DNA from: Candidatus Saccharimonadota bacterium
Lineage (GTDB): Bacteria > Patescibacteriota > Saccharimonadia > Saccharimonadales > SLHW01
Length of the DNA stretch: 64,000 nucleotides
Assembly (NCBI GenBank): GCA_024635455.1
Contig: JAGXIU010000003.1
Coordinates: 67,966 to 131,965 of the forward strand
Reading direction: 5' to 3'
Numbering within the stretch: the first letter of the stretch is position 1; each line of letters begins with the position of its first letter. Below the pieces are notes generated by a model. It did no database searches and was not told the DNA's origin. It saw nothing but the letters and a program-made list of their open reading frames with translations. The position numbers and the translations under genes were made by a program. Positions 1 through 64,000 of this stretch are shown here, piece by piece.

Positions 1-774
1 AGCAGTAGCCGTCGTTTTGTAGTTATTGGATCAAATGTCGCTGCGGAGTTGTTTGATGAGCTGGCGCCGATTGGTCGGTCCTTTCATGTAAACGATCAAA
101 GCTTTACCGTACGTGGCGTGTTTACCGATTTTCCAGATACATCAATTGCGCCGATTGCACCTGATTATGACGATGCTATTTTCGTGTCATACGAGGAAAA
201 TAAGCAAGTATCAAGCAACGGTCAAAATATCTATCAAATAATTGTTAGCCCAGAAGATCCATCGGAGAGTGCTGCCGTCACTGAGCGTATTCATATGACC
301 TTATTGAATTTACGACGTGGTTCGATTGACTTTACAGTATTGCAACGTTCCGACACGGTAGAAGTCTACGGCGATATACTTGATTCTCTAACAGTTGGTA
401 TTGCGGCAATTGCAGGCATTTCCCTGTTTGTTGCTGGAGTTGGCATAATGAATATAATGTTCGTGTCGGTTAGTGAGCGCACAGGTGAGATTGGCGTGCG
501 TAAAGCTATCGGTGCAACTAATACGCAGATTCTTGGACAGTTTATTACTGAGGCGATTGTACTAAGCTTACTCGGCGGTATCTTTGGTGTACTAGCTTCT
601 TTATTGGCTAATTATTTCTTACGATTACTCACGCCAATTGAGCCAGTCATATTGCCCGAAGTAATGATATTAGCCACCATTACCGCCTTTGCTGTCGGGG
701 TGCTATTCGGAACTGCGCCCGCAATCAAGGCGGCTCGTAAAGATCCAATTGAATCGTTGCGATATCGGCTATAG
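1..774 (+). CDS. ABC transporter permease, MacB/FtsX family (3' part; 5' end lies outside the window)
   Basis: Frame 1 is open from base 1 (SSSRRFVVIGSNVAAELF...) with no start codon in the window. C-terminal FtsX-type 4-TM domain with ...VSVSERTGEIGVRKAIGAT... and a terminal DPIESLRYRL. Confidence 0.8.
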   Translation, partial: SSSRRFVVIGSNVAAELFDELAPIGRSFHVNDQSFTVRGVFTDFPDTSIAPIAPDYDDAIFVSYEENKQVSSNGQNIYQIIVSPEDPSESAAVTERIHMTLLNLRRGSIDFTVLQRSDTVEVYGDILDSLTVGIAAIAGISLFVAGVGIMNIMFVSVSERTGEIGVRKAIGATNTQILGQFITEAIVLSLLGGIFGVLASLLANYFLRLLTPIEPVILPEVMILATITAFAVGVLFGTAPAIKAARKDPIESLRYRL

Positions 775-777
775 TGT

Positions 778-1221
778 ATGCTTCGTATTCGCATAATAAC
801 GGTCGGCAAAAAACACCACGATATCTATACAGACGCAATTGCCGAATACTCTAAGCGGCTGGCTCATTATTGCAAAATCAGCTGGGATATTATCCCGCCG
901 AGCAGCAAGTCTGAAGAATCAGGTCAAATTCAAAAACGGCTAAAAGATTGTACTGCCATATTGCTCGATGAGCGTGGCAAGCAATACGCAACTGAGAAGA
1001 TTATTCAACTGCTCGATAATGCTCAAACCTATGCAGATAATGAACTCACGTTTATTATCGGTGGTGCCTACGGAGTTGATCGGAGCTTGTTTGATAGAGC
1101 AGACCACGTGATCAGCCTAAGTCAGCTCGTTTTTCCGCACCAGCTTGTTCGTGTGATTCTGCTTGAGCAGTTGTACCGTAGCTTTGACACTCTCCGCGGT
1201 GGCGGCTATCACCACAGTTGA
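778..1221 (+). CDS. rlmH: 23S rRNA (pseudouridine1915-N3)-methyltransferase RlmH (SPOUT family)
   Basis: 147 aa. Contains MLRIRIITVGKK..., IIGGAYGVD..., FPHQLVRVILLEQLYRSF and GGGYHH, typical of RlmH. Starts 3 nt after the upstream stop. Confidence 0.9.
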   Translation: MLRIRIITVGKKHHDIYTDAIAEYSKRLAHYCKISWDIIPPSSKSEESGQIQKRLKDCTAILLDERGKQYATEKIIQLLDNAQTYADNELTFIIGGAYGVDRSLFDRADHVISLSQLVFPHQLVRVILLEQLYRSFDTLRGGGYHHS

Positions 1222-1312
1222 AAAAGTACTTGCGCTACCAAAATGCCTATGCTAATTTATAAGTACTGTTAAAAAACCAAAAACTAAAAACAGTAAAAAA
1301 CCAAAAACCACT

Positions 1313-2575
1313 ATGCAAACAATCAAATCCCGTTTCCCTGCGATTATTATTAATCGAGTACTCATAACAATATTGAGCACTCTTGTATTGCTGTCTTCTA
1401 ACTTTAGTTTTCTTATTCATTCAGCTTCTGCCTATAGTCTTCTTGGCGACCGAGAAATTAAAATGTCAACATCAGAAGGCGGCGCAACAGGTGCAACCTA
1501 TGCAGTTGATTTCGATGTTGCAACCGCCAATGACATTGGTGGTATTGTGATAGCATTCTGTGCGGGCGCCAGCTCACCTATAATTGGTGACACAGACTGT
1601 GTTCATCCAACAGGATTCGATCTATCAAGCGCTGGAGTTGCAAACCTATCAAATGGTACCGGTGGTACTGTAAACCTGGCAGGTTTCACTTGGGCTTTCA
1701 CTGATCACGCTAATGCTGCTGGCACGAACACACTGGAGTTGACTAAATCTGCCCCAGAAGCCACAGGAATAACCATTGGTGATGCGGTACAGTTTGAGAT
1801 AACAGGCATTGTTAACCCAAGTACGATCGGTACATTTTACGCTCGTATCATGACATATGCAACGGAGGCAGAAGCGCAGAATTACACGCTCGCTGATCCA
1901 GACAATATCGCAACACACCCGATCGTTGAAGCCGGCGGTATCGCGCTCAGTACAGCTGAACAAATTGTTGTTGAAGCAAAGGTACAGGAGCGTCTGGAAT
2001 TTTGTGTCTATACCTCAGCTGCTGACTATACTGGTTGTTCAACAGTTAGTGTTAGTAATCCAGTCGTCCTGGGTGATGTTAATGGTGTACTCAGCTCAAC
2101 ACAACCTTCTATAAGTAAAGACACAAAATATAACATTACAACCAATGCTGGACAAGGCGCTACTGTTCGTATTAAGGGCACCACATTAACGTCAGGCCTC
2201 CTAACTATCGATCCAGTCGGTGATGTTACTCCAGGCGATGGTGTAGCCAATACAAGCTCAGTAGGTAGTGAACAGTTTGGCTTCTGTACTTATACTGATG
2301 CTGGTAGCCTTGACGCAGGTCTTACACCTAGCGCACCTTACAATGATGCGAGTTGCAACACTACAGTAGATGGACAGGGGCCTGGCAATGACGCAAGCGT
2401 TAACTTCGCATTTAATGACAGTGAGATGACAAGTACTTATGGTGATAGTATGGCTACGAAGTCATCTGGTGACTGGTCAACTGGAATTATGGTTTTATTG
2501 GGTAACGTATCAAATATAACCGAACCAGGCATATACGTTACGACATTTGACGTGATCGCTACCGGACGGTACTAA
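1313..2575 (+). CDS. Secreted/surface protein of unknown function (signal peptide, T/G/A/N-rich, conserved Cys pairs)
   Basis: 420 aa. N-terminal hydrophobic signal (LITILSTLVLLSS...SASA). No TM or sorting motif at the C-terminus. The antisense ORFs inside it look like shadows. Confidence 0.6.
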   Translation: MQTIKSRFPAIIINRVLITILSTLVLLSSNFSFLIHSASAYSLLGDREIKMSTSEGGATGATYAVDFDVATANDIGGIVIAFCAGASSPIIGDTDCVHPTGFDLSSAGVANLSNGTGGTVNLAGFTWAFTDHANAAGTNTLELTKSAPEATGITIGDAVQFEITGIVNPSTIGTFYARIMTYATEAEAQNYTLADPDNIATHPIVEAGGIALSTAEQIVVEAKVQERLEFCVYTSAADYTGCSTVSVSNPVVLGDVNGVLSSTQPSISKDTKYNITTNAGQGATVRIKGTTLTSGLLTIDPVGDVTPGDGVANTSSVGSEQFGFCTYTDAGSLDAGLTPSAPYNDASCNTTVDGQGPGNDASVNFAFNDSEMTSTYGDSMATKSSGDWSTGIMVLLGNVSNITEPGIYVTTFDVIATGRY

Positions 2576-2682
2576 AAAGAATCCTCGAAGTTTAATTGAT
2601 AGTTATATCGCGTCCAGTAAATAAAGCCGATAATTATAAAGAGCAGAATAATCAAAATAATAGTGCGCTTTGTTTCACTCAT
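2572..2682 (-). CDS. 36-aa single-TM micro-protein translationally coupled to the sortase gene
   Basis: My own translation gives MSETKRTIILIILLFIIIGFIYWTRYNYQLNFEDSF. Its ATG overlaps the sortase TGA (ATGA). It falls below the ORF-track length cutoff. Confidence 0.3.
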   Translation of the reverse strand: MSETKRTIILIILLFIIIGFIYWTRYNYQLNFEDSF

Positions 2683-3257
2683 GATTGCTCCCGTGCTGTT
2701 ATAACCAGTCTGTGCTCAGCCGTTAGAAGCGGCGTACAAGTGTAGATCGTTAATTGTTTTTCATCACTCGGTTTTTCTATACCGGTGCTATTAGCGGTCA
2801 CAGTTTTGATATCTTCGACGATGAACTTATGTACTTTCCCATTCCAACGTATCCCGACCTCATTACCAATTTCCAGTTTATCAAGGTGATATAGCGCCCC
2901 GAATGGCTGCTGGTAGGTAAAGCGATGTCCCGCTAAGATGATATTACCCTGCTCTTCAGGTGCTGCAGACATTGGCCGGAGCCAAACACCACCATCATTA
3001 ATCACACTTAAGCTGTCTCCGGTTACAATTGGTTCATCTACTAAAATAGCTGGGATTAGTAGTCGGTTGCCTAGGTTGGTTCCAGCAGTTATATCTCCAG
3101 AAATTTGATTCTCAATACGTAACTGATTAGCTGGGTTTCGTTGTTCTACCCAGTGCTGAAGAGACGGTATCAGCGGCAACAATAGTGCATAAAGCGACAA
3201 AGCTATCACGATAGCTGCTAGTGAGTTATTGACGCGTCGATGCGTTACGTACTTCAT
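2679..3257 (-). CDS. Sortase family transpeptidase (membrane-anchored; class E suspected)
   Basis: 192 aa. N-terminal TM (AAIVIALSLYALLLPLIP), catalytic His context ILAGHR, TLxTC-type motif QLTIYTCTP, and a downstream conserved Arg (EHRLVITA). Confidence 0.85.
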   Translation of the reverse strand: MKYVTHRRVNNSLAAIVIALSLYALLLPLIPSLQHWVEQRNPANQLRIENQISGDITAGTNLGNRLLIPAILVDEPIVTGDSLSVINDGGVWLRPMSAAPEEQGNIILAGHRFTYQQPFGALYHLDKLEIGNEVGIRWNGKVHKFIVEDIKTVTANSTGIEKPSDEKQLTIYTCTPLLTAEHRLVITAREQS

Positions 3258-3323
3258 GAAATGTATTATACGCCAAAGAAAATAGTGGAAAAATACTAAA
3301 CATTATTATATAATATAGATGGT

Positions 3324-3896
3324 ATGAGACATATTACCTTTTGGGTGTTTCAGATGAGCGTTGTCTTGGGTGTTATTTTTATGTCTGTTGCTATTTTTGG
3401 CGAGCTTCAATTGCCTACACAGGCTCGAGAAATCTCTGCTAACCAAGAAGTCCTTGCTCGGTCAACCTATTCCTTTGCTGCTACAGCTGAACCGATTGAC
3501 TCAAATGAAGTCCTCGCTCGCGTAAATAGCCAGCGTATATTAGCAGGACTTGCCTCGCTCCAGGCAAATGCTGAGTTAGAGCAAATTGCCCAGCAGCGAG
3601 CAGATGATATGCAGCGTGAAGCGTATTATGCACATCAAAGCCCAGTCACTGGTGAGCAATTTTCAGATATTTTACGCCAAAAACAAGTTGGTTACCGGTC
3701 TGCTTGTGAGAATTTAGACATGACCTTCTATACACAAACGGATGCTATCGTTGAAGATTGGCTGCAGAGCAACGCTGGACATCGTGAGTGTTTGTTAGCA
3801 CCATATGCTTCGCAGGCCGGTTATGCCGTCAGCTCGATGAAGCTAGACGGAAATCAAATAGCCTATATTGTCGTAGCGATTCACCTATCAGAATAG
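3324..3896 (+). CDS. CAP/SCP/PR-1 domain secreted protein (YkwD-like)
   Basis: 190 aa. Signal/TM at the N-terminus, then the pattern ...RVNSQRILAGLASLQANAELEQIAQQRADDM...AH...GENL...W..S.GHRECLL. Confidence 0.8.
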   Translation: MRHITFWVFQMSVVLGVIFMSVAIFGELQLPTQAREISANQEVLARSTYSFAATAEPIDSNEVLARVNSQRILAGLASLQANAELEQIAQQRADDMQREAYYAHQSPVTGEQFSDILRQKQVGYRSACENLDMTFYTQTDAIVEDWLQSNAGHRECLLAPYASQAGYAVSSMKLDGNQIAYIVVAIHLSE

Positions 3897-3899
3897 GGT

Positions 3900-4061
3900 T
3901 TATAAAATCAACGCGCTTAGGATGTAAACAGCAATAACTACAGTCAAAAGTGCCCAGGTGCCCGATACGTAGGTTTGTTTTTTCTTGCGACTAGTCAAGA
4001 AGCCATAGGTTCCAATCCATAGCCATATGAACAGTACTAAAAACGTCATGAATACTTGCAT
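3900..4061 (-). CDS. 53-aa two-TM small membrane protein (hypothetical)
   Basis: My own translation gives MQVFMTFLVLFIWLWIGTYGFLTSRKKKQTYVSGTWALLTVVIAVYILSALIL. It fills an otherwise empty 200-bp gap and is below the ORF-track cutoff. Confidence 0.35.
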   Translation of the reverse strand: MQVFMTFLVLFIWLWIGTYGFLTSRKKKQTYVSGTWALLTVVIAVYILSALIL

Positions 4062-4099
4062 ACTTGTTAGTATAGCAACCCGCTCACGCTTTTTCTAAA

Positions 4100-5410
4100 T
4101 TAGTAATTAAACTCTTCGAAGTAGAGTTGATTTTCGAGCCCGAGCTCTTTTGCCTGTGCCTCATACGCTCGCAGCATTGGTGGTGGTCCACACATATATA
4201 TTGCGTAATCATCGAGTGATCCGACCTGCTCAGCAATGGCAGCTAGCGATATAATGCCGAATGTTTCTTGGTCTAGGCAAGTATAGCTGAAGGCTTTGTG
4301 AGTTTTCTCTATAAGGTCAAGTTCATGCCGATCGACCGCTTCGTCTTTGGTTCTTGCGCAGTGCAACATAGTAACCTCAGGATATTGCTGGCTAGAATGA
4401 CGCAAGCTGTGTGCCTTGCTCAAGAAGGGCGTTATGCCAATACCTCCAGCAACCCAAAGCTGTTTTTTGTGTTTCCTATCATTGAAGGTAAAACCACCGT
4501 ATGGTCCTTTGATTCGTGCAGACGAACCTACCTTTAGGTCTTTCATGGCAGCCGTATGGTCGCCGAGTTGTTTGATGATGAGCCGCAACGTAGATTCTTT
4601 ATTGCTCGAGGCGATAGAGAAAGGGTGGTAGACACTATTACCAAACTGCTCAAAGGCAATGTAGATAAACTGACCTGGTGCATAGCTCAACATCCTGTAT
4701 CGTGGCTTCATTTCTATATCGATAATCTCACCTGGCAAGTTTTTCACTTTCGTCACTTTGTATGAGAGGTATGGATGTAAGAAGTCAGACAAAAGTGAAT
4801 AATGAATAAACGTCGCAGTTGCTAAGACAGCCAAGGTCACCATATACCAATACATGAATGGATTTTCTGATAAGACCGATCCGGACATCAGCGCATGGGT
4901 TGCACCCATAATAAATAATACGCCGAGCCACTTATGAACTCGTATAAATGTTTCGTGTTTTACTCGAGCAAAGATTGACCATACCCCAATCAAAACAAGA
5001 CTGTAGAGCGTGATTCGACCAAAAAGAACACCGATGCCGCTATAGCCAATGTAATGGTCCAGTAGATCACTTGAGCCCTCTAGCGCAATATGAGATACCG
5101 TCAGACCTAGTGGGTGCATGAGTAGTAGAGCAATACTAGTTGTGGCAAAAAAACGATGGGCAATGTAGACCTTATCGAGGCCACGGAACCATGTATCAAG
5201 AATCTTATAACGGCCGCTAAGGATTAGTGATATGGCGAACATGGACATGCCGGCGAATGCAGAGATTTTCTCCATAGCAATCCCAGTAAGCTCTAGTGTG
5301 GTTCGGTTGGTAAAATCATAACCAACCACCCACGCGACTGCTGGGATTGCGATAATAATAAAACTCATGACGAGTCCAGGCGTGATGCGAATTTTCTTAT
5401 CTATATCCAT
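4100..5410 (-). CDS. NOX/ferric-reductase-family flavocytochrome (6-TM ferric reductase domain fused to FAD/NAD(P)H dehydrogenase domain)
   Basis: 436 aa. Bis-His heme spacing H-x13-H (AHRFFATTSIALLLMH) and H-x12-H (VHKWLGVLFIMGATH). FAD motif HPFSIASS, NAD(P)H motif GGIGITPF, and a C-terminal MCGPPPM. Confidence 0.8.
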   Translation of the reverse strand: MDIDKKIRITPGLVMSFIIIAIPAVAWVVGYDFTNRTTLELTGIAMEKISAFAGMSMFAISLILSGRYKILDTWFRGLDKVYIAHRFFATTSIALLLMHPLGLTVSHIALEGSSDLLDHYIGYSGIGVLFGRITLYSLVLIGVWSIFARVKHETFIRVHKWLGVLFIMGATHALMSGSVLSENPFMYWYMVTLAVLATATFIHYSLLSDFLHPYLSYKVTKVKNLPGEIIDIEMKPRYRMLSYAPGQFIYIAFEQFGNSVYHPFSIASSNKESTLRLIIKQLGDHTAAMKDLKVGSSARIKGPYGGFTFNDRKHKKQLWVAGGIGITPFLSKAHSLRHSSQQYPEVTMLHCARTKDEAVDRHELDLIEKTHKAFSYTCLDQETFGIISLAAIAEQVGSLDDYAIYMCGPPPMLRAYEAQAKELGLENQLYFEEFNY

Positions 5411-5495
5411 AATGTGTTAAGCGTTAGTATAACAAGTTATGCTTATCCACGTAAGTATTTATTCATAAGCAACTTAGATGGTACAATAAATCGCG

Positions 5496-5786
5496 ATGAT
5501 GCAATTATTCTTAACACTACACATTGCTGGATCCTTGATGTTTATTGGCTATATGATACGAGCGCTCTACCAGCTCACGCTAGCAAAAGGTTCGGCAAAG
5601 AACAATACAAAGTGGGCGGCTGGCATAGGTGGATTCCAGATAGTAACTGGTTTCGCTATGGCGTTCACCAGCCCAAGTCTAAGTCTGCAAGCAGTTTGTG
5701 TGCGTGGGCTTATTCTCATCAGTATTTTGGTTGTTGTTACAAAGGCAGTTACTTGGCGGCTCGCTACCCCGCAATTAACTAATTAA
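5496..5786 (+). CDS. Small 3-TM membrane protein (hypothetical)
   Basis: 96 aa with clear hydrophobic helices. I preferred it over the overlapping 5414..5782 frame, which reads as low-quality sequence. No obvious SD. Confidence 0.4.
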   Translation: MMQLFLTLHIAGSLMFIGYMIRALYQLTLAKGSAKNNTKWAAGIGGFQIVTGFAMAFTSPSLSLQAVCVRGLILISILVVVTKAVTWRLATPQLTN

Positions 5787-5836
5787 TCGTTCTAGCCGCG
5801 CACCGATAGGGACAATTTAACTGGAGAGGTTTTAGT

Positions 5837-6526
5837 ATGAATAAACAAGCTCTTTCTGCTTTATTTTTAAACGCAACCCTCAAGCCAAGTCCGAGTCTAA
5901 GCCATACTAATGGACTGATTCAAAAGAGCCGCGATATCATGGAGGCGCAAGGCGTCACGACAGAAAGTATCCGTTTAGCTGATCACGCAATCGCCCCGGG
6001 GGTTTATCCAGATATGACTGAGCATGGGTTTGAAGTTGATGAATGGCCAGACATTCAAAAGAAGGTTATGCAAGCAGATATTCTCGTCCTCTGTGGACCA
6101 ATCTGGCTCGGCGATAATAGCTCTGAGATGCGCAAAGCCGTTGAACGACTTTATTCCTACTCAGGTGAGCTCAATCAACAAGGGCAATACGCCTATTACG
6201 GTCGTGTCGGCGGCTGTTTAATTACTGGCAATGAAGATGGTGTCAAGCACTGCGCTATGAGCCTACTATATAGCCTGCAGCACATTGGCTACACAATTCC
6301 ACCACAGGCTGACGCAGGTTGGATTGGTGAGATTGGCCCTGGGCCAAGTTATCTTGATGAGGGTTCAGGTGGCCCTGAAAACGACTTTACGAACCGCAAT
6401 CTTCGCATCATGACGTGGAACCTTATACATCTGGCTCAAATGTTGAAGGATGGCATACCAGCGCAAGGCAATCAACGTGATGACACGCCAGCAACAGACC
6501 CAGAAAACCCTGAATACCGTTCCTGA
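5837..6526 (+). CDS. Flavodoxin-like fold NAD(P)H-dependent FMN reductase family protein
   Basis: 229 aa. Contains LFLNATLKPSPSLSHT... and ADILVLCGPIWLGDNSSEMRKAVERL, the pattern of FMN_red/flavodoxin_2 families. SD GGAGAGG upstream. Confidence 0.75.
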   Translation: MNKQALSALFLNATLKPSPSLSHTNGLIQKSRDIMEAQGVTTESIRLADHAIAPGVYPDMTEHGFEVDEWPDIQKKVMQADILVLCGPIWLGDNSSEMRKAVERLYSYSGELNQQGQYAYYGRVGGCLITGNEDGVKHCAMSLLYSLQHIGYTIPPQADAGWIGEIGPGPSYLDEGSGGPENDFTNRNLRIMTWNLIHLAQMLKDGIPAQGNQRDDTPATDPENPEYRS

Positions 6527-6540
6527 AGCTACGAATCAGC

Positions 6541-7884
6541 CTATTCAAGCATCGATCGCAGATCATCACTGGCGGTTGGGAAGGCCATGATCGGTGCTTT
6601 GAGTTGTTCACGGGTTAAACCATGTTCTACAGCAAGTGCAAAGATATTGATTAAGTCTTCTGCGTGATTCCCTATCAAGTGTGCACCAAGGATCTTGTCA
6701 GTCTTATTTTCGACAATTATTTTACTCATGGCATATTTGATGCCGAGTCGTTTACTGTCGAACCAACCGGTTATATCATTGCGCACGACTACTACGTCTA
6801 GCCCAGCAGCTTGTGCAGATGCCTCGCTGTGCCCCACCATACCAACTGGTGGAGTAGTAAAGATAACGCTCGGTGTTGATAGATAGTTTGGTTGCGAGCG
6901 CTTTTCATCGTGTAGCAGATTATGCGCAACGATACCGCCCTGCACTCCAGCGACTGGTGATAGCGGTGGTCCTGCGTCGGCTGCATCGCCAGCTGCATAT
7001 ACATTGGGGTTACTGGTGCTTTTGAGGTTGGCATCGACGCTTACTCCTCGCTGTTTGTCGTATTCGACACCAGTCGCCTCGAGGTTTAGATCAGCAATAG
7101 CTGGTGGACGTCCGGCGCCGTTTACAACTAAGTCGCTTGCAAATGTTGTACCGTTTGCGACTACCGTAAATCCATCGCCATCACGCTCAACCTTTTCTAC
7201 TGGATGATTGAGCTCAACATTTATACCAGCTGATTTTGTGGCCTGCAGTAACGTATCAATGACATCTCTATCAAATATGGCTAATGGCGTATCATCGTTT
7301 TGTAAAATTGTTACCTCTGACCCAAAGCGAGCTGCAACATGAGCAAGCTCGAATGATACATATCCACCACCAATAAATACGATGCGCTTGGGTAGTTCAG
7401 CTAGCTCTAGGAAATCATCACTCGTTATAGCATATTCAAAGCCAGGTATTGGTAGCGTTGCAGGTTTGGCGCCAACTGCGATATGTACGTTTTTGCCACT
7501 GATTGTTTTGCCGTCAATCTCTAAAGTCAGATTATCAGTGAATCGTGGCGAACCCTCATACGTGTCTATACCGGCCTTAGTGAGAGCATCTTTCGTGTTG
7601 TCAGGGACACTGTCGGTGAAACTTCGTTTAAAGGCGATCGTCTTTGGCCAATTCATAGATATATCACCGTCGATAATGCCGATGTCTTGTAGCCGCCTGT
7701 GTGTATCAGCAACTTCTGCTGACCCAGCTAAGACTTTTTTTGGTATGCAACCGCGTACTGCGCAAGTACCGCCAAATGGACCATCGTTAATAACTGCAAC
7801 GTCCCAGCCTGCTTGACGGGCTTTGTTCGCAACTTGGAAGCCTGCTCCTCCGGAACCGAGTACGACTAAATCATATGTATGCAT
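6541..7884 (-). CDS. Class I pyridine nucleotide-disulfide oxidoreductase (glutathione/mycothione-reductase-like)
   Basis: 447 aa. FAD GxGxxG (VVLGSGGAG), redox-active CxxxxC (GGTCAVRGCIPKK), and a second dinucleotide fold (FIGGGYVSFELAH). The C-terminal dimer-interface motif reads AFPTASDDL rather than HP(T/S)xxE. Confidence 0.85.
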   Translation of the reverse strand: MHTYDLVVLGSGGAGFQVANKARQAGWDVAVINDGPFGGTCAVRGCIPKKVLAGSAEVADTHRRLQDIGIIDGDISMNWPKTIAFKRSFTDSVPDNTKDALTKAGIDTYEGSPRFTDNLTLEIDGKTISGKNVHIAVGAKPATLPIPGFEYAITSDDFLELAELPKRIVFIGGGYVSFELAHVAARFGSEVTILQNDDTPLAIFDRDVIDTLLQATKSAGINVELNHPVEKVERDGDGFTVVANGTTFASDLVVNGAGRPPAIADLNLEATGVEYDKQRGVSVDANLKSTSNPNVYAAGDAADAGPPLSPVAGVQGGIVAHNLLHDEKRSQPNYLSTPSVIFTTPPVGMVGHSEASAQAAGLDVVVVRNDITGWFDSKRLGIKYAMSKIIVENKTDKILGAHLIGNHAEDLINIFALAVEHGLTREQLKAPIMAFPTASDDLRSMLE

Positions 7885-7894
7885 AGGTCTCTCC

Positions 7895-8191
7895 TTATTG
7901 AACCGTTACTTTATTTGGGTAAAACGCGACGTAGTTAGTGAAATCAGTTCCCACGCGCTCTTTAGCCATATCAGATACATCTGGGTAGTACCATGCAGCA
8001 TTTTGTTCCTGCTCGTCATCAATCGTCAAAGTATAGTAGCTGGCCTCGCCCTTCCAAGGGCAGGTCGTGTGCATATCTGTCGGCACGAAGTAATTTTTGT
8101 TAACGCTCTCAGGTGGAAAATAATGGTTTCCTTCAATAAATACCGTATCGTCGCTATCCGCGATTACGTTGTCATTCCATAGTGCCTTCAT
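7895..8191 (-). CDS. DUF427 domain protein
   Basis: 98 aa. Contains NHYFPPESV...TCPWKGEASYYTL...AAWYYP, the DUF427 hallmark. Separated by 10 nt from the reductase gene. Confidence 0.85.
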   Translation of the reverse strand: MKALWNDNVIADSDDTVFIEGNHYFPPESVNKNYFVPTDMHTTCPWKGEASYYTLTIDDEQEQNAAWYYPDVSDMAKERVGTDFTNYVAFYPNKVTVQ

Positions 8192-8203
8192 AGTTTCTCC
8201 TTG

Positions 8204-8428
8204 TTATTGGTTATGTAGCTGAAGCAATGCTTGAGCCTGCAACGAAGCGGCCCTCTGCCCAAGGCTGTAAATCGAGTATAGCGTGAGAGTGATTGCAATC
8301 ATAAGGGCAATGTTGTCAATACTGCTGACGAATGCGGAGCTTGTCGAAGCTCCAAGTGTGCCCAGGATAGGCGTAATAATGGCAGTGCCACAAGCTGCAC
8401 ATCCACCGCCAAGCACAGCAAACAGCAC
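8204..8428 (-). CDS. Small membrane protein with an intramembrane CxxC (GGGCAACG); GTG start
   Basis: 74 aa with two hydrophobic helices. An upstream in-frame ATG (8533) is separated from this ORF by a TAG at 8459..8461 (see findings). Confidence 0.45.
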   Translation of the reverse strand: MLFAVLGGGCAACGTAIITPILGTLGASTSSAFVSSIDNIALMIAITLTLYSIYSLGQRAASLQAQALLQLHNQ

Positions 8429-8542
8429 ACTACCGCCGCTACCTTTGCTGCCTCGGGACTACTTGAGTCTAAGAAAATTAAGCTCGAAGAAATTATTACC
8501 AGGCCACCGGCGAGCCAAAAAAAATACCTTCATGCTACAACC

Positions 8543-8776
8543 CTAGAGGTTTAGCAAGCGCGACAGGGTTGGTTTATCAAAGCCGATGACATACTCATCA
8601 TCAATTTGCGTAACTGGTACGCCCATTTGCCCCGTGGCGTCTACCACGTGCTTGATGGCTGCTTGATCTTGGGTTAAGTCGACTTCTTTGTACTCTACTC
8701 CCTTATCTTTGAAAAAAGATTTTGTCATGTGGCAAAAGCTACATGTTGGGGTGGTATATATTGTTACGTTTTTCAT
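8543..8776 (-). CDS. Glutaredoxin-like protein (NrdH/YruB type)
   Basis: 77 aa. MKNVTIYTTPTCSFCHMTKSFF (CxxC), followed by ...GVPVTQIDDEYVIGFD. Confidence 0.85.
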   Translation of the reverse strand: MKNVTIYTTPTCSFCHMTKSFFKDKGVEYKEVDLTQDQAAIKHVVDATGQMGVPVTQIDDEYVIGFDKPTLSRLLNL

Positions 8777-8779
8777 AAG

Positions 8780-9088
8780 TTATTCCTCCTTCAAGGTTTT
8801 AATACAATCAAACAGCACTCGCGCGCTGGGATTGTCAAAATGTGGTTTGTAACATGTACGCTGACCAATACGTATTGGTGTAGCCAGGCCATGTAGCTCC
8901 AGTAATTTTAAATGTTGCGATACTCCTGGAGTTGAGATACCAACTTCATTTGCTAACTCCCCCACACATAAGTCTCTCTTCTCCAATAACGTACACATAA
9001 TACGTAAACGGGTCGGATCGGCTATCGCCCGAAACAACTTCGCTATATCTGTGTCGCTACGTGGTGTGGTTGTGTCTAGTGTTTTCAT
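8780..9088 (-). CDS. ArsR/SmtB family transcriptional regulator
   Basis: wHTH: ADPTRLRIMCTLLEKRDLCVGELANEVGISTPGVSQHLKLLELHGL. I preferred the ATG at 9088 over the TTG at 9118 used by the ORF track. Confidence 0.85.
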   Translation of the reverse strand: MKTLDTTTPRSDTDIAKLFRAIADPTRLRIMCTLLEKRDLCVGELANEVGISTPGVSQHLKLLELHGLATPIRIGQRTCYKPHFDNPSARVLFDCIKTLKEE

Positions 9089-9207
9089 ATGTAAACGGTT
9101 GTTTAAGTGTTTAAGCAACCACTTAATACTTTAGCAGATGATTACTCGTTGTCAACACATTTTTTATGCAAACGTACCGTGGGTTATTGTATTTTCTCAT
9201 CTGTTAT

Positions 9208-9237
9208 AAACCCGACACACCTAAGTATGTCGGGTTT
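9208..9237 (-). terminator. 10-bp-stem hairpin AAACCCGACA-N10-TGTCGGGTTT downstream of ino1; copy 1 of a repeated palindromic element
   Basis: Perfect 10-bp stem read directly from the sequence, with a T/A-rich 3' flank. A near-identical copy lies at 15919..15948. Confidence 0.5.
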
Positions 9238-9248
9238 ATGGTGTACTT

Positions 9249-10349
9249 TTATGCGCCGTAAGCTTGGATATAATCCTCTACCATTTGCCTTGCTTCACGG
9301 TCTTCGACTTGTTTCGGAGGGTGTTTTTGGAAGTAGGCTGCAGGCTCAATGATTGGTCCAGCTAATTTATGGTCCAGCGCCAGTTTCATGCAGCGAATAG
9401 AGTCTATAGCGACACCTGCGGAGTTTGGTGAATCTTCAACGGAGAGTCGTAGCTCCAAATTCATAGGCACGTCCCCGAAATGTTTGCTTTCAATACGTAA
9501 GAAACAGACTTTATTATCTTTCTGCCATGGCACGTAGTCTGACGGCCCAACATGAATGTTGTCTGGGTCTATATGTTGTCCGCGCGCTTCTATCATCGAC
9601 GTTACCGCATTCGTTTTTGAAGTTTTTTTGCTGTCGAGGCGTTCTCGCTCCAGCATGTTCATGAAGTCAGTGTTGCCGCCTGTGTTCAATTGGTAGGTTC
9701 TCTCTATCTTCATACCTCTATCTAAAAACAGGTTCACTAATGTCCGGTGAGTAATAGTGGCGCCAACCTGAGCTTTTATATCATCACCGATGACCGGCAG
9801 ACCGGCGTCAGTAAACTTCTTTGCCCAGATTTTATCTGAAGCAATGAATACTGGAATGTTATTCACGAATCCACAGCCAGCATCGATCGCTGCTTGGGCG
9901 TAAAATTCAGTTGCCTGTTGTGACCCGACTGGTAAATAATTTACCACCATCTCCGCGCCTGTCTTACGTAGTACTTCGGCTACATTAATGTCTTTTGTGT
10001 TGCTTATCGGCACGACTTCAGCAGTATATTTATTGACGCCGTCTAATCTCGGTCCTTTCATCACTGGTACATTAAGATTTGGCACCTGAGCAAACACAGT
10101 TGTATTGTTCGGCTCGGCATAAATTGCTTCTGAGAGGTCTTTCCCGACCTTATTATCGTTTACGTCAAACGCCGCCACGACTTCAATGTCACGTATATGA
10201 TAGCCGCCAAAGTTAACGTGCATGACTCCTGGCACAAAGTCATCTTCCGTGGCATTTTTGTAGTATTCAATTCCCTGAATGAGCGATGAGGCGCAGTTGC
10301 CCACCCCTACTACCGCCACTTTAATCGAATTATTACCTGATGTACTCAT
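9249..10349 (-). CDS. ino1: myo-Inositol-1-phosphate (inositol-3-phosphate) synthase
   Basis: 366 aa. Contains KVAVVGVGNCASSLIQGIEYYK, the prokaryotic MIPS Rossmann N-terminus. Length and C-terminal region are consistent. Strong SD GGGGGAGA. Confidence 0.9.
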   Translation of the reverse strand: MSTSGNNSIKVAVVGVGNCASSLIQGIEYYKNATEDDFVPGVMHVNFGGYHIRDIEVVAAFDVNDNKVGKDLSEAIYAEPNNTTVFAQVPNLNVPVMKGPRLDGVNKYTAEVVPISNTKDINVAEVLRKTGAEMVVNYLPVGSQQATEFYAQAAIDAGCGFVNNIPVFIASDKIWAKKFTDAGLPVIGDDIKAQVGATITHRTLVNLFLDRGMKIERTYQLNTGGNTDFMNMLERERLDSKKTSKTNAVTSMIEARGQHIDPDNIHVGPSDYVPWQKDNKVCFLRIESKHFGDVPMNLELRLSVEDSPNSAGVAIDSIRCMKLALDHKLAGPIIEPAAYFQKHPPKQVEDREARQMVEDYIQAYGA

Positions 10350-10452
10350 GGTTCTCCCCCGCTTATATAAAATCTGTTGCTACTTAACGATAGTACGAAC
10401 AACTCATATAAGAATCTAATATAAATTAGTTATATACTGATAATATATATTT

Positions 10453-11340
10453 ATGGATGAGCATTTGCGAAAATTTGCGGCTGTAGCAGAGCACGGTAGC
10501 TTCACGAAAGCAGCGCAGGAGATACACGTATCACAGCCGGCCTTGTCGATGGCAGTTCGTCAGCTCGAGCGGGAGCTGGGCGTAAAACTCTTTACTCGTA
10601 TCGGTCGGTCCAGCCAATTAACACCAGCTGGAAAAATTGTCCTAGAAGCAGCGCAGCATATGCGAAGTTCGATAGACGACCTGTCTCTTCGTTTAAGTGA
10701 ATATAATGATCGCAAACCACAAATCCGTATCGGCCTGATTGATAGTATGGCTGACCTTTTGTTTGCTCGTCAGAAAACGTTTCCTGAGATTGCTCAGCAA
10801 GCTGATGTTTCACTAACCGTTGATGCATCAAGTCGGCTGCTCCAGGCAACAGAAGCAGGTCATCTCCATGCTGCACTTATTGTTACGCCACAGCAATCAA
10901 TATCACCACAAGTCGTAACGTATCTACTTGGTGATGAACCGTTAGCTGTTGTGTGCGCACCTTCTATGCCCCAGTCGCCGACTGAGCCTATTCCCTGCAT
11001 TAGCTATAACACGCAAGCAACTACCTATGAGTTTGTCAATAAATCGCTTGATGAACATGGTGTGCGTCGTCAGGTACTTCTTCACTCTACGAGTCCAACG
11101 GTCATGTTACGTCTTTGTTTGCAGGGAGTTGGCTTCAGTGTATTACCCTTTATGACAGTAGCTGATTATCTCGCTCGTGGTGATTTGCGTTATCTTGGTG
11201 GTACTGCGCCACGTCTGATTCACCGCCCGATAACAGCAATAACACGCAGAGATAACCAGGATATAGAGGTGGTAAATCACATTTTTAAACAGGCAAAGTC
11301 GCATATTAAAAATGCGCAAAATAGTGCCCTTATTAAGTAG
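10453..11340 (+). CDS. LysR family transcriptional regulator
   Basis: 295 aa. N-terminal HTH: LRKFAAVAEHGSFTKAAQEIHVSQPALSMAVRQLERELGVKLFTR. Divergent from ino1. Confidence 0.9.
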   Translation: MDEHLRKFAAVAEHGSFTKAAQEIHVSQPALSMAVRQLERELGVKLFTRIGRSSQLTPAGKIVLEAAQHMRSSIDDLSLRLSEYNDRKPQIRIGLIDSMADLLFARQKTFPEIAQQADVSLTVDASSRLLQATEAGHLHAALIVTPQQSISPQVVTYLLGDEPLAVVCAPSMPQSPTEPIPCISYNTQATTYEFVNKSLDEHGVRRQVLLHSTSPTVMLRLCLQGVGFSVLPFMTVADYLARGDLRYLGGTAPRLIHRPITAITRRDNQDIEVVNHIFKQAKSHIKNAQNSALIK

Positions 11341-11505
11341 CGTATTATAGTTTTGCTAACGTTATCCAGCAGCTACTATCACTGAAGCTAGCAGTCCACA
11401 GAGCAGTGATTCGTCGGAAATTTATGATAGTCAAGAAGCGCACCATGCGTCGTAGGTTACTAGTGGAAATCGGCTTGTCCCCATTCGTAGCGCGTAAACC
11501 GCATA

Positions 11506-11514
11506 TGGTATAAT
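11506..11514 (+). promoter_or_regulatory. Extended -10 element TGgTATAAT upstream of the 655-aa membrane protein gene
   Basis: Exact TGnTATAAT lies 40 nt upstream of the ATG at 11554. No good -35 element. Confidence 0.3.
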
Positions 11515-11553
11515 AATGCTTAAATATGAATGTATAAATAGGGACGTGTAAAC

Positions 11554-13521
11554 ATGGATATTAAACCACGCTCATCGATGAGCAACGAAGACAACCAGAA
11601 CAATAAGCCAAGTCAGACAAACCAGCCCCCACCCTCATCATCTGATGCAGCTGGCGGTTCAACATCATCACCACAAACCAGCTCACCAGCTTCACCGCAG
11701 CCACAAACTAATCCAGCTGCTGATACAGCAAATCAGCCAGCCGCTCCAGCGCCAGCCGCTGAGATAAAGCCATTTACGATGGATGATCCAAGTACAGCTC
11801 AGAATGGTGAGGTTGCTCAATCAACTCCACCTGAGCCAGCCGCTGCGAGCTCAGATCCAGCAAAGCCATTTGATGTCGAGAAAGCGCAAAGTACTCCTGG
11901 AGCTAAGCCACCAACAACCCCTGCACCATCGCCGTCCCAACAAAACAACACCAACCCAAAACCTGCCGAAGAAGCGGTCGCGCCGGCGACTGCGCAGCCT
12001 CTAGACGCGGCGCAGACCACTAATAACCAAACCGATAACCCAACCCCGGCCTCAGCCGGCCCAAGTCAGCCCTCCGCCACTCCAGCGCCAGCATTTGGGT
12101 CAACATCTCCTCCATCAGCGAACCAAGCAAGCACGAAAAAACCAAAGCAAAAACACACTGCGCTCATCGTCGGGTTAGTCACCGCAGCAATAGTGCTTGT
12201 TGCAGGCTATGTTTTTGGTTACTATCTGCCCAATCGTCCCGAAAACGTATATCGTAACGGATTGGAGCGTAGTGGCGACGCCATACATAACTTGATTATT
12301 GAAGCAACCGAAGTCGAACAGCTAGAAGCTCTAAACCGCATGCAGATGACAGGATCTATGAGTTTTTCTTCAGGTGATATTGAGTTTGAGGGCTCACTGA
12401 ACTCCTTGTTGGGTGAACAGAATACCGACAGTTCATTCGATGTTGCTCTTACGTCTGCTGGAGCAGAAGACATTGGTCTAAGCGGCGACGTTCGCACCAC
12501 CTTAGCAGACGATGAGCGATTTCCTGACATATATTTTCAACTCACCGGCATGGCATCACTCGGACTAAACGCATATCTTCCTGGCATAGAATCGTACGAT
12601 GGACAGTGGATTTCGGTAAGTTCTGAATTGCTCGAGTCATCACTTGGTGAAATGTATGATACGGCAGAATCAGATACTCAAGCGACACCAGAACTGCAAG
12701 AGTACACGACCTTAGTACGTGATATTTCTGCAACAACCAATGACTATATTTTTAGTGCTAATGATGAAACAGCTGTTATACAAATGGAAGAATTTCTCGG
12801 TCAAGAAGAGCTCGGAGACATTAGTACTAACCGTTACAGGGCCTCAATCAACCAAGATAACGCAATTGCTTATTGCCAGGAGATAGTAGCGGTATTTTAT
12901 CGCTCGCAGTTAAACCGCACACTAAGTGGCGATGACGATGAAACTATTGAAGCTAACATTACAGAATACCAAGATCAATGCCAAGAGCTCCCAGAGGAAG
13001 CTGATGGAGCTGGCGAAATCGATGAAACGTTCGATGTATGGATAGATCGTGACACGAAACTTATACACAAAGTACGAGTTAGCGATAGTGAAAATGATGA
13101 GAACTACGCTGAAGTCGGGCAACGCTATAGCGGTGGTGACGAGCTTGAGCTGTTTATTTACACTCAAGATGCAGAGAGTGATATAAAAACGACGGTGACA
13201 TTCAAAACGAACTTACAAACAAATGTAAGCTCTGTTAGCGCTAACCTTACTCAACAAGGTGATAGTCCTTACAGTTTTGATGCGAACCTACAGGTCGAAC
13301 CATATACTGATGAAATTAGTGTAGAGGCGCCTGCCGGGGCAGTTTCTATCGAGCAGGTTATGGAGGAATTGTTCGGCGCTATGAACACGCAACTGCAGCC
13401 TGGCATTGCGCCAGAGTCGACTATTGAATTCAACGATAGTGTCGACTCTGAGCGACTCGAGACTATCGCACCGCAAGAGACTTCGTCGCCATTCACTGAG
13501 CTGCAACGACTCTTTCAATAA
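11554..13521 (+). CDS. Membrane-anchored protein: ~200-aa P/A/S/T/Q-rich disordered N-terminus, one TM, ~430-aa acidic C-terminal domain (unknown function)
   Basis: 655 aa. A KKPKQKH stretch precedes the TM ALIVGLVTAAIVLVAGYVFGYY. I recognised no motif in the C-terminal domain. Confidence 0.7.
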   Translation: MDIKPRSSMSNEDNQNNKPSQTNQPPPSSSDAAGGSTSSPQTSSPASPQPQTNPAADTANQPAAPAPAAEIKPFTMDDPSTAQNGEVAQSTPPEPAAASSDPAKPFDVEKAQSTPGAKPPTTPAPSPSQQNNTNPKPAEEAVAPATAQPLDAAQTTNNQTDNPTPASAGPSQPSATPAPAFGSTSPPSANQASTKKPKQKHTALIVGLVTAAIVLVAGYVFGYYLPNRPENVYRNGLERSGDAIHNLIIEATEVEQLEALNRMQMTGSMSFSSGDIEFEGSLNSLLGEQNTDSSFDVALTSAGAEDIGLSGDVRTTLADDERFPDIYFQLTGMASLGLNAYLPGIESYDGQWISVSSELLESSLGEMYDTAESDTQATPELQEYTTLVRDISATTNDYIFSANDETAVIQMEEFLGQEELGDISTNRYRASINQDNAIAYCQEIVAVFYRSQLNRTLSGDDDETIEANITEYQDQCQELPEEADGAGEIDETFDVWIDRDTKLIHKVRVSDSENDENYAEVGQRYSGGDELELFIYTQDAESDIKTTVTFKTNLQTNVSSVSANLTQQGDSPYSFDANLQVEPYTDEISVEAPAGAVSIEQVMEELFGAMNTQLQPGIAPESTIEFNDSVDSERLETIAPQETSSPFTELQRLFQ

Positions 13522-13550
13522 TAGCTGGATTATCCCAATAGTTTAGTACG

Positions 13551-15836
13551 TTATAAGGGAGTTGTTTCTGGCGTAGGAGTTTCAGGCAATGGTTCATCTA
13601 CTGGGTCGTCTACAGGATCTTCTTCGCCTGTATCTGGAGGCTGCTCATCAGGCGTCGGTTCTTCTACTGGATCAGTTGTAGTGCTATCCTCTTCGTTCGT
13701 GTCATTCTCTGCTTGTTGTTGTGCTTCAGCTTCTTGGCGCAGACGCTCCTCTTCTTCTTCACTTCGGCGTGGCTCGACAACACCTGGCGAATTTGAAGGT
13801 CGTTCACATTGAGCCTCTGGTGTATAGCCATTGAAGAAATATTCTTCATAACTACCGTTTACGGTGCAAACATAAATTGATGACAACTCTCCTGGTATTG
13901 GGAATGATTCAGCCGGACTATCTTGTAAAACGTGCTCCATAGTTGATTTCCAAATCGGTCCAGCCATGGCCGATCCACCAGCCTGCATCGGTTGGTTGTT
14001 ATTGTCACCAACCCAGACACCGACAGCCAAACTTGGTGTATAGCCAATCGTCCAGGCGTCTTTGTTTTCATTTGTTGATCCAGTTTTTACTGCTACATCA
14101 CGACCAAATATGTTGAGCCGTGTGCCGAATGTAGCAGCCCGAGCCTGCTCATCAGAAAGAATTGAGCTAATCATGTATGACGCAGCTGCGCTTTGCACTC
14201 GTGTGGCATCCGGAGTTGTTTTAAACGTTTCTGAACCAAACTTATCTTCGATAGACAAAATTGTAGTTGGTTGATGCTGTACGCCCATGTTAGCAAATGC
14301 AGCATAGGCATTCGTCATATCCAAAAGCTTAACCTCTGCTGTTCCTAGCGCTAGGGTTAGTCCGTATGTTTCTGGGTCGTCCACATCATCGATTCCCATG
14401 CGCTGGGCGGTTGCTGCTGCCTCCTCTACGCCCAACTGCTCGATAACCTTAATAGACGGAATGTTCAGTGAGTTGGCGAGCGCATAGCGAACTGTTATGT
14501 CACCACGAAAGCGGAAGTCATAATTTTCTGGTACGTAGTCGCCATACTCCACGCGTTCATCACGAATAACAGTAGCGCCGGTAATAAGCTTTTCATCGAG
14601 TGCTTCTGTATAGTAGATTGGTTTAAAGCTGGAGCCAGGCTGTCGTGGCGAAATCGCCATATTGACTTGTCCAAAGGAATCATTGTCCCAATCAGCGCTA
14701 CCTACCAGCGCAGTGATCTCGCCGTTCTCTGGGTTAATCGCCACCATCGATCCATTGGTTGCACCTTGACTCGACGATCGTTCAATTTGTTCTGATACCG
14801 TTTGCTCAGCAAATTTCTGCTGCTCCAGATCAATTGTGGTACGTACTCGAAAGCCAGAACGGGTCACTTGCTCCTCGCCGTAGCGCTCTTCTAGCTCGGC
14901 CATAACCATACGAGAAAAGTGATGAGCGTATTCTTGATCATTCAGTGTTATATCAGCATAGGTTAGTTCGGTTTCTTGGGCCTGCTCGGCCTCGTCACTT
15001 GATATGTAGCCCGCTTCGCTCATGGCGGTTAGGACGCGTGTTTGTTGATTTTGGCTCTGTTCAATATCTCCACTGATCGGTGAATAGGCGCTTGGAGCCG
15101 GTAGTAGGCCAATTAACATACTCGCCTCCTCGAGCGATAGCTCTGAAGGAGTTTTATCAAAATAGGTGTGAGCAGCTTGCTCTATCCCAAAGGCTCCTTC
15201 ACCGTAGTAAACCGAGTTTAAGTACAGCTCAAGTATCTCATCCTTGTTGTATTGACGCTCAATGGCGATGGCAATTGAGAGTTCTTGGTATTTGCGTAGA
15301 TAGTTCTTCTTGCCTGAGAGGAGATTATTTTTTACGAGCTGCTGCGTGATTGTTGAGCCACCATATTTTGTTAATTCCAGATTCAGCAAATTGCCAACCA
15401 ACGCACCTGCCATGCTGCGCAATGAGAAGCCGCCATGCTCGTAAAAGTCCTTGTCCTCACTTGCAATCAGTGCATTCTCTAGGTCGTCTGATATTTCATC
15501 GAGAGTATAGAATTGTTCAGTCGCAGATTTGCCAAAGCTATAGAACACCTCATCGTGGCGGTCAGTCATGACGATTCCGGTGTTATTACGGTTCATTAGT
15601 CGTTCACGGTCGTTTATATCACGAACAAAATATAAGTAAGAGGCAATCGGAAACACAATCAAAAATATGGCTGTACCACCGCCGACTATGGCGAGTTTCT
15701 TTTTGGTACTGAAGCTTTGCCACTGACGCCATCTATCACGCACAAATATGATTGGTTTGTGATACCACTTTTGCTCCACAGCCCGATAGGCGGGCTTGCG
15801 TTTCTGATAGGATTTTCGTTTATTATCACTCTTCAC
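13551..15836 (-). CDS. Class A penicillin-binding protein (PBP1A; glycosyltransferase GT51 + transpeptidase) with an acidic/Pro-rich C-terminal tail
   Basis: 761 aa. GT51 motifs EDKDFYEHGG and GGSTITQQL. Transpeptidase motifs SSFKP (SxxK) and KTGST (KTG). The tail is rich in E/D/P/T. Confidence 0.9.
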   Translation of the reverse strand: MKSDNKRKSYQKRKPAYRAVEQKWYHKPIIFVRDRWRQWQSFSTKKKLAIVGGGTAIFLIVFPIASYLYFVRDINDRERLMNRNNTGIVMTDRHDEVFYSFGKSATEQFYTLDEISDDLENALIASEDKDFYEHGGFSLRSMAGALVGNLLNLELTKYGGSTITQQLVKNNLLSGKKNYLRKYQELSIAIAIERQYNKDEILELYLNSVYYGEGAFGIEQAAHTYFDKTPSELSLEEASMLIGLLPAPSAYSPISGDIEQSQNQQTRVLTAMSEAGYISSDEAEQAQETELTYADITLNDQEYAHHFSRMVMAELEERYGEEQVTRSGFRVRTTIDLEQQKFAEQTVSEQIERSSSQGATNGSMVAINPENGEITALVGSADWDNDSFGQVNMAISPRQPGSSFKPIYYTEALDEKLITGATVIRDERVEYGDYVPENYDFRFRGDITVRYALANSLNIPSIKVIEQLGVEEAAATAQRMGIDDVDDPETYGLTLALGTAEVKLLDMTNAYAAFANMGVQHQPTTILSIEDKFGSETFKTTPDATRVQSAAASYMISSILSDEQARAATFGTRLNIFGRDVAVKTGSTNENKDAWTIGYTPSLAVGVWVGDNNNQPMQAGGSAMAGPIWKSTMEHVLQDSPAESFPIPGELSSIYVCTVNGSYEEYFFNGYTPEAQCERPSNSPGVVEPRRSEEEEERLRQEAEAQQQAENDTNEEDSTTTDPVEEPTPDEQPPDTGEEDPVDDPVDEPLPETPTPETTPL

Positions 15837-15918
15837 CGTATTACTCCATTGAACAATTCATTATACACTTATAGTATCAGGGGCGTCTATATACCTATAG
15901 CAAAGTTTATCTGCAAAT

Positions 15919-15948
15919 AAACCCGACAGACGAAGGTGTGTCGGGTTT
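15919..15948 (-). terminator. Hairpin AAACCCGACA-N10-TGTCGGGTTT downstream of the ABC permease; copy 2 of the repeated element
   Basis: Stem identical to 9208..9237. The loop matches the reverse complement of the first loop at 7 of 10 positions. Followed on the minus strand by ATTTG. Confidence 0.5.
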
Positions 15949-15957
15949 AATAAGTCG

Positions 15958-17310
15958 TTATTCAGTACGTAGCGCTACAATCGGGTCGAGTTTCGCGGCT
16001 TTTCTCGATGGCAACCATCCAGCCAGTATAGATATTACAACCAGCGCTAAAATCAAGCCGACAATCTCTACCCAGTTAAATAGCAGTAAGTAATTCCCCT
16101 CTCCAAGTTCGATAGTCTCCGAAAGCCACGGATTTATAGCAACCCCCAGCCCGACTGCTAGTAGCGAACCGATTGTACCACCAAGAAATCCTATCCAAGC
16201 TGCCTCAAAGCGGAACAGTCGGCCAATGTCCCGTGAGTGCATGCCGAGTGCTTTCATTAGACCAATTTCACGGGTACGTTGCAGGACGCTGATGTACATG
16301 GTGTTAATAATGCCAAAAACAGATGCGATGATGGCGATAAAGGCAAACCCAGCCACAATTCCCTGAAGTACCGCAATAATTTGGTTCAGAAAATCTTGGG
16401 TATCTTGGACGCTTTGAGCTACGTAACCAAGTTCTCGAATTTCGGCTTGTCCTGCTTGTAATGTTTCTGCATTTTCACCGCCAGCAATACGAACAAATAC
16501 CGCATTGTAGCGCTGATAGTTGGGCGTGCCTCGTGTAGTAATCTCATTTAACTCAGCAACATCTTCTGCTCCACCGTACAGGTAAAGTTCTGTGCCGGGC
16601 TGAGATGTGAGCGGTGGAGCGAGTACACCGACTATCGTAAACTCTTGCGTGAGAAGACGTTCCTCTATGGCTGCCTGGTAGTTTTCGCTACGGGCAAGCT
16701 CTTGCTGGATCTGTCCACCGGAGGGTAAAACGTTGAGTGTAAGGGTCTCGTTGATAGCAGCTTGAGGATCGGAAAAACCGAGCGCCTTAACATACGCTTC
16801 CGGCAGGAGCAGTTGCTTGTTGCTGAGCGATTCAGGAATGCTGCCAGCACGGAGTTCAGGTGATTGGTACGGGTTAAGTGCGCTAATCGTGCCGACATAT
16901 TTCGGTTGATCTGGTCGAGTTAAATACTGTAGATTCACAACGATGTTTTTACGAACCTGTTCAACTGAATCAAGTTGTTCTATGCGCTCGAGGTCTTCAT
17001 TCGTTAATCGTGATATTTGCGTAGCAGCGCCAGCAGCTGAAGCTATTGTGCCAAAGCTTGGGTCATATTCACGCGGTGTTGATGCATCTCCCTGGCCAAA
17101 CACACGGTCATCACTCGCCACGATGAGCTCTGCCGGATCAAAGTTATCGGTGATAATTTGGTCGACAAACGACTGCGCCCCGTTACTGGCTGCAAGCGTG
17201 AGTGTTAAAGAAAATGTACCAACAGCAATTGCAAGTGAGGTAAGTAATGTTCGTACCTTGGCGCTTTGCAGTGTTCGCCCTGAGCGGCGTAGAATATCTG
17301 AAATGTACAT
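15958..17310 (-). CDS. ABC transporter permease, MacB/FtsX family
   Basis: 450 aa. N-terminal TM, large extracytoplasmic domain, and a C-terminal FtsX domain (QRTREIGLMKALGM...KLDPIVALRTE). Confidence 0.85.
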   Translation of the reverse strand: MYISDILRRSGRTLQSAKVRTLLTSLAIAVGTFSLTLTLAASNGAQSFVDQIITDNFDPAELIVASDDRVFGQGDASTPREYDPSFGTIASAAGAATQISRLTNEDLERIEQLDSVEQVRKNIVVNLQYLTRPDQPKYVGTISALNPYQSPELRAGSIPESLSNKQLLLPEAYVKALGFSDPQAAINETLTLNVLPSGGQIQQELARSENYQAAIEERLLTQEFTIVGVLAPPLTSQPGTELYLYGGAEDVAELNEITTRGTPNYQRYNAVFVRIAGGENAETLQAGQAEIRELGYVAQSVQDTQDFLNQIIAVLQGIVAGFAFIAIIASVFGIINTMYISVLQRTREIGLMKALGMHSRDIGRLFRFEAAWIGFLGGTIGSLLAVGLGVAINPWLSETIELGEGNYLLLFNWVEIVGLILALVVISILAGWLPSRKAAKLDPIVALRTE

Positions 17311-18014
17311 TAGCTGGTCACCTTGTCTGCTTTTTTGTTTGCACGAGTGATTTTTTGCACTGCACCATCTTTAATCTGAATTTGTTTTTGGCATTGAAGG
17401 GCAAGATCTTTATCATGCGTCACGATAATCAATGTGCAGCCGAGGTCTGCATTTAGTGAGAACAGAAGTTTAATCACCATATCTCCGGTGGCGCTATCGA
17501 GATTACCAGTAGGCTCATCAGCGAAGAGTATTCGTGGTTTGTTGGCAATCGCTCGAGCGATAGCTAGTCGTTGTTTTTGGCCACCTGATAAGTTGACCGC
17601 TAAGTTGGTAGCTTTGTCATCTAGCCCTACCGCTGTGAGTGCTTCTAGTGCTTTTGTTTTGCGGCTACTTCGCTCGACCTTAGCTACTTCTAGCGGTAGT
17701 AGTACGTTTTGGAGACAAGTCTGGTTTGGTTCAATAAAAAACGATTGAAAGATAAAGCCCATGTCATTGGCGCGAAACGCATCCATTTTCTTCTGTGATA
17801 ACGAATGGAGTGATTGCTCGTCAATAATTACTGATCCGCTGCTCGGTGAATCTAAGCCACTCATGACATGCATCAGCGTTGATTTACCTGAGCCACTTTT
17901 ACCTATAATTGCAAGAGTAGCACCATCTTCGACCTCAAACGAAACCTCGTCTAAGGCGGTAAAGATACTGGTTCCCTTGCCGTATCGCTTGCTTACCTTA
18001 TCTAGTTCAATCAA
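17310..18014 (-). CDS. ABC transporter ATP-binding protein (MacB/LolD-like)
   Basis: Walker A GKSGSGKST, signature LSGGQKQR, Walker B ILFADEPT. A TAATG overlap joins it to the permease gene. Confidence 0.9.
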   Translation of the reverse strand: MIELDKVSKRYGKGTSIFTALDEVSFEVEDGATLAIIGKSGSGKSTLMHVMSGLDSPSSGSVIIDEQSLHSLSQKKMDAFRANDMGFIFQSFFIEPNQTCLQNVLLPLEVAKVERSSRKTKALEALTAVGLDDKATNLAVNLSGGQKQRLAIARAIANKPRILFADEPTGNLDSATGDMVIKLLFSLNADLGCTLIIVTHDKDLALQCQKQIQIKDGAVQKITRANKKADKVTS

Positions 18015-18043
18015 TTATTTTCTCCGGAGAACATACCGTATAA

Positions 18044-18841
18044 CTATACACCAATGTCGCGTTTGTTATATCCGGTTACGCTTATGGCGTAAGCTAGCAA
18101 ACCAATAATTACAGATACACTTGCCTGCCAATAATCTAATCCGTACGCTAAGATGCTTTGCGCATCGTAGTAGTGCAGTAACGATATGTTTTGTAGCGGT
18201 TGGAGTGCTTCAACCAAGGGCGCCAACGTATTAGCGAAGTAGCTCACTACGAAAAGCACGGTAGTTATACCTATGGCTAATCCTTTTTGGCCACGGAGAG
18301 CACTTATCATGAATGATATGAGACCAAACGCCACTGCAACCAATGTAGCTGCAAGCGTAGCTGTGCCGACCCGCATAAGGCTTACTTCGAAATCAACTAA
18401 GAGGGTTGAGACTGCAATACCGAGCCACACCGCAAAACCAGCAGAAAAGATGGTCAGAAATACTGCCAGTGCTTTTTGGCGGACAATACTGCGCCGTGAG
18501 ACCGGACTAGCTAGTAATAGCTCGACTGTGCCTGAGCGCTCTTCCTTAGTGAGGGCATTGGCACCGTAGCCAATACCAAGGATACTGAGTAGAAGCGGTA
18601 GCGTGAAGCCATAGAGCTCAGCCCCTAAATAACCTGTCGGTGAAGTAATATCACCAATTTCACCCAGAAGCGCCTGAAGACCTTCAGGCATTTCCTCCGA
18701 TATTTGGGCAAATCCTTCAATACCTTCGATTGACGGATAGAGCAAACCGACCAGCAGGGCATAAGCAAAAACGCCAATTCCCCAGAAAATCATTGATTTG
18801 CGCCGCTCACGTAGGCTTTGTCTTAGGATAGGGTTATTCAT
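18044..18841 (-). CDS. ABC-2 type transporter permease
   Basis: Six predicted TM helices. I preferred the start MNNPILRQ at 18841, which overlaps the upstream ATPase stop (ATGAATAA). The ORF-track start at 18913 lies inside the ATPase gene. Confidence 0.75.
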   Translation of the reverse strand: MNNPILRQSLRERRKSMIFWGIGVFAYALLVGLLYPSIEGIEGFAQISEEMPEGLQALLGEIGDITSPTGYLGAELYGFTLPLLLSILGIGYGANALTKEERSGTVELLLASPVSRRSIVRQKALAVFLTIFSAGFAVWLGIAVSTLLVDFEVSLMRVGTATLAATLVAVAFGLISFMISALRGQKGLAIGITTVLFVVSYFANTLAPLVEALQPLQNISLLHYYDAQSILAYGLDYWQASVSVIIGLLAYAISVTGYNKRDIGV

Positions 18842-19730
18842 CGTTGTTACCTTCATAATAATGCATAAACATATCTTCGAGGTGAACTTCTTCCTCGCCA
18901 AAATCCAGCACATCGTATTCAGAAAGCGCTTGTAGGAACTTGTTCGGCTGGCCAGTAACAGTCATGCGAGCTTGGTTTTTGTATATAGATACCTCACTCA
19001 CGCTTTCTATTGCTTCAAGCTTGGATTGTTTCGGTGGTTGCTTGAACGTAACAATGTAGCGACGATAGTTGAGTCTATGACTTTCACCAATATCTTCAAT
19101 TGCAATCAGTTTGCCATCTCTGATGAATGCAGCTCGTGTGCATAGTCGTTGTACCTCTTGTAAGTTGTGTGAGGAAATAAATATGCTGCGACCGTCTTTC
19201 TGTGCTTCGTCGACAATGTCGTAGAAAACTTGTTGCATGAGTGGATCAAGCCCACTGGTTGGCTCATCCAACAAGATGAGGTCAGGCTTATGCATAAACG
19301 CTTGCATCAAGCCAATCTTTTGCTTGTTGCCTTTCGATAAATCTTTGATAGGTCGATCCAGTTGTGCTTTTAGCTGAGTGGCAAGCTGTTCTACGTAGTC
19401 CCAGTCAACGTTTTTGCCAAGCGAAGCTATATATTCTAGTAGTTCTTGACCGCTCATGTATCCGTACAAGGCAATATCACCAGCTAGATAACCAATATTA
19501 TGCTTGACAGCTACGCTGTCGCTCACGCTATCTTTGCCAAAGAGACTAATACTGCCTGACGTCGGTTTAATAAAATTAAGGATTGCTCGGATGGTGGTTG
19601 TCTTGCCTGCCCCATTCGGCCCCAAGAATCCGAATACTTCGCCGGGTTTTACTTGCAATGATATATTGCTGGCGCCGATTGCAGTGCCATATTTTTTCGT
19701 GAAATCAACTAATGTCAATGGCTGTTTCAT
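18834..19730 (-). CDS. ABC transporter ATP-binding protein (ABC-2/DrrA-like)
   Basis: Walker A GPNGAGKTT, signature LSKGNKQK, Walker B LILLDEPTSGLD. Confidence 0.9.
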   Translation of the reverse strand: MKQPLTLVDFTKKYGTAIGASNISLQVKPGEVFGFLGPNGAGKTTTIRAILNFIKPTSGSISLFGKDSVSDSVAVKHNIGYLAGDIALYGYMSGQELLEYIASLGKNVDWDYVEQLATQLKAQLDRPIKDLSKGNKQKIGLMQAFMHKPDLILLDEPTSGLDPLMQQVFYDIVDEAQKDGRSIFISSHNLQEVQRLCTRAAFIRDGKLIAIEDIGESHRLNYRRYIVTFKQPPKQSKLEAIESVSEVSIYKNQARMTVTGQPNKFLQALSEYDVLDFGEEEVHLEDMFMHYYEGNNDE

Positions 19731-19834
19731 AATACAAGCTTAATTATGGCAGATTTCCATGCAATTCTCTACTATTCATCGTGAGTTTTTCCTGCCATTG
19801 CTTTTTCGGTTGAAGCTGCACATACAAAGCTAAA

Positions 19835-19857
19835 GCGGCAGCCAAAAAAGCTGCCGC
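19835..19857 (-). terminator. GC-rich hairpin GCGGCAGC-N7-GCTGCCGC (possible terminator after the small membrane protein gene)
   Basis: Perfect 8-bp stem. On the minus strand it is followed by TTTAGCTTTG, so the U-tract is only moderate. Confidence 0.35.
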
Positions 19858-19931
19858 GCCACCAAGTTCGATGTTCTCTTCTGTTAGGCTATCTATCAGA
19901 GTAAACGGTAGCGGCGAGAACCACTTAGTAC

Positions 19932-20078
19932 TTAAGCGTTTTTCTTACCACTGATGATATTGTAGAGAAGCACAACAGCAGCGACCACTAATAGTACATG
20001 TATAAACCCGCCACCAATTTCTGTCACTATGCCAAGCAACCACAATGCCACTAATATAACTATAATTGTCCACAACAT
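19932..20078 (-). CDS. lmo0937-family small membrane protein (48 aa)
   Basis: My own translation gives MLWTIIVILVALWLLGIVTEIGGGFIHVLLVVAAVVLLYNIISGKKNA. It matches the MLWTIIVIL...GG.IH.LLV pattern of that family. Below the ORF-track cutoff. Confidence 0.6.
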   Translation of the reverse strand: MLWTIIVILVALWLLGIVTEIGGGFIHVLLVVAAVVLLYNIISGKKNA

Positions 20079-20182
20079 ACGCCTCGTCCTTTCGAAACAC
20101 TAGTTTGCCTATAGGCATTATCTATCATTTTTCATTGTGAAGTTGTGATTTTTATTACACAGATATGATGTGTATGAAAAGT

Positions 20183-21505
20183 CTAGTCGTAGTGGAGCTC
20201 GGTTATCATGCCCCCTGCAGCATGACCGAGGTCATGACAATGGAATAGCCATTCACCAGGGTTGTCGGCGATAAACTCTACGTCATACGTTTCACCAGGA
20301 GTCAGAGGTTGATTGTTTCGCAATTGGCCAGACGCACCTTCCGGAACTGGGTTTCCATCTATTGCGACTATCTCAAACTGATGGCCGTGCAGGTGCATCG
20401 GGTGAATAGCAGACGAGCCGCCGTTGATCATACGGAGGCGTACGCGGTCGCCCTCTTCAACGTTATATATTTCAGGGTTCGGATATATTCGTCCATTAAT
20501 CGGATATATTCCAGTTTCTTGACGTTCAGTTAGGAACACGTTGAAATCTTTATCAGGCGCAACGAAGTCCTGCGGCTCGATTATTAAGGGGCCAGCCAAG
20601 CCCATATCCATTTGTTTACCTTCATCGCCATGGTGTGAGCCATGTGAGTGATAGAGCCTGGTGCCAGCTGGCTCAGCGGTAAATTCATAGGTAAATGTTC
20701 CTCCTGGTTCGACGGCATCTTGCGTCAATCCCGGTACGCCATCAGCTTCATTCGGCACATCGACACCATGCCAGTGTACGGTGGTTGGGATTGGTAGTTC
20801 ATTTTTATAAATAACACGGACTTTATCTCCCTCGGTGACGCGAATCTCTGGCCCAGGTAATTGGCCTTCGTAGCCCCAGGACTCAAGAACATGACCGTCT
20901 GCGTATTCCCACATAAAGTGCTCTGCCGTCAGATGAAATTCCTTGACGCCATCCACTACGGTATATTCAAGTCGATCGACCGCATCCTCATGTGAGTACA
21001 CGGGCAAGTCACTTGTATCAGAATCTACAGTGTCAGCAGGAGGGTTTTGAATTGTTGAGCCACCGCCGGCAGTCACCGTCAGGACAGCCTCGTGGTTTGG
21101 GGCGTGAAAGCGACAGTACACCTGTACGCGATCTACTTCTTTTTCAAGTGTAATGGTTGTAGATTCTCCGGGATTAATAACCTGATCAAAATCGAGCGCC
21201 TCTATAGTAACTGAGTGACGAAGATTACCAACATTAGTAAACTCAATGACATCACCTACCTTTGCGGTTAGTAAACCACGCGGCAACCCAGAATCAATCT
21301 GCTCATAGTACATCTCTCCAACTTCTACCTGTAGCGTGACAGCTCCTTGTTCAGTCGCCTCATTGTCTTGCTCCGTCGTAAAAACAAAGTATGTCTGTGT
21401 TCCTAACGTAAGCGTCAAAACGAGCCCGGCCGTCACGGCAATTTTGACGAATCGGCTACGCTTTATCAGTCGGACGAGGTCGCTATTGAGAATTGATTTT
21501 AGCAT
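20183..21505 (-). CDS. Multicopper oxidase with an extra N-terminal cupredoxin (plastocyanin-like) domain
   Basis: All four MCO copper motifs are present: HWHG, YHSHGSHH, HPMHLHGHQF and HCHDLGHAAGGM. The N-terminal domain has H...YCRFHAPNH. I preferred the start MLKSILN at 21505 (signal/TM follows). Confidence 0.85.
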   Translation of the reverse strand: MLKSILNSDLVRLIKRSRFVKIAVTAGLVLTLTLGTQTYFVFTTEQDNEATEQGAVTLQVEVGEMYYEQIDSGLPRGLLTAKVGDVIEFTNVGNLRHSVTIEALDFDQVINPGESTTITLEKEVDRVQVYCRFHAPNHEAVLTVTAGGGSTIQNPPADTVDSDTSDLPVYSHEDAVDRLEYTVVDGVKEFHLTAEHFMWEYADGHVLESWGYEGQLPGPEIRVTEGDKVRVIYKNELPIPTTVHWHGVDVPNEADGVPGLTQDAVEPGGTFTYEFTAEPAGTRLYHSHGSHHGDEGKQMDMGLAGPLIIEPQDFVAPDKDFNVFLTERQETGIYPINGRIYPNPEIYNVEEGDRVRLRMINGGSSAIHPMHLHGHQFEIVAIDGNPVPEGASGQLRNNQPLTPGETYDVEFIADNPGEWLFHCHDLGHAAGGMITELHYD

Positions 21506-21539
21506 GGTTAGGTATTTTCCTGTATTAATAATTACATTT

Positions 21540-22325
21540 CTAATGATCGGTATGATCGTGTGTATCGACGCTTTGTGACGTAGCAGAGATAGCACTTTCG
21601 TTTGCGCTATGATCATCATCTTCTGCTTCGCTAAGGCTTACCGTTACACCAATAATTAGAACTACTGCAATCACGATTCCCATAAGTATTTCATTCAAGT
21701 GTGCAATCTTGGCCTTTTTTGGTAGCTCTGTGTTGTTCGACGTCTTAGGCTTAGCGCCGCGTAAGCTTGAGAAAAGAATCCAATAGATACCGATGTAGCC
21801 CGTTAGTACCGCACCAAGTACGAGTAATAAATAGACGTTCATTATGAACAAGTATGAAAAATCAGTAACCTGCATGGCAACACCTAGTATCAATACAGTG
21901 AACCAAGATATGCCTGATAACCCACCAGTTACTGCGAGGAGCCATAGTTTATTGCGGGTCTCGTCAGAGTTGAGCTCTTTATCAGCGTGTCTTTGAAGCA
22001 TTGGTAAGATTTTTTTATGAAACACAATGCCGTTTATAGTCAGAATAGTTACAATGGTCATCTTCACCCAAAATAGTTGACTGCCATCAGACAGACTGAA
22101 GTAATGCTGGTTGAGCGCAACTAGTGATATGCCACTCAAAATAAGCAGGCCTAACCCAGCAATCACGACCTTTGAAATGATTTCAATCAACTGCAACTGT
22201 CCACGCGTAATGGTTCGATCCCATATGCTGCGCAAGAACGTCGCATCGGTTGTCACGGCTCCACCTACACCCATGGCAATCCCAATAATGTGGGCAATCA
22301 GTACTGTTGGTTGTATAAATTCCAT
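21540..22325 (-). CDS. Polytopic membrane protein with a His/Asp-rich C-terminal tail (CopD-like role suspected)
   Basis: 261 aa with about 6 TM helices. The tail reads ...EAEDDDHSANES...VDTHDHTDH. Sits between copB and the multicopper oxidase gene. Confidence 0.6.
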   Translation of the reverse strand: MEFIQPTVLIAHIIGIAMGVGGAVTTDATFLRSIWDRTITRGQLQLIEIISKVVIAGLGLLILSGISLVALNQHYFSLSDGSQLFWVKMTIVTILTINGIVFHKKILPMLQRHADKELNSDETRNKLWLLAVTGGLSGISWFTVLILGVAMQVTDFSYLFIMNVYLLLVLGAVLTGYIGIYWILFSSLRGAKPKTSNNTELPKKAKIAHLNEILMGIVIAVVLIIGVTVSLSEAEDDDHSANESAISATSQSVDTHDHTDH

Positions 22326-22478
22326 GTTTATCTAAGCATAACCTTAATTCTTATTCAGAAGTATACACTATAACAATCTTGATTTTAAGTTTTCACTGTA
22401 GGTGATTGGTATCTACTTGAGATAGTTGCATGAATATGTATTTCTACATATATAATACCAGTGCTTAGTGAATTCTAT

Positions 22479-24515
22479 TTACAGTCGTGCCTTGCGTAAG
22501 AACTGAGCGTTCACTGCTACGATTATGGTAGACAGTGACATTAGGACTGCGCCAACCGCAGGTGCTAGTATCAGACCAAATCCGGCAAACACACCAGCTG
22601 CCGCGGGTAGTGCTATGACGTTATAGCCAGTCGCCCACAGAAGATTTTGCTGCATTTTACGGTAGGTTTTCTGTGATAGCTTCACAATCTTGCTCACTCC
22701 GCGTGGGTCACTTGACGCCAACACAATCCCAGCAGATTCTATCGCTACATCTGTGCCTGCGCCAATCGCAATTCCGATGTCTGCTTGTGTTAGGGCGGGT
22801 GCATCATTAACGCCATCACCTACCATCGCAACGGTACTACCATCTGCCTGCAACTGTTCTACTGTTTTTGCTTTGTCTTGCGGTAGCACTTGCGCAAAAT
22901 ATTCATCAATCTGTAGTTCTTTGGCAACCCAGCTAGCTACCGCCTCAGAATCACCAGTCAACATACTCACACGCATGCCTGATTTATGTAGTTCATTGAC
23001 TGCTTGATATGATTCATCTCTAATAACATCTGCCAGAGCAACGGCGCCAACTACTGATGTGCCTTTCACGACGTACACAACTGTCTTGCCTTCTGATCCT
23101 GCTTGCTCCGTACGTTTTTGTAAGTCTTTTGGCGCGTTCAAATCTTGTTGTTCGAGTAATTTTGGTCCACCAACGTAGACTTGTGCGCCGTCTATCGTCG
23201 CTTGTACACCACGTCCGGACAAGGACTTGAATGCATCGGCAGTCACCAGACTTAGCTGGTCCTGCTTTGCTTTGTCGACGATAGCTCGTGCAATCGGGTG
23301 CTCAGAATCTGACTCGACTGCGCCAGCCAGGCGGAGCACTGCTTCTGTGCTGGTCTTTTCTGTTGCGGACCACACGTCGACTACGCCAAGCTCCCCCTTC
23401 GTCAGTGTTCCGGTCTTATCAAACAACACAACGTCGATATTTCGCGCACTTTCTAGCGCCATCCTGTCTCGCACCAGCAGACCATTTCTCGCAGCTAAGC
23501 TAGTCGCAATTGATGTCACCAAGGGGATGGCTAAACCGAGTGCGTGCGGACACGCGATAATCAGTACTGTGACAGTGCGTTCTAGCGCAAACTGTGCACT
23601 TTGATCGCTCAACAGTAGCCAGCCAACCATCGTTAATGTGGCCACACTGAGCGCAATAAACGTCAAATAAAAAGCGGCTTTATCTGCTAGCTTCTGCGTC
23701 TTGGACTTACTAGCTTGCGCATCAGACACTAATCGCATTATCCCGGCTAGTACCGTATTATCTCCCGTATTCTTCACTCGTATACGTAACGAGCCATCGC
23801 CGTTTATGGTGCCACCGACTACGTCCTCGTCTGTCGTCTTCTTGATATTCCGAGATTCTCCAGTAATCATTGACTCGTCAACGTGGGACTCGCCACTAAT
23901 AATAACGCCGTCTATTGGGATATTAGCGCCAGGGCGAACCAATACTGTGTCACCTGTTTTTAGTGAATCTACTGAGACGGTTTTCGTTGACTCACCTTCG
24001 ACCAGCTCTGCTTCATCGGGGAGAAGCTTGGCAAGTTCTTGAAGTGCATTTTGTGCGCTTTGGATTGAACGCATCTCCATCCAGTGACCAAATAACATAA
24101 TAGTTATCAGGCTCGCTAACTCCCAGAAGAATTCCACCCCTTCCAGGAAGAACATGGTTGCGAAGCTATAGCCAAACGCCACCACAATAGCGAGGGATAT
24201 CAATGTCATCATGCCGGGGGCACGGTCTTTTATCTCAGCAACCGCCCCTTTAACGAACACCCAGCCTCCATAGAAGAAGATGATTGTACCGAGTATCGCG
24301 GGGAGCCAATAGCTCCCAGGAAACGCAGGCATCTCAAATCCTAATAAGTCTTGGATGAGGCTCGAATACAGCACGACCGGAATTGTCAGTGCAAAGCTCA
24401 GCCAAAACTTACGTCGGAACATATCTGGACTGTGGCTTTCATGATTGTCGTGCCCTTCATGACTATCATGATCGGCGTTACTATGGTTGTGTGTATGCTC
24501 GTCGTGACTGTGCAT
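22479..24515 (-). CDS. copB: Copper-transporting P1B-type ATPase, CopB-like (CPH motif, His-rich N-terminus)
   Basis: 678 aa. N-terminus MHSHDEHTHNHSNADHDSHEGHDNHESH, TM CPH motif (IIACPHALG), DKTGTLT, TGES and GDGVNDAP. Confidence 0.9.
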   Translation of the reverse strand: MHSHDEHTHNHSNADHDSHEGHDNHESHSPDMFRRKFWLSFALTIPVVLYSSLIQDLLGFEMPAFPGSYWLPAILGTIIFFYGGWVFVKGAVAEIKDRAPGMMTLISLAIVVAFGYSFATMFFLEGVEFFWELASLITIMLFGHWMEMRSIQSAQNALQELAKLLPDEAELVEGESTKTVSVDSLKTGDTVLVRPGANIPIDGVIISGESHVDESMITGESRNIKKTTDEDVVGGTINGDGSLRIRVKNTGDNTVLAGIMRLVSDAQASKSKTQKLADKAAFYLTFIALSVATLTMVGWLLLSDQSAQFALERTVTVLIIACPHALGLAIPLVTSIATSLAARNGLLVRDRMALESARNIDVVLFDKTGTLTKGELGVVDVWSATEKTSTEAVLRLAGAVESDSEHPIARAIVDKAKQDQLSLVTADAFKSLSGRGVQATIDGAQVYVGGPKLLEQQDLNAPKDLQKRTEQAGSEGKTVVYVVKGTSVVGAVALADVIRDESYQAVNELHKSGMRVSMLTGDSEAVASWVAKELQIDEYFAQVLPQDKAKTVEQLQADGSTVAMVGDGVNDAPALTQADIGIAIGAGTDVAIESAGIVLASSDPRGVSKIVKLSQKTYRKMQQNLLWATGYNVIALPAAAGVFAGFGLILAPAVGAVLMSLSTIIVAVNAQFLRKARL

Positions 24516-24773
24516 TTATCTGGCTAGCTCCTTTATTATTTCTTCAAACTCCTTTTTCGTGATCTCGCCCTTTGCGTAACGTTCTTTCGCGATGTCTTCT
24601 GGTTTGCCGCGCTTTGACTCCTCACCCTGCTGGCTCCAGCGAAACAGAAACCAGGCCATGGCCGATACTGCAATTACCCAAAATACCATCCAAAAAAACA
24701 TACCAAAACCTGTTTCTTCGCCCCACATGTGTCCTCCGCCGGTGTATGTATCAGCGTGTGAAAAATAGTTCAT
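24516..24773 (-). CDS. Small membrane protein with a C-terminal SHOCT domain
   Basis: C-terminus KERYAKGEITKKEFEEIIKELAR. The start at 24773 has a perfect AAGGAGG SD. Its stop directly abuts the copB ATG. Confidence 0.7.
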   Translation of the reverse strand: MNYFSHADTYTGGGHMWGEETGFGMFFWMVFWVIAVSAMAWFLFRWSQQGEESKRGKPEDIAKERYAKGEITKKEFEEIIKELAR

Positions 24774-24850
24774 AAGACCTCCTTTTATGTAAACTGCCTG
24801 CAATTATATTTCGTAGAACTTTACCTGAACCTATCTGGGCAACATCCGGT

Positions 24851-25366
24851 TCACTCACGCCTCCTGTAGCTTGCCTTGCTTGCCGGTATATTTTGTGCGG
24901 GATTTTGTTCGAATTTGTCTTTGCAGCCGGCAGCACAGAAATAAAAAACCTCGCCATCAACAGTCAGCTTTTCTGAACTCTCTGATAGTGCCATGCGCAT
25001 ACCACACACAACATCTTGCACTAGCGGGTACAAGCTGTCTGGATCTTGGTTCAACGGATTCTCTTTTGGTGCACCGTCCTGTTCGATTAAGAACTGCCGT
25101 ATAAGGCTGCACGCTTGAGCAATCTTTGGGTTACTAAGGTGATAATGTACGGTAGTGCCGTCGCGACGTGTTTCGACGACACCCGATTGACGCAACAAGC
25201 CAAGGTGTTGTGAAACATTGGATTGCGGGATTCCAAGCATGTTCACCATTTGGTTCACTGACAATTCACCGTGCGTCAGTAGTTGAATAATCTCCAACCG
25301 CTTTTGGTTGGCGATAACTTTGAAAATACTTTCTTGGTCGTGGAATAGTGCTTCATACATATACAA
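24851..25366 (-). CDS. ArsR/SmtB-family regulator fused to a C-terminal TRASH/YHS-type metal-binding domain
   Basis: wHTH: QKRLEIIQLLTHGELSVNQMVNMLGIPQSNVSQHLGLLRQSGVV. The C-terminus has C-x22-C-x3-C (CGMRM...VFYFCAAGC), an exact TRASH spacing. Confidence 0.8.
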   Translation of the reverse strand: MYMYEALFHDQESIFKVIANQKRLEIIQLLTHGELSVNQMVNMLGIPQSNVSQHLGLLRQSGVVETRRDGTTVHYHLSNPKIAQACSLIRQFLIEQDGAPKENPLNQDPDSLYPLVQDVVCGMRMALSESSEKLTVDGEVFYFCAAGCKDKFEQNPAQNIPASKASYRRRE

Positions 25367-25379
25367 AGTGTAGCATACA

Positions 25380-25397
25380 TATTCAAATATTAGAATA
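25380..25397. promoter_or_regulatory. Inverted repeat TATTC-N8-GAATA in the divergent promoter region (candidate ArsR-type operator)
   Basis: Lies between the divergently transcribed ArsR-TRASH and DUF411 genes. The arms are short and AT-rich, so this is weak evidence. Confidence 0.2.
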
Positions 25398-25470
25398 CTT
25401 GCATATAGATTTATATGGTGCTATTATCCGTAAGATTAGATACATAAGCGTTAGAAAGGCATCCAAATAC

Positions 25471-25965
25471 ATGAAAACATCAAAGTTTATGATAGTGATA
25501 GCAATACTATCTGTAACACTAGTAACCGGTCTGTTTATGACACGCTCTGAGCGCGGTCCAATGCCGTGGCACACCAACGATGCCGGCACAGAACATCAAT
25601 TAACCGCTTATATGTCCCCTACATGTGGCTGTTGCCCAATACATGCAGGTTACTTGAAGAATCAAGGCTATCAAGTAAAGACAGAGTTAACAGAGGACAT
25701 GGAGCAAGTTAAACAGCGCTTTGGTGTTCCTGAGGAGCTTTTCTCCTGTCATACAACGGTTGTAAACGATGGTCAGTATTTCATCGAGGGCCACATTCCG
25801 GTCGAGGCGATTGACGAGTTGCTCAAGTCAGAGCCAGCAATTTCCGGAATCGGCATGCCTGGTATGCCGTCAGGTTCGCCCGGTATGCCAGGGCCAAAGA
25901 ATGGATTGTTTGAGGTAATGCAGCTCGACAACGACGACCAACTTAAACTATTCATGAGCGTATAA
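25471..25965 (+). CDS. DUF411 (CopG-like) extracytoplasmic copper-binding protein
   Basis: Signal peptide, CGCCP motif, ...SCHTTVVNDGQYFIEGHIPVEAI..., and a Met/Pro/Gly tail GMPGMPSGSPGMPGP. ATG at 25471. Confidence 0.8.
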   Translation: MKTSKFMIVIAILSVTLVTGLFMTRSERGPMPWHTNDAGTEHQLTAYMSPTCGCCPIHAGYLKNQGYQVKTELTEDMEQVKQRFGVPEELFSCHTTVVNDGQYFIEGHIPVEAIDELLKSEPAISGIGMPGMPSGSPGMPGPKNGLFEVMQLDNDDQLKLFMSV

Positions 25966-25967
25966 CA

Positions 25968-26501
25968 ATGAAAAAACTCTCTCTATTCTTTATACTGCTC
26001 ACCGCGTTTGTCATTGTTCCGCAAAAGGTTTTTGCCCACTGTCCGCTCTGTACGGCAGGGGCTGGAGTGATTGCCGCTGTCGCTTTGGCTATCGGCGTCA
26101 AGATTGAAGTGGTCGGCATTTTGGTGGGAGCTTTTGCCGCTGCTCTTGGATTCTACCTTGCAAATCGTGTCAAAAGACAGCGCTTTCGTGGGCAAAAATG
26201 GGTTATCGTCGTTGCGGTGTTCCTGGTAACGATTGTACCAATGTTGCCATTCATGTATGCAGAGCCCTATCCACTCGTCATCTATTGGTTTGGTGAGCTG
26301 GGGTCACTATTCAATAGTGTTTACCTGATTGATCGATTTATTGTCGGGTCCATTACTGGTGCTATTGCCATGGCTCTTTCGCCAAAATTAAGTGAAGCAC
26401 TAACGAAGTGGCGCAGCGATAAGCGCTACCCCTACCAGAGCCTTACGGTCACCCTTTCACTGCTCATCGTACTAGCTTTAATTATTCAGTTCTTGGTCTA
26501 G
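25968..26501 (+). CDS. Membrane protein with an N-terminal extracytoplasmic HCPLC (CxxC) motif (unknown function)
   Basis: 177 aa. Signal peptide ending VFAHCPLCTAGAG, then about 4 TM helices. Starts 2 nt after the DUF411 stop. Confidence 0.6.
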   Translation: MKKLSLFFILLTAFVIVPQKVFAHCPLCTAGAGVIAAVALAIGVKIEVVGILVGAFAAALGFYLANRVKRQRFRGQKWVIVVAVFLVTIVPMLPFMYAEPYPLVIYWFGELGSLFNSVYLIDRFIVGSITGAIAMALSPKLSEALTKWRSDKRYPYQSLTVTLSLLIVLALIIQFLV

Positions 26502-26505
26502 CCTT

Positions 26506-26937
26506 ATGGAGTTGATGTACATATTCCTGGCTATTATTGGCTTGTTCGCCGGTCTATTGATTGCAAAGCATCTTATCTCTCTGCGTTTTTGTGTAATGTG
26601 TCTGAGTGTAAGTATTACCTGGCTGATTCTACTGATACTGTATTGGACGGGAATATTCCATAACCCTACCCTGCTCGCGCTGCTTATGGGTCAGAGCATT
26701 GTTGGCGTGTACTATCTTGCAGAAAAGAAACTACCAGAAAAGTATATGATTTTTCGGGTGGCCGGGTTGTTAACAATGACGTATGCCGCGTATGTGGCAT
26801 TGACGGGCTTTGACGTTGCTGCAGCGTTTTTGATCATCGTGCTGTGGCTTGGCAGCAGCCTGCTCTATGCGTACCGAAATTCACCACACATTAAATCAAC
26901 CGTTGACCATATCGTCGCGTGTTGCCGTGACTGGTAA
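26506..26937 (+). CDS. 4-TM membrane protein with an intramembrane CxxC (FCVMCL) and a C-terminal CC (unknown function)
   Basis: 143 aa. Starts 4 nt after the previous stop. C-terminus ...VDHIVACCRDW. Confidence 0.55.
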   Translation: MELMYIFLAIIGLFAGLLIAKHLISLRFCVMCLSVSITWLILLILYWTGIFHNPTLLALLMGQSIVGVYYLAEKKLPEKYMIFRVAGLLTMTYAAYVALTGFDVAAAFLIIVLWLGSSLLYAYRNSPHIKSTVDHIVACCRDW

Positions 26938-27222
26938 AAACTTATGTAGAAGTGTTTGATTTCTATCGATCGGTACTTTTTTACTGGTTAGCTAAGTACT
27001 CAAAGTAATAAAAAGCAATTGAGCCGACCGCTAAAACTGCACCAAGAAGCGTTGCGACCCAGACCATGTCGCTCTCTTTGACGGTGTACCCGTAGACTTT
27101 CAGGCTTCTGCTATCTCAGTTCAGTAGCGCTTGAAATCACCTTTTATTACGCTCATGAGCAATCTCCTGTTTACGCACATAATATAACACTCGCAACAAT
27201 CACACCCATGTTACTGGCGATG

Positions 27223-27897
27223 TTATGCTGTGTCTCGCTTATCCAGTTTTTTAACTAGTTTTGGCGTTTTATAAAATAGCATCAGCGCCAACACTGCAAG
27301 TATAAATAATGGAAAGTTCTCGCGGAATGAGGTACCGACAAAGATATAAACAAAATGCATATATACGTTCGTCAATAATATCGCCCAAAAGAAGTCACGA
27401 AAGCGCAAGGTATGGATCAGCCCGGACGCATAGCTCATCATCATCATCGGCACAAATGAAAGCCGAAGCACTGATATTATTATAAATCCCCTGTCTTGAG
27501 CGTTTTGTTCAATCTTGTATATCAGCTTTTGCATGTTGTCTGATTGCCTCTTTTTTGCATGAGCTTCCAAACGTGCGTGCACTGTTTCGTGAAAGTAGCG
27601 AGCCACAAAAAATCCAAGCGTTGATGCAATCGTCGCTGCTACTAACGTTATAATCATCGCCTCAGTAAAGGTAAAAAGCACGCCGGCGAGCAAGGTCATT
27701 GCTACTTTCGAAAATCCGAGCATGCCAAATACAATGAATGCAATTCCGTAAATAATAAATCCGATGACACCAAGGTCTTGCACCCATGTGCCAATTGCCT
27801 CTAGGTCAATCACCCCCTCTTGGCGCAGAGTAAAGATAACAAGCCCCAGTAAAATAATAGCGCTTACTATCCACCAAGTTTTTTTGCTGCCGTCCAT
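27223..27897 (-). CDS. TVP38/TMEM64 (DedA-related) family membrane protein
   Basis: 224 aa. Contains ...LLAGVLFTFTEAMIITLVAATIASTLGFFVARYF..., the pattern of that family. Confidence 0.6.
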   Translation of the reverse strand: MDGSKKTWWIVSAIILLGLVIFTLRQEGVIDLEAIGTWVQDLGVIGFIIYGIAFIVFGMLGFSKVAMTLLAGVLFTFTEAMIITLVAATIASTLGFFVARYFHETVHARLEAHAKKRQSDNMQKLIYKIEQNAQDRGFIIISVLRLSFVPMMMMSYASGLIHTLRFRDFFWAILLTNVYMHFVYIFVGTSFRENFPLFILAVLALMLFYKTPKLVKKLDKRDTA

Positions 27898-27952
27898 CTG
27901 TTACTAGTATATCGTACGTTTGCCTGCCGAGCATAATGTTGACGAATTTGTT

Positions 27953-28219
27953 ATGATAGCTTCCGTGAATAAAATTATAATAGATGTTCGAGAACCAGCC
28001 GAATACACAACTAGTCACGTAGATGACGCACTCAACGTTCCTTTGTCCAAGATTATGCACGGTGATACTGCGCTACAAGGGCTCAGCAAAGATAACGAAA
28101 TAATCCTCTACTGCAATAGTGGCAGTCGCTCATCTCTGGCAAAAAACATCTTCGAAAACTTTGGATTCAGTAAGGTAACCAACGGTATCAACCAACAAAG
28201 CGTAGAGCAGCTTAATTAA
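27953..28219 (+). CDS. Single-domain rhodanese (sulfurtransferase)
   Basis: IIIDVREPAEYTTSHVDDALNVPL plus the active-site loop YCNSGSRS. I preferred the in-frame ATG at 27953. Confidence 0.8.
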   Translation: MIASVNKIIIDVREPAEYTTSHVDDALNVPLSKIMHGDTALQGLSKDNEIILYCNSGSRSSLAKNIFENFGFSKVTNGINQQSVEQLN

Positions 28220-28345
28220 ACTTAAAGGTTGCTCACTAAAATCCTGCATTTTCAATAATTGATTGAAATAGACAGGTTTCTGATGCCATAAGAGCGTACG
28301 GTTAGTAATTATACTATAACATACTTATGCTTACAATGCAAGTCG

Positions 28346-31003
28346 TTATCGCAGTGAAGGAAACTTCCGGTTCTTAAACGCCCTAGCCTGCTCAAACAAT
28401 ATATAGAAGTACGGGAAGACTGTTACAACTAGTACGGTGCTCGCTATCAACCCAAATATGACTGTGATAGCTAGTGGCTCCCAGAATGGATCTGCTAATG
28501 CGAGAGGTGTTAGCGCGCCTATGGTTGTGAGTGTAGTTGTGACAATTGGGCGAAAGCGCTGCTGTAGTGCAGTGATAATGGCTTTGTCGATATTTTCTCC
28601 ATCTGCTCGAGCTTGATTTGCATAATCTACTAGCAATATAGCGTTGTTTACGACAATTCCTATCAGCCCAATCAAGCCGACCATAACGAAGAAGCTTAGC
28701 GAATGATCGGCCACGAGGAGCGCTGCAGCCACACCAATCAAGCCAAACGGCACAGTCAGGAGTATAAGCAGCGGCTGAGAGAAGGAGTTGAACTGCATAA
28801 CAAGCAAGAAATACATGAGTATAACAGCAATGACGAGTGCAATCTGGACTGAAGCAAATGACTCTATATTCTCGGACTCTTGACCAAAGTCAAAGGTTAA
28901 TGTGTCAGCTTGCAGTCCACGGCTCTCTAGTTCCTCCGTTGGGAATGCATCCTCAACAGCAGCTTGCGTTGCGGTAACAAGCCCACTTATATCACTAGCC
29001 TGGTAACTTGCTGATACTTGGAAAAAGCGATGACCAGCAGTGCGGCGTACTACTGATTGGTCGGCTTCAAGGCGTACTTCATCTACTTGAATAACTGAGC
29101 CATCTGCTCGAGTAATTTCTTCGGTCCGTAAGAATTGCGTGATATCTTCAGCGAGATTGGTGCTGGCGATAACATCTTCGCTCCGTATTTGTACGGCAAA
29201 CGGAAATGGCTCTGGCGGTGGTCCAGCGTCTAACTGTTGAAGGGTGAATTCTACATCTGTGTTGTTGGTTAGCTGTTCGTCGAGTCTATCTATGTAGGTT
29301 TGTGATGTCGTCGTTCGCTCCGTAAAGGGTCGTAGGGTAATACGGATAACAGCAGACCGTGCATCTGCTTGCGCATAGCTGACGACCTGACCATCGCTGC
29401 CAAGCGTATCACTAACAACACGGTTTACTTTATCAACCTGACGCTCTGCTTGTTTAATATTTGTATTTTCATCAAATCCTGTGCGCAATATTATGGCGTC
29501 AGCATCATTGGACTCTGGAAAGATATTTAAGGGGAGCTGCCCAAGCATAAACATGCCGCCAGCGACCAGCAAAGCGCTGATAGTTACAACTGTACCCAGC
29601 ATGAGACGACGCCCCTTTTTACCCATGTCACTGAGTTTGCGTGGCAGTATGAGTACATAGTTGGATAGTCTGGTCATAGCCCCGCCAAGCAGCGGCTGAG
29701 CTTGCTTCTTAGATCGTAGTAGTATGCCAGAAGCGAAAAACGGGATAAAAACGAATGCGATAAATAACGACGATAGTAACGCTACAATCACCGTCATTGG
29801 TAGTATCCGAATAAACTCACCCAAGATACCAGTAACGAATAATATTGGCATAAAGACCAGTACGGTTGTCATTGTGCCAGCAACGAGCGCGAGACCAACT
29901 CGTTTCACCGCGTCTTTAATGACTTTTTCAGTCGTCTGACGTCGCTGCCGTTTCGCGCTATCGAGTGCTTCGGTGATAACAATAGCGTTATCAACGATAA
30001 GACCAAGAACTAGCACGAGTGCAAACAGTACAATCGTGTTGAGTGAGTTTCCGCTCGCCAGCACGCCAATCAGTGTGGCACTGAGTACCGTCGGGATAAA
30101 GAAAGCGATCATTACAGATGCTCGCCAGCCAATCAAAAGTCCAACCACCGCAATGACAGCAATAAGTCCAGTCACGACGTTGCTCTGTAGTGAGTTTATT
30201 TGTGTACGTATCGATTCAGCAAAGCCAGCTGATATTGCCGCCTGTATGTCACCTGCGTCAGCTTGCCATTCATCGATAGTTGATTGCATTGCTTCATCTA
30301 TCTCGAGGTCGTCTACTTCCCCAGTTGCGACTACACCTATTACGACTGCTTGGGTGGCTTCAATTGCACCGTCTGTGTTTTCGCCGTAGCCGCTAAAGTT
30401 GGTTTGCCGTATCTCTGGTCGTCCAGTTTCGGGGTTAACTGATTCAGTAAATGGATCCTCTACAATAGCTTTGTCTATACGTGCATCATCCTCTAGTTGT
30501 ACTGCCAAGGACTCTGCAGCTTGGTTTAGGTCATAAAGACTGCTCCCGTTGCTACCGTATACTGAAATCAGTGCGTTGTACTCATTATTAAACAGCGTTG
30601 CCGATATCGGTGCCACTTCATACTGCGTAGTTCCCGGGAGGACTTCAGCGATGGACTCAAGCTGTTGCTGAACCTTCTCCGCCCCTTCATCTGAGCTGAT
30701 ATCTTCTGAAAACTCCACAAACAAGCTAAACGAATCATTGCGAGCAATACTCTCTACAAGCAGTACTTCATCAATCGCCTCGATTTCTTCAGTCATTGGC
30801 TGGATTATTTGATTGTCTACTTCATCTGCATCGTCTACGAAATAGACTCCGTTAACGGTTGCAAACGGCACTTCAATTGGCGGGAAGCCTTCTCGATCCA
30901 ACAGTGAGGTGTAGCTCCACGCACCAAACAGAATAATTGCCAATAATATAAGTACTGACGGGCGATACCGCTTTATGGTTAGTGTGCTAAGTTTTTCGAG
31001 CAT
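28346..31003 (-). CDS. RND superfamily efflux permease (AcrB/AcrD/AcrF-like, short 885-aa form)
   Basis: 12-TM, two-loop architecture with duplicated motifs ...IVDNAIVITEA... and ...IVVNNAILLVDYANQ... Confidence 0.85.
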   Translation of the reverse strand: MLEKLSTLTIKRYRPSVLILLAIILFGAWSYTSLLDREGFPPIEVPFATVNGVYFVDDADEVDNQIIQPMTEEIEAIDEVLLVESIARNDSFSLFVEFSEDISSDEGAEKVQQQLESIAEVLPGTTQYEVAPISATLFNNEYNALISVYGSNGSSLYDLNQAAESLAVQLEDDARIDKAIVEDPFTESVNPETGRPEIRQTNFSGYGENTDGAIEATQAVVIGVVATGEVDDLEIDEAMQSTIDEWQADAGDIQAAISAGFAESIRTQINSLQSNVVTGLIAVIAVVGLLIGWRASVMIAFFIPTVLSATLIGVLASGNSLNTIVLFALVLVLGLIVDNAIVITEALDSAKRQRRQTTEKVIKDAVKRVGLALVAGTMTTVLVFMPILFVTGILGEFIRILPMTVIVALLSSLFIAFVFIPFFASGILLRSKKQAQPLLGGAMTRLSNYVLILPRKLSDMGKKGRRLMLGTVVTISALLVAGGMFMLGQLPLNIFPESNDADAIILRTGFDENTNIKQAERQVDKVNRVVSDTLGSDGQVVSYAQADARSAVIRITLRPFTERTTTSQTYIDRLDEQLTNNTDVEFTLQQLDAGPPPEPFPFAVQIRSEDVIASTNLAEDITQFLRTEEITRADGSVIQVDEVRLEADQSVVRRTAGHRFFQVSASYQASDISGLVTATQAAVEDAFPTEELESRGLQADTLTFDFGQESENIESFASVQIALVIAVILMYFLLVMQFNSFSQPLLILLTVPFGLIGVAAALLVADHSLSFFVMVGLIGLIGIVVNNAILLVDYANQARADGENIDKAIITALQQRFRPIVTTTLTTIGALTPLALADPFWEPLAITVIFGLIASTVLVVTVFPYFYILFEQARAFKNRKFPSLR

Positions 31004-31079
31004 TCCAGATAGATTATATAGAAAGCTCTTTACCGCTGCAATATTAAGGAATACTCATAACTGGTATATACTTACTGCT

Positions 31080-31568
31080 ATGAAGAATGTGAAAAAAGAG
31101 TATCTGCAGAGTGCAATGTTTGGCTTTAATGATGCGCTGGTTTCGACAACTGGCGTCATCGTCGGTGTGAGCACTGGAACCAGTAATAAAGACGTCGTAA
31201 TTCTCGCTGGCGTTGTAACGATTCTAGTCGAGGCATTATCTATGGGTTCTGGTCAGTACCTCAGCTCAAAGTCGGCTCATCAGTTTGATAAAAGCGACTC
31301 ACTACGTGAGCCAATTATTAGCGGCGTTGTGATGTTTTGGTCATATTTCATCGCCGGACTGGTTCCGTTACTCGCTATCATACTATTCCCAATGAGTTAT
31401 GCTCGAAACGTTGCGATTGTTGCAGCATTAGTCTGTCTGCTGGTGCTCGGCTACGTCAAGGGTCGGATCGTTAAGGTCTCTCCACTAAAGAGCGCTATTG
31501 AGGTGTTTATTATTGGTGGTATCGCTACGGTGGTGGGCGTTGTGGCCGGCAGTATATTCGCCGTATAA
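31080..31568 (+). CDS. VIT1/CCC1 family (iron/manganese transporter-like) membrane protein
   Basis: FGFNDALVSTTGVIVGVS...LSMGSGQYLSSKS pattern. ATG at 31080 (the ORF-track start at 30975 overlaps the RND gene). Confidence 0.75.
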   Translation: MKNVKKEYLQSAMFGFNDALVSTTGVIVGVSTGTSNKDVVILAGVVTILVEALSMGSGQYLSSKSAHQFDKSDSLREPIISGVVMFWSYFIAGLVPLLAIILFPMSYARNVAIVAALVCLLVLGYVKGRIVKVSPLKSAIEVFIIGGIATVVGVVAGSIFAV

Positions 31569-31849
31569 TGCACCGCATCAAGCAGCATATATTAGCCATA
31601 TTCAAGGATAGTCATGACAATGTCGTTATCGGTCAGCGACCAAACGTGTTGCTGTTTTTGTGGGCTATATTAGTCGCCATACGATTTTTCGTACCTGGAC
31701 CAGGTACCTTTCATGAAGTTCTCTCTTGGGCTACATTATTCGTCGGTCTTGCCTGGTCTGCGTCGGAGCTTTTTTGGGGAGTAAACACCTTCCGGCGTCT
31801 GCTTGGCGGTTTAATCATGACCATATTGCTAAGCCGGTTTTTTATTTGA
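31568..31849 (+). CDS. Small 2-3 TM membrane protein (hypothetical)
   Basis: 93 aa. TAATG overlap with the VIT1 gene stop. Confidence 0.5.
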   Translation: MHRIKQHILAIFKDSHDNVVIGQRPNVLLFLWAILVAIRFFVPGPGTFHEVLSWATLFVGLAWSASELFWGVNTFRRLLGGLIMTILLSRFFI

Positions 31850-32133
31850 TACTAGTACGCCTTCTATGGTAAACACATTTTGGCTATAAAATCGTTATCA
31901 ACTAAATATATAGCTACCTATTTTCCTTATAGTTAAATATAAAAATCACTCGTTCAATAGTAAGAGGTTCATTTTTTCCTCAGTACGTACGACCTACTTA
32001 TTACTAAAGGCTTAAAAGTAGCAAAACCACACACGCGGCTAAATAACATTATTGCTTTTTTTCAACCAGCCATTAAGTTCTCCGGAGATTGACGAGAACA
32101 TCGGACTTTTATAGATGTCGATCTGCACTAAGA

Positions 32134-32161
32134 TTGACTTAACGTCTTATTATTGTATAAT
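32134..32161 (+). promoter_or_regulatory. Near-consensus sigma70-type promoter (TTGACT-16 nt-TATAAT) directly upstream of ORF 32173
   Basis: -35 at 32134..32139 and -10 at 32156..32161. The ATG lies only 11 nt after the -10, implying a leaderless or very short-leader mRNA. Confidence 0.45.
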
Positions 32162-32172
32162 CATATAATTAC

Positions 32173-32700
32173 ATGATTGAACGTATAACAGAAATACCAG
32201 CGCAATGTAGTGACTGCCCTGTCGCCTGCGAGATTCAGCAAAATATAGAACAAGCAGAGTATGAGCACGATGCTGAAATTAAGCGAGCAGCTACTTTCTT
32301 AGATGACAAAACTGCCTTATCGGAAGCTATCGAATCAAGACAAACAATAAGCGATATCCTAACAAGAATCTCTGGGTTGCCAGAAGATTTATTAAATCAA
32401 GTGGTAGCTTATCAGAAGGATGATAATGAGGCAGTCCGAGAATTGCGACTTACTACAGATCAGAACATTGAACTCATGGATCAAGAAATTGACGATGCGT
32501 ATCAAGACCTCGATTCGTTGTTGCAATTATGCCAAATTGGTCAAATTGCGCTTACTGGTGAGCATGCAGGTAGAATCTATAAAGCTACATTATGTGGCGC
32601 ACAGGTTCAGCAGCATGAGGATACAAGACTCGGTGTTAATCCTGCGGCAGAGGAACACGCCGAAGTACACTATACGGTAGATAAGCCCTCGACAAGCTAA
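32173..32700 (+). CDS. Acidic helical protein with an N-terminal CxxCxxxC (hypothetical)
   Basis: 175 aa with CSDCPVAC near the N-terminus. No domain recognised. Confidence 0.6.
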   Translation: MIERITEIPAQCSDCPVACEIQQNIEQAEYEHDAEIKRAATFLDDKTALSEAIESRQTISDILTRISGLPEDLLNQVVAYQKDDNEAVRELRLTTDQNIELMDQEIDDAYQDLDSLLQLCQIGQIALTGEHAGRIYKATLCGAQVQQHEDTRLGVNPAAEEHAEVHYTVDKPSTS

Positions 32701-32910
32701 AAGGCGTTGGCATTCCCCTTCTATATCTAAGAACCGAAAGACGCAACCTTTTGGCAGTGATTCGCTCAGGTGCTGAGGCGGCCCATTGGTGCTCCAGCCC
32801 TGGCTAAAGTCACGTAGACGCATTTTTTATTTCAGGTCATTAAGTATTAAAGAATACTTCAGATTTTTGAGCGATAGAATTAATAATTATTTGCTATACT
32901 TTTAGGTAAT

Positions 32911-33552
32911 ATGAGCGAGTTTAAGATGTTTGTCGGGCCGATGGCTAGCGGGAAGAGTCGGGCGCTACTTCAAGAAATCGAGGCCTATGAGGCTCGCGGA
33001 TGTAATGTCGTTGGAGTTAAGCCTTTAGTTGAGCGACGTGATGCTGGTATTGTGTCACGCAGCGGGCTGCGGCGAGAGGCAATTTCATTGCAGAGGCTTG
33101 GTGAAATGGCTCTAGATCCAGTCAGATCAGCTATTGAACAGGCAGACGTTGTGGCAGTTGATGAAATATTTATGTTTAATGAGGATATAGACGATACGTA
33201 TAAAACAGCTGAATCATTGTTGCGAGCGCGCAAGACACTTGTCGTCGCGTCACTTGATTTATCCGGCATGGGAAAGCAGATGAGCGTTGTGTCAGCACTC
33301 TTGGGGCTCGGACCGACAACTGTTACATGCACAGAGGCGATTTGCGACACACCGCACGAGAGTGATACACCGGCAACGCATACCAGAATTTATGATACCA
33401 ATACCAAGGCTTCGATTCGAGATGGCCTACCGGAGCTTGTACCCCAGGATCCAGCAAACCCAACGTACGGTTATAGTCCAGTATGTCGTGATTGTTTCTT
33501 TGAATGGCCAGAACAACAAGCAGTTCCTGCGTCGTATCAGCAAACCGCTTAG
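32911..33552 (+). CDS. tdk: Thymidine kinase
   Basis: P-loop GPMASGKS, VAVDEIFMF, and C-terminal Zn-type Cys pairs (CTEAIC...CRDC). Confidence 0.85.
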   Translation: MSEFKMFVGPMASGKSRALLQEIEAYEARGCNVVGVKPLVERRDAGIVSRSGLRREAISLQRLGEMALDPVRSAIEQADVVAVDEIFMFNEDIDDTYKTAESLLRARKTLVVASLDLSGMGKQMSVVSALLGLGPTTVTCTEAICDTPHESDTPATHTRIYDTNTKASIRDGLPELVPQDPANPTYGYSPVCRDCFFEWPEQQAVPASYQQTA

Positions 33553-33601
33553 AAATCGATCCGTGAGATACTTGACGTGTTAAGTATCTATTGATGAGCT
33601 G

Positions 33602-33997
33602 TTAACTAGAGCTAAGGACTAAGAAGTAGTAGCCTGCCCCACCAGCTATGCCGAGTAGGAATACAATAAGCAGTGCCAACAGGAGCTTGCGGTGGTTTGG
33701 CTGTTGCTTCTGTTTGGCTGCTTTTTGCATTTGTGAGTTACTGAGATACTCCTGATTCGCCTTTTTTTGTTCTTCTTGCATCTGAGGTCCTATAACGAGG
33801 ACTTGGTTTTTGTCATCGTTACTATCTTTGTTTTGCTGCCCCATAATAACGGTTTGCCGTACAACGCCTGGAACGGTGTAGTCGGTAGTGTCTTCTTCTG
33901 TCTGGTCGTCTCGAGCTGGTGCAGAACCGCCAATGCTAAAATACGGTTTTTTAGATTCGTCGTTTTGCCCTACTTCGTTTTTGTTATCGGGGCTCAT
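33602..33997 (-). CDS. Tail-anchored Q/K/D-rich protein (hypothetical)
   Basis: 131 aa. Low-complexity N-terminal part and a C-terminal TM (LLLALLIVFLLGIAGGAGYYFLVL). Confidence 0.55.
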   Translation of the reverse strand: MSPDNKNEVGQNDESKKPYFSIGGSAPARDDQTEEDTTDYTVPGVVRQTVIMGQQNKDSNDDKNQVLVIGPQMQEEQKKANQEYLSNSQMQKAAKQKQQPNHRKLLLALLIVFLLGIAGGAGYYFLVLSSS

Positions 33998-34006
33998 TAG
34001 CGCAAC

Positions 34007-34681
34007 CTACTTACGTTGACTATTCTTTTTACTGACAAGATATGAGGATATGAAGGCTATGAATAGGCCAAAAATAATTGCGCCAGAGAACATAGAAATT
34101 ATTCCAACCGCCCTACCGGCAGATGTCATAGGGTAGACTTCTCCTATACCGGTGTTTGTCATTGTCTCTGCCATAAACCAGAACCCGTCATAAAAGTTAC
34201 TTACGTGTGGGTTTACGATATGTTCGAAGTAATAAAAGGCTGTCGATCCAAGTGCTAATACGATTGCAAATACTGAGGCGATCCACACCATGTGAGTTTC
34301 CTTCAAGATGCGGTTGAGAGATTTCGAGAATAAGCTAAAACGAGCTACTACACTGCTGAATTGCATAATTCTATACAATCGGATAAGCATAAGGCCACGC
34401 AACGCTTGCGTGCCGCTTGCGGTAACTGGCAATGCAGCAAGTATGTGCCACCAGTTGTTTTTGAGGAAATGCTTCCTGGTTCTAGCTTGGTACAATCGCA
34501 CGAAAAACTCGAGCCCAAAAACAAACGCAGTTCCAAGGTCGATTACTCTGATTAATGACAGTGTTTCCGGCGTTAAGTCTGCAGTAATCTCAAACACCAA
34601 TAGCCCAACGCTAACTAGTGCGAGCCCTATCAGGAGTGAGTCATTTATTATTCTTAAGCTATTTGTTTTCATTGACTCCAT
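34007..34681 (-). CDS. 6-TM voltage-gated-type cation channel (ion_trans family) with a non-canonical pore signature
   Basis: 224 aa. S4-like segment ALRGLMLIRLYRIMQF and P-loop FWFMAETMTNTGIGEVYP (TGIGE instead of TVGYGD). Confidence 0.7.
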   Translation of the reverse strand: MESMKTNSLRIINDSLLIGLALVSVGLLVFEITADLTPETLSLIRVIDLGTAFVFGLEFFVRLYQARTRKHFLKNNWWHILAALPVTASGTQALRGLMLIRLYRIMQFSSVVARFSLFSKSLNRILKETHMVWIASVFAIVLALGSTAFYYFEHIVNPHVSNFYDGFWFMAETMTNTGIGEVYPMTSAGRAVGIISMFSGAIIFGLFIAFISSYLVSKKNSQRK

Positions 34682-34735
34682 AATACATGATTTATGATGG
34701 TCTCAAATAGTTATCAAGCTTGATATAATGACACT

Positions 34736-35065
34736 ATGTACAATATATCGAGAAGCCAAGCCCAGAAGCATGCGCAAGATGAGCGAAACAACGCCAAACG
34801 TTTTCGTGATGAGGTCAACAAAAAACAAAAAGAAATCAAGAAGCTACAAGAGGAGATACAGGCCGAACAGAAAAAATCAAATTTTCTACGGGTTGGTGGA
34901 CTTGCCGGGTCCATACTTGGCGCAGGGCCGAGGGGCCACGCCGATAAACTTGAGCAAAAGATCAGCATGCTTGAGGGGGAGATGCATCACTCTCTTGAGC
35001 AGGCCAAGGTTGCCGATTCAGAAGCATATAAATGGGACGAAAAAGCCAAATTTGCAGATGAATAA
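34736..35065 (+). CDS. K/E-rich coiled-coil protein (hypothetical)
   Basis: 109 aa. I chose it over two overlapping alternative-frame ORFs because its sequence reads as a plausible heptad-rich protein. Confidence 0.5.
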   Translation: MYNISRSQAQKHAQDERNNAKRFRDEVNKKQKEIKKLQEEIQAEQKKSNFLRVGGLAGSILGAGPRGHADKLEQKISMLEGEMHHSLEQAKVADSEAYKWDEKAKFADE

Positions 35066-35157
35066 TCTGATATTTCTTGAATTAGCTTTTTCAGCAGAGA
35101 TACATCTACCAGTTTAACCAAGCCTGCTTTTGTGCAAATTATCAAACTCGAGAACTT

Positions 35158-35760
35158 CTAGAAGATTATGTCAGTGTTAGGAAGTGAGGCCTTGAGGTTC
35201 GTAATAGCTTCTCGGGTTAGTGGGTTTCCGGAAAGGTCAAATGTCTTCAGATTATTCTTTAAATTGGCGAGTTCGTTTGGCAATCCAGTTATGTTGTTAT
35301 TGCTGTAGTCCAGGCTTTCAAGCTTATTAAGCTGACCAATCTCTGCTGGCATACCTGTCATATTGTTGTCGCTTACATCAAGAACTACGAGAGGCATCTT
35401 TCGCACTTCTGCTATCAACGATCCCTCTAGTGAATTGTGGTCAAGTTTTAACACCTCAACCTTCGTCATTTCACCCATCTGAGATGGCAATGTTCGAAGA
35501 TTATTATTCGATAGTATTAACTGAGTCGTACCAGTTTTGTTATATATACTAGAGTCAACCTCAGTAAGCCCGCTGTTGCTCAAATTCAGTACACTGGCAG
35601 TACTAAGTTTAGAGTTTATCTCTGTAGCTACAGATATGTCATCGTTGCTGTTCGTCACTTCGTCACCCTCAGAGCTGTCTGAGGTACTGCTGTCGTAAAC
35701 TACCCAGCCACCAAGCCCAAGTAATGCTACCGTTAGAATTATTATAATTACATTTTTCAT
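35158..35760 (-). CDS. Secreted/membrane-anchored leucine-rich repeat (LRR) protein
   Basis: 200 aa. N-terminal signal/anchor, then about 6 LRRs (LxLSNNNLRTLP, LDHNSLEG, LDVSDNNMTGMP, LDYSNNNITGLP, FDLSGNPLT). SD GGGGGA. Confidence 0.8.
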   Translation of the reverse strand: MKNVIIIILTVALLGLGGWVVYDSSTSDSSEGDEVTNSNDDISVATEINSKLSTASVLNLSNSGLTEVDSSIYNKTGTTQLILSNNNLRTLPSQMGEMTKVEVLKLDHNSLEGSLIAEVRKMPLVVLDVSDNNMTGMPAEIGQLNKLESLDYSNNNITGLPNELANLKNNLKTFDLSGNPLTREAITNLKASLPNTDIIF

Positions 35761-35931
35761 AGTTCCCCCGTTACTTTAATTAGTGTCTCCCTGTTCCTGC
35801 CTCCATTTTAGTTAAATGAGTGTAGTAATCTGGAATTTCCTAATGCCTTAATTCTATCACCAACGACCTCGGCTGGGAGCATCCGTTACGAACGAAATCA
35901 TTTCGGTTCGAGGCTGACATCGAGATGTCAC

Positions 35932-35964
35932 AAAAGAAAAACGACCAGGCATAATACCTGATCG
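35932..35964 (-). terminator. Intrinsic terminator following the orphan tRNA-3'-end copy
   Basis: Minus strand: CGATCAGG-TATTATG-CCTGGTCG, followed by TTTTTCTTTTG. Confidence 0.6.
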
Positions 35965-36090
35965 CTTTTCTATGGCTCCCGGGGCCGGGGCTGCCTTCGG
36001 CACGTTGCGTCGCTTTCTCGTAACAAGCTTCTGCAATAGCTCCTTACGAACGAACCTACGGTTCGAGGTTTCGATTCTCGGAACGACAAG

Positions 36091-36115
36091 AAAAAAGAGC
36101 CTCAGACGAGACTCT
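36091..36115 (-). terminator. Intrinsic terminator of tRNA-Asn
   Basis: Minus strand: AGAGTCTC-GTCT-GAGGCTCT, followed by TTTTT. It starts 8 nt after the encoded CCA. Confidence 0.7.
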
Positions 36116-36122
36116 TCTTTCT

Positions 36123-36197
36123 TGGCTCCCGGGGCCGGACTCGAACCGGCAACCTATTGATTAACAGTCAACCGCTCTACCATTGAGCTACCCGGGA
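36123..36197 (-). tRNA. tRNA-Asn (anticodon GTT), CCA encoded
   Basis: Hand-folded cloverleaf. Acceptor TCCCGGG/CCCGGGA; D arm GCTC-AATGGTA-GAGC; anticodon arm GTTGA-CTGTTAA-TCAAT; T arm GCCGG-TTCGAGT-CCGGC; discriminator G plus CCA. 75 nt. Confidence 0.9.
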
Positions 36198-36256
36198 TTA
36201 TTGTGTCTTTATGCTGATTGCCAACAAGGACATTCTTTACTTCGTGAGACCGCTGA

Positions 36257-36285
36257 ATTATAGCGAATATAAGGTGTGCCCGCAA
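36257..36285 (-). promoter_or_regulatory. Candidate promoter for tRNA-Asn (TTGCGG-17 nt-TATAAT)
   Basis: -35 at 36285..36280 and -10 at 36262..36257 on the minus strand, about 60 nt upstream of the mature 5' end. Confidence 0.45.
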
Positions 36286-36295
36286 CTTTTTATAC

Positions 36296-36436
36296 TTATT
36301 TGTCTTTCTGTGCCTTTGAGATGAACTTGGCTGGTTTTTTTAACGTACGGACAAAACCGCCATGGTGGCCTAGTGATCCTTCTTTGTCCATCTTGATAAC
36401 TTTTTCGTAAGCGCTGAGATACTTCTTTGTCATCAT
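36296..36436 (-). CDS. Possible 46-aa basic small protein (hypothetical)
   Basis: My own translation gives MMTKKYLSAYEKVIKMDKEGSLGHHGGFVRTLKKPAKFISKAQKDK. AGGA lies just upstream. Below the ORF-track cutoff and unsupported by homology. Confidence 0.3.
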   Translation of the reverse strand: MMTKKYLSAYEKVIKMDKEGSLGHHGGFVRTLKKPAKFISKAQKDK

Positions 36437-36530
36437 CCTAGCAGAGAAAAAATGCATAAATACATATAGAGCAAAAACAAATGAGGTTTTAACACCACAC
36501 TAATTACTCATGCTTTTATCAACGGTCTGA

Positions 36531-37058
36531 CTAACTTAGTAGATAGCCAGAAAAGCTTCCAACGATGACAATCATCATGCCGGTAAGTACGATTTCCTGT
36601 ATATTCTTTCGTGCTTGAACCTTCAGAAAAATACCTTGGATTAGTCCAGCCACCAACAAAGTTGCAATACTTAAGAGGATCGCAATAATGGCAATACGTA
36701 ACCTATCTTGCATGAAAAACAGTGGTAATATCGGCATACTGCTAGCAATGATATGGGATAGAAACTGTGCTACTGCGTTACCCAGCGGTTTTTTTATTTC
36801 ACTTTGGCTTTGGTCATCAATCTCCATACTAGTACGTAAGCTCATGTAGCGAGCGGCAGCAGAGTTGAAGGCTTGCACTGACAGCGCAATATATGCAGCG
36901 GTGGTAACGATACTTAGGCTTCCACCAGAGATGAGTAACCCCAAAATAATAGCAGTGGTAGTGGCGACACCAGTTTCTAGCCCGCTAAAAGTAGAGAGAA
37001 ACAAATCTCTATCAAATGGTAGTTTGGCTTTTTTTCGAAAGTGAGGGGTCATTGCCAT
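36531..37058 (-). CDS. Membrane protein, possibly a second VIT1/CCC1-like paralog
   Basis: 175 aa. FSGLETGVATTTAIILGLL...AFNSAAARYMSLRTS loosely follows the VIT pattern. Confidence 0.45.
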   Translation of the reverse strand: MAMTPHFRKKAKLPFDRDLFLSTFSGLETGVATTTAIILGLLISGGSLSIVTTAAYIALSVQAFNSAAARYMSLRTSMEIDDQSQSEIKKPLGNAVAQFLSHIIASSMPILPLFFMQDRLRIAIIAILLSIATLLVAGLIQGIFLKVQARKNIQEIVLTGMMIVIVGSFSGYLLS

Positions 37059-37061
37059 ATA

Positions 37062-37592
37062 TCATACCAGATTGACATCTGAGAATAGTTCTGGCCATTC
37101 GTGTGAGCTCGGTGTATAGAGGTGAGGTCTAGCAGTAACGTCATCTAACACCCACTGCTTATTAGCCCAACGTACTTGCGCAACTTCATTTTTTTGTAGC
37201 GTTAGTTCATTACAATCAATATCTATGAAACCGATAAACCACTGGCAAAAATGTGCCGGCCTATTACGGGAGTACTTAATGAGCGATTTCCGGTGCGGCC
37301 GTAGTTCAATATCGTGGATGCCAATCTCCTCTACTAGTTCTTTATAAGCGCCCTGTTCATAGGACTCCCCTTTTGCTACTCCCCCTGCTGCGGCTGGACC
37401 CCATAAGCCCGGGTGAGTTCGCTTTATGTGCGCTCGTTGCGCAATCAGCGCTTCTTTACTGGAGTTTTCAAGCCAGATGCCAGTTATACGAAATATGTCT
37501 GATGCGTCTAGTGCATCACGATCTTTGTATCCAATGATATCGTCATTCTTGTCTACTAATATAGCCTGCTCTTTGCTCATAGTCTGTGCCAT
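37062..37592 (-). CDS. NUDIX hydrolase
   Basis: NUDIX box GGVAKGESYEQGAYKELVEEIGI (Gx5Ex7[R/K]ExxEExG). 176 aa. Confidence 0.8.
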   Translation of the reverse strand: MAQTMSKEQAILVDKNDDIIGYKDRDALDASDIFRITGIWLENSSKEALIAQRAHIKRTHPGLWGPAAAGGVAKGESYEQGAYKELVEEIGIHDIELRPHRKSLIKYSRNRPAHFCQWFIGFIDIDCNELTLQKNEVAQVRWANKQWVLDDVTARPHLYTPSSHEWPELFSDVNLV

Positions 37593-37594
37593 TG

Positions 37595-38050
37595 TTAGCG
37601 CATCATGCGTCGTGCTTCACGGTCCTGCGTACGTCGTTTTATCGTCTCGCGCTTATCATGTTGTTTTTTACCTTTACCAATCGCTATCCGTACCTTAACG
37701 TGACGACCTTGCGTCAGTATATCCAGAGGCACAATTGTCCTTCCCTGTTGTTTGGCGGCAATAAGCGCATCAATCTCTTTGCGTTTTGCAAGCAGTTTGC
37801 GCGCCCGTGTTTTATCAGATTCGTCGATGGGGATACTAACATCACCGGTAATGGTCGCATTGATCAGCCAGAGTTCATTATTCTTGACGGTCACATAAGC
37901 ACCGCGCAGTTGGCCGTGTCCTCGCCGGAGAGACTTTGTTTCGGCGCCGGTTAGTGCAATACCAGCCACAAGACTATCCTCAAGTGAATAGTCAAAGCGG
38001 GCTCTTCGATTGGTAATCGCCTTCTTCTGCGGGCGTTTTTTCTTAGCCAT
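37595..38050 (-). CDS. smpB: SsrA-binding protein SmpB
   Basis: NRRARFDYSLEDSLVAGIALTGAETKSLR...GKGKKQHDKRETIKRR. I preferred the start MAKKKRPQ at 38050. Confidence 0.9.
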   Translation of the reverse strand: MAKKKRPQKKAITNRRARFDYSLEDSLVAGIALTGAETKSLRRGHGQLRGAYVTVKNNELWLINATITGDVSIPIDESDKTRARKLLAKRKEIDALIAAKQQGRTIVPLDILTQGRHVKVRIAIGKGKKQHDKRETIKRRTQDREARRMMR

Positions 38051-38121
38051 AAACACTAGTATGCCTGAAAGCAATAGCCATCACAAACATGTACAACCAT
38101 TATTCCGTAAGACGGGTTTAT

Positions 38122-39303
38122 CTACCTACTAGGCGAATTTTGGGCTTGATCAGTTGAGAGAAGTTCACGACCTTTTTCCCAGACGCTTGGATCATCAAAT
38201 TTCTGTTTGCGCCAATACCACCACTCGCCTCCCCAGGCGTAAATATCCTGTACCCCAATTTTGCGTGCAAAGTCTACATTCTCTTCCATTTGTTCGAGGT
38301 CCATTGACTTATCTTGCTCTTCTACGGATACATTAACTGTTGCTTCCGGCGCCCAAGGTTCTAGCTGTAGCTCATGAATGAAGACTTCCCTATCTTGGTA
38401 GCTATTTATAAAGGCCATGCGAGCCTTGTGATACCAGATTGGGGTCGGGTAGGTTAAGTAGAAGTTAAACGGTGCTGTTTTGTCATTCCACACTGTTCGG
38501 TACACCGAGTAGCCATATTTATCTGGAACTGGTTTGTTGAGTGGTAGACCATGCTGGTCACTCAAGCTCATCCATACTGGGTTGTTTGGATCAAGCGACT
38601 TCACAAGCTCGAATTCACGAACAAGCCGCTCTTGATTAATATCATCTTTGGTGCAAGTACCGAACCAAGCGTTTACGGCTTCATTTTCTAGTTGATAACT
38701 TATGAGTGCTGGGTGATCTTTATAGCGATTCACGACGATGCTAACAAAATCTAACAAGGCTTCGTCTTGTTCGTCGGCAGATAGGTCATTGTACCAAGCT
38801 GGTTGATGACACTCGGGCCAGCGGGGCTGACGGAGGCCAAGACCGAGGCTGACTGTACCGTTACGTTCGGCTACTTGATCCATCTGCCAGTCTAAATTTT
38901 CGAAGGTGTACACGCCACGCTCTGCTTCAATAGTGTCCCAGTAGCTCATCAGCCGATAGTTTCTAATTTGTAAGTCGTCCAGTAACGCTGTAAGTGTTTC
39001 TTGCCAGTCAAGCCCAAGCTCTTCTGCATATTTTACAGAAAAACTCATGCCATAATTTGGTGAAGGATACGGCTGCCACATCGATTCAACTGTTATATGG
39101 ATAAGCAAGAGGGTAACGACTGATACAAATAAATAAAAAAAACGGCGCTGCCATTTTCCGAGGCTAGTCAGCTTATTTTTGCACCGCTGCCGAGCCTGTT
39201 TAATGCGCCCCCGAAACGTTAGTTGTCCTGGCTTGTTGGTTTTTTGTGGTGCTCCAATAGTTTTTTTAGAGGTTTTATGAGATTTAACTGTTTTTTTCTT
39301 CAT
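38122..39303 (-). CDS. Membrane-anchored glycoside hydrolase (clan GH-A TIM-barrel type, family not assigned)
   Basis: 393 aa. Basic N-terminus plus TM. Candidate acid/base YQLENEA and nucleophile IHELQLEPW. Confidence 0.55.
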   Translation of the reverse strand: MKKKTVKSHKTSKKTIGAPQKTNKPGQLTFRGRIKQARQRCKNKLTSLGKWQRRFFYLFVSVVTLLLIHITVESMWQPYPSPNYGMSFSVKYAEELGLDWQETLTALLDDLQIRNYRLMSYWDTIEAERGVYTFENLDWQMDQVAERNGTVSLGLGLRQPRWPECHQPAWYNDLSADEQDEALLDFVSIVVNRYKDHPALISYQLENEAVNAWFGTCTKDDINQERLVREFELVKSLDPNNPVWMSLSDQHGLPLNKPVPDKYGYSVYRTVWNDKTAPFNFYLTYPTPIWYHKARMAFINSYQDREVFIHELQLEPWAPEATVNVSVEEQDKSMDLEQMEENVDFARKIGVQDIYAWGGEWWYWRKQKFDDPSVWEKGRELLSTDQAQNSPSR

Positions 39304-39432
39304 CTGTTTCCTTTAATGACTGTATAGATATAAGCTTGAGCGATATTGTACCACACTAGCCTGCTTCACCAATCAGTCTATAAGGGGTGTCGTCTATTGA
39401 CATATATGGCGTAATGTGCTACAATCTTCCTT

Positions 39433-40506
39433 ATGGTTAAACATGAAATTGATACACAGTCTTGGCTCGGCTCTAACTGGGGGAAAATTGAAGCAACTGA
39501 TCGGCTAATGGACGCGCCTGAACACGTTTCTGTTGCTGAGGGTACAAAAACGGTTGGCTTAGAGAGCTCCGATGAGCAATCACTAGAGTATTATATGGCC
39601 ATTCCTCATTCTCTAAAATCAACAATAGATAATGCAACACAGGGTGAGAAACCGCGAAGTTCACTGCCAGTTATTATACGATTTGGACAATGGTCTGAGC
39701 ATACCCGAAGACAATTCGACGCTGATCGCTCAGTAGCCGTAGCGGCTGCGACAAATAATGTGGTTATTGCAGTTGATACTCCAGGGCAATCACCTGCTCC
39801 AGCTGGTGCTGGCAACCTAACCACGGAACAAGCAAACAGCTTGAAGCAGAAGAGCTGGGATGATCCAAGAGTTGGTCAGCTCGATCTACTTACTCGGCCA
39901 CAGTGGGGCGTTATAGAACAGGTTTTGGCTGATAATGGGCTTGATCTTTCTGACACTGAAGTTACATTGGCGGGATCGTCACAAGGTGCCAGTCTTGCCG
40001 TCTCTGCTTTAACAACTGCTCCCGAAAATGCCAATATTGGGACTGCCATACTCTGGAGTAGCCCATCTTTAACCTATCGGAGCGAGCGATCGCCCGCGGG
40101 ATTGATGCGCGATTTTATGCAGACAGGCGCTGGTGACGCTACTTACAAGGCGCAAAACCCTGAATGGGTAAGCGAAGATCCAATCACTCGGCTTATCCCA
40201 CAGGTTGGAAAGCGCGCTATCGGCCATTTACTAGCTGTTAGGGGCTTAGCTCACGCCGAGGACCATGAGCGCCTGCCGAAATATCTTTTAACAGAAGAGG
40301 GTCGTCGCCACAGTGATGTGTTGTGGAGAGTAATTCACGGCGAGAAGGATCCGATTAGCAGAGTTGAACATAACGAACGTGCCGCCAAGATGCTCGTAGA
40401 TGTTGCGCCAAATAATGTATCTCGGGCCAAGTTAGCTCAAGAGTATCACGCAATAGTTAACTGTATTCCTGCAGTCGGGTACCTCATCAAAAAAGCTTTG
40501 CAATAA
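39433..40506 (+). CDS. Alpha/beta-hydrolase-fold protein (unknown substrate)
   Basis: 357 aa. GxSxG (LAGSSQGAS). Plausible Asp (GEKDPI) and His (EYHAIV) triad members. Confidence 0.5.
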   Translation: MVKHEIDTQSWLGSNWGKIEATDRLMDAPEHVSVAEGTKTVGLESSDEQSLEYYMAIPHSLKSTIDNATQGEKPRSSLPVIIRFGQWSEHTRRQFDADRSVAVAAATNNVVIAVDTPGQSPAPAGAGNLTTEQANSLKQKSWDDPRVGQLDLLTRPQWGVIEQVLADNGLDLSDTEVTLAGSSQGASLAVSALTTAPENANIGTAILWSSPSLTYRSERSPAGLMRDFMQTGAGDATYKAQNPEWVSEDPITRLIPQVGKRAIGHLLAVRGLAHAEDHERLPKYLLTEEGRRHSDVLWRVIHGEKDPISRVEHNERAAKMLVDVAPNNVSRAKLAQEYHAIVNCIPAVGYLIKKALQ

Positions 40507-40543
40507 AGCCTGATAATCGCTCCTGTTATACTATGGTCTGATT

Positions 40544-41827
40544 ATGCGTATAGGGCTTTTTTCTGATATGTATTTGCCGAGCGTCAACGGTATTAGTTTT
40601 GTGTTGCAAATAACCCATCGCCAGTTAACTGCGCTTGGTCATGAGGTATATATCTTTGCTCCTGCGTCTAATCTACGCGGCAAGGAAGCCGATGATCCAC
40701 CATATGTTTACCGATTCCCAGCAGTTGAGGGAGTGTTTTTTGACGAACAATTGACCAGTGTATTTTTTCCACCAGTCGCCTACCAGAAGATACATAAGTT
40801 ACGCCTTGATGTCGTCCACTTTTTTACACCTGGTCAAATTGGGCTACAGGGTGTGTATTGCGCTATGAAGGACGATATTCCGCTTATTTCTCAGTATTCG
40901 ACAGACCTATATCGCTATGTTGAGCGTTACCCCAAGGTATTACCAGCGACGTTGAGCCTACCGTTTATTTTGCCATTTGTCTTACGCCTAACACCACGCG
41001 AGACAATAAAGGTGTTTAGCGCCTTTAAGCCCAAACGAGGTTTAACAAAATGGCACAAAGATCTAGTGGTTCGGTTACATACGATAGTTCACAACAGGTG
41101 TGATGCTGTTATAGCGCTCTCACCAAAAATGAAGAAACAACTCGACACTTGGGGTAGCTCGACCACAACTACCTTACTTCCTAGTGGTGTTGATCCACTT
41201 CCGACCACGACAGCGAGTCGAGCTACAGCGTTCAAAAACAGCCATAATATTGCTAAAGATTCCATTGTCTTTTTGTATGCTGGTCGCGTTAGCAGAGAAA
41301 AGAATCTCGATTTACTGATTGATGCGTTTAATCTGTTGCCGAAGACTATGTCGGCAAAACTAGTTCTAGCAGGTAGTATGCATAGCCAGAAGCTCGTAGC
41401 CAAAGCAAGAGCCAGCAAACGTAGCAATGACATTATCTTTAGCGGCAAATATATCCGAGACAAGGCAAACGTTATTTACGCAGCAGCTGATGTATTTCTC
41501 TTCCCTTCTTTAACAGATACGCAGGGCTTAGTTGTTCATGAGGCTGCTGGCGCCAACCTACCATTAATACTTTGTGATAAAGATGTATCAGAGGTATTTA
41601 TACCAAACAAAACTGGGCTGCTGGCTGAAAACACAGCACATCATTTCGCTGAGCAGATGCAGAAACTAGGCAATGACAGCGTTCTTAGGCAAAAGCTTGG
41701 CCGTGAGGCGGCTCGGCAAGCTAGTAATTTTACTGAAGCAGAGCAGATTAAAAAACTCGAAAGTTTGTATAAAGATTGTATAGACCAACACGAACCAAAT
41801 AGTTATTGGCCTTCATTCCGTTCATAG
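40544..41827 (+). CDS. GT4 family (GT-B fold) glycosyltransferase
   Basis: 427 aa. N-terminus MRIGLFSDMYLPSVNGIS. C-terminus FPSLTDTQGLVVHEAAGANLPLI (Ex7E region). Confidence 0.85.
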   Translation: MRIGLFSDMYLPSVNGISFVLQITHRQLTALGHEVYIFAPASNLRGKEADDPPYVYRFPAVEGVFFDEQLTSVFFPPVAYQKIHKLRLDVVHFFTPGQIGLQGVYCAMKDDIPLISQYSTDLYRYVERYPKVLPATLSLPFILPFVLRLTPRETIKVFSAFKPKRGLTKWHKDLVVRLHTIVHNRCDAVIALSPKMKKQLDTWGSSTTTTLLPSGVDPLPTTTASRATAFKNSHNIAKDSIVFLYAGRVSREKNLDLLIDAFNLLPKTMSAKLVLAGSMHSQKLVAKARASKRSNDIIFSGKYIRDKANVIYAAADVFLFPSLTDTQGLVVHEAAGANLPLILCDKDVSEVFIPNKTGLLAENTAHHFAEQMQKLGNDSVLRQKLGREAARQASNFTEAEQIKKLESLYKDCIDQHEPNSYWPSFRS

Positions 41828-42049
41828 AACATGATAAAACTTATTTTTAGATACTTATCTAGGTGAACCTCCCAAGCTCCACCTTCTTTATTGTAGCGAA
41901 ATTGGCACTCTCATCAACCGGCCTATGTTTATAACTACGTTTGTAGAATTGACATCGCACTTACTAAAGTTACAAGGTTTTAGGTACTTATCGGACGCAT
42001 TGCCTCGTAGTACTATAAAAAATATTCAGTCAAAACAAAGTGAGGCAAC

Positions 42050-43312
42050 GTGGGTTTAGAATTTTTGCTTGAGGAATCTAGTGATTTGCGCCATCCACCG
42101 TATAGGGGTCACCTCGAGACGTTCAAGAGGGTTGATTCTGAGGCTGTCTTGTTCGGCCCGGAGTCGGAGCAAATTAAGCCAGTGCGCTATGACTGGGTAA
42201 ACGTTGCTCCACAAATGCGTAACCAGTTTGACGAGCAAGAGCAGTCTGACTTAACCAGTTCAATACGAACTACAGGCCTACAAAACCCATTGATCGTGTT
42301 CGAAATGAGCCCAGAACTTACCGAGTGGTATGTTGATTTATGTAATGAAACCTGGTCTGGGGCAGCTGATGCCTCTGACTATACTCAGACTCCTGATGGC
42401 ACATATCTGGTGCTTGTCGCAGGAGAGCGGCGCTATCGCTCAATTAATAGTATTATCGCCGAAGAAGAGTTTAGCCCGGAAGATGTCTTAGTATCCTGCC
42501 AAGTGCGACGCTGTGAATCACCGTTAGACATGATGCAATCACAAGCCGCCGAAAACGTGTATAGTTCACCGCGTCCTTATCAGCACGCAACTATTATCCA
42601 TGAACTGTATAGGCTTGGTCTCGCCGGTGGTTTATATGAGACAGAGGACGAGTTTATACGTGAGCACTCACCTGCTGGTCGAGAATCAACCAAAAAAGCT
42701 TTGGCCTTCTATACGTTACCTGAATATATTCGGAGCACTGTAGAGAAAAATGAGCTCGGCTATGGGCATGCCGTTTTGTTAGTAGACTTTCACCGAGCAT
42801 ATCAGGCAAAGCTATCTCAGCAAGATATTCCATCTGACACACGAGACTCCCTCATGGAAAATATGATGGTATCGCGTGTGGCTCGGGTTGTGGCCGAAGG
42901 CTGGACGATGGCACAGCTCGAAGCAGCCATGCCAGGCTGGATTAGTGATCTTGATTTTGATCAGCCAGGATTCTTTGAGCAATTACTAGAAGATCAAGCA
43001 GCGGATTTTGTTCGCGTGCAAGAAAAGAAGATATTGGCCATGCAACGCGAAATACTGAACGGAGCCAACCGTGCCCTCCGTCACCACAACAAAGCCCTGC
43101 ACATCTTGAACAACGTAAATACCGACCAACTTCAAGGCATACAACCAAATATGCGGCGTCAACTAGAGTTGGTTTCTGAGCTATATGACTCGCTAGCTCG
43201 AACACACTACGGCAAACCTATTGGCTCACTTGTTATGGAGCGACATGCAGAGGCAGAAATACTACTAGCCAATAGCGAAGCAAATATTGATCCAGGAGCA
43301 CACGATCTCTAG
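42050..43312 (+). CDS. ParB/Srx-fold N-terminal domain protein (ParB/KorB-like, 420 aa, no adjacent ParA)
   Basis: GLQNPLIVFE...YLVLVAGERRYRS (GERRxR box), then an HTH-like ...LPEYIRSTVEKNELGYGHAVLL. GTG start with SD GTGAGG. Confidence 0.6.
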   Translation: MGLEFLLEESSDLRHPPYRGHLETFKRVDSEAVLFGPESEQIKPVRYDWVNVAPQMRNQFDEQEQSDLTSSIRTTGLQNPLIVFEMSPELTEWYVDLCNETWSGAADASDYTQTPDGTYLVLVAGERRYRSINSIIAEEEFSPEDVLVSCQVRRCESPLDMMQSQAAENVYSSPRPYQHATIIHELYRLGLAGGLYETEDEFIREHSPAGRESTKKALAFYTLPEYIRSTVEKNELGYGHAVLLVDFHRAYQAKLSQQDIPSDTRDSLMENMMVSRVARVVAEGWTMAQLEAAMPGWISDLDFDQPGFFEQLLEDQAADFVRVQEKKILAMQREILNGANRALRHHNKALHILNNVNTDQLQGIQPNMRRQLELVSELYDSLARTHYGKPIGSLVMERHAEAEILLANSEANIDPGAHDL

Positions 43313-43882
43313 CTAGTAGTCGATGCCTTTGTTGGCGAGGAATTTATCGTCAAAATGGTGTTTTATCTTGTGCATTTCTGTGGCTATGTCGACATGCTCC
43401 AGTAGTGCTTCAGGGAAATTCCGACCAGTTAGGCAGAGACTGGTCTTGTCTCGTTTTTTTGTTAGTAAACGCTTTAGCTGCGCCTCTGTTAATAATCCAT
43501 CGTGCACCGCGTTGTTTATTTCGTCGCAAATCACCAGGTCATAAGCACCAGATGTAGCGCATTCCAGTGCGACTTCATACGTTTCTTTGGCAGCTTGCTT
43601 GTGTTGCTCTTCAGTAATGCCCTGTTCGCTAAGCTCACCCGCATCGTAAAAACCTTTTCCACCCTTGTAGAAGAATAGATCATCCTCATAGACGTCTTGA
43701 ATGTCACGAATAAAAACGTGCTCACCAACTCCCCAATATTTAATAAATTGGATATAAGCAACTGACCATCGGTTGCCAAGCGCGCGTACCATCAAACCGA
43801 GGCTTGCACTGGTTTTGCCCTTGCTGTCACCGGTATAAACTACTGTGACTGAATCTTTTGTGTTGAAATCTTCAAATGCCAT
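43313..43882 (-). CDS. Cob(I)alamin/cob(I)yrinic acid a,c-diamide adenosyltransferase (CobO/BtuR type)
   Basis: VVYTGDSKGKTSASLG...IQFIK...LVICDEIN...LCLTGRN...HHFD...GIDY. By memory this is colinear with E. coli BtuR, including the terminal GIDY. Confidence 0.8.
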   Translation of the reverse strand: MAFEDFNTKDSVTVVYTGDSKGKTSASLGLMVRALGNRWSVAYIQFIKYWGVGEHVFIRDIQDVYEDDLFFYKGGKGFYDAGELSEQGITEEQHKQAAKETYEVALECATSGAYDLVICDEINNAVHDGLLTEAQLKRLLTKKRDKTSLCLTGRNFPEALLEHVDIATEMHKIKHHFDDKFLANKGIDY

Positions 43883-43898
43883 ACACACCTAGTGTACA

Positions 43899-44333
43899 TT
43901 AGGCAACTCTTGTTACGTTATCGTCGTCTTGATCCGCATTTACTAATACCAATTCAACGTGAGCATTATCTACTACGCACTTCGCAACCAGTGCACTTAT
44001 GCGTGACCTGATAGCACGAGACTGTTCGAGCGTGGTTCGCGCTGGATCGTTTGGTCTAATTGATTCTAGGATGGGGTCCTCAGTGATAGTCTTGTCTATG
44101 ACTGGGTTGTCATCATACGACTCAATATTGTTAGCGAACGCTTCATACGTTGCTTGGAGCTGATTATCTGTAGTATTTGGCAGCGGATTATCGAGAATAG
44201 TACCACATTCAAATTGCGCTTGTTGATGGTCAAGCACTTCTTGCACTTGATCCATGCTAATTATGTCCAGAAAATCGTCTGGCTCAAGGAATACTTTGCG
44301 CTGGCTCGGCTCTTGTTCGTGCATACTCGTCAC
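43899..44333 (-). CDS. Acidic hypothetical protein, co-oriented 16 nt upstream of the CobO-like gene
   Basis: 144 aa. No motif recognised. Confidence 0.55.
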   Translation of the reverse strand: MTSMHEQEPSQRKVFLEPDDFLDIISMDQVQEVLDHQQAQFECGTILDNPLPNTTDNQLQATYEAFANNIESYDDNPVIDKTITEDPILESIRPNDPARTTLEQSRAIRSRISALVAKCVVDNAHVELVLVNADQDDDNVTRVA

Positions 44334-44535
44334 CTCTATTGTACGTACGAATATACACTATATGTTGTGTTCTAGCTGTGATATTTAACACTACATATGA
44401 AATATTCACCGACATACTCTGCTGATATAAATAATGAAACGCAAGACCCTGGTAGCTGTTCGGGCTCGGGCCAGCTTTCTACTGCTGAAAGAGCGCCACA
44501 AGCGATTGGTATTCAATAAAACTCGGTTATTTGTA

Positions 44536-44564
44536 TTGCAGTAGTGTCTCGCGGTTGCTATACT
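44536..44564 (+). promoter_or_regulatory. Candidate atp operon promoter (TTGCAG-17 nt-TATACT)
   Basis: Read directly from the sequence. It leaves a ~115-nt leader before atpB. Confidence 0.4.
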
Positions 44565-44684
44565 CCAGTTTGTATGTACAGAGGTACCGACAGTAGTTGT
44601 AAAGCCGGTCTACTGCCTATGCGCAGTAATTATCAAACACACCTACAAGTAAATGTGAAGAAGCCAAGGAGTTAATACACAAAC

Positions 44685-45632
44685 GTGTTGCGGTTATTTT
44701 CTGCGAGTGAAGGAATCCACATCAGCCTCAGTCCCGAGGGTCTGTTTGAGTTCGGTTCATTCGTGTTCACCAATGCCATGCTATATGGTGTAATTTCCGC
44801 TGTTTTTATCTTTGTTTTTATGCGCTGGGCCGCCAAGCATGTATCAATTAAGCCAACCAAAAAAGCTGCCGTAGCAGTTATAGAGATGATGGTCGAATAT
44901 GTAATCGGCGTACTGAGCGGTGCATTCGGTTCACGAGAAAAAGGTGTGAAGTTTGCCCCAGTCTTTGCATTTTTCTTTATTTTTATTATCTTTAGTAACT
45001 TACTCGGCATCACTCCCTTTGTTAGTCCAGGTTTTACGCTTGGCGAGGCTCACCTCTTCCGGCCACTAACTGCAGATTTGAATGGTACGATCGCACTGAG
45101 TGTTATTGCTATTATTGTTGTCCAAGTACTTAGTATAAAAGAGCAAGGTGTTAAGAAACACGCCCAACATTACTTTAGTGACAAGCCCCTCAACCCGATC
45201 AACTTCTTTATAGGTGTGCTTGAGGTATTTAGCGAGTTCACACGTATCGTTAGCCTTAGCTTGCGTCTCTTCCTGAATACTGCCGTAGGTGAGATTCTTA
45301 TCGCAGTGTTTACCAGCATGATACTCGTAAATGGGCGTACGCCAATTGCCGTCATACCAATTCTTTTATTTGAGGTTCTGGTTGCCTACATTCAGGCGTA
45401 CGTATTCACCGTACTGACGGCGAACTATTTGGGCATTGCCATAGCACACGCTGATGATCACCATGACGATGAGCAAACAGAAGCTGATCAGCCAAACGAG
45501 CAAACCGCTAGCACAATTCCGGACTCCTCAATGTCTTCCGCCTCCAGCGTGAGTTCTGCCAGTACGAACAATTTCCATGACCATCTCTCCCCTGCTACAC
45601 TAAATAACCGGTTGGTAGGCTCGGATGGCTAA
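44685..45632 (+). CDS. atpB: F0F1 ATP synthase subunit a, with a ~60-aa His/Asp/Ser-rich C-terminal extension
   Basis: Conserved Arg context LSLRLFLN and ...YIQAYVFTVLTANYLG. GTG start is uncertain because the AAGGAG SD lies 13 nt upstream. Confidence 0.85.
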   Translation: MLRLFSASEGIHISLSPEGLFEFGSFVFTNAMLYGVISAVFIFVFMRWAAKHVSIKPTKKAAVAVIEMMVEYVIGVLSGAFGSREKGVKFAPVFAFFFIFIIFSNLLGITPFVSPGFTLGEAHLFRPLTADLNGTIALSVIAIIVVQVLSIKEQGVKKHAQHYFSDKPLNPINFFIGVLEVFSEFTRIVSLSLRLFLNTAVGEILIAVFTSMILVNGRTPIAVIPILLFEVLVAYIQAYVFTVLTANYLGIAIAHADDHHDDEQTEADQPNEQTASTIPDSSMSSASSVSSASTNNFHDHLSPATLNNRLVGSDG

Positions 45633-45668
45633 GGATAAATTAAGGGAAAAAGAAGGAGTAACATAAAT

Positions 45669-45902
45669 ATGGTTGATTTATTGGCGCAAGCAGAATCCAG
45701 CATTGCAATCTCGAAGGGGATTATGCTTGGTATATCACTCGGTGCAGCTGCACTTGGACTTGCACTGCTCGGCGCAAACTACATGAAGGCTTTGGGTCGT
45801 AACCCAGAAGCTGGCAAGACAGCAAACGCGATTATTATTATCGCTGCTATGATTGAGGTAACTGCCCTTTTGGCATTCCTCCTCGGCGCATTCTTGTTCT
45901 AA
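45669..45902 (+). CDS. atpE: F0F1 ATP synthase subunit c
   Basis: 77-aa helical hairpin. Gly/Ala-rich TM1, loop RNPE, and the carboxylate in MIEVTALLAF. Confidence 0.9.
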   Translation: MVDLLAQAESSIAISKGIMLGISLGAAALGLALLGANYMKALGRNPEAGKTANAIIIIAAMIEVTALLAFLLGAFLF

Positions 45903-45941
45903 ATACAGCTACATAAGGCAACGGAAGAAAGGTAACCATAC

Positions 45942-46469
45942 ATGATTCACATATTTGCAGCGACTGAAGACCTAGAAGGTATTGCAGCGCTTGGTATTGA
46001 TCCCTGGGCCATTTTGGCGCAGACGGTTACCCTTCTGACGTTGTTCTACGTTGTTAAGAGGTTTGCATTAGACAAGATCGTTACTATGCTGCAAGAGCGT
46101 CACAAGAAGATCGATAGTGGCGTGCGACTCGGGTATAAAATGGAGAAAGAATTCTCGAATCTACAGGAAAAAGTAGAAGCAGAGCTGCACAAAGCACGAC
46201 TTGATGCTGACAAGATACTAGATGAAGCTCACCAGGAATCATCTGAAATTGTTAAAGCCGCAGAAGAAAAGGCCAGCCATAAAGTTGAGCAGATGATAAT
46301 TGACGCTGAAGCAAAGATAGGGACAGACATGGAGCGTGCTCGCAAGGAGTTACAGCAAGACGTCGTTAATTTAGTTGCTGACGCGACAGAAGTTGTGCTA
46401 CGCGAAAAGCTCGATCCGGACAAAGACATGAAGCTGATTGAGCGTGCAATATCAGAGGTATCCCAGTGA
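45942..46469 (+). CDS. atpF: F0F1 ATP synthase subunit b
   Basis: 175 aa. One N-terminal TM followed by a long charged helix. Position in the operon supports the call. Confidence 0.85.
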   Translation: MIHIFAATEDLEGIAALGIDPWAILAQTVTLLTLFYVVKRFALDKIVTMLQERHKKIDSGVRLGYKMEKEFSNLQEKVEAELHKARLDADKILDEAHQESSEIVKAAEEKASHKVEQMIIDAEAKIGTDMERARKELQQDVVNLVADATEVVLREKLDPDKDMKLIERAISEVSQ

Positions 46470-46855
46470 GCACTTCTCTACCACGTAAAGAGCTCGCCCA
46501 GGCTTTGCTTGATATCGTAGCTTCGTCTAGTGACGCACCTAAAGTTATTGATCAGATTGCCGCCTATCTCGTTACCGAAGGACGCGCAGCAGAACTTGAT
46601 GCACTACTTAGGGACATGGAGGATATCCAGCTTGCGAAGAACGGCCTACAAGAAGTACAAACCACCAGTGCTCAAACATTATCCGCAGACGTAAAGCGCG
46701 CCATCGAATCCTTATTCGATGCCGAGCATGTACGTCTACATGAATCCATAGACGATCAGTTAGTTGGTGGCGTCCGTGTCCGCTCAAAAGATACGGTTAT
46801 GGATCTGAGCATACGAACACAGTTAAACCGATTAAAGCACAGCGTTAAGGTATAG
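46466..46855 (+). CDS. atpH: F0F1 ATP synthase subunit delta (short, 129 aa)
   Basis: OSCP-type C-terminus [30 protein letters not shown] overlap with atpF. Confidence 0.8.
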
Positions 46856-46877
46856 AGGAGATAATCAGGGAAATATT

Positions 46878-48455
46878 ATGGCAACAACATCGAACACAGT
46901 ATCAATCAAAGAACTCAGTCAGGACATCCGGGCTGCAATTGAAGAGCTCAAAACTAAACCTGAGATAGAAGAAGTTGGTATTGTCACACGTATTGGTGAC
47001 GGCATTGCCTGGATTTATGGGCTACGATCATGTGGCTATAACGAAATGATAGAAATCGAGACCAATGACGGTGGTACACTGACAGCGTTTGCGCTGAACT
47101 TAGGTACTGATGAAATCGGTGCAGTGCTCCTCGGAGATGAGACAGGTGTTGGCGCAGGAGCAACTGCTCGCCTAACCGGCTCTATACTGCAAGTACCAAC
47201 TGGCCCAGAACTAGTTGGTCGTGTGGTTAATCCACTCGGTCAACCACTTGATGATAAGGGTCCTATTAAGACCAAACAATTTAGCCCAGTTGAGCAACCA
47301 GCCCCAAGCGTGCTTGATAGAAAAAGTGTCGACGAGCCAATGATGACTGGCCTGCTTTCTATCGATGCCATGGTGCCAATTGGCCGGGGCCAGCGAGAGC
47401 TAATTATTGGTGACCGTCAAACTGGTAAAACTGCTATCGCGGTTGATACTATGATTAATCAACACAAGCAAGAGACTGGTGTTATAAATATCTACGTTGC
47501 GATTGGGCAAAAACTTAGTAAGGTTGCTGCTCTCGTGGAGCGCCTTAAGCGAGAAGGTGTTATGGAGCAGTCCATTATCGTGGCAACCTCAGCGGCCGAT
47601 CCAGCTAGCTTACAGTACCTAGCGCCATATGCAGGTTGTAGTATGGGTGAATATTTCCGTGATAATGCTCAGCACGCACTCATCATCTATGATGATTTAA
47701 CCAAACACGCTGCAGCCTACCGGCAAATGTCTCTACTCTTACGCCGCCCTCCTGGCCGTGAAGCCTACCCGGGCGATGTATTCTATCTACACTCTCGCCT
47801 CCTGGAGCGAGCTGCCAAGCTTAACGATGAGCTCGGCGCAGGTAGCTTAACTGCTCTGCCAATTATTGAGACACAAGCTGGCGATATTAGCGCCTATATA
47901 CCGACCAACGTTATATCTATCACTGATGGACAAATATTCATGGAGACGAATCTGTTCTACCAGGGCGTTCGGCCGGCTATATCAGTCGGTTTGTCGGTAT
48001 CTCGTGTTGGTGGTGCTGCACAGACCAAAGCCGTTAAGAGTGTGGCTGGCAACTTACGTCTAGGCCTTGCACAGTTCCGTGAATTAGCAGCCTTCGCTCA
48101 GTTTTCAACCGATCTAGACGCAGAGACCAAGCAGCGTATTGAGCGCGGTCAAAGGTTGACCGAACTTCTCAAACAGCCACAGTACAGCCCATTGAGTGTC
48201 TGGGAACAAACTGCTCTTCTATTGGCTGCCAATGAAGGTTGCTTTGATAGTGTTGGGCTAGCTGATGTAAAACACGCCAAAGATGCGCTTTTGAGTGATC
48301 TGCAAAAGCATCACAAGAGTATGATGAACACACTGAATGAGGGTGATAAGCCAACGGATAAGATGAAGTCAACTATCATTAAGACTGCAAATGATGTCAT
48401 GAAGAGTTATCATTCAGAAGAACAAGCTGAGGAGAAGACCACTACAACTTCTTAA
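46878..48455 (+). CDS. atpA: F0F1 ATP synthase subunit alpha
   Basis: Walker A GDRQTGKT, plus ...IYDDLTKHA...[26 protein letters not shown]. Confidence 0.95.
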
Positions 48456-48473
48456 TTGTAGGGAGAAATACGC

Positions 48474-49340
48474 ATGGCAAGTACACAACAGCTAAAACGA
48501 CGAATCGGAAGCGTGAAGAACACGAAGCAGATTACTAAGGCTATGGAAATGGTAGCCGCCAGTAAGATGCGTCGGGCGCAGGATCATGCCCTGCAGTCAC
48601 GAGAGTTTCGTCGATTAGCTCGTCGGATTTTAGCTCGGCTGAGCGAGGTTACTGATGTAAGCAAGCACCCACTCTACGTTCAGCGATCAGTCAAAACGCG
48701 GTGGCACGTTTTTATCACGAGTGATCGCGGTTTAGCAGGTGCGTTTTATAGTAATTTGTTCCGTTCGTTTATGCGTGAACTTCAAGATGACAGTGAGCAT
48801 AGTGTAAGTAGTAAGGTTATCGTGATTGGCCGAAAAGGCGCTCACTTTATGAGCAAACTCGATGGTGTTGAGACGGTCGCAGTCTATGACGGCTTCCCTG
48901 AGCACCCAACTGCCGCCGATATACAACCGATACTGCGCAGTATTATTGATTCGTTCAAGCTAGAAAAAGCCGATAGGGTTGACGTGACGTATACAGACTT
49001 TCGCTCAAGCATATCTCAGGTAGTTGTAACCGAGCAGTTATTACCAGCGGTCTTTAAAGATTCAGAACCAGCTGAGGAGTTTGACCGCGCTATGGTAGAG
49101 CCAAGTCCAGAAGAAGTACTAGAGCAAATAAGTGAGCGCTTAGTAGAAGTTCAACTGTCTCAGGCTTTTCGCGAGTCACAAGCTAGTGAGCACTCAGCTC
49201 GTATGATGGCTATGAAAAGTGCGACTGATAATGCCGGGGATTTGATTGATGATTTGACGCTTGAGTTTAACACCGCCCGCCAAGCATCTATTACACAAGA
49301 ATTAGCTGAAATAACCGGCGGCGCAGAAGCAATAAATTAA
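48474..49340 (+). CDS. atpG: F0F1 ATP synthase subunit gamma
   Basis: N-terminus LKRRIGSVKNTKQITKAMEMVAASKMRRAQ. C-terminus ARQASITQELAEITGGAEA. Confidence 0.95.
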   Translation: MASTQQLKRRIGSVKNTKQITKAMEMVAASKMRRAQDHALQSREFRRLARRILARLSEVTDVSKHPLYVQRSVKTRWHVFITSDRGLAGAFYSNLFRSFMRELQDDSEHSVSSKVIVIGRKGAHFMSKLDGVETVAVYDGFPEHPTAADIQPILRSIIDSFKLEKADRVDVTYTDFRSSISQVVVTEQLLPAVFKDSEPAEEFDRAMVEPSPEEVLEQISERLVEVQLSQAFRESQASEHSARMMAMKSATDNAGDLIDDLTLEFNTARQASITQELAEITGGAEAIN

Positions 49341-49350
49341 GGGAGTCAGC

Positions 49351-51266
<1,916 letters not shown>

Positions 51267-51269
51267 TCC

Positions 51270-51500
51270 ATGCACAGCCAACCAATGTCACACGAAGAGT
51301 TTGAGCTTGCTGCTCGCGAATTGCCTCTTGAAACTACAGGAGATATGAGTTCTTCGCATCAAGTTGGGAGCGTGATATTTACGACGTCTTTTGAGAAGTC
51401 GCATCACGAGAGCATCCCAAAAGTACCAACGACATATTTAGTACAGGTTGCAGAAGTACTTGAGGAAGTAGCTCAGGCTACCCAGGAGAGTGATGCGTAA
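51270..51500 (+). CDS. Orphan 76-aa protein embedded between atpD and atpC
   Basis: Starts 3 nt after the atpD stop, with an AGAGG SD. No motif recognised. Confidence 0.6.
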   Translation: MHSQPMSHEEFELAARELPLETTGDMSSSHQVGSVIFTTSFEKSHHESIPKVPTTYLVQVAEVLEEVAQATQESDA

Positions 51501-51721
51501 TGAAAGAAATCAACACGTTTGACCAGCTTATGGAACAGATTACATGCGGCAATGTGGAGCTGGTCGGATACCAGAATGTCTGCTCTGATAGGCTAGTCCG
51601 TGTACACGACCACGGGACACCTCAACAGCTTATGGAAACACTTGAGCGTTCAGAGTATCAGGTAGCTGTGCCGCTCGCTGATGAAGTAATACGTATACCT
51701 CTGGAGGGTTCTGCTGCATGA
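51500..51721 (+). CDS. Orphan 73-aa protein embedded between atpD and atpC
   Basis: TAATG overlap with the previous ORF and ATGA overlap with atpC. AGGAG SD upstream. Confidence 0.6.
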   Translation: MKEINTFDQLMEQITCGNVELVGYQNVCSDRLVRVHDHGTPQQLMETLERSEYQVAVPLADEVIRIPLEGSAA

Positions 51722-52149
51722 TACATCTAGAGCTCGTTAGCCTTGAGGGTAAAAAGTACGATGCGGAAGTACATGAGGTACTCTTGCCTACTCCTGATGG
51801 ACAAATTGCAATATTCAAAAACCATGCACCACTGGTGAGTCTCGTAGCAGAAGGCATGATAGGTGTTCGACAAAGAGAAAATCACCCAGATGATATGGTT
51901 GAGTACTTCGCTACGACCGGAGGCGTCGTTGAGATTACTGATTCAGCTGTACGCATGTTAGTAGACGAGGCTGCTGGTAGCGACGAACTTGATGAAGCTG
52001 AGGCACACAAAGCACTTGAGCGCGCTAAGCAACTACGGAATGAAGCCAAGGATCAGGTTTCCCTGGAGCACGCTCAGCAAATGGTCAACCGGAGCGCTAC
52101 ACAACTCAAGGTAGCAGGCCTTAAGCGCCGACGCCGGCAATCTAAGTAA
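51718..52149 (+). CDS. atpC: F0F1 ATP synthase subunit epsilon
   Basis: LELVSLEGKKYDAEVHEVLLPTPDGQIAIFKNHAPLVSLV plus a C-terminal helical hairpin. GGAGG SD. Confidence 0.9.
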   Translation: MIHLELVSLEGKKYDAEVHEVLLPTPDGQIAIFKNHAPLVSLVAEGMIGVRQRENHPDDMVEYFATTGGVVEITDSAVRMLVDEAAGSDELDEAEAHKALERAKQLRNEAKDQVSLEHAQQMVNRSATQLKVAGLKRRRRQSK

Positions 52150-52260
52150 CATAACGTCATTTTCTCTGGTCAATAAACAGCACAATTGTACTTGCATTTC
52201 AGTATTTATCAGCGTAAGATTTGAACTTGTGTGAACTAATACAAATAGGAACCAGGACGT

Positions 52261-53283
52261 ATGACATACGAGAATCAATTTGAAGGAAACAACCCTACAG
52301 AGTTAAAGGCCAAGCCAACAACAGAAGCGTTATTAGTAGCCCCACATGGACTGGGCTATGGTGAGGGCGCAATATCTTATGAAAATCGGGCAAAGACCGA
52401 TGTGCCAGAGCAGGAGTTAGAAAAAGTCGCTTCATTATTGTTGAGCGGTGATGTCCTTGTCTCTATAGATACTGATAAGCTCACTGGTGAAGCACTTGAT
52501 GATGATGGTTGTGGCGATGGTCGCGGTATCACGAACGAACAAGGAGAAATCGTTGAGGTCATGCAAGGTGACAAAATCCTAAAAAAGTCATTAAACCGTG
52601 CAAAGGTTTTTGGTGGTGGTGCAACGATGGCGCTTTCAACGTTAATAGCAACTAATCAAGCAGAAAAACCACTACAAGATATGTTTAGCCAAGCCATGAA
52701 AGTAATGGATGATGCTGAGATAGATTATGGTGCACACAGTGACGAGCACGCAGGCGGTGATAAATCCGGTTGTGGTGCAATCGATAATGCGCCAAAGATT
52801 CTTCAAAATGCAGTCAAATACCGCGATAGCATCTATTCAACTATACTGAGTCTAGATGATGAAATCGATGCACAGATGTTAGACGAAGTACTGGATAGCT
52901 TTGCAAGCTATGCTGATACGCACCTAGGGGCTGAATATAGCGGCAAAGAAGTCCTTGATGGCATCAAAAAAGAAGAAAAGGTGGTGAAGAAACTAACATC
53001 TAATCATCATGAGATGTATATTGCACTTAATGACGTAGCGGGCTATACAGTTAACCAGCATGCCATACGTGATGCAACAGAAGAAAAAGTCCAAGTATTT
53101 GCTGTTGATACGTGGCGTATAAAAGAAATTGCCAATCGATTATATGAAAGTGAAGATAAAGAGCTCGGTCAAAAAGCAGTACTTGGTGAGATGATATATA
53201 CATTAGCCACAGCAGCAACCTTAACTGCTGGCGATTTACCCGTCTATCGTATGCAGGAGTCGCGAGAAGCAGTATATGCCTAG
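52261..53283 (+). CDS. Soluble protein of unknown function with CxDxR and H...CG motifs
   Basis: 340 aa. Contains DDDGCGDGRG and HSDEHAGGDKSGCGAIDN. No family recognised. Confidence 0.65.
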   Translation: MTYENQFEGNNPTELKAKPTTEALLVAPHGLGYGEGAISYENRAKTDVPEQELEKVASLLLSGDVLVSIDTDKLTGEALDDDGCGDGRGITNEQGEIVEVMQGDKILKKSLNRAKVFGGGATMALSTLIATNQAEKPLQDMFSQAMKVMDDAEIDYGAHSDEHAGGDKSGCGAIDNAPKILQNAVKYRDSIYSTILSLDDEIDAQMLDEVLDSFASYADTHLGAEYSGKEVLDGIKKEEKVVKKLTSNHHEMYIALNDVAGYTVNQHAIRDATEEKVQVFAVDTWRIKEIANRLYESEDKELGQKAVLGEMIYTLATAATLTAGDLPVYRMQESREAVYA

Positions 53284-53406
53284 AATTATAATATAATTAT
53301 AAAAATATTATAATAATAAAACTTTGTGTAGTACTTCTATTAACTGTTGATCTAGTATTTTCCGCTTTTGTCTTTTAATTTATTTAGACTACTATAGCTA
53401 TATAGT

Positions 53407-54831
53407 ATGAGTGAATTTATGCGTGAGAAATGTGCCGTTGCTGCCATGACCTCTTCCCTTAGTCGGGACGCAGCACCAGAGATGTATGAGCTATTGTTTG
53501 CAATGCAACATCGTGGGGTCGAAGGTAGTGGCATAGCTAGCTATAATCAAGCAGGTGTGTCACTCCATTCTGGCCCTGGCATGGTACGTGATATATATGA
53601 CGAATCTACTATATCTGCGCTCGCTGGCAACGTTGCTATTGGACATAACCGCTACACTACGAGTAGCCGTGATGTAGTGCACAATCAACCAATTGTAGAT
53701 TCATCCATTGACTTTGCCTTTGCTCATAACGGAAACTTACCAGACACCGATTCTCTCGAGTCTCACCTGCAAAACCATAACTTTCGTACACAACGCATGA
53801 ACGATTCTGAGATGATGTCATCGACTATTTCTCAGCTCATCCGTGACGGCTATGATCTTCCCGATGCAATAACAAGATCATACGACTTATTTCATGGCGC
53901 TTACTCTTGCGTCGCGATGCATGACGGTACTGCAGTTGCATTTCGTGACGAGTGCGGTATTCGTCCTCTCGCCGTTGGACAAACTATGGAGAGTAAAGTA
54001 GCAGTATCCGAGACCTGCGCACTCGATATAATTGACGCGCGTTATTTATTTGATGTTGAGCCTGGCGAAATGATTATCATGCGGGGCGATACGATCGATC
54101 GACAACAGTTGAAGCCAGCTAACCCAAAGCTTGATATGTTTGAACTTGTTTACTTTTCGCGTCACGATAGTTACCTATATGGACAGAGTGTAAACGAGGT
54201 ACGGTATCGTTTCGGCGAAAAACTTGCTGACGAGCACCCACCGACATCTGGAATAAATGGCGATACATTAGTAGTTCCAGTTCCAGACACTTCTGTTCCA
54301 GCTGCAGAAGGGTATGCTGACGCTCTTGGTTTACGACACCGCCAAGCAATTATTAAGAATCGTTTTATTGGCCGCTCGTTCATGCAGCCGACCGACCACG
54401 AGCGACGTACGCAGCTACGCAGGAAACACAACATTATCCCTGAATCGGTCAAAGGTAAAGATATTATTCTAATCGATGACTCGATTGTTCGATTAAATAC
54501 CATGCCTCGTCTCGTTGCTCTTGCGAGAGAAGCCGGCGCAAAAACAGTCCAAGTTTTAGTCGCCTCACCGCCAGTTCGGTTCCCGGATTACTATGGTATT
54601 GATACCCCAGAGCAGACTGAACTAGCTGCTGCTCAGCTGACTATAGAACAAATTCGTGAGCGTTCCAGTGCTGACTACTTAGGCTACTTATCACTCAGAG
54701 GAATGATAGAGGCAACAGGGGTAAAGCAAGATAAGTTTAATCTGTCTTGCTTTACTGGTGAATACCCAATAGATATCGGTAAAAGAACACGAGAAATCAA
54801 TGCTCCTGTGAGCATGGAAGGCTCAGAGTAA
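53407..54831 (+). CDS. purF: Amidophosphoribosyltransferase (PurF-type class II glutamine amidotransferase + PRTase)
   Basis: Short propeptide then CAV; HNRYTTSS; FAHNGNL; PRPP loop ILIDDSIVRLNT. 474 aa. Confidence 0.85.
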   Translation: MSEFMREKCAVAAMTSSLSRDAAPEMYELLFAMQHRGVEGSGIASYNQAGVSLHSGPGMVRDIYDESTISALAGNVAIGHNRYTTSSRDVVHNQPIVDSSIDFAFAHNGNLPDTDSLESHLQNHNFRTQRMNDSEMMSSTISQLIRDGYDLPDAITRSYDLFHGAYSCVAMHDGTAVAFRDECGIRPLAVGQTMESKVAVSETCALDIIDARYLFDVEPGEMIIMRGDTIDRQQLKPANPKLDMFELVYFSRHDSYLYGQSVNEVRYRFGEKLADEHPPTSGINGDTLVVPVPDTSVPAAEGYADALGLRHRQAIIKNRFIGRSFMQPTDHERRTQLRRKHNIIPESVKGKDIILIDDSIVRLNTMPRLVALAREAGAKTVQVLVASPPVRFPDYYGIDTPEQTELAAAQLTIEQIRERSSADYLGYLSLRGMIEATGVKQDKFNLSCFTGEYPIDIGKRTREINAPVSMEGSE

Positions 54832-54841
54832 CGTTCGAGAG

Positions 54842-57800
54842 TTAGCCATTTATCAAGTCGTTCTCAAACTCCATGATGCCATCAAAGTTTGCCTCGTAGT
54901 GTGATGTATCAATGAAGTCTAGATTGGTTATCTTTTGCCATACAGCTGCGATAAGTGACTCCATTCTTGAAATATCTTCCTGACTTGGATGATAGCTACG
55001 AGAAAAATCTTTTTTATGCTCTGCTTCTAGATAGACCATCTCGCCTTCTACATCAATAGTGTCGTTAAATCGTGGACTATGCTTGAGTAAGATAGCATAG
55101 AAAATAAGCTGTGTTTTTTGTCGCCAAGCTTTTTCTTGTAAGGATTTGTCCTTTGTCGTGAATCCTCGTAGTGGTTTACCTGTTTTATAGTCGATTACTC
55201 GTGCCTGGTTTTTGCTTATGTAGTCAAGTCGGTCAATCTTTCCATTGAGGCGTGCTTTCCCAACAAGTATGTCTCGAAATGCCTGCTCCGGTTTACTGCC
55301 CTTCGGTAGTTCGAGGCCAAGCTCATCAAACAAGCGACGTATAGTATCAATACCGTGCTGTTCGTATCGAGCGTGCTCGTCATTATCGAGCCGTTCTTGG
55401 GCAAGTGCTTCTGTGTAAACCTCTTCTAGCTTACTGGTTGAAATATTTCCTCGGTTTTGCTGAAGTTGAGCTTCTTGAAGCACGGCATGCATAGCAGTAC
55501 CGAACGCCATACTAGTGGTTTTTGCTGACGGTAAGCGTAATAGATTGCGCTCCATAAAATATTGTGGCCCACCAGAAGTGACGTCTAGGAAATTTAAGAG
55601 GTGAGTCACGCTTAATTGATAGCTTTCTAGTCTACCCTGCAGGTAGGCGTTCATCTGGCCTGTCTCGATAGTTGGCCAACGCAAATGCTCCTCAAGGGTT
55701 TCGATTATCGCTAAACTATCCTGGGCTTTAATATCTTCGGATTGCGAGAAGCTATTTCGAATGAGCGGTGTTGGCAACACTTCTTTGCCAGCATGATCAT
55801 AGCGATAGCTGGTTGCGATGACATCACATTTTGCACGAGTGACCGCAACGTACATCATGCGAGCATAGTCATCATTGTCGTCACCATGGGGCTGTAGCGG
55901 CAGATTGGCTGGCGGCTTTCTCCCACCAGCGCGTGGCTGCCAGTTTTCTTCGACTGCATCAATAATGTAGACCGTATCAAACTCGAGACCTTTCGCCTTA
56001 TGTACTGTCAGTAGCTCAACTGAATCTTCGGCTTGAACAAATGGTGACTCGTCAGTAATAAATTGCTGATTTTCACGGTGTATCTGTAGAAAACGCAAAA
56101 AATCATTAAGGTTTGGCTGCTGATCTTCTTTCAGGAAGTCCTGTAATGCTGAGCGCAGGAGCTGAACTGCAGAAAGTCCGTAAAGGTACGTATCGGTGTC
56201 TTGCCTGTCCTCAAAATAAAACTGTCTCATCGGGCTGATAAAGACTTCCGATTCTCGAAGGCCAAGTAAATGTTCAATCAAAATCGGTAACGGCTGCCGT
56301 GCATTCTCGCTACTCAACCAGTGTAGCCACTCAGCAATAGCATTCAGCTTACTGATCGGACTTTTTGTCATGGTATCGAGCCAGTTCGGTTGTCGGTAGT
56401 TATCGACTGCGATTTGCCATAGATCTTTTGCATCTATGCCCCAGGCTGGATAGCGGAACAAGTGGCTGAGGCTATAGTTGACGGATTCTACATCCCCTTC
56501 TTCTATTGCTAACACTGCGCTGGACATCAGTTCTAGTTGTTGAACAATCTCGTGGTCAAGAATATTTCTCTGTTGTTCGTAGCGAACTGGCACATTTTTC
56601 CGTAGTAACAGGTCAGCTATCATGCGTAGACTGCTGTGGCTTCGGGCGATTACAGCAGTGTCTCCATATGATTTTTGCTTCGCAATGCTAGCAACAATAG
56701 CGCTAAGTTGTTCCTCACGGGAATTATAGCTGCGATGGATGATGGTGCCTTTTCGTTGCGGCGGATTTTTGGCGATTAGATCTTTCGATATGTCAGAGCG
56801 GCGCTTGACGATGCGGTCCTCTGCATGGTCAATGACCTTGGCAGCAGTATCGAGAACAGCTTGGCTGGATCGGTAGTTCTCGGTTAGTACGATGAGTTCT
56901 GCCGATGGATAGCTCCTGGTAAACCCGAGCATATTATTGAGCTCCGCTCCGTTAAATCGAAATATGGACTGGTCATCATCGCCAACCGTCATAATATTTG
57001 GTTTGTTATTGGCACTGTGATGATCAGAAACTAAATGAGCAAGTCGCATCTGCGCGTCATTTGTATCCTGAAACTCATCGATAAGTACATAGAGGAATCG
57101 CTCTTGAACGTCTGCCCGCAAGTCATCTCTTTGTTCAATCTGACTGATAACCTCTACTAGCATGTCGGCGTAATCATAGTAGCCTCTGTTATGTAGTTCT
57201 GAGCGATAAGATTGGTAGACATCTGCCAATGAGCGCCACCAACTGTTACGCTTGCGCTCATCAAACATCCCCTTCTCTCCTGCTACGGTTTGTATCCATC
57301 GCCGTTTCCACTTTCCGGTGTTTTCGGATTTGTTGGTACCTTCATCAAGCGCTATCGCCTCACTCAAGCTCTCTTTGATGCTTATGTCTAGCGGCAGCAA
57401 CGGCTTTGCTTCTTCGCTCAGTCCCTGTGGCGGTAAGGTGTCAATTTTATCTTGTAGCTCACCAAGTTTATTAGCGCTTAGCTTTGCAGATAGTATCTCA
57501 ACCAACTCAGGCTCTATCACGTCTATGTAGGTTTGATTGAGTTGGATTGTTGCTGCTAGTTTTTCTGGTGTTAGGCCAGCTTCTTTTGCGAGTTTTAGTC
57601 CTTTTTGTACGTCACTAATTGCAGTGAACTGTCCGGCAAACTTCATGGCAAGTGGATTATCGAGTGGTAATTTGGTGAGGATATCTTGGATAATCTCAAT
57701 TTGTACAGCATCGGGTGCAGTTGATAGTCGTGCCCCATTCCAGAAATACTCAGGGTATATATTCATTATCTCGGCCGCAAAACTATGGAATGTTTTGACG

Positions 57801-58060
57801 ACAACTTTATGTGCATCGACTCCGATAAGCTCCGTTAGCCTATCCCGCATATTAGTTGCAGCCTTATTTGTAAATGTTAGACACAGTATAGTCGAGGCAT
57901 CTGTGTCAGTTTGCTTCAAGATATTAGCGACACGGGCGCTTAAGAGTTGCGTTTTCCCGGTGCCGGGGCCGGCAATGACTAATAGTGGGCCATCAATAGT
58001 ATCAACTGCTTTACGTTGCTCTGGGTTCAGCTGATTATATATTTCAGAAAATTTACTCAT
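54842..58060 (-). CDS. UvrD/PcrA/AddA-type SF1 helicase fused to a C-terminal PD-(D/E)XK nuclease domain
   Basis: 1072 aa. Walker A AGPGTGKTQ, motif II DEFQDTN, VHKAKGLEFD. Nuclease motif GKIDRLDY...VIDYKTGK. SD AGGAGG. Confidence 0.85.
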   Translation of the reverse strand: MSKFSEIYNQLNPEQRKAVDTIDGPLLVIAGPGTGKTQLLSARVANILKQTDTDASTILCLTFTNKAATNMRDRLTELIGVDAHKVVVKTFHSFAAEIMNIYPEYFWNGARLSTAPDAVQIEIIQDILTKLPLDNPLAMKFAGQFTAISDVQKGLKLAKEAGLTPEKLAATIQLNQTYIDVIEPELVEILSAKLSANKLGELQDKIDTLPPQGLSEEAKPLLPLDISIKESLSEAIALDEGTNKSENTGKWKRRWIQTVAGEKGMFDERKRNSWWRSLADVYQSYRSELHNRGYYDYADMLVEVISQIEQRDDLRADVQERFLYVLIDEFQDTNDAQMRLAHLVSDHHSANNKPNIMTVGDDDQSIFRFNGAELNNMLGFTRSYPSAELIVLTENYRSSQAVLDTAAKVIDHAEDRIVKRRSDISKDLIAKNPPQRKGTIIHRSYNSREEQLSAIVASIAKQKSYGDTAVIARSHSSLRMIADLLLRKNVPVRYEQQRNILDHEIVQQLELMSSAVLAIEEGDVESVNYSLSHLFRYPAWGIDAKDLWQIAVDNYRQPNWLDTMTKSPISKLNAIAEWLHWLSSENARQPLPILIEHLLGLRESEVFISPMRQFYFEDRQDTDTYLYGLSAVQLLRSALQDFLKEDQQPNLNDFLRFLQIHRENQQFITDESPFVQAEDSVELLTVHKAKGLEFDTVYIIDAVEENWQPRAGGRKPPANLPLQPHGDDNDDYARMMYVAVTRAKCDVIATSYRYDHAGKEVLPTPLIRNSFSQSEDIKAQDSLAIIETLEEHLRWPTIETGQMNAYLQGRLESYQLSVTHLLNFLDVTSGGPQYFMERNLLRLPSAKTTSMAFGTAMHAVLQEAQLQQNRGNISTSKLEEVYTEALAQERLDNDEHARYEQHGIDTIRRLFDELGLELPKGSKPEQAFRDILVGKARLNGKIDRLDYISKNQARVIDYKTGKPLRGFTTKDKSLQEKAWRQKTQLIFYAILLKHSPRFNDTIDVEGEMVYLEAEHKKDFSRSYHPSQEDISRMESLIAAVWQKITNLDFIDTSHYEANFDGIMEFENDLING

Positions 58061-58156
58061 TGTTACCTCCTAGTGTAGCGTGGATAGTAGAAAATTTTGT
58101 GAAAAAATTAATGCCTATGCTTGTCGGCATGTATTTCAGTGCGCTATTATCCCACC

Positions 58157-58549
58157 ATGATAAAGCCAGAAGTTGAGCCCACACCAGAACATGATCAGCT
58201 AATAACTGAGGCAGATTTTCGCACAGGTTTGCTCATATCTGTTGCGATTCAGGCATATGTTGAGTCGGACGACCAATTGTACAGTCCATTACCAGATGAT
58301 TTGAAACAAGTCGCCAAGCAACAAGGTCTTATTCTAGATGCTGATACTGACGATCCAACTGCTCCGATTGGCAAATATGTAGACGATGACGAAGAGCTAT
58401 GTAAATGGATCGAACGAGATAGCGATGATAATTATGTGTTGACGTCTGCCGCTACCCAACAGATGTCTTCTGTTTACGCTAATCTCGGCTCAAACCCAAT
58501 TGCCTGGCGTACACTCGACAGCGTTATTTTAAATACGCTTCCCGAATAA
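58157..58549 (+). CDS. Acidic hypothetical protein
   Basis: 130 aa from the only in-frame ATG (the ORF track uses TTG at 58121). No SD, so the start is uncertain. Confidence 0.5.
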   Translation: MIKPEVEPTPEHDQLITEADFRTGLLISVAIQAYVESDDQLYSPLPDDLKQVAKQQGLILDADTDDPTAPIGKYVDDDEELCKWIERDSDDNYVLTSAATQQMSSVYANLGSNPIAWRTLDSVILNTLPE

Positions 58550-58554
58550 ATAAT

Positions 58555-58578
58555 AAGACCGCCTATGGTGGCGGCCTT
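58555..58578. terminator. Bidirectional stem-loop terminator between convergent genes
   Basis: AAGACCGCC-TATGGT-GGCGGCCTT. T-rich flanks on both strands. Confidence 0.65.
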
Positions 58579-58605
58579 ATCTTAGATTGTTTTTTGCTTG
58601 AGATA

Positions 58606-58773
58606 CTAGGTCGAGTTGTGTCGAAGTTTTCTCCAGCGTCTGGCTTGTAAGCGCTTGGCTTTTAGCTTCCAGCTGTTGTCGAGTGGCTCTTCGAGCAAAT
58701 CGATCATTAGGCTGTCATTTTTTATTTCTGAAGTTTGTATTGGTTTGGCCCATCGTTTTGTTTCGTACTTCAT
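58606..58773 (-). CDS. 55-aa basic small protein (hypothetical)
   Basis: I preferred the start MKYETKRW at 58773 because of the GGGGAGG SD. The C-terminus is Arg/Lys-rich (KLKAKRLQARRWRKLRH). Confidence 0.5.
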   Translation of the reverse strand: MKYETKRWAKPIQTSEIKNDSLMIDLLEEPLDNSWKLKAKRLQARRWRKLRHNST

Positions 58774-58890
58774 GGTGACCTCCCCTGCCCTCACTAAGTT
58801 TGCATTATCATAGTATCTATATATATGTATCTTTGCAGTGACCTTGGTCACATAATAGCTTGATAAATATCACACATAAATAAAATGTAC

Positions 58891-58919
58891 TTGCGTTGTT
58901 GGTAAAAACGTCGCATAAT
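58891..58919 (+). promoter_or_regulatory. Candidate promoter of the giant surface protein gene (TTGCGT-17 nt-CATAAT)
   Basis: Read directly from the sequence. It implies a ~145-nt 5' UTR. Confidence 0.4.
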
Positions 58920-59070
58920 TAAGCATAGAATAAACAGGGTGGTGCTTTACAACTAATTCGAGTATCAACATGGGAGGCGTTGAACCATTCTCAGTAATCT
59001 GGTCGCTTAGAGAATGATGAGCCAATAGCGAAACCGAGCCATGCTGAATCTTACACAAGGGAGATTCAAC

Positions 59071-62000
59071 ATGAGTACGGCTTTATCAATAGGTAATAAA
59101 CAATCGATTCTAGATATTTTTGGACGAGCGCGCAATATTTTGTTGGCGCTCGTTTTTGCTTCCACGCAACTAATCGTGCCATTAAGTGTGCTAACCGAAT
59201 CAGTCCAAGCAGCCGGACCTGGAACTATAGATGTCTCTACCCATCAAGCCCAGCTGAAGGATGGAGCGAATGGCAACTTACTCGGATACACTACAGGCAG
59301 CAGCAATATTACAACCTATTCCGAGCTTGATTCGCTTAATATCCGGTTTGATATAGAAGCTAATGGGGCGCTCGCAGGTCAAATGCAGATCGAATTCACG
59401 TCAAACGATACAGGTTGTTTGTTCTTTGATGGTAGTTTTGGTTTAGGTACCCACGATGCTTCTGCCCCTACACTAACGAATGTAACAGGTAGTGCACCAA
59501 GTATCAGTACAGTCGACGTACCCGACGATAATGGAAACGATTGGGTTCAGGTATTGTATGTAGATTTCGAAGGTTCTGGTTCAGCAACCGTAAACTACTA
59601 TCTGACTTTTAGTGACGAAGCTGGAGAGTGTAGCAACGGTTCGCCGCAGCACTCACGACTCGCGAATGGGCCTGAACCTGGTGATTTTTCAAATATTGGT
59701 GACCAGAACATCCCGATTCCTTCCCGTGCGATTATCGAACTGCCCGAAATATTTATAGAAAAATGGGTCGACGTAGACGGTGACGGCGAGGTTGATCGGC
59801 GTGCGCTAGAGGGTGAATGGTCTTTTTCATTGGACGGCGGAGATCCAGTATCGACGGATGAAAACGGAAAAGTTGTGTTCAGCAACGTAATTCCTGACGG
59901 TGAGCATACTATAACAGAGCACAATGGTCCGTCTGGACAGAGTTTTATTTCAGGCGAAGGAGATAGTTGTGAATTTGATATTGACGGTGTTGCCACGGCA
60001 AATGTAGCGGCAGGAACGACAGCCGCAGACGCTATATGTACCTTTAATAACGGTGTATCCCCTGGGTCTATATCAATCACGAAGGATGCCGTGTCGAACA
60101 ACCTTACTGACTTTGACTTTACCGCCACTGGCGATGGTGTCGATGCTTTCACGCTTGATGATGACTACGGTGTGACAGGCTCGGATAATATATACGATAA
60201 CGAGAAAACTTTCCCTGGACTATCTGCTGGTACGTACACATTCACTGAGGCAGACGTTGCCGGTTGGGATTTAACTGATATATATTGCGAAGACGAGGAT
60301 AACAATGAGTTGAGTGGGGATTACTTCGATTTAACTACTGCTACTGCAACTGTTGACTTGGCGCCCGGCCAAAACGTCACCTGTACATTCAAAAATGTCG
60401 AGCGAGCTCAAGTGATGCTTGAAAAGATTACTGACCCGGACGGTGATATAACAGCCTTTGGCTTAACTTCTAAAGTCGATAGCGAAGGCTCCGAAATATT
60501 TACAAGTGACGATACATTCAGCACAGAAAAAGACGCAGAGTTCACCATGCGCCCAGGAACTTATAGCTTTACTGAAGTAGAAAATGATGATTGGCGACTC
60601 ACGAACATTGTCTGTGATGGCACGGAGCAGTCCGCGAACAATATTGCAAACCGAACGGCAGAAATAACCGTAGCCGCCGGAGATGACATTACTTGTACAT
60701 TTACAAATACAAAGCTCGCAACATTGACGATTGTTAAACAAGCGTTACCCCAATCCTCTACCCCGTTTTCGTTCTTAACTCGAATTGGCGTTGAAGAGGG
60801 CGAAGAAGACCGAGAGTTCACATTGATCGACCAAGAAGACGGCGAAGAAGGTGCGAATACAGAAGTATTTGACGAATTAATGCCAGGTGACTACGACGTT
60901 ACAGAGACGTTTACAGACGGGTGGAGGCTGACTGACGTAGCCTGCACGATGAACAATGAAACTTATGGGTTTACTCAAAACACCATTCTTGATGAGGCCG
61001 ACCAAGAAATTGCTGAAAAAATAAACGTTGCGCTTACTGCTGGCGATGACGTAACCTGCACTTTCACGAACACTCAACTACTCTCAATCGGTGGTATTAA
61101 ATACCTCTGGACAGAAAGCGGCCTATCCCGCCCTACCGCTACAACCCCATGGACGGTTGAGCTATGGCTCCAGGGTGACACTGAATTCGAGAAGATCGAT
61201 GAAACCACCACTGATGAGAGTGATGGAAGCTATAGCTTCACTGACTTGTTGCCAGGAATCTATCAGTTACGTGAGCTAACTTCTGAGTTAGTAGGCTGGA
61301 CGCAAACAATCATACCTGCTGACATAACGCTAGAAGCTGGTGATATAGTCGTCGACGCTAATCTCGAAAACTTCGAGCACGCGAGCGTATCCGGCTACAA
61401 ATGGAACGATGCCGACGGAGATGGTGTGTGGGACGGCAACGAGGATGCAATTAAGGACTGGACCATCACACTAGAGAGACAAGAAGGTGATAGCTGGGTA
61501 CCCTACCCTGACACTACTAATAACACCACCCAGACTAGCGATGAAGGTCAGTACGATTTCGATGGTTTGCAATTGCTAGAGGAAGAAGCTGGCGTATTTA
61601 CAGCTCCAATGTACCGAGTCTGTGAAGAAGACCGCTCGCCTACCTGGGAACAGACGTACCCAGTCGAGAGCGACTGTCATGAATTTACCATTATCGAATC
61701 TGGCGAAGGATTTATAGGAAACTCTGGCGTTGCCGAAGACTTCAACTTTGGTAACCGTGGCTTCGGTACAATTACTGTTCAGAAAACCGCCTTCACTACA
61801 TCCGAAGAAGCAACAACATTTGCCTTTGAGGTTGACAGCCTTGATTACGATGACGAGTATAGTATCGACTCAATCTCCGTCATCGGACAAGGCACAGAAT
61901 CAGCTGAATCGATTACAGTTGCAGCTGGTTCGTATGAGTTTACAGAAAACGTACCAGAGGGTTGGATACTTCTAGGCTCTTTTTGTAGCACTGAAGAGTC

Positions 62001-63099
62001 TGCCGAAGACTTTACTGTGCTAGCTGGAGGCAATGTTACCTGTACTTTTGTGAACCAAGAGTTAGCAACTGTGAACGTAACCAAGTTTAACGACTTTAAC
62101 GGCAATGGCGAGTGGGATAGCGAGATTGAGCCAACACTCTCAGATTGGGAAATGACCTTAGCGTGTGAACTAGTGCCAGAAAACGGCAATGGGGTAAGTC
62201 CAACTTTTACTGACTTCAGTGAAGAGATACCGTTCTTTCCTACACGATCCTGTTTGGACGACACAGAATCAGAGTTTGAGCTGCTGCAGCCAATCGATAA
62301 CGAATTTACCGATGACGAGGGTGTAGCTACGTTTACGAACCTGTTGACAGGGCCATACACCTTTGGCGAAGTTCAGCAAGACGGCTGGCAACAAACTGGC
62401 ATCTACTGTGAGTCTGATAACCAAGAATTCACTGGCAATCAACTATTTGTCTTAGCTGGGCAGACACAAGAGTGCTTCATCGGCAATGCACAAGACCTTG
62501 TACTGAACCTTGATAAGACGAACGACACGCCAGAGACAACGGTTGTCGGCGATATCGTTACCTATACATTGACGGTCTCTGTACCAGAAGACAGCGGAGT
62601 CTCCTATAACACCACTGTGGTTGACCTATCCCCAGAGAACTTCATAGTTGATAACGCAACTACGGTATCAACCCTCGTCTCAAGTCCAAATCGACCATCA
62701 GGTGAGGTGTTCGCTGGCATTAACGCTACATATGCTTCTCCAGGAACATGGCAGCTCGGAACGCTCTATCCAGGTGACGTCGTTGAGCTTACGTACGAAA
62801 CAGAGATATTAGAGAATGTCAGTCCGGGTACCTATCCTGATATTGCCTATGCCCGTGGCGGAACAGTCCCAATTCTGGAAGAAAACGAGACAGTCTATTC
62901 TAACGTCCACTTGGCTGCTGTAAGCGATCCATTTGTCGGCACTGAAGTAACAGTCGCACAAGTAACAGGAGAAGTTCTCGGCGTACAGACGCTTGCAAGA
63001 ACTGGGGCGCCATTACTATGGCAACATGCAGCTATACCAATACTGTTGATCGGACTTGCCGCCGCACTTGTTCGACGCGAAACGAAAGGAGCGCTCTAA
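59071..63099 (+). CDS. Giant cell-wall-anchored surface protein/adhesin: signal peptide, tandem Ig-like (prealbumin/Cna-B/SdrD-B-type) repeats, DUF11-like domain, LAxTG sorting signal
   Basis: 1342 aa from the ATG at 59071 (SD GGGAGA). Repeated W(D/R)LT.I.C...(V/I)TCTF.N modules and three DxDGDG-type loops. C-terminus LARTG + hydrophobic stretch + RRETK. Confidence 0.9.
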   Translation: MSTALSIGNKQSILDIFGRARNILLALVFASTQLIVPLSVLTESVQAAGPGTIDVSTHQAQLKDGANGNLLGYTTGSSNITTYSELDSLNIRFDIEANGALAGQMQIEFTSNDTGCLFFDGSFGLGTHDASAPTLTNVTGSAPSISTVDVPDDNGNDWVQVLYVDFEGSGSATVNYYLTFSDEAGECSNGSPQHSRLANGPEPGDFSNIGDQNIPIPSRAIIELPEIFIEKWVDVDGDGEVDRRALEGEWSFSLDGGDPVSTDENGKVVFSNVIPDGEHTITEHNGPSGQSFISGEGDSCEFDIDGVATANVAAGTTAADAICTFNNGVSPGSISITKDAVSNNLTDFDFTATGDGVDAFTLDDDYGVTGSDNIYDNEKTFPGLSAGTYTFTEADVAGWDLTDIYCEDEDNNELSGDYFDLTTATATVDLAPGQNVTCTFKNVERAQVMLEKITDPDGDITAFGLTSKVDSEGSEIFTSDDTFSTEKDAEFTMRPGTYSFTEVENDDWRLTNIVCDGTEQSANNIANRTAEITVAAGDDITCTFTNTKLATLTIVKQALPQSSTPFSFLTRIGVEEGEEDREFTLIDQEDGEEGANTEVFDELMPGDYDVTETFTDGWRLTDVACTMNNETYGFTQNTILDEADQEIAEKINVALTAGDDVTCTFTNTQLLSIGGIKYLWTESGLSRPTATTPWTVELWLQGDTEFEKIDETTTDESDGSYSFTDLLPGIYQLRELTSELVGWTQTIIPADITLEAGDIVVDANLENFEHASVSGYKWNDADGDGVWDGNEDAIKDWTITLERQEGDSWVPYPDTTNNTTQTSDEGQYDFDGLQLLEEEAGVFTAPMYRVCEEDRSPTWEQTYPVESDCHEFTIIESGEGFIGNSGVAEDFNFGNRGFGTITVQKTAFTTSEEATTFAFEVDSLDYDDEYSIDSISVIGQGTESAESITVAAGSYEFTENVPEGWILLGSFCSTEESAEDFTVLAGGNVTCTFVNQELATVNVTKFNDFNGNGEWDSEIEPTLSDWEMTLACELVPENGNGVSPTFTDFSEEIPFFPTRSCLDDTESEFELLQPIDNEFTDDEGVATFTNLLTGPYTFGEVQQDGWQQTGIYCESDNQEFTGNQLFVLAGQTQECFIGNAQDLVLNLDKTNDTPETTVVGDIVTYTLTVSVPEDSGVSYNTTVVDLSPENFIVDNATTVSTLVSSPNRPSGEVFAGINATYASPGTWQLGTLYPGDVVELTYETEILENVSPGTYPDIAYARGGTVPILEENETVYSNVHLAAVSDPFVGTEVTVAQVTGEVLGVQTLARTGAPLLWQHAAIPILLIGLAAALVRRETKGAL

Positions 63100-63833
63100 T
63101 GAAACGCGCACTACGACAACTCTCACTAGTACTTACCTTGCCACTAATATTTGCCGGTGTAGTAAGTGCATCCAGCCACTACTGGAAGATTGAAATATCA
63201 GACCCAACTACCACAAACCAGTTACGAACTTTTAACGTTGAGTACACTGCCCTATCAGTTGATCCGACTGATCAGACAACTGTTGATTTGCTTGAGAATG
63301 GCACGCAGATAGATACCGACACAACGCCTGGTGGCGGTGGTTCAGGGGCATTTGAGGTCACAGTAGAAGAAGACGGTACCTTTGTCTACCAATTGCGAGC
63401 GACCAGCAGTTTAGATAGCACAACTAAGGTTTCTGAAGCACGAGCTGTCACTGTAGAGACGCCTGAAGGTCAAGACGAATCAATAATCATTGTTGAAACA
63501 GATCTAACCCCAGAACAAGAAGCTGGCTTAATAGCGGCTGGCGTAGATGGTGCCGCTGGTGGCGGTGGCGGTGATGTTGCGGGTGCTACTGATGGCGGCG
63601 GTGCTGCTGATGGTACCAACCAAGACGGTGAGATCTCTGACGAAGCAGCAACGACATCAACCGATGAAGGAGACGTGCTTGGCGTAGAAGACACTGCTGA
63701 AGATGCAGCAGCAGCTGGCATGAGCAATACAGTTCGCATAGTGTTAGCGATCTTAGCCGTTTTGCTCATAGCTTACTACTGGTTCTTTTACAGAAACGGC
63801 CAAGTCAATCCGTTCTCTCGTACTGAAGACTAA
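63099..63833 (+). CDS. Secreted, C-terminally membrane-anchored protein with a Gly/Ala/Asp-rich linker (hypothetical)
   Basis: 244 aa from the ATG at 63099 (TAATG overlap with the adhesin stop). Signal peptide LSLVLTLPLIFAGVVSASS. C-terminal TM IVLAILAVLLIAYYWFFY. Confidence 0.7.
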   Translation: MKRALRQLSLVLTLPLIFAGVVSASSHYWKIEISDPTTTNQLRTFNVEYTALSVDPTDQTTVDLLENGTQIDTDTTPGGGGSGAFEVTVEEDGTFVYQLRATSSLDSTTKVSEARAVTVETPEGQDESIIIVETDLTPEQEAGLIAAGVDGAAGGGGGDVAGATDGGGAADGTNQDGEISDEAATTSTDEGDVLGVEDTAEDAAAAGMSNTVRIVLAILAVLLIAYYWFFYRNGQVNPFSRTED

Positions 63834-63846
63834 TTCAACTTTAACC

Positions 63847-64000
63847 TTACTCGTCAAAGCTTGGCAGAGCCTGGCTATCTTCTGGTGGAGATATAGTCAC
63901 TGGTCTGTAATCGTATACAGCAGTTAAGCTGGTGCCTGGCTTGTCAACGATGACCTGACTAACCGTTGTTGTATCAGTATCGATAAATAGCAACATTGAT
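63847..64000 (-). CDS. 3' end of an unidentified CDS continuing beyond the window
   Basis: Open frame to the window edge, reading ...IDTDTTTVSQVIVDKPGTSLTAVYDYRPVTISPPEDSQALPSFDE*. Only 51 codons are visible. Confidence 0.35.
   Translation of the reverse strand, partial: SMLLFIDTDTTTVSQVIVDKPGTSLTAVYDYRPVTISPPEDSQALPSFDE

Follow-up and report, generated by a model that had tools for sequence, protein, structure and literature searches.

Gene order and junctions between atpD and atpC

The window analysed here is a stretch of 64,000 nucleotides (positions 67,966 to 131,965 of the forward strand of contig JAGXIU010000003.1, assembly GCA_024635455.1, Candidatus Saccharimonadota) that carries an atp operon, in which the gap between atpD and atpC is filled by two small open reading frames, ORF76 (51270–51500) and ORF73 (51500–51721). 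All genes of the window described below lie on the plus strand. Upstream of the pair, atpD (49884–51266), encoding the F1 beta subunit, was recognised by Pfam (ATP-synt_ab, 1e-73), and Pfam likewise confirmed the identity of atpG. Downstream, atpC (51718–52149), encoding the F1 epsilon subunit, is complete with both of its domains present (Pfam ATP-synt_DE_N, 1e-16, and ATP-synt_DE, 4e-6; TIGR01216, 93.9 bits). A further extra gene, ORF176 (49351–49881), is located between atpG and atpD and encodes an acidic protein of 176 aa.

The stop codon of atpD (TAA, 51264–51266) is separated by 3 nt from the ATG of ORF76 (51270), and the final atpD codons (AAA GAG GTC AAG TAA) contain a Shine-Dalgarno-like AAGAGG (51253–51258) preceding ORF76. 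The TAA of ORF76 (51498–51500) overlaps the ATG of ORF73 (51500) as TAATG, while its last codons include a Shine-Dalgarno-like AGGAG (51484–51488) for ORF73, a purine-rich equivalent of which was found in most relatives. In turn, the TGA of ORF73 (51719–51721) overlaps the ATG of atpC (51718) as ATGA, and the last ORF73 codons (L-E-G) hold a GGAGG (51703–51707) for atpC; at this junction a GGAGG or GAGGA motif is also present in four related metagenomic contigs (L084, L087, L089 and L090). All three motifs are positioned 10–11 nt upstream of their respective start codons. The chaining of both genes between atpD and atpC by overlapping codons and Shine-Dalgarno-like motifs, as put forward in the preliminary description, is thereby borne out, and the junctions are kept in relatives.

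Across roughly a dozen related contigs, the neighbouring genes at every junction were either 1–5 nt apart or overlapped by 1, 4 or 8 nt, in most cases as ATGA or TAATG. In relatives that carry no insert, the purine-rich end of atpD immediately precedes atpC. No internal promoter or terminator signal in the region exceeded shuffled expectation, and a cmscan search of positions 49000–52500 against Rfam (E ≤ 1) returned no structured RNA.

Public gene calls place the start of ORF76 at Met6, yielding a protein of 71 aa. However, ATG 51270 is the start that is kept in relatives, and L083 carries a Leu at position 6, so that the originally proposed 76 aa is the better call. ORF73 spans 73 aa.

Coding character and distribution of the two genes

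Judged by codon usage and conservation, ORF76 and ORF73 are real protein-coding genes. Their codon-usage log-odds (0.30 for ORF76 and 0.27 for ORF73) compare with a mean of 0.26 for held-out pieces of real genes, and both exceed the top value (0.267) among 77 spurious ORFs overlapping real genes. The preliminary description had named absent conservation or frameshifts in relatives as grounds for refuting its proposal; instead, the frames are open in at least six related metagenomic contigs (L083, L084, L087, L088, L089 and L090), where their lengths are similar and the coupled junctions recur.

Synonymous sites are saturated between the window and L083 (dS of 1.1–1.6 in the atp genes), and despite this saturation the amino-acid identity amounts to 42% for ORF73 and 33–36% for ORF76. 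Identity by codon position follows the order second > first > third, and within conserved blocks the differences are almost all synonymous (dN/dS of about 0.1–0.3) and mostly at third positions. By NG86, dN/dS was 0.12–0.19 for ORF73 and 0.14–0.5 for ORF76, ratios that are approximate because many dS values are saturated. In the very close pair L087/L089, all five differences across ORF76 and ORF73 are nonsynonymous. The dN of the two genes (0.2–0.7, versus 0.015 for beta) corresponds to a 5–45-fold faster evolution than that of epsilon and beta.

Orthologues of ORF76 (family A) were found in L083, L084, L087, L089 and L090, and more distant members in L098 (99 aa), L092 (112 aa), L091 (89 aa) and L097 (64 aa). 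Orthologues of ORF73 (family B) are 42–71% identical to it, and the 70-aa product in L096 is a further homologue (E ~1e-11 against some 30 database sequences). Members of the two families were confined to contigs in which epsilon shares at least 65% identity with that of the window, and none was found in 80 GTDB Patescibacteria atp loci (0/80). On this distribution, each ORF founds a separate, small and fast-evolving family confined to one subclade of Saccharibacteria. No member was seen outside the atp operon among about a dozen metagenomic contigs, a search with low sensitivity for such short, fast-evolving proteins.

Within the subclade, L091 and L092 carry an A-type gene alone, L095 and L096 a B-type gene alone, and L094 neither, while the last 200 residues of beta are 97–100% identical in the five closest relatives. 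ORF176 (family X) is confined to the closest relatives, namely the window, L083 (43% identical, dN/dS of 0.15–0.19) and a C-terminal stub at the start of L084. An unrelated family, Xp, occupies the atpG–atpD slot in L084, L092, L096, L097 and L098. By this pattern of presence and absence, the ORF76 and ORF73 families are older than ORF176 and have been lost independently both of each other and of ORF176. The earlier suggestion that ORF176, ORF76 and ORF73 make up one module is not upheld by their co-occurrence, with ORF176 present only in the closest relatives and A and B lost singly. What stands of that description is that three genes without family matches are embedded in the F1 half of the operon; what falls is their standing as a co-inherited module.

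The F1-half junctions of the 80 other Patescibacteria atp loci also hold unrelated genes. Inserts were present at 24 of 110 F1-half junctions versus 4 of 94 Fo-half junctions (p = 2e-4), and included 23S_rRNA_IVP (four cases, and one more by BLAST), SET, cytidine/dCMP deaminase, DUF218, ORF6N and AdoMet_dc (AdoMet decarboxylase) genes. The 23S rRNA intervening-sequence proteins (PF05635, a four-helix bundle) and the other inserts resemble ORF76 and ORF73 in their atpG–atpD or atpD–atpC slot, in phylum and in lying on the operon strand. However, they belong to recognisable, unrelated families and measure 128–140 aa, whereas ORF76 and ORF73 match neither PF05635 nor the others. Operon position is weak evidence of function in Patescibacteria, since the same F1-half junctions elsewhere hold unrelated genes.

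Protein properties and homologue searches

Both products are predicted to be small, strongly acidic cytoplasmic proteins, in each of which a handful of short conserved motifs are set among variable and probably flexible stretches. ORF76 has a pI of 4.6, a GRAVY of –0.40 and 13 acidic versus 3 basic residues, and ORF73 a pI of 4.5, a GRAVY of –0.23 and 12 acidic versus 5 basic residues; the two families as a whole are acidic (pI 4.0–4.8) with negative GRAVY. No hydrophobic stretch is visible in either sequence, and no membrane segment.

In ORF76, the N-terminal motif S-H-E-E-F-E-L-A-A-R-E (residues 7–17; 51288–51320) is nearly invariant in six orthologues, and three of its four nucleotide differences between the window and L083 are synonymous. 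The C-terminal segment Y-L-V-Q-V-A-E-V-L-E-E-V-A (residues 56–68; 51435–51473) is conserved in the alignments and falls within a helix predicted by AF2 (residues 54–74). In ORF73, the orthologue alignments revealed a conserved core, Y-Q-N-V-C-S-D-R-L-V-R-V (residues 24–35; 51569–51604), of which S-D-R-L-V is invariant in six close orthologues and D-R-x-V is shared by nine family members; over its 12 codons, the window and L083 differ at 10 nucleotides, 9 of them synonymously. A second conserved block, T-P-Q-Q-L-M-E-T-L-E-R-S-E-Y (residues 40–53), spans 51617–51658.

The predicted layout of ORF76 comprises an N-terminal helix, a beta-hairpin and a C-terminal helix, with a variable linker, in a single-sequence AF2 model of low confidence (pLDDT 66.1, pTM 0.24). 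The AF2 model of ORF73, built from a three-sequence alignment, was also of low confidence (pLDDT 48.9). Foldseek found no match in the PDB below E = 2.9, and therefore no fold was assigned.

Pfam and NCBIfam returned no family for ORF76 or ORF73 at E ≤ 1, including F1 epsilon (ATP-synt_DE_N/ATP-synt_DE), in agreement with the initial impression that neither protein resembles a known F-type subunit. A Pfam scan of ORF176 was equally empty, and when nine members of each of families A and B were scanned singly against Pfam and NCBIfam, only lone hits to unrelated families appeared (E of 0.03–0.1). A word-index search of 5.8 billion proteins retrieved self hits only, whereas an exhaustive HMMER scan of 1.84 billion proteins with ORF73 listed two 73-aa orthologue representatives besides repeat proteins (see below). 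PHROGs and PADLOC gave no hits for the two ORFs and four diverged A, B and Xp relatives, apart from one weak and unrelated match for L092 (E = 0.058), and ORF73 relatives were absent from IMG/VR. Taken over Pfam, NCBIfam, PHROGs, PADLOC, the PDB sequences and the HMMER scan, no credible homologue of either ORF emerged. A match to a known family unrelated to energy metabolism, which had been named as evidence against an operon-related role, was thus not among the results from the profile libraries. A search of the literature for additional genes within the atp operons of Saccharibacteria or Patescibacteria found nothing relevant.

Several candidate origins were rejected. Duplication of atpC, atpD or any other sequence of the window found no similarity in blastn and tblastx searches, and internal duplication of ORF73, raised by a 12-nt direct repeat with copies 102 nt apart, was discarded as an hhalign comparison of the two halves scored 7.1 versus a shuffled-column mean of 7.8. 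Homology between families A and B, or between X and Xp, was non-significant, as was homology of A or B to the orphan ORFs that occupy the same slot in more distant Saccharibacteria (L003, L006, L007, L009 and L032). A 13-nt match between the start of ORF176 and ORF73 (ATGGAACAGATTA) is at chance level.

Possible roles and comparison with known systems

Our preferred explanation, which draws on analogy with other lineages and to which we assign a probability of roughly one half, is that ORF76 and ORF73 are dispensable clade-specific proteins that ride on the coupled translation of the operon and are not core parts of the enzyme. As read from the sequence, both micro-genes would belong to the atp transcription unit and be translated by serial coupling. 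A ribosome ending atpD would restart at ORF76 via the Shine-Dalgarno-like motif in the last atpD codons, and would be handed over to ORF73 at TAATG and from ORF73 to atpC at ATGA. Because the last codons of each micro-gene carry the motif of the next gene, epsilon synthesis would be threaded through both. In this way the F1 half of the operon, which is highly expressed, may act as an expression platform for the two genes, whose fast evolution and apparent dispensability argue against the status of core subunit. Two observations call for caution here, as purifying selection in the atpD–atpC slot across a clade with saturated dS also fits an F1-associated factor, and as the four orphan families (A, B, X and Xp) are all acidic and all located in the F1 half, which could reflect a common target.

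The foremost alternative, which we regard as a tentative possibility, is that ORF76 and ORF73, possibly joined by ORF176 and Xp, are factors specific to the clade that associate with F1. A function as assembly chaperone for beta or epsilon is conceivable, as is one as modulator of ATP hydrolysis and synthesis, and coupling would then yield the proteins at a constant ratio to these two subunits. Their location inside the operon, with coupled junctions conserved in every genome carrying the ORFs, is consistent with such a role, and so are their retention in the same slot by purifying selection despite saturated dS, the confinement of four orphan families to F1-half junctions, and the existence elsewhere of small protein regulators of F-ATPases such as cyanobacterial AtpTheta (10.1101/2021.07.30.454416).

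However, if the two proteins were F1 factors, one would look for them together with the operon and with each other, and this is not what was found: all 80 other loci lack both and singles occur within the clade, so that A and B have been lost independently while beta and epsilon remain highly conserved. The supposed partners moreover evolve 5–45 times more slowly, plainly unrelated genes occupy the same slots in other Patescibacteria, and the scans gave no similarity to epsilon or to other Pfam and NCBIfam families. Known inhibitors contact the acidic DELSEED region via basic or amphipathic helices, unlike the strongly acidic ORF76 and ORF73, and the monomer models (pLDDT 48.9 and 66.1) are of too low confidence for docking. 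A more specific version, in which the motifs EEFELAARE and CSDRLVRV dock on beta, gamma or epsilon and in which ORF76, ORF73, ORF176 and Xp are clade-specific soluble acidic regulators or assembly factors made in set ratios, appears slightly more doubtful again.

A separate proposal concerns the fold of ORF73 and is compatible with the other explanations. According to it, the ORF73 core (residues 23–55) would be a single diverged helical repeat, related to the 29-residue 'LxxDxLIRLRDHGV' repeats of BlaR1/M56-type sensors or to TALE repeats. In its favour, phmmer listed about 40 repeat proteins (E from 4e-10 to 1e-3), an HMM of the repeat gave the ORF73 of the window 17.7 bits over 17 residues, an hhalign comparison of the ORF73 family with the repeat unit reached a probability of 57% (P = 1e-4, 33 columns), and PDB profile hits to TAL effectors strengthened with a broader family profile. 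However, the listed scores are summed over many near-identical repeats, TALE repeats individually yielding 0–4 bits, and the same list contains unrelated repeat proteins (P0131 and P0150). Moreover, the match is best for the window sequence and orthologue scores fade to 8.3, 5.5, 0 and –1.2 bits, the family does not retain the DHG motif, P rises to 0.017 when window-like sequences are left out of the hhalign profile, and the repeat family was chosen post hoc among 1.8 billion proteins. By our own estimate, a single 21-residue TALE match would score about 20 bits, too little for significance in a PDB search. We consider this relationship unlikely, and judged the repeat-protein and TALE hits to be inflated by the summing of weak similarity over near-identical repeats.

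Less probable still is a role in cis alone, with the ORFs serving as translated spacers in which successive re-initiation sets the ratio of beta to epsilon translation and the peptide sequence is irrelevant. Three successive coupling junctions do separate beta, present in three copies per complex, from epsilon, present in one, and the Shine-Dalgarno-like motif embedded in each ORF partly determines the residues at its C-terminus. However, internal amino-acid motifs have been kept through many synonymous changes with dN/dS well below 1, codon usage is gene-like, and among relatives, which manage all the same, the number of ORFs in the slot varies from none to two.

We deem it similarly improbable that the genes are mobile cargo, whether derived from a phage, forming a toxin-antitoxin system or encoding an anti-defence protein such as an acidic DNA mimic. 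Two small overlapping genes recall the architecture of toxin-antitoxin loci, and phage-type ORF6N and 23S_rRNA_IVP genes occur in these slots of other lineages. Anti-restriction DNA mimics are strongly acidic and fast-evolving, features that both ORFs share. However, PHROGs and PADLOC matches are absent, relatives of ORF73 are missing from viral contigs, the genes appear to be inherited vertically within the clade at an unchanging position, and meaningful flanking repeats are lacking. Both proteins are acidic (pI 4.5–4.6), and therefore neither is a basic toxin partner; together with the empty Pfam and PADLOC searches and the occurrence of A and B singly in several genomes, this sets them apart from type II toxin-antitoxin pairs.

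Finally, the idea that the frames are accidental, in a non-coding spacer or a decaying remnant, could draw on the absence of homologues from large databases, the low-confidence structure predictions and the five nonsynonymous differences between L087 and L089, but is effectively refuted by the comparative data (open frames of similar length in at least six diverged genomes, the codon-position order and synonymous-biased blocks) and further opposed by coding scores above every spurious ORF and by the absence of an Rfam match or of a paralogous source in the window, which leaves it scarcely any probability.

The atp operon is among the most conserved of bacterial gene arrays, and yet one clade of Saccharibacteria keeps up to four extra small protein genes within the coupled translation of its F1 half, while foreign genes interrupt about one in five F1-half and one in twenty Fo-half junctions of Patescibacteria. 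If the products do bind F1, they would represent a new type of ATP synthase accessory factor, added to an enzyme whose subunit set was thought to be fixed in bacteria, and in organisms of poorly understood energy metabolism, in which the enzyme may work backwards. If no such binding takes place, the core operon would clearly exemplify a platform from which reduced genomes express young, fast-evolving genes, and would provide a warning against assigning function by operon position in Patescibacteria.

Several lineages have small extra genes in their ATPase operons. AtpI, AtpZ, AtpQ and AtpR are small, non-catalytic, often dispensable and lineage-restricted proteins, co-transcribed with the atp genes of F-type or N-type ATPase operons; they are hydrophobic and membrane-embedded, and their genes lie beside atpB or at the Fo end of the operon. 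ORF76 and ORF73 are likewise small extra genes of an atp operon and restricted to a clade, but their products are acidic and hydrophilic without a membrane segment, they lie between beta and epsilon, and they match no Pfam or NCBIfam family. In particular, Pfam-A and NCBIfam searches (E ≤ 1) matched neither ORF to AtpI, AtpR-type proteins, the zeta inhibitor or IF1, families that have models in these libraries.

A second group of comparison consists of the F1 inhibitors (the C-terminal domain of epsilon, alphaproteobacterial zeta, mitochondrial IF1 and cyanobacterial AtpTheta), which are small and soluble, are largely helical or disordered when free, and control ATP hydrolysis. The genes for zeta and IF1 are located outside the atp operon. 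The same holds for the AtpTheta gene (10.1101/2021.07.30.454416). ORF76 and ORF73, in contrast, lie within the operon, are very acidic and fast-evolving and have been lost independently, the comparison with AtpTheta being by description only; similarity to the C-terminal domain of epsilon, zeta or IF1 was not detected in searches of Pfam, NCBIfam and the PDB sequences.

Lineage-specific orphan small proteins resemble ORF76 and ORF73 in being short, biased in composition, fast-evolving, limited to a narrow clade and predicted with low-confidence structures. However, whereas most orphans are isolated genes, ORF76 and ORF73 sit in the coupled-translation chain of a highly conserved operon, in which they have been retained up to the point of synonymous saturation.

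Coupled layout and coding character of ORF76 and ORF73

A complete F-type ATP synthase operon lies on the + strand of the window, running from atpB (44685-45632), atpE (45669-45902), atpF (45942-46469) and atpH (46466-46855) to atpA (46878-48455), atpG (48474-49340), the orphan gene ORF176 (49351-49881), atpD (49884-51266, encoding the beta subunit), the two micro-genes ORF76 (51270-51500) and ORF73 (51500-51721), and atpC (51718-52149, encoding epsilon). Beta was matched best by Saccharibacteria metagenome-assembled genomes, at no more than 82% identity, which places the organism in Saccharibacteria (Patescibacteria/CPR). The junctions read in the preliminary description were borne out by the sequence: 3 nt separate the atpD TAA from the ORF76 ATG, ORF76 and ORF73 overlap by TAATG, and ORF73 and atpC by ATGA. 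A Shine-Dalgarno-like motif lies at each junction (AAGAGG at 51253-51258, AGGAG at 51484-51488 and GGAGG at 51703-51707), spaced 10-11 nt from the start codon. In insert-free relatives atpD and atpC are 0-8 nt apart and a purine-rich stretch in the last atpD codons precedes atpC; in the window clade ORF76 occupies the position held there by the atpC start, and the last codons of each inserted ORF supply the Shine-Dalgarno-like motif of the next gene, which partly accounts for the conserved C-terminal residues of these ORFs. No promoter or terminator signals above chance were detected inside the micro-gene region. ORF76 and ORF73 are thus laid out as coupled genes, and translation may pass by termination-reinitiation from beta through ORF76 and ORF73 to epsilon.

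Elsewhere in the operon, the atpB product (the a subunit) is 315 aa long and ends in a tail of ~70 residues with abundant Asp, Glu, His and Ser, containing HADDHHDDEQTEADQ and SSASSVSSAS; two related metagenomic contigs (L092 and L095) encode similarly long versions (310-312 aa). Directly 3′ of atpC, ORF340 (52261-53283; 340 aa) is kept across the whole clade (77% identity with the version in L083, a related contig), and has the Cys/His-rich motifs GCGDGRG, HSDEH and SGCGA and no Pfam family, apart from a weak indication of CDCA in homologues.

That ORF76 and ORF73 are real genes is established independently by codon usage, by conservation and by the mode of substitution. With a frame-specific codon model trained on the long genes of the window, ORF76 scored 0.30 and ORF73 0.27, compared with a mean of 0.26 for held-out pieces of real genes and of -0.05 (maximum 0.267) for 77 spurious ORFs of 55-100 aa overlapping real genes. 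A ladder of relatives was then obtained from a protein search with epsilon, and their contigs were compared. The micro-genes proved conserved, as the atpD-atpC slot holds two ORFs in L083, L084, L087, L088, L089 and L090 (epsilon 94-82% identical), with lengths of 72-93 and 73-77 aa and junctions that are gaps of 1-5 nt or overlaps of 4 or 8 nt.

The synonymous sites of the atp genes are saturated (dS 1.1-1.6) between the window and L083, a contig found by a metagenome scan with epsilon; protein identities are 98% for beta, 94% for epsilon, 42% for ORF73 and 33-36% for ORF76. In the micro-genes, identity is highest at codon position 2, lower at position 1 and lowest at position 3, and 9 of the 10 nucleotide differences in the ORF73 block YQNVCSDRLVRV, as well as 3 of 4 in the ORF76 block SHEEFELAARE, are synonymous. 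Across pairs, dN/dS (NG86) was 0.12-0.19 for ORF73, 0.14-0.5 for ORF76, 0.016-0.056 for atpC and ~0.005 for atpD, while dN was 0.18-0.69 for the micro-genes, 0.02-0.14 for epsilon and ~0.015 for beta. These values indicate that the micro-genes are under purifying selection, yet evolve 5-45 times faster than epsilon or beta. One near-identical pair of contigs (L087 927-1378 and L089 748-1199; dS 0.02-0.11 in atpD/atpC) differs in the micro-genes at five positions, all nonsynonymous, which may point to selection that is relaxed or diversifying on a short time scale, or else to noise in the assemblies.

The conserved start of ORF76 is the first ATG, at 51270. Public calls (NCBI, Logan; protein entry P0002) begin at Met6 (51285), giving 71 aa, and are probably too short; in L083 residue 6 is Leu.

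Two orphan families restricted to one clade

Pairwise and profile comparison of all slot ORFs defined family A (ORF76), family B (ORF73), family X (ORF176) and Xp, a different family in the ORF176 slot. Family A has six close members and is bridged by a 99-aa ORF of L098 (E = 0.003 to the window ORF76, 8e-10 to L092), through which the single ORFs of L092 (112 aa) and L091 (89 aa) and a 64-aa ORF of L097 join it (hhalign between the two subgroups, P = 0.0035). Family B has six close members and a 70-aa ORF of L096 (E ~1e-11); ORFs of L095 (46 aa), L097 (65 aa) and L098 (61 aa) probably form a diverged subgroup, judging from reciprocal best weak matches and hhalign (P = 0.0013).

Both families share the atpD-atpC slot in the window, L083, L084, L087, L089, L090, L097 and L098; L091 and L092 have A only, L095 and L096 B only, and L094 neither, its slot holding an unrelated 128-aa ORF. 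Family X was seen in no other locus than the window and L083, apart from a C-terminal stub with which contig L084 begins. Xp, unrelated to X, occupies the atpG-atpD slot in L084 (46-330), L092 (3811-4272), L096 (802-1191), L097 (1755-2246; split into 67 + 95 aa) and L098 (1927-2130), so that L084 carries both. No homologues of ORF76, ORF73 or ORF176 were found in 80 GTDB Patescibacteria representatives (epsilon at most ~54% identical). The co-inheritance of the three genes that the preliminary description had raised did not hold, as the patterns of A alone, B alone, neither, and X all differ. Slot occupancy shows instead that the micro-genes are of old standing within a single subclade and have been passed on vertically, that each can be dispensed with, and that they are co-inherited neither with each other nor with ORF176.

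The initial impression that neither product resembles a known F-type subunit was borne out, and no family match of any kind came from Pfam-A, NCBIfam, PHROGs and PADLOC, even with nine diverged members per family included. PDB-sequence profile searches gave nothing credible, and in a word-index search of 5.8 billion proteins the micro-proteins matched only themselves. With ORF73 as query, HMMER run exhaustively against 1.84 billion representatives recovered a pair of 73-aa orthologue representatives (identities 66% and 43%) as well as ~40 long repeat proteins, most of them with 29-residue 'LxxDxLIRLRDHGV..FI..L...GY' repeats, with unrelated repeat proteins also among the matches. The resemblance centres on GYQNVCSDRLVRVHDHG; the repeat HMM scored 17.7 bits on the window ORF73 and 8.3, 5.5, 0 and -1.2 bits on orthologues, and hhalign of the family against the repeat gave a probability of 57% (P = 1e-4, or 0.017 without window-like sequences). 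PDB TAL-effector matches were sums of 0-4-bit matches across at least 17 near-identical repeats. The likeness of ORF73 to either repeat is thus unproven and probably due to chance. The 29-residue repeat proteins (P0125-P0166) themselves form a large family, often with the repeats C-terminal to a BlaR1/M56 peptidase domain, which neither Pfam nor NCBIfam models and of which no structure has been solved. A test for internal duplication within ORF73 was negative; ATGGAACAGATTA, an exact DNA repeat common to the ORF176 start (49351-49363) and ORF73 (51530-51542), and CAGCTTATGGAA, present twice inside ORF73 (51524-51535 and 51626-51637, 102 nt apart), are at chance level.

Both products are acidic (pI 4.6 for ORF76, 4.5 for ORF73) and hydrophilic, with negative GRAVY and no hydrophobic segment. 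Because the predicted window proteome is itself acidic (median pI 5.3 over the 53 ORFs that reach 120 aa, with 57% below 5.5), this is partly a genome-wide trend. Structure prediction was uninformative, with a pLDDT of 48.9 for ORF73 (3-sequence alignment) and of 66 (pTM 0.24) for ORF76 as a single sequence; the low-confidence ORF76 model (helix 8-17, beta-hairpin 26-41, helix 54-74) has elements coinciding with conserved blocks, and no fold match was found. The products are therefore acidic, soluble members of two orphan families limited to one clade, and both families are new at the level of sequence.

Inserts at F1-half junctions and possible roles

Among the 80 more distant Patescibacteria loci (L003-L082), the atpD-atpC gap has a median of 20 nt and reaches at least 150 nt in 17 of 71, as do the atpA-atpG gap in 14 of 73 and the atpG-atpD gap in 13 of 69. 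Restricted to those loci with measurable Fo-half junctions, inserts of at least 150 nt were present at 24/110 F1-half versus 4/94 Fo-half junctions (Fisher p = 2e-4). The genes inserted at these F1-half junctions are mutually unrelated and unrelated to energy metabolism: a 23S_rRNA_IVP four-helix bundle (confirmed in L017, L034, L051 and L080; by BLAST in L045), a SET domain (L052), a cytidine deaminase (L057), DUF218 (L025), ORF6N (L055) and an AdoMet decarboxylase (AdoMet_dc; L050).

We favour, with a probability of about one half, the reading that the micro-proteins are dispensable, clade-specific passengers using a permissive, highly expressed operon, because unrelated genes fill the same slots elsewhere in the phylum, because A, B and X have each been lost, or have given way to other genes, independently of one another with the enzyme itself nearly unchanged, and because the micro-proteins change much faster than any surface they could plausibly bind. 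A true accessory role at F1 is a less likely alternative, for which speak the long retention of the same slot under selection, the restriction of all four orphan families to the F1 half, and the observation of family members only within the atp operon. The 'undescribed functional module' of the ATP synthase first proposed for this region is only in part supported: the genes are real, coupled and match no known family, but A, B and X are not kept together. The substitution pattern contradicts both a non-coding and a purely cis-acting spacer, and no Rfam match was found in the region; a toxin-antitoxin, defence or phage origin was without support.

Comparison with known accessory proteins

AtpI, AtpZ, AtpQ and AtpR are operon-encoded accessory membrane proteins at the Fo end. 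By position these are the nearest analogues of ORF76 and ORF73, but they differ in being membrane proteins and in lying at the Fo end. By possible action, the nearest analogues are the small F1 inhibitors, namely the epsilon C-terminal domain, zeta, IF1 and AtpTheta (compared by its published description; 10.1101/2021.07.30.454416), with which ORF76 and ORF73 showed no common feature of sequence, charge or gene location. The literature searched yielded no description of additional genes in the atpG-atpD-atpC stretch of Saccharibacteria or Patescibacteria. The arrangement is a new form within a known category, that of small, lineage-restricted genes lying inside atp operons.

What the first reader, a model, noticed from the sequence alone, without database searches (positions are those of the whole stretch)
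59071..63099. 1342-aa multi-repeat adhesin with an LAxTG (not LPxTG) sorting signal, matched to a lone sortase 56 kb away
The C-terminus is a textbook cell-wall sorting signal except for the motif itself. It reads LARTG (62992..63006), then a hydrophobic stretch APLLWQHAAIPILLIGLAAALV, then RRETK. LAxTG is the substrate motif established for class E sortases of Actinobacteria. The only sortase in the window (2679..3257) is therefore predicted to be class E and to process this protein. The body contains at least six ~105-120-aa modules. Each carries a Cys pair (W[DR]LT.I.C ... [VI]TCTF.N at nt 60034, 60379, 60691, 61054 and 62038, with a degenerate copy ECFIGN at about 62473). There are also three DxDGDG/NGNGEWD calcium-loop-type SdrD-B-like domains and a DUF11-like domain. 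For a putative epibiont this is the obvious host-attachment candidate.
Basis: partly seen in the sequence, partly recalled or inferred. Interest (0 to 1): 0.55.

Follow-up and report, generated by a model that had tools for sequence, protein, structure and literature searches.

The report
Riboswitch-controlled, sortase-anchored Saccharibacteria adhesin
A Saccharibacteria (ultrasmall epibiont) genome encodes a long surface adhesin with a proline-less wall-anchoring signal; a cyclic-di-GMP riboswitch appears to switch it on, and a phylum-typical sortase that is not class E most likely attaches it to the cell wall.

Summary
The 1342-aa ORF (59071..63099), LARTG, the hydrophobic stretch, the RRETK tail, nine Cys pairs and the single sortase in the window are all present.

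The inference "LAxTG, therefore class E sortase" fails:
- The sortase scores about 52 bits on the class E, C and D models alike (cut-offs 140-165).
- Its nearest solved relatives are class D and C.
- The class-E tyrosine position holds arginine.

It belongs to a Saccharibacteria-wide sortase lineage found in 355 species genomes.

The pairing of sortase and adhesin is supported. In 8 of about 60 relatives with enough flanking DNA, an adhesin homolog lies within 10 kb upstream of the sortase ortholog, on the opposite strand. In six of them it is immediately adjacent. The signals there read LVNTG, LINTG or LADTG, so the lineage motif is L-[V/A/I]-x-T-G, usually followed by an xKGGxx tail.

- A c-di-GMP-II riboswitch (58964..59048) ends 22 nt before the start codon. 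It recurs before homologous genes elsewhere, and its closing stem competes with a hairpin that covers the ribosome-binding site and AUG.
- All eight stalk modules keep a Lys/Glu/Asn isopeptide triad.

Verdict: a new variant of a known kind.

The parts
58964..59048 (+). c-di-GMP-II riboswitch aptamer (Rfam RF01786) in the 5' leader of the adhesin mRNA
   Evidence: It scores 62.2 bits against a gathering score of 53.5, with E = 1.8e-11 and the full model 1-84 matched. The same family passes its gathering score upstream of adhesin homologs in L041 and L081. Four sequences give 4 compensatory pairs in the P2b helix, about 91% paired.
59040..59073 (+). Expression platform: a hairpin in which the 3' strand of aptamer stem P1 pairs with the Shine-Dalgarno (GGGAG) and the AUG
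   Evidence: Minimum-free-energy folds of the window, L081 and L041 leaders all show this sequestering helix. No terminator-like site lies between the aptamer and the ATG. The ON-switch logic is inferred.
59071..63099 (+). Adhesin gene, 1342 aa plus stop
   Evidence: The closest relatives are 58%, 50% and 43% identical.
59071..59211 (+). N-terminal signal-peptide-like region (aa 1-47; charged start, hydrophobic core, VQA/AG)
   Evidence: Read directly from the sequence. No signal-peptide predictor was run.
59212..59745 (+). Head domain (aa 48-225): a beta-sandwich with an invariant Cys116/Cys187 pair, the presumed binding module
   Evidence: No Pfam hit. It is the most conserved part of the protein: 81% identity to P0072 against 58% overall. 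Only 107 of 1.84 billion representative proteins match. The AF2 model has pLDDT 78. The best PDB match is only borderline: the CLIPPER/DUF11 domain 9ifr, E = 2.6e-3.
59746..62490 (+). Stalk of eight CnaB/prealbumin-like modules (aa 226-1140). Each has a Lys/Glu/Asn triad; seven of the eight have one or two Cys pairs.
   Evidence: Per-segment Pfam gives SpaA_4 at aa 331-442, 443-550, 551-670 and 891-1000, and SdrD_B/SpaA-like matches for the rest. When the 8 modules are aligned, only K, E, G and N are invariant. In homologs, 263 of 267 modules aligned end to end keep the triad and 184 keep the Cys pair.
62491..62955 (+). DUF11/CLIPPER-like domain (aa 1141-1295)
   Evidence: Pfam DUF11 at 20.8 bits, below the 24.6 cut-off. 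JGI names several homologs 'TIGR01451 family'.
62992..63096 (+). Cell-wall sorting signal: LARTG (62992..63006), hydrophobic segment (63007..63072), RRETKGAL tail (63073..63096)
   Evidence: Among homologs the xKG[GA]xx tail is seen in 20 of 30 non-Pro signals and 0 of 14 LPxTG signals.
63099..63833 (+). Downstream gene (244 aa; signal peptide, acidic/Gly-rich linker, C-terminal membrane helix), probably translationally coupled to the adhesin
   Evidence: Stop and start overlap as TAATG, with AAAGGAG upstream. Homologs follow adhesin homologs in L024 and L081. No Pfam family.
2679..3257 (-). Sortase (192 aa) with an N-terminal membrane helix and catalytic His111 (GHRF), Cys174 (LTIYTC) and Arg183. 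It belongs to a Saccharibacteria-typical lineage.
   Evidence: Pfam Sortase at 80 bits. It meets no class model. Conservation of the catalytic residues is shown. The AF2 model has pLDDT 89. Relatives occur in 355 species genomes, nearly all labelled Saccharibacteria.

Best explanation
The locus encodes a fibrillar adhesin of a Saccharibacteria (candidate phyla radiation) bacterium.

Regulation (inferred from structure). The mRNA leader is a c-di-GMP-II riboswitch. Without ligand, the 3' strand of aptamer stem P1 pairs with the Shine-Dalgarno and the AUG and blocks translation. With c-di-GMP bound, P1 closes, the ribosome-binding site is freed, and the adhesin and the overlapping downstream membrane-protein gene are translated.

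Export and folding (inferred). The protein is exported through Sec. It folds into a conserved N-terminal beta-sandwich head on a stalk of eight CnaB/prealbumin-like modules plus one DUF11-like domain. Each module is probably locked by a Lys-Asn isopeptide bond, and most also by a disulfide.

Anchoring (inferred by analogy with characterised sortases). The C-terminal signal (LARTG, membrane helix, RRETKGAL) holds the protein in the membrane. The membrane-anchored sortase encoded at 2679..3257 uses its Cys174/His111/Arg183 site to cleave between Thr and Gly. It then transfers the protein to a peptidoglycan precursor.

Class of the sortase. It is not class E. It belongs to a lineage shared by most Saccharibacteria, with a G-[VIL]-W-x-R-P loop where class E has the Tyr-bearing loop. 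Its cognate large adhesins carry L-[V/A/I]-x-T-G rather than LPxTG.

Shown here: the sequence features, the family assignments, the conserved gene neighbourhood and the riboswitch matches. Inferred: ligand response, cleavage, wall linkage, isopeptide and disulfide bonds, and host binding.
For: Adhesin anatomy.

Sortase. It has the fold and the catalytic triad. The lineage occurs in 355 species genomes, nearly all labelled Saccharibacteria or Saccharimonadales.

Gene linkage. In L011, L024, L026, L033, L041, L062, L080 and L081 a homolog of this adhesin lies within 10 kb upstream of the sortase, on the opposite strand. In six of them (L011, L024, L026, L041, L062, L081) the ORF ends about 50-250 nt from the sortase match and carries LVNTG, LINTG or LADTG. 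In L021 a large LVNTG protein sits next to the sortase on the same strand. About 60 loci had at least 5 kb of upstream flank.

Motif across homologs. Head-bearing homologs carry LARTG x3, LAKTG, LADTG, LANTG x2, LV[NDE]TG x6, LLNTG, LSNTG and LEDTG. The Microgenomates-type relatives carry LPATG.

Riboswitch. RF01786 passes its gathering score in the window, L041 and L081. A fourth copy lies next to a sortase in L043. Metagenome copies precede family members in L131 (= P0072), L152, L082 and L118. A helix that sequesters the SD and AUG recurs in three species.

Precedent. In Clostridioides difficile a c-di-GMP-II riboswitch raises expression of the sortase-anchored adhesin CD2831 (PMC4591827).

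Isopeptide triad. SdrD_B, SpaA_2, SpaA_3 and DUF11 are listed as predicted isopeptide-bond families in bioRxiv 10.1101/2025.04.25.650565.

c-di-GMP synthesis in the group: a GGDEF protein (95.6 bits) in Saccharimonadales locus L019.
Against: - In this genome the two genes are 56 kb apart, so linkage is borrowed from relatives.
- Only 8-9 of about 60 relatives show the neighbourhood.
- Class-F-type sortases are common in Saccharimonadales, and one could lie outside the window.
- LPNTG proteins also sit near this sortase family (L069, L015, L056). The enzyme may therefore not be specific for non-Pro signals.
- No GGDEF, EAL or HD-GYP signature motif was found in the window's ORFs by pattern matching. 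The source of c-di-GMP for this organism is unknown.
- The riboswitch was absent upstream of homologs in L011, L024, L026, L033 and L080, even at E <= 1.
- The P1 stem was poorly paired in my four-sequence alignment (53%).
- No structure of a stalk module was predicted, so the isopeptide and disulfide bonds rest on sequence alone.
- No experiment bears on any step.
Confidence: 0.68

Rival explanations
1. One reading: the sortase is a class E enzyme of the actinobacterial type, and LAxTG is its specific substrate motif.
For: The signal reads LARTG. LAxTG is the class E motif (PMC5148588). One distant relative (P0067, 37% identical) is named 'class E sortase' by NCBI.
Against: - The class E model scores 52.6 bits against a cut-off of 160, no better than class C (52.5) or D (52.1). 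P0067 itself scores higher on class C (64.5) than on class E (57.7).
- The family profile ranks class D CpSrtD (80 bits) and class C (72 bits) above SrtE1 (53.5 bits).
- Foldseek does not separate the classes.
- The conserved class-E Tyr position is Arg94 in the window and is R, L, H, K or V across the family.
- Homologs use Val more often than Ala.
- The lineage is Saccharibacteria, not Actinobacteria.
Confidence: 0.06
2. A different sortase encoded outside the window, for example a class-F-type enzyme, anchors the adhesin. The sortase at 2679..3257 serves other substrates such as small LPNTG proteins.
For: - Class-F-type sortases are widespread in Saccharimonadales (158 hits).
- In L064 one (102 bits on the class F model) sits next to an APDTG protein.
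- Small LPNTG proteins lie beside the family sortase in L069, L015 and L056.
- The window covers only 64 kb of a 418-kb contig.
Against: - Adhesin homologs are neighbours of this sortase family, not of a class F enzyme, in 8-9 species.
- None of the 120 listed class-F relatives sits on a 418,743-bp contig. This is weak evidence, because only 120 of 158 hits are listed and the search has limited sensitivity.
Confidence: 0.13
3. The proline-less motif is not cleaved. The protein stays tethered by its C-terminal membrane helix, and the conserved xKGGxx tail serves some other retention or sorting function.
For: - Pro is normally important for recognition by class A and B sortases (PMC5148588).
- The xKG[GA]xx tail co-occurs with non-Pro motifs, 20 of 30 against 0 of 14. 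This hints at a distinct C-terminal signal.
Against: - L, T and G of the pentapeptide, and its spacing from the helix, are kept across homologs that have diverged to 25-40% identity.
- The gene repeatedly neighbours a sortase gene.
- LVNTG and LAxTG anchors are already annotated or shown in Actinobacteria (PMC12095359, PMC5148588).
Confidence: 0.08
4. The protein is a pilin polymerised by a class-C-like sortase into a covalent pilus.
For: Class C enzymes are among the top structural and profile matches. The stalk domains belong to SpaA-type families.
Against: - Reading the sequence shows no DP[FWY] lid motif. The sortase has no C-terminal membrane helix and ends right after the catalytic Arg strand.
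- Reading the adhesin sequence shows no YPKN-type pilin motif.
- At 1342 aa with a single head, it fits a fibrillar adhesin rather than a pilin.
- There is only one substrate and one sortase, with no pilus gene cluster.
- The adjacent Pam pilin belongs to a donor-strand-exchange pilus system whose description assigns it no sortase.
Confidence: 0.03

Closest known systems
CD2831 / CD3246 of Clostridioides difficile (sortase-anchored adhesins under c-di-GMP-II riboswitches; PMC4591827)
   Same: A c-di-GMP-II aptamer sits in the leader of a gene for a sortase-dependent adhesin with a non-canonical motif ((S/P)PKTG there, LARTG here). High c-di-GMP is expected to turn the adhesin on.
   Different: - The phylum differs (Bacillota against Saccharibacteria).
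- The C. difficile switches act on transcription or on a ribozyme. Here the aptamer ends 22 nt before the AUG, there is no terminator, and the platform looks translational.
- The sortase there is class B.
- No ZmpI-like protease partner was seen here.
Class E sortases and LAxTG substrates of Actinobacteria (SrtE1/SrtE2 of Streptomyces coelicolor; PMC5148588)
   Same: A housekeeping-type, N-terminally anchored sortase is paired with substrates that lack Pro at the second motif position.
   Different: It fails the class E model. The Tyr of the beta3/beta4 loop is replaced by Arg, with a near-invariant Trp two residues earlier. The substrates prefer Val. The lineage is confined to Saccharibacteria and their relatives.
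Gardnerella Cna, an SdrD_B-containing adhesin with an LVNTG anchor (PMC12095359)
   Same: It has the same LVNTG pentapeptide as many homologs of this protein, and SdrD_B stalk domains.
   Different: It is an actinobacterial MSCRAMM with N2/N3 ligand-binding domains. The head domain and the sortase lineage differ.
Fibrillar adhesins with CnaB/SpaA-type isopeptide stalks (survey: bioRxiv 10.1101/2025.04.25.650565)
   Same: Tandem SpaA, SdrD_B and DUF11 family domains with a Lys/Glu/Asn triad form a stalk between an N-terminal head and a C-terminal anchor.
   Different: Most modules here also carry a Cys pair. The head domain has no Pfam family and only 107 representatives in 1.84 billion proteins. 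No hit for 'Patescibacteria' or 'Candidate Phyla' was found in the main text of that survey.

Membership tests
Sortase superfamily (Pfam PF04203 / TIGR01076) | Match to the family model above its curated cut-off | tested here: met
   PF04203 scores 80 bits against 26.6. TIGR01076 scores 56.2 bits against 39.35.
Sortase superfamily (Pfam PF04203 / TIGR01076) | Catalytic His, Cys (TLxTC-type motif) and Arg | tested here: met
   His111 (GHRF) and Arg183 are invariant in 26 relatives. Cys174 (LTIYTC) is conserved in at least 90%.
Class E sortase | Score above the cut-off of the class E model NF033747 (160 bits) | tested here: not met
   It scores 52.6 bits, equal to class C (52.5) and class D (52.1/51.3). 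Ten relatives score 41-69 bits.
Class E sortase | Conserved Tyr in the beta3/beta4 loop (Tyr229 of SrtE1), proposed to read the Ala of LAxTG (PMC5148588) | tested here: not met
   The column aligned to Phe of CpSrtD and Leu of class C (the class-E Tyr position per PMC5148588) holds Arg94. Across the family it is R, L, H, K or V, and the family motif is G-[VIL]-W-x-R-P. The residue was placed by sequence alignment, not by superposing structures.
Class E sortase | Closest solved relatives are class E enzymes | tested here: not met
   Profile search of the PDB gives class D 4d70 at 80 bits, class C at 72 bits and SrtE1 5cuw at 53.5 bits. Foldseek E-values are similar for classes C, D, E and A.
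Class E sortase | Cognate substrates carry LAxTG | tested here: inconclusive
   The window adhesin has LARTG. Homologs have LV (commonest), LA, LI, LL, LS or LE before xTG. LPNTG proteins also neighbour the sortase family.
Cell-wall sorting signal (LPXTG-type) | Pentapeptide, then a hydrophobic segment, then a basic tail at the extreme C-terminus | tested here: met
   The signal is LARTG, 22 hydrophobic residues and RRETKGAL. Pro is replaced by Ala. No NCBIfam anchor model matched at E <= 0.01.
Cell-wall sorting signal (LPXTG-type) | Cleavage between Thr and Gly and amide linkage to peptidoglycan | not testable with these tools
   This needs biochemistry or mass spectrometry.
c-di-GMP-II riboswitch (Rfam RF01786) | Covariance-model score above the gathering score over the full model | tested here: met
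   It scores 62.2 bits against 53.5 with model positions 1-84 matched. It outscores the two related clan families. Homologous leaders in L041 (56.5 bits) and L081 (55.1 bits) also pass.
c-di-GMP-II riboswitch (Rfam RF01786) | Helices kept by compensatory changes | tested here: inconclusive
   With only 4 sequences, P2a and P2b are 91-92% paired, with 4 compensatory pairs in P2b. P1 is only 53% paired in my alignment, whose register is probably wrong for two sequences. By eye, the pseudoknot pairing GCAC/GUGC of the consensus is replaced by UCGC/GCGA.
c-di-GMP-II riboswitch (Rfam RF01786) | Binds c-di-GMP and changes gene expression | not testable with these tools
   The SD/AUG-sequestering alternative helix is predicted in three species. 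Ligand binding is untested.
CnaB-type intramolecular isopeptide domain | Lys in the first strand, Asn/Asp in the last strand and a catalytic Glu/Asp | tested here: met
   K, E and N are three of only four invariant columns across the 8 modules. 263 of 267 full-length module instances in homologs keep the triad.
CnaB-type intramolecular isopeptide domain | The three residues meet in the fold and the bond forms | not tested
No solved structure matches the modules by sequence at E <= 1.
Fibrillar adhesin (PMC8286594) | Repeated stalk domains, a distinct terminal domain and a surface anchor | tested here: met
   The binding activity of the head is untested.

The most novel reading that the evidence does not exclude
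Saccharibacteria may have their own surface-display system with three parts:
- a phylum-typical sortase lineage outside classes A-F, with a WxRP loop in place of the class-E Tyr loop;
- a distinct sorting signal, L-[V/A/I]-x-T-G, a membrane helix and an RR...KGGxx tail;
- a translational c-di-GMP-II ON switch on the adhesin mRNA.

On this reading an obligate epibiont would decide when to display its covalently cross-linked attachment protein by sensing c-di-GMP. The signal could be made by the epibiont itself or could be linked to the host.
Probability: 0.3. Interest if true: 0.72.

Novelty: new variant of a known kind. Interest (0 to 1): 0.56.

Why it matters
How candidate-phyla-radiation epibionts attach to their hosts, and how they regulate attachment, is largely unknown. 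Work so far centres on type IV pili and the recently described Pam pili.

This locus offers a specific and testable module:
- an RNA sensor of c-di-GMP;
- a rare, conserved head domain on a cross-linked stalk;
- a dedicated-looking sortase with an unusual signal.

It corrects the tempting shortcut 'no proline, therefore class E'. It points to a sortase lineage that current class models (NCBIfam release 20) do not cover.

In the paper library searched here I found nothing on c-di-GMP signalling or sortase motifs in Saccharibacteria.

A sortase that accepts L[V/A]xTG might also be useful as an orthogonal ligation enzyme.

Tried and rejected
- Class assignment by structure. The AF2 model of the sortase (pLDDT 89) compared with the PDB by Foldseek gave E-values of 1e-10 to 1e-9 for classes C, D, E and A alike. 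It was not discriminating.
- Sortase as part of the Pam pilus system. The neighbouring gene at 1313..2575 matches the Pam pilin model. That neighbourhood appears only in this genome. Pam pili assemble by donor-strand exchange, and the paper describing them assigns them no sortase. Rejected.
- Thioester head domain. Cys116 and Gln193 looked suggestive, but the Gln is Thr in three of the 19 aligned homolog sequences (sequences). A Cys116-Cys187 disulfide is more likely. Rejected.
- Head-domain fold. There is no significant PDB match; the best is CLIPPER/DUF11 9ifr at E = 2.6e-3.
- PDB sequence search with three SpaA_4 modules: no hit at E <= 1.
- Names for the two proteins in public sources: none.
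- Riboswitch upstream of other adhesin homologs (L011, L024, L026, L033, L080): none at E <= 1.
- Metagenome scan with the aptamer core. Of 82 loci, most precede unrelated or uncallable genes, so this core is not specific to these adhesins.
- Sigma-70 promoter scan upstream of the aptamer: nothing.
- Diguanylate cyclase or phosphodiesterase signature motifs in the window: none.

Full report
**1. Observation.**

The + strand carries one long ORF, 59041/59071..63099. The ATG at 59071 is preceded by GGGAG. The earlier ATG at 59041 lies inside a structured RNA element.

The C-terminus is ...QTLARTG / APLLWQHAAIPILLIGLAAALV / RRETKGAL, with LARTG at 62992..63006.

The 18 cysteines form nine sequential pairs.

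Pfam finds SpaA_4 (four stretches, 134 bits), SdrD_B, SpaA, SpaA_2 and SpaA_3. Scanning the protein piece by piece gives this layout:
- a head with no Pfam family, aa 48-225;
- eight stalk modules, aa 226-1140;
- a sub-threshold DUF11 match, aa 1141-1295.

The ORF at 2679..3257 (-) is a sortase. It is the only sortase-like ORF in the window. The adhesin is the only ORF in the window with a sorting signal.

**2. Organism.**

A profile of the sortase family found relatives in 355 species-representative genomes. Almost all of the best 80 are labelled Saccharibacteria or Saccharimonadales. The gene next to the sortase matches the Pam pilin model specific to the candidate phyla radiation (bioRxiv 10.64898/2026.03.03.709456). 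The window therefore comes from a Saccharibacteria genome. The exact proteins sit on a 418,743-bp contig.

**3. The sortase is not class E.**

- The class-specific NCBIfam models give E 52.6, C 52.5, D 52.1/51.3 and F 26.1 bits, against cut-offs of 140-166. Only the generic sortase model passes.
- Ten relatives behave the same way. This includes the one that NCBI names 'class E sortase'.
- Against solved structures, the single sequence hits class D CpSrtD best. The family profile ranks CpSrtD at 80 bits, class C at 72 and SrtE1 at 53.5.
- A confident AF2 model (pLDDT 89) matches classes C, D, E and A about equally in Foldseek.
- Kattke et al. (PMC5148588) single out a conserved Tyr in the beta3/beta4 loop as the class E feature that reads the Ala of LAxTG, and note Phe at that site in CpSrtD. 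In ungapped alignments that column is Arg94 here. The family motif is G-[VIL]-W-x-R-P, with Trp92 nearly invariant.
- His111, Cys174 (LTIYTC) and Arg183 are conserved, so the enzyme looks active.

**4. The sortase-adhesin pairing is still supported.**

Among the 80 related loci, eight hold a homolog of this adhesin within 10 kb upstream of the sortase, on the opposite strand: L011, L024, L026, L033, L041, L062, L080 and L081. In six of these the ORF ends about 50-250 nt from the sortase match. L021 has another large LVNTG protein beside the sortase. About 60 loci had enough upstream flank to judge.

A fixed gene pair in roughly one species in seven, across sortases only 33-41% identical to the query, is far more than chance placement would give in a genome of about a thousand genes. 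Shared ancestry inflates the count, however.

In the closest relatives (L002-L004) the sortase keeps the same CAP-domain and ferric-reductase neighbours as in the window. In this sub-lineage the adhesin gene has therefore moved away.

**5. The signal.**

Homologs that share the head domain carry LARTG x3, LAKTG, LADTG, LANTG x2, LV[NDE]TG x6, LLNTG, LSNTG and LEDTG. The two with LPATG are of the Microgenomates type, and in them the head is internal.

The neighbours of the sortase carry LVNTG x4, LINTG and LADTG. The lineage motif is thus L-[V>A>I...]-x-T-G. Ala is one option among several.

Non-Pro signals usually end in xKG[GA]xx: 20 of 30, against 0 of 14 LPxTG signals (Fisher p = 3e-5, not corrected for phylogeny).

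Two facts complicate the picture. Small proteins of about 180-200 aa with LPNTG lie beside the same sortase family in L069, L015 and L056. Class-F-type sortases are common in Saccharimonadales, and in L064 one sits beside an APDTG protein. A second sortase in this genome cannot be excluded. None of the 120 listed class-F relatives sits on a 418,743-bp contig, which is weak evidence.

**6.

Rfam's c-di-GMP-II model matches 58964..59048 at 62.2 bits, against a gathering score of 53.5, with the full model matched and E = 1.8e-11. The match ends 22 nt before the start codon.

The same family passes its gathering score upstream of the adhesin homologs in L041 and L081. A model built from these three found a fourth copy in L043, again divergent from the sortase and preceding a secreted protein.

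An exact-core scan of metagenomes returned 82 loci. Those followed by members of this protein family include L131 (the 58%-identical homolog P0072), L152, L082 and L118. L118 also has a sortase-family ORF just upstream. Many of the other loci precede unrelated genes, so the aptamer core is not specific to these adhesins.

Minimum-free-energy folds of three leaders show the 3' strand of P1 pairing with the Shine-Dalgarno and the AUG. No terminator lies between the aptamer and the ATG. The simplest reading is a translational ON switch: ligand closes P1 and frees the ribosome-binding site. This step is inferred.

The precedent is C. difficile CD2831, a sortase substrate whose expression rises with c-di-GMP through a type II riboswitch (PMC4591827).

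A GGDEF protein occurs in one Saccharimonadales locus (L019, 95.6 bits). No cyclase or phosphodiesterase signature motif was found in the window.

The riboswitch was not detected upstream of five other homologs.

**7. Stalk chemistry.**

Aligning the eight modules leaves only four invariant columns: Lys in the first strand, Glu in the Y-x-F-x-E motif, a Gly, and Asn in the last strand. This is the CnaB-type isopeptide triad, which is established knowledge from the work of Kang and Baker. SdrD_B, SpaA_2, SpaA_3 and DUF11 are listed as predicted isopeptide families in bioRxiv 10.1101/2025.04.25.650565.

In 120 homologs, 263 of 267 modules aligned end to end keep the triad and 184 keep the Cys pair. 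Most modules are therefore probably double-locked. A disulfide-forming system (MdbA-like protein plus VKOR) has been noted as common in candidate-phyla-radiation genomes (PMC6744442).

**8. Head and partner gene.**

The head is the best-conserved part of the protein: 81% identity to P0072 against 58% overall. It has an invariant Cys pair. It is rare, with 107 representatives in 1.84 billion proteins. It models as a beta-sandwich (pLDDT 78) with no significant solved relative. Its ligand is unknown.

The next gene starts at 63099, overlapping the adhesin stop as TAATG behind an AAAGGAG. Its homologs follow adhesin homologs in L024 and L081. It encodes a secreted protein anchored by a C-terminal membrane helix, with no known family.

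**9. Verdict.**

The class E label is wrong. The motif should be described as L-[V/A/I]-x-T-G of a Saccharibacteria-typical sortase lineage.

The c-di-GMP riboswitch and the isopeptide triads raise the value of the locus. I rate it a new variant of a known kind, with interest about 0.56.

Noticed in passing
window 58964..59048 (+): A c-di-GMP-II riboswitch aptamer (RF01786, 62.2 bits) lies directly upstream of the adhesin start codon. It is not mentioned in the finding and is now treated as part of the locus.
   Followed up: yes
window 1313..2575 (+): The gene convergent with the sortase matches NF058581, the C-terminal domain of Pam pilus pilins of candidate-phyla-radiation bacteria (58.2 bits against a cut-off of 55). 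This neighbourhood is not seen in any of the 80 related loci. Pam pili assemble by donor-strand exchange, so the adjacency looks incidental.
   Followed up: partly
L064 3..1451 and 1488..2435 (+): A Saccharimonadales genome has a second sortase of class F type (102 bits on NF033748, below the cut-off of 166) right after a protein ending in APDTG plus a membrane helix. 158 relatives were found, several named class F sortase of Saccharimonadales. Two sortase systems may coexist in the phylum.
   Followed up: partly
window 63073..63096, and the C-termini of P0072-P0109: Sorting signals without Pro end in a conserved xKG[GA]xx tail (20 of 30). LPxTG signals of the same protein family never do (0 of 14). 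Unexplained; it could be a second recognition element.
   Followed up: partly
window 63099..63833 (+): A 244-aa gene overlaps the adhesin stop codon (TAATG). It has a signal peptide, an acidic/Gly-rich linker and a C-terminal membrane helix, and matches no Pfam family. Homologs follow adhesin homologs in L024 and L081.
   Followed up: partly
window 3324..3896 (+); L087, L095, L144: A secreted CAP-domain protein is divergent from the sortase, and this arrangement is conserved in L002-L004. In three metagenome loci the same c-di-GMP-II aptamer core appears to precede a CAP-domain protein (79.9 bits, 31% identical to the window's), on a naive ORF call starting about 150 nt after the core with no SD detected. 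No riboswitch was found before the window's own CAP gene.
   Followed up: partly
L019 1401..2186 (-): A GGDEF diguanylate-cyclase domain protein (95.6 bits) lies about 8 kb from the sortase in a Saccharimonadales genome. At least some members of the group can therefore make c-di-GMP.
   Followed up: partly
window 59041..59070: The public gene call for the adhesin (P0071, 1352 aa) starts at an ATG inside the riboswitch aptamer. The ATG at 59071, which has a Shine-Dalgarno, is the likelier start.
   Followed up: yes
L021 11005..11109 (+): A SAM (S-box) riboswitch lies about 0.4 kb downstream of the sortase gene in another Saccharimonadales locus.
   Followed up: no
window 11554..13521 (+): A 655-aa ORF with no Pfam family at E <= 0.001.
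   Followed up: no
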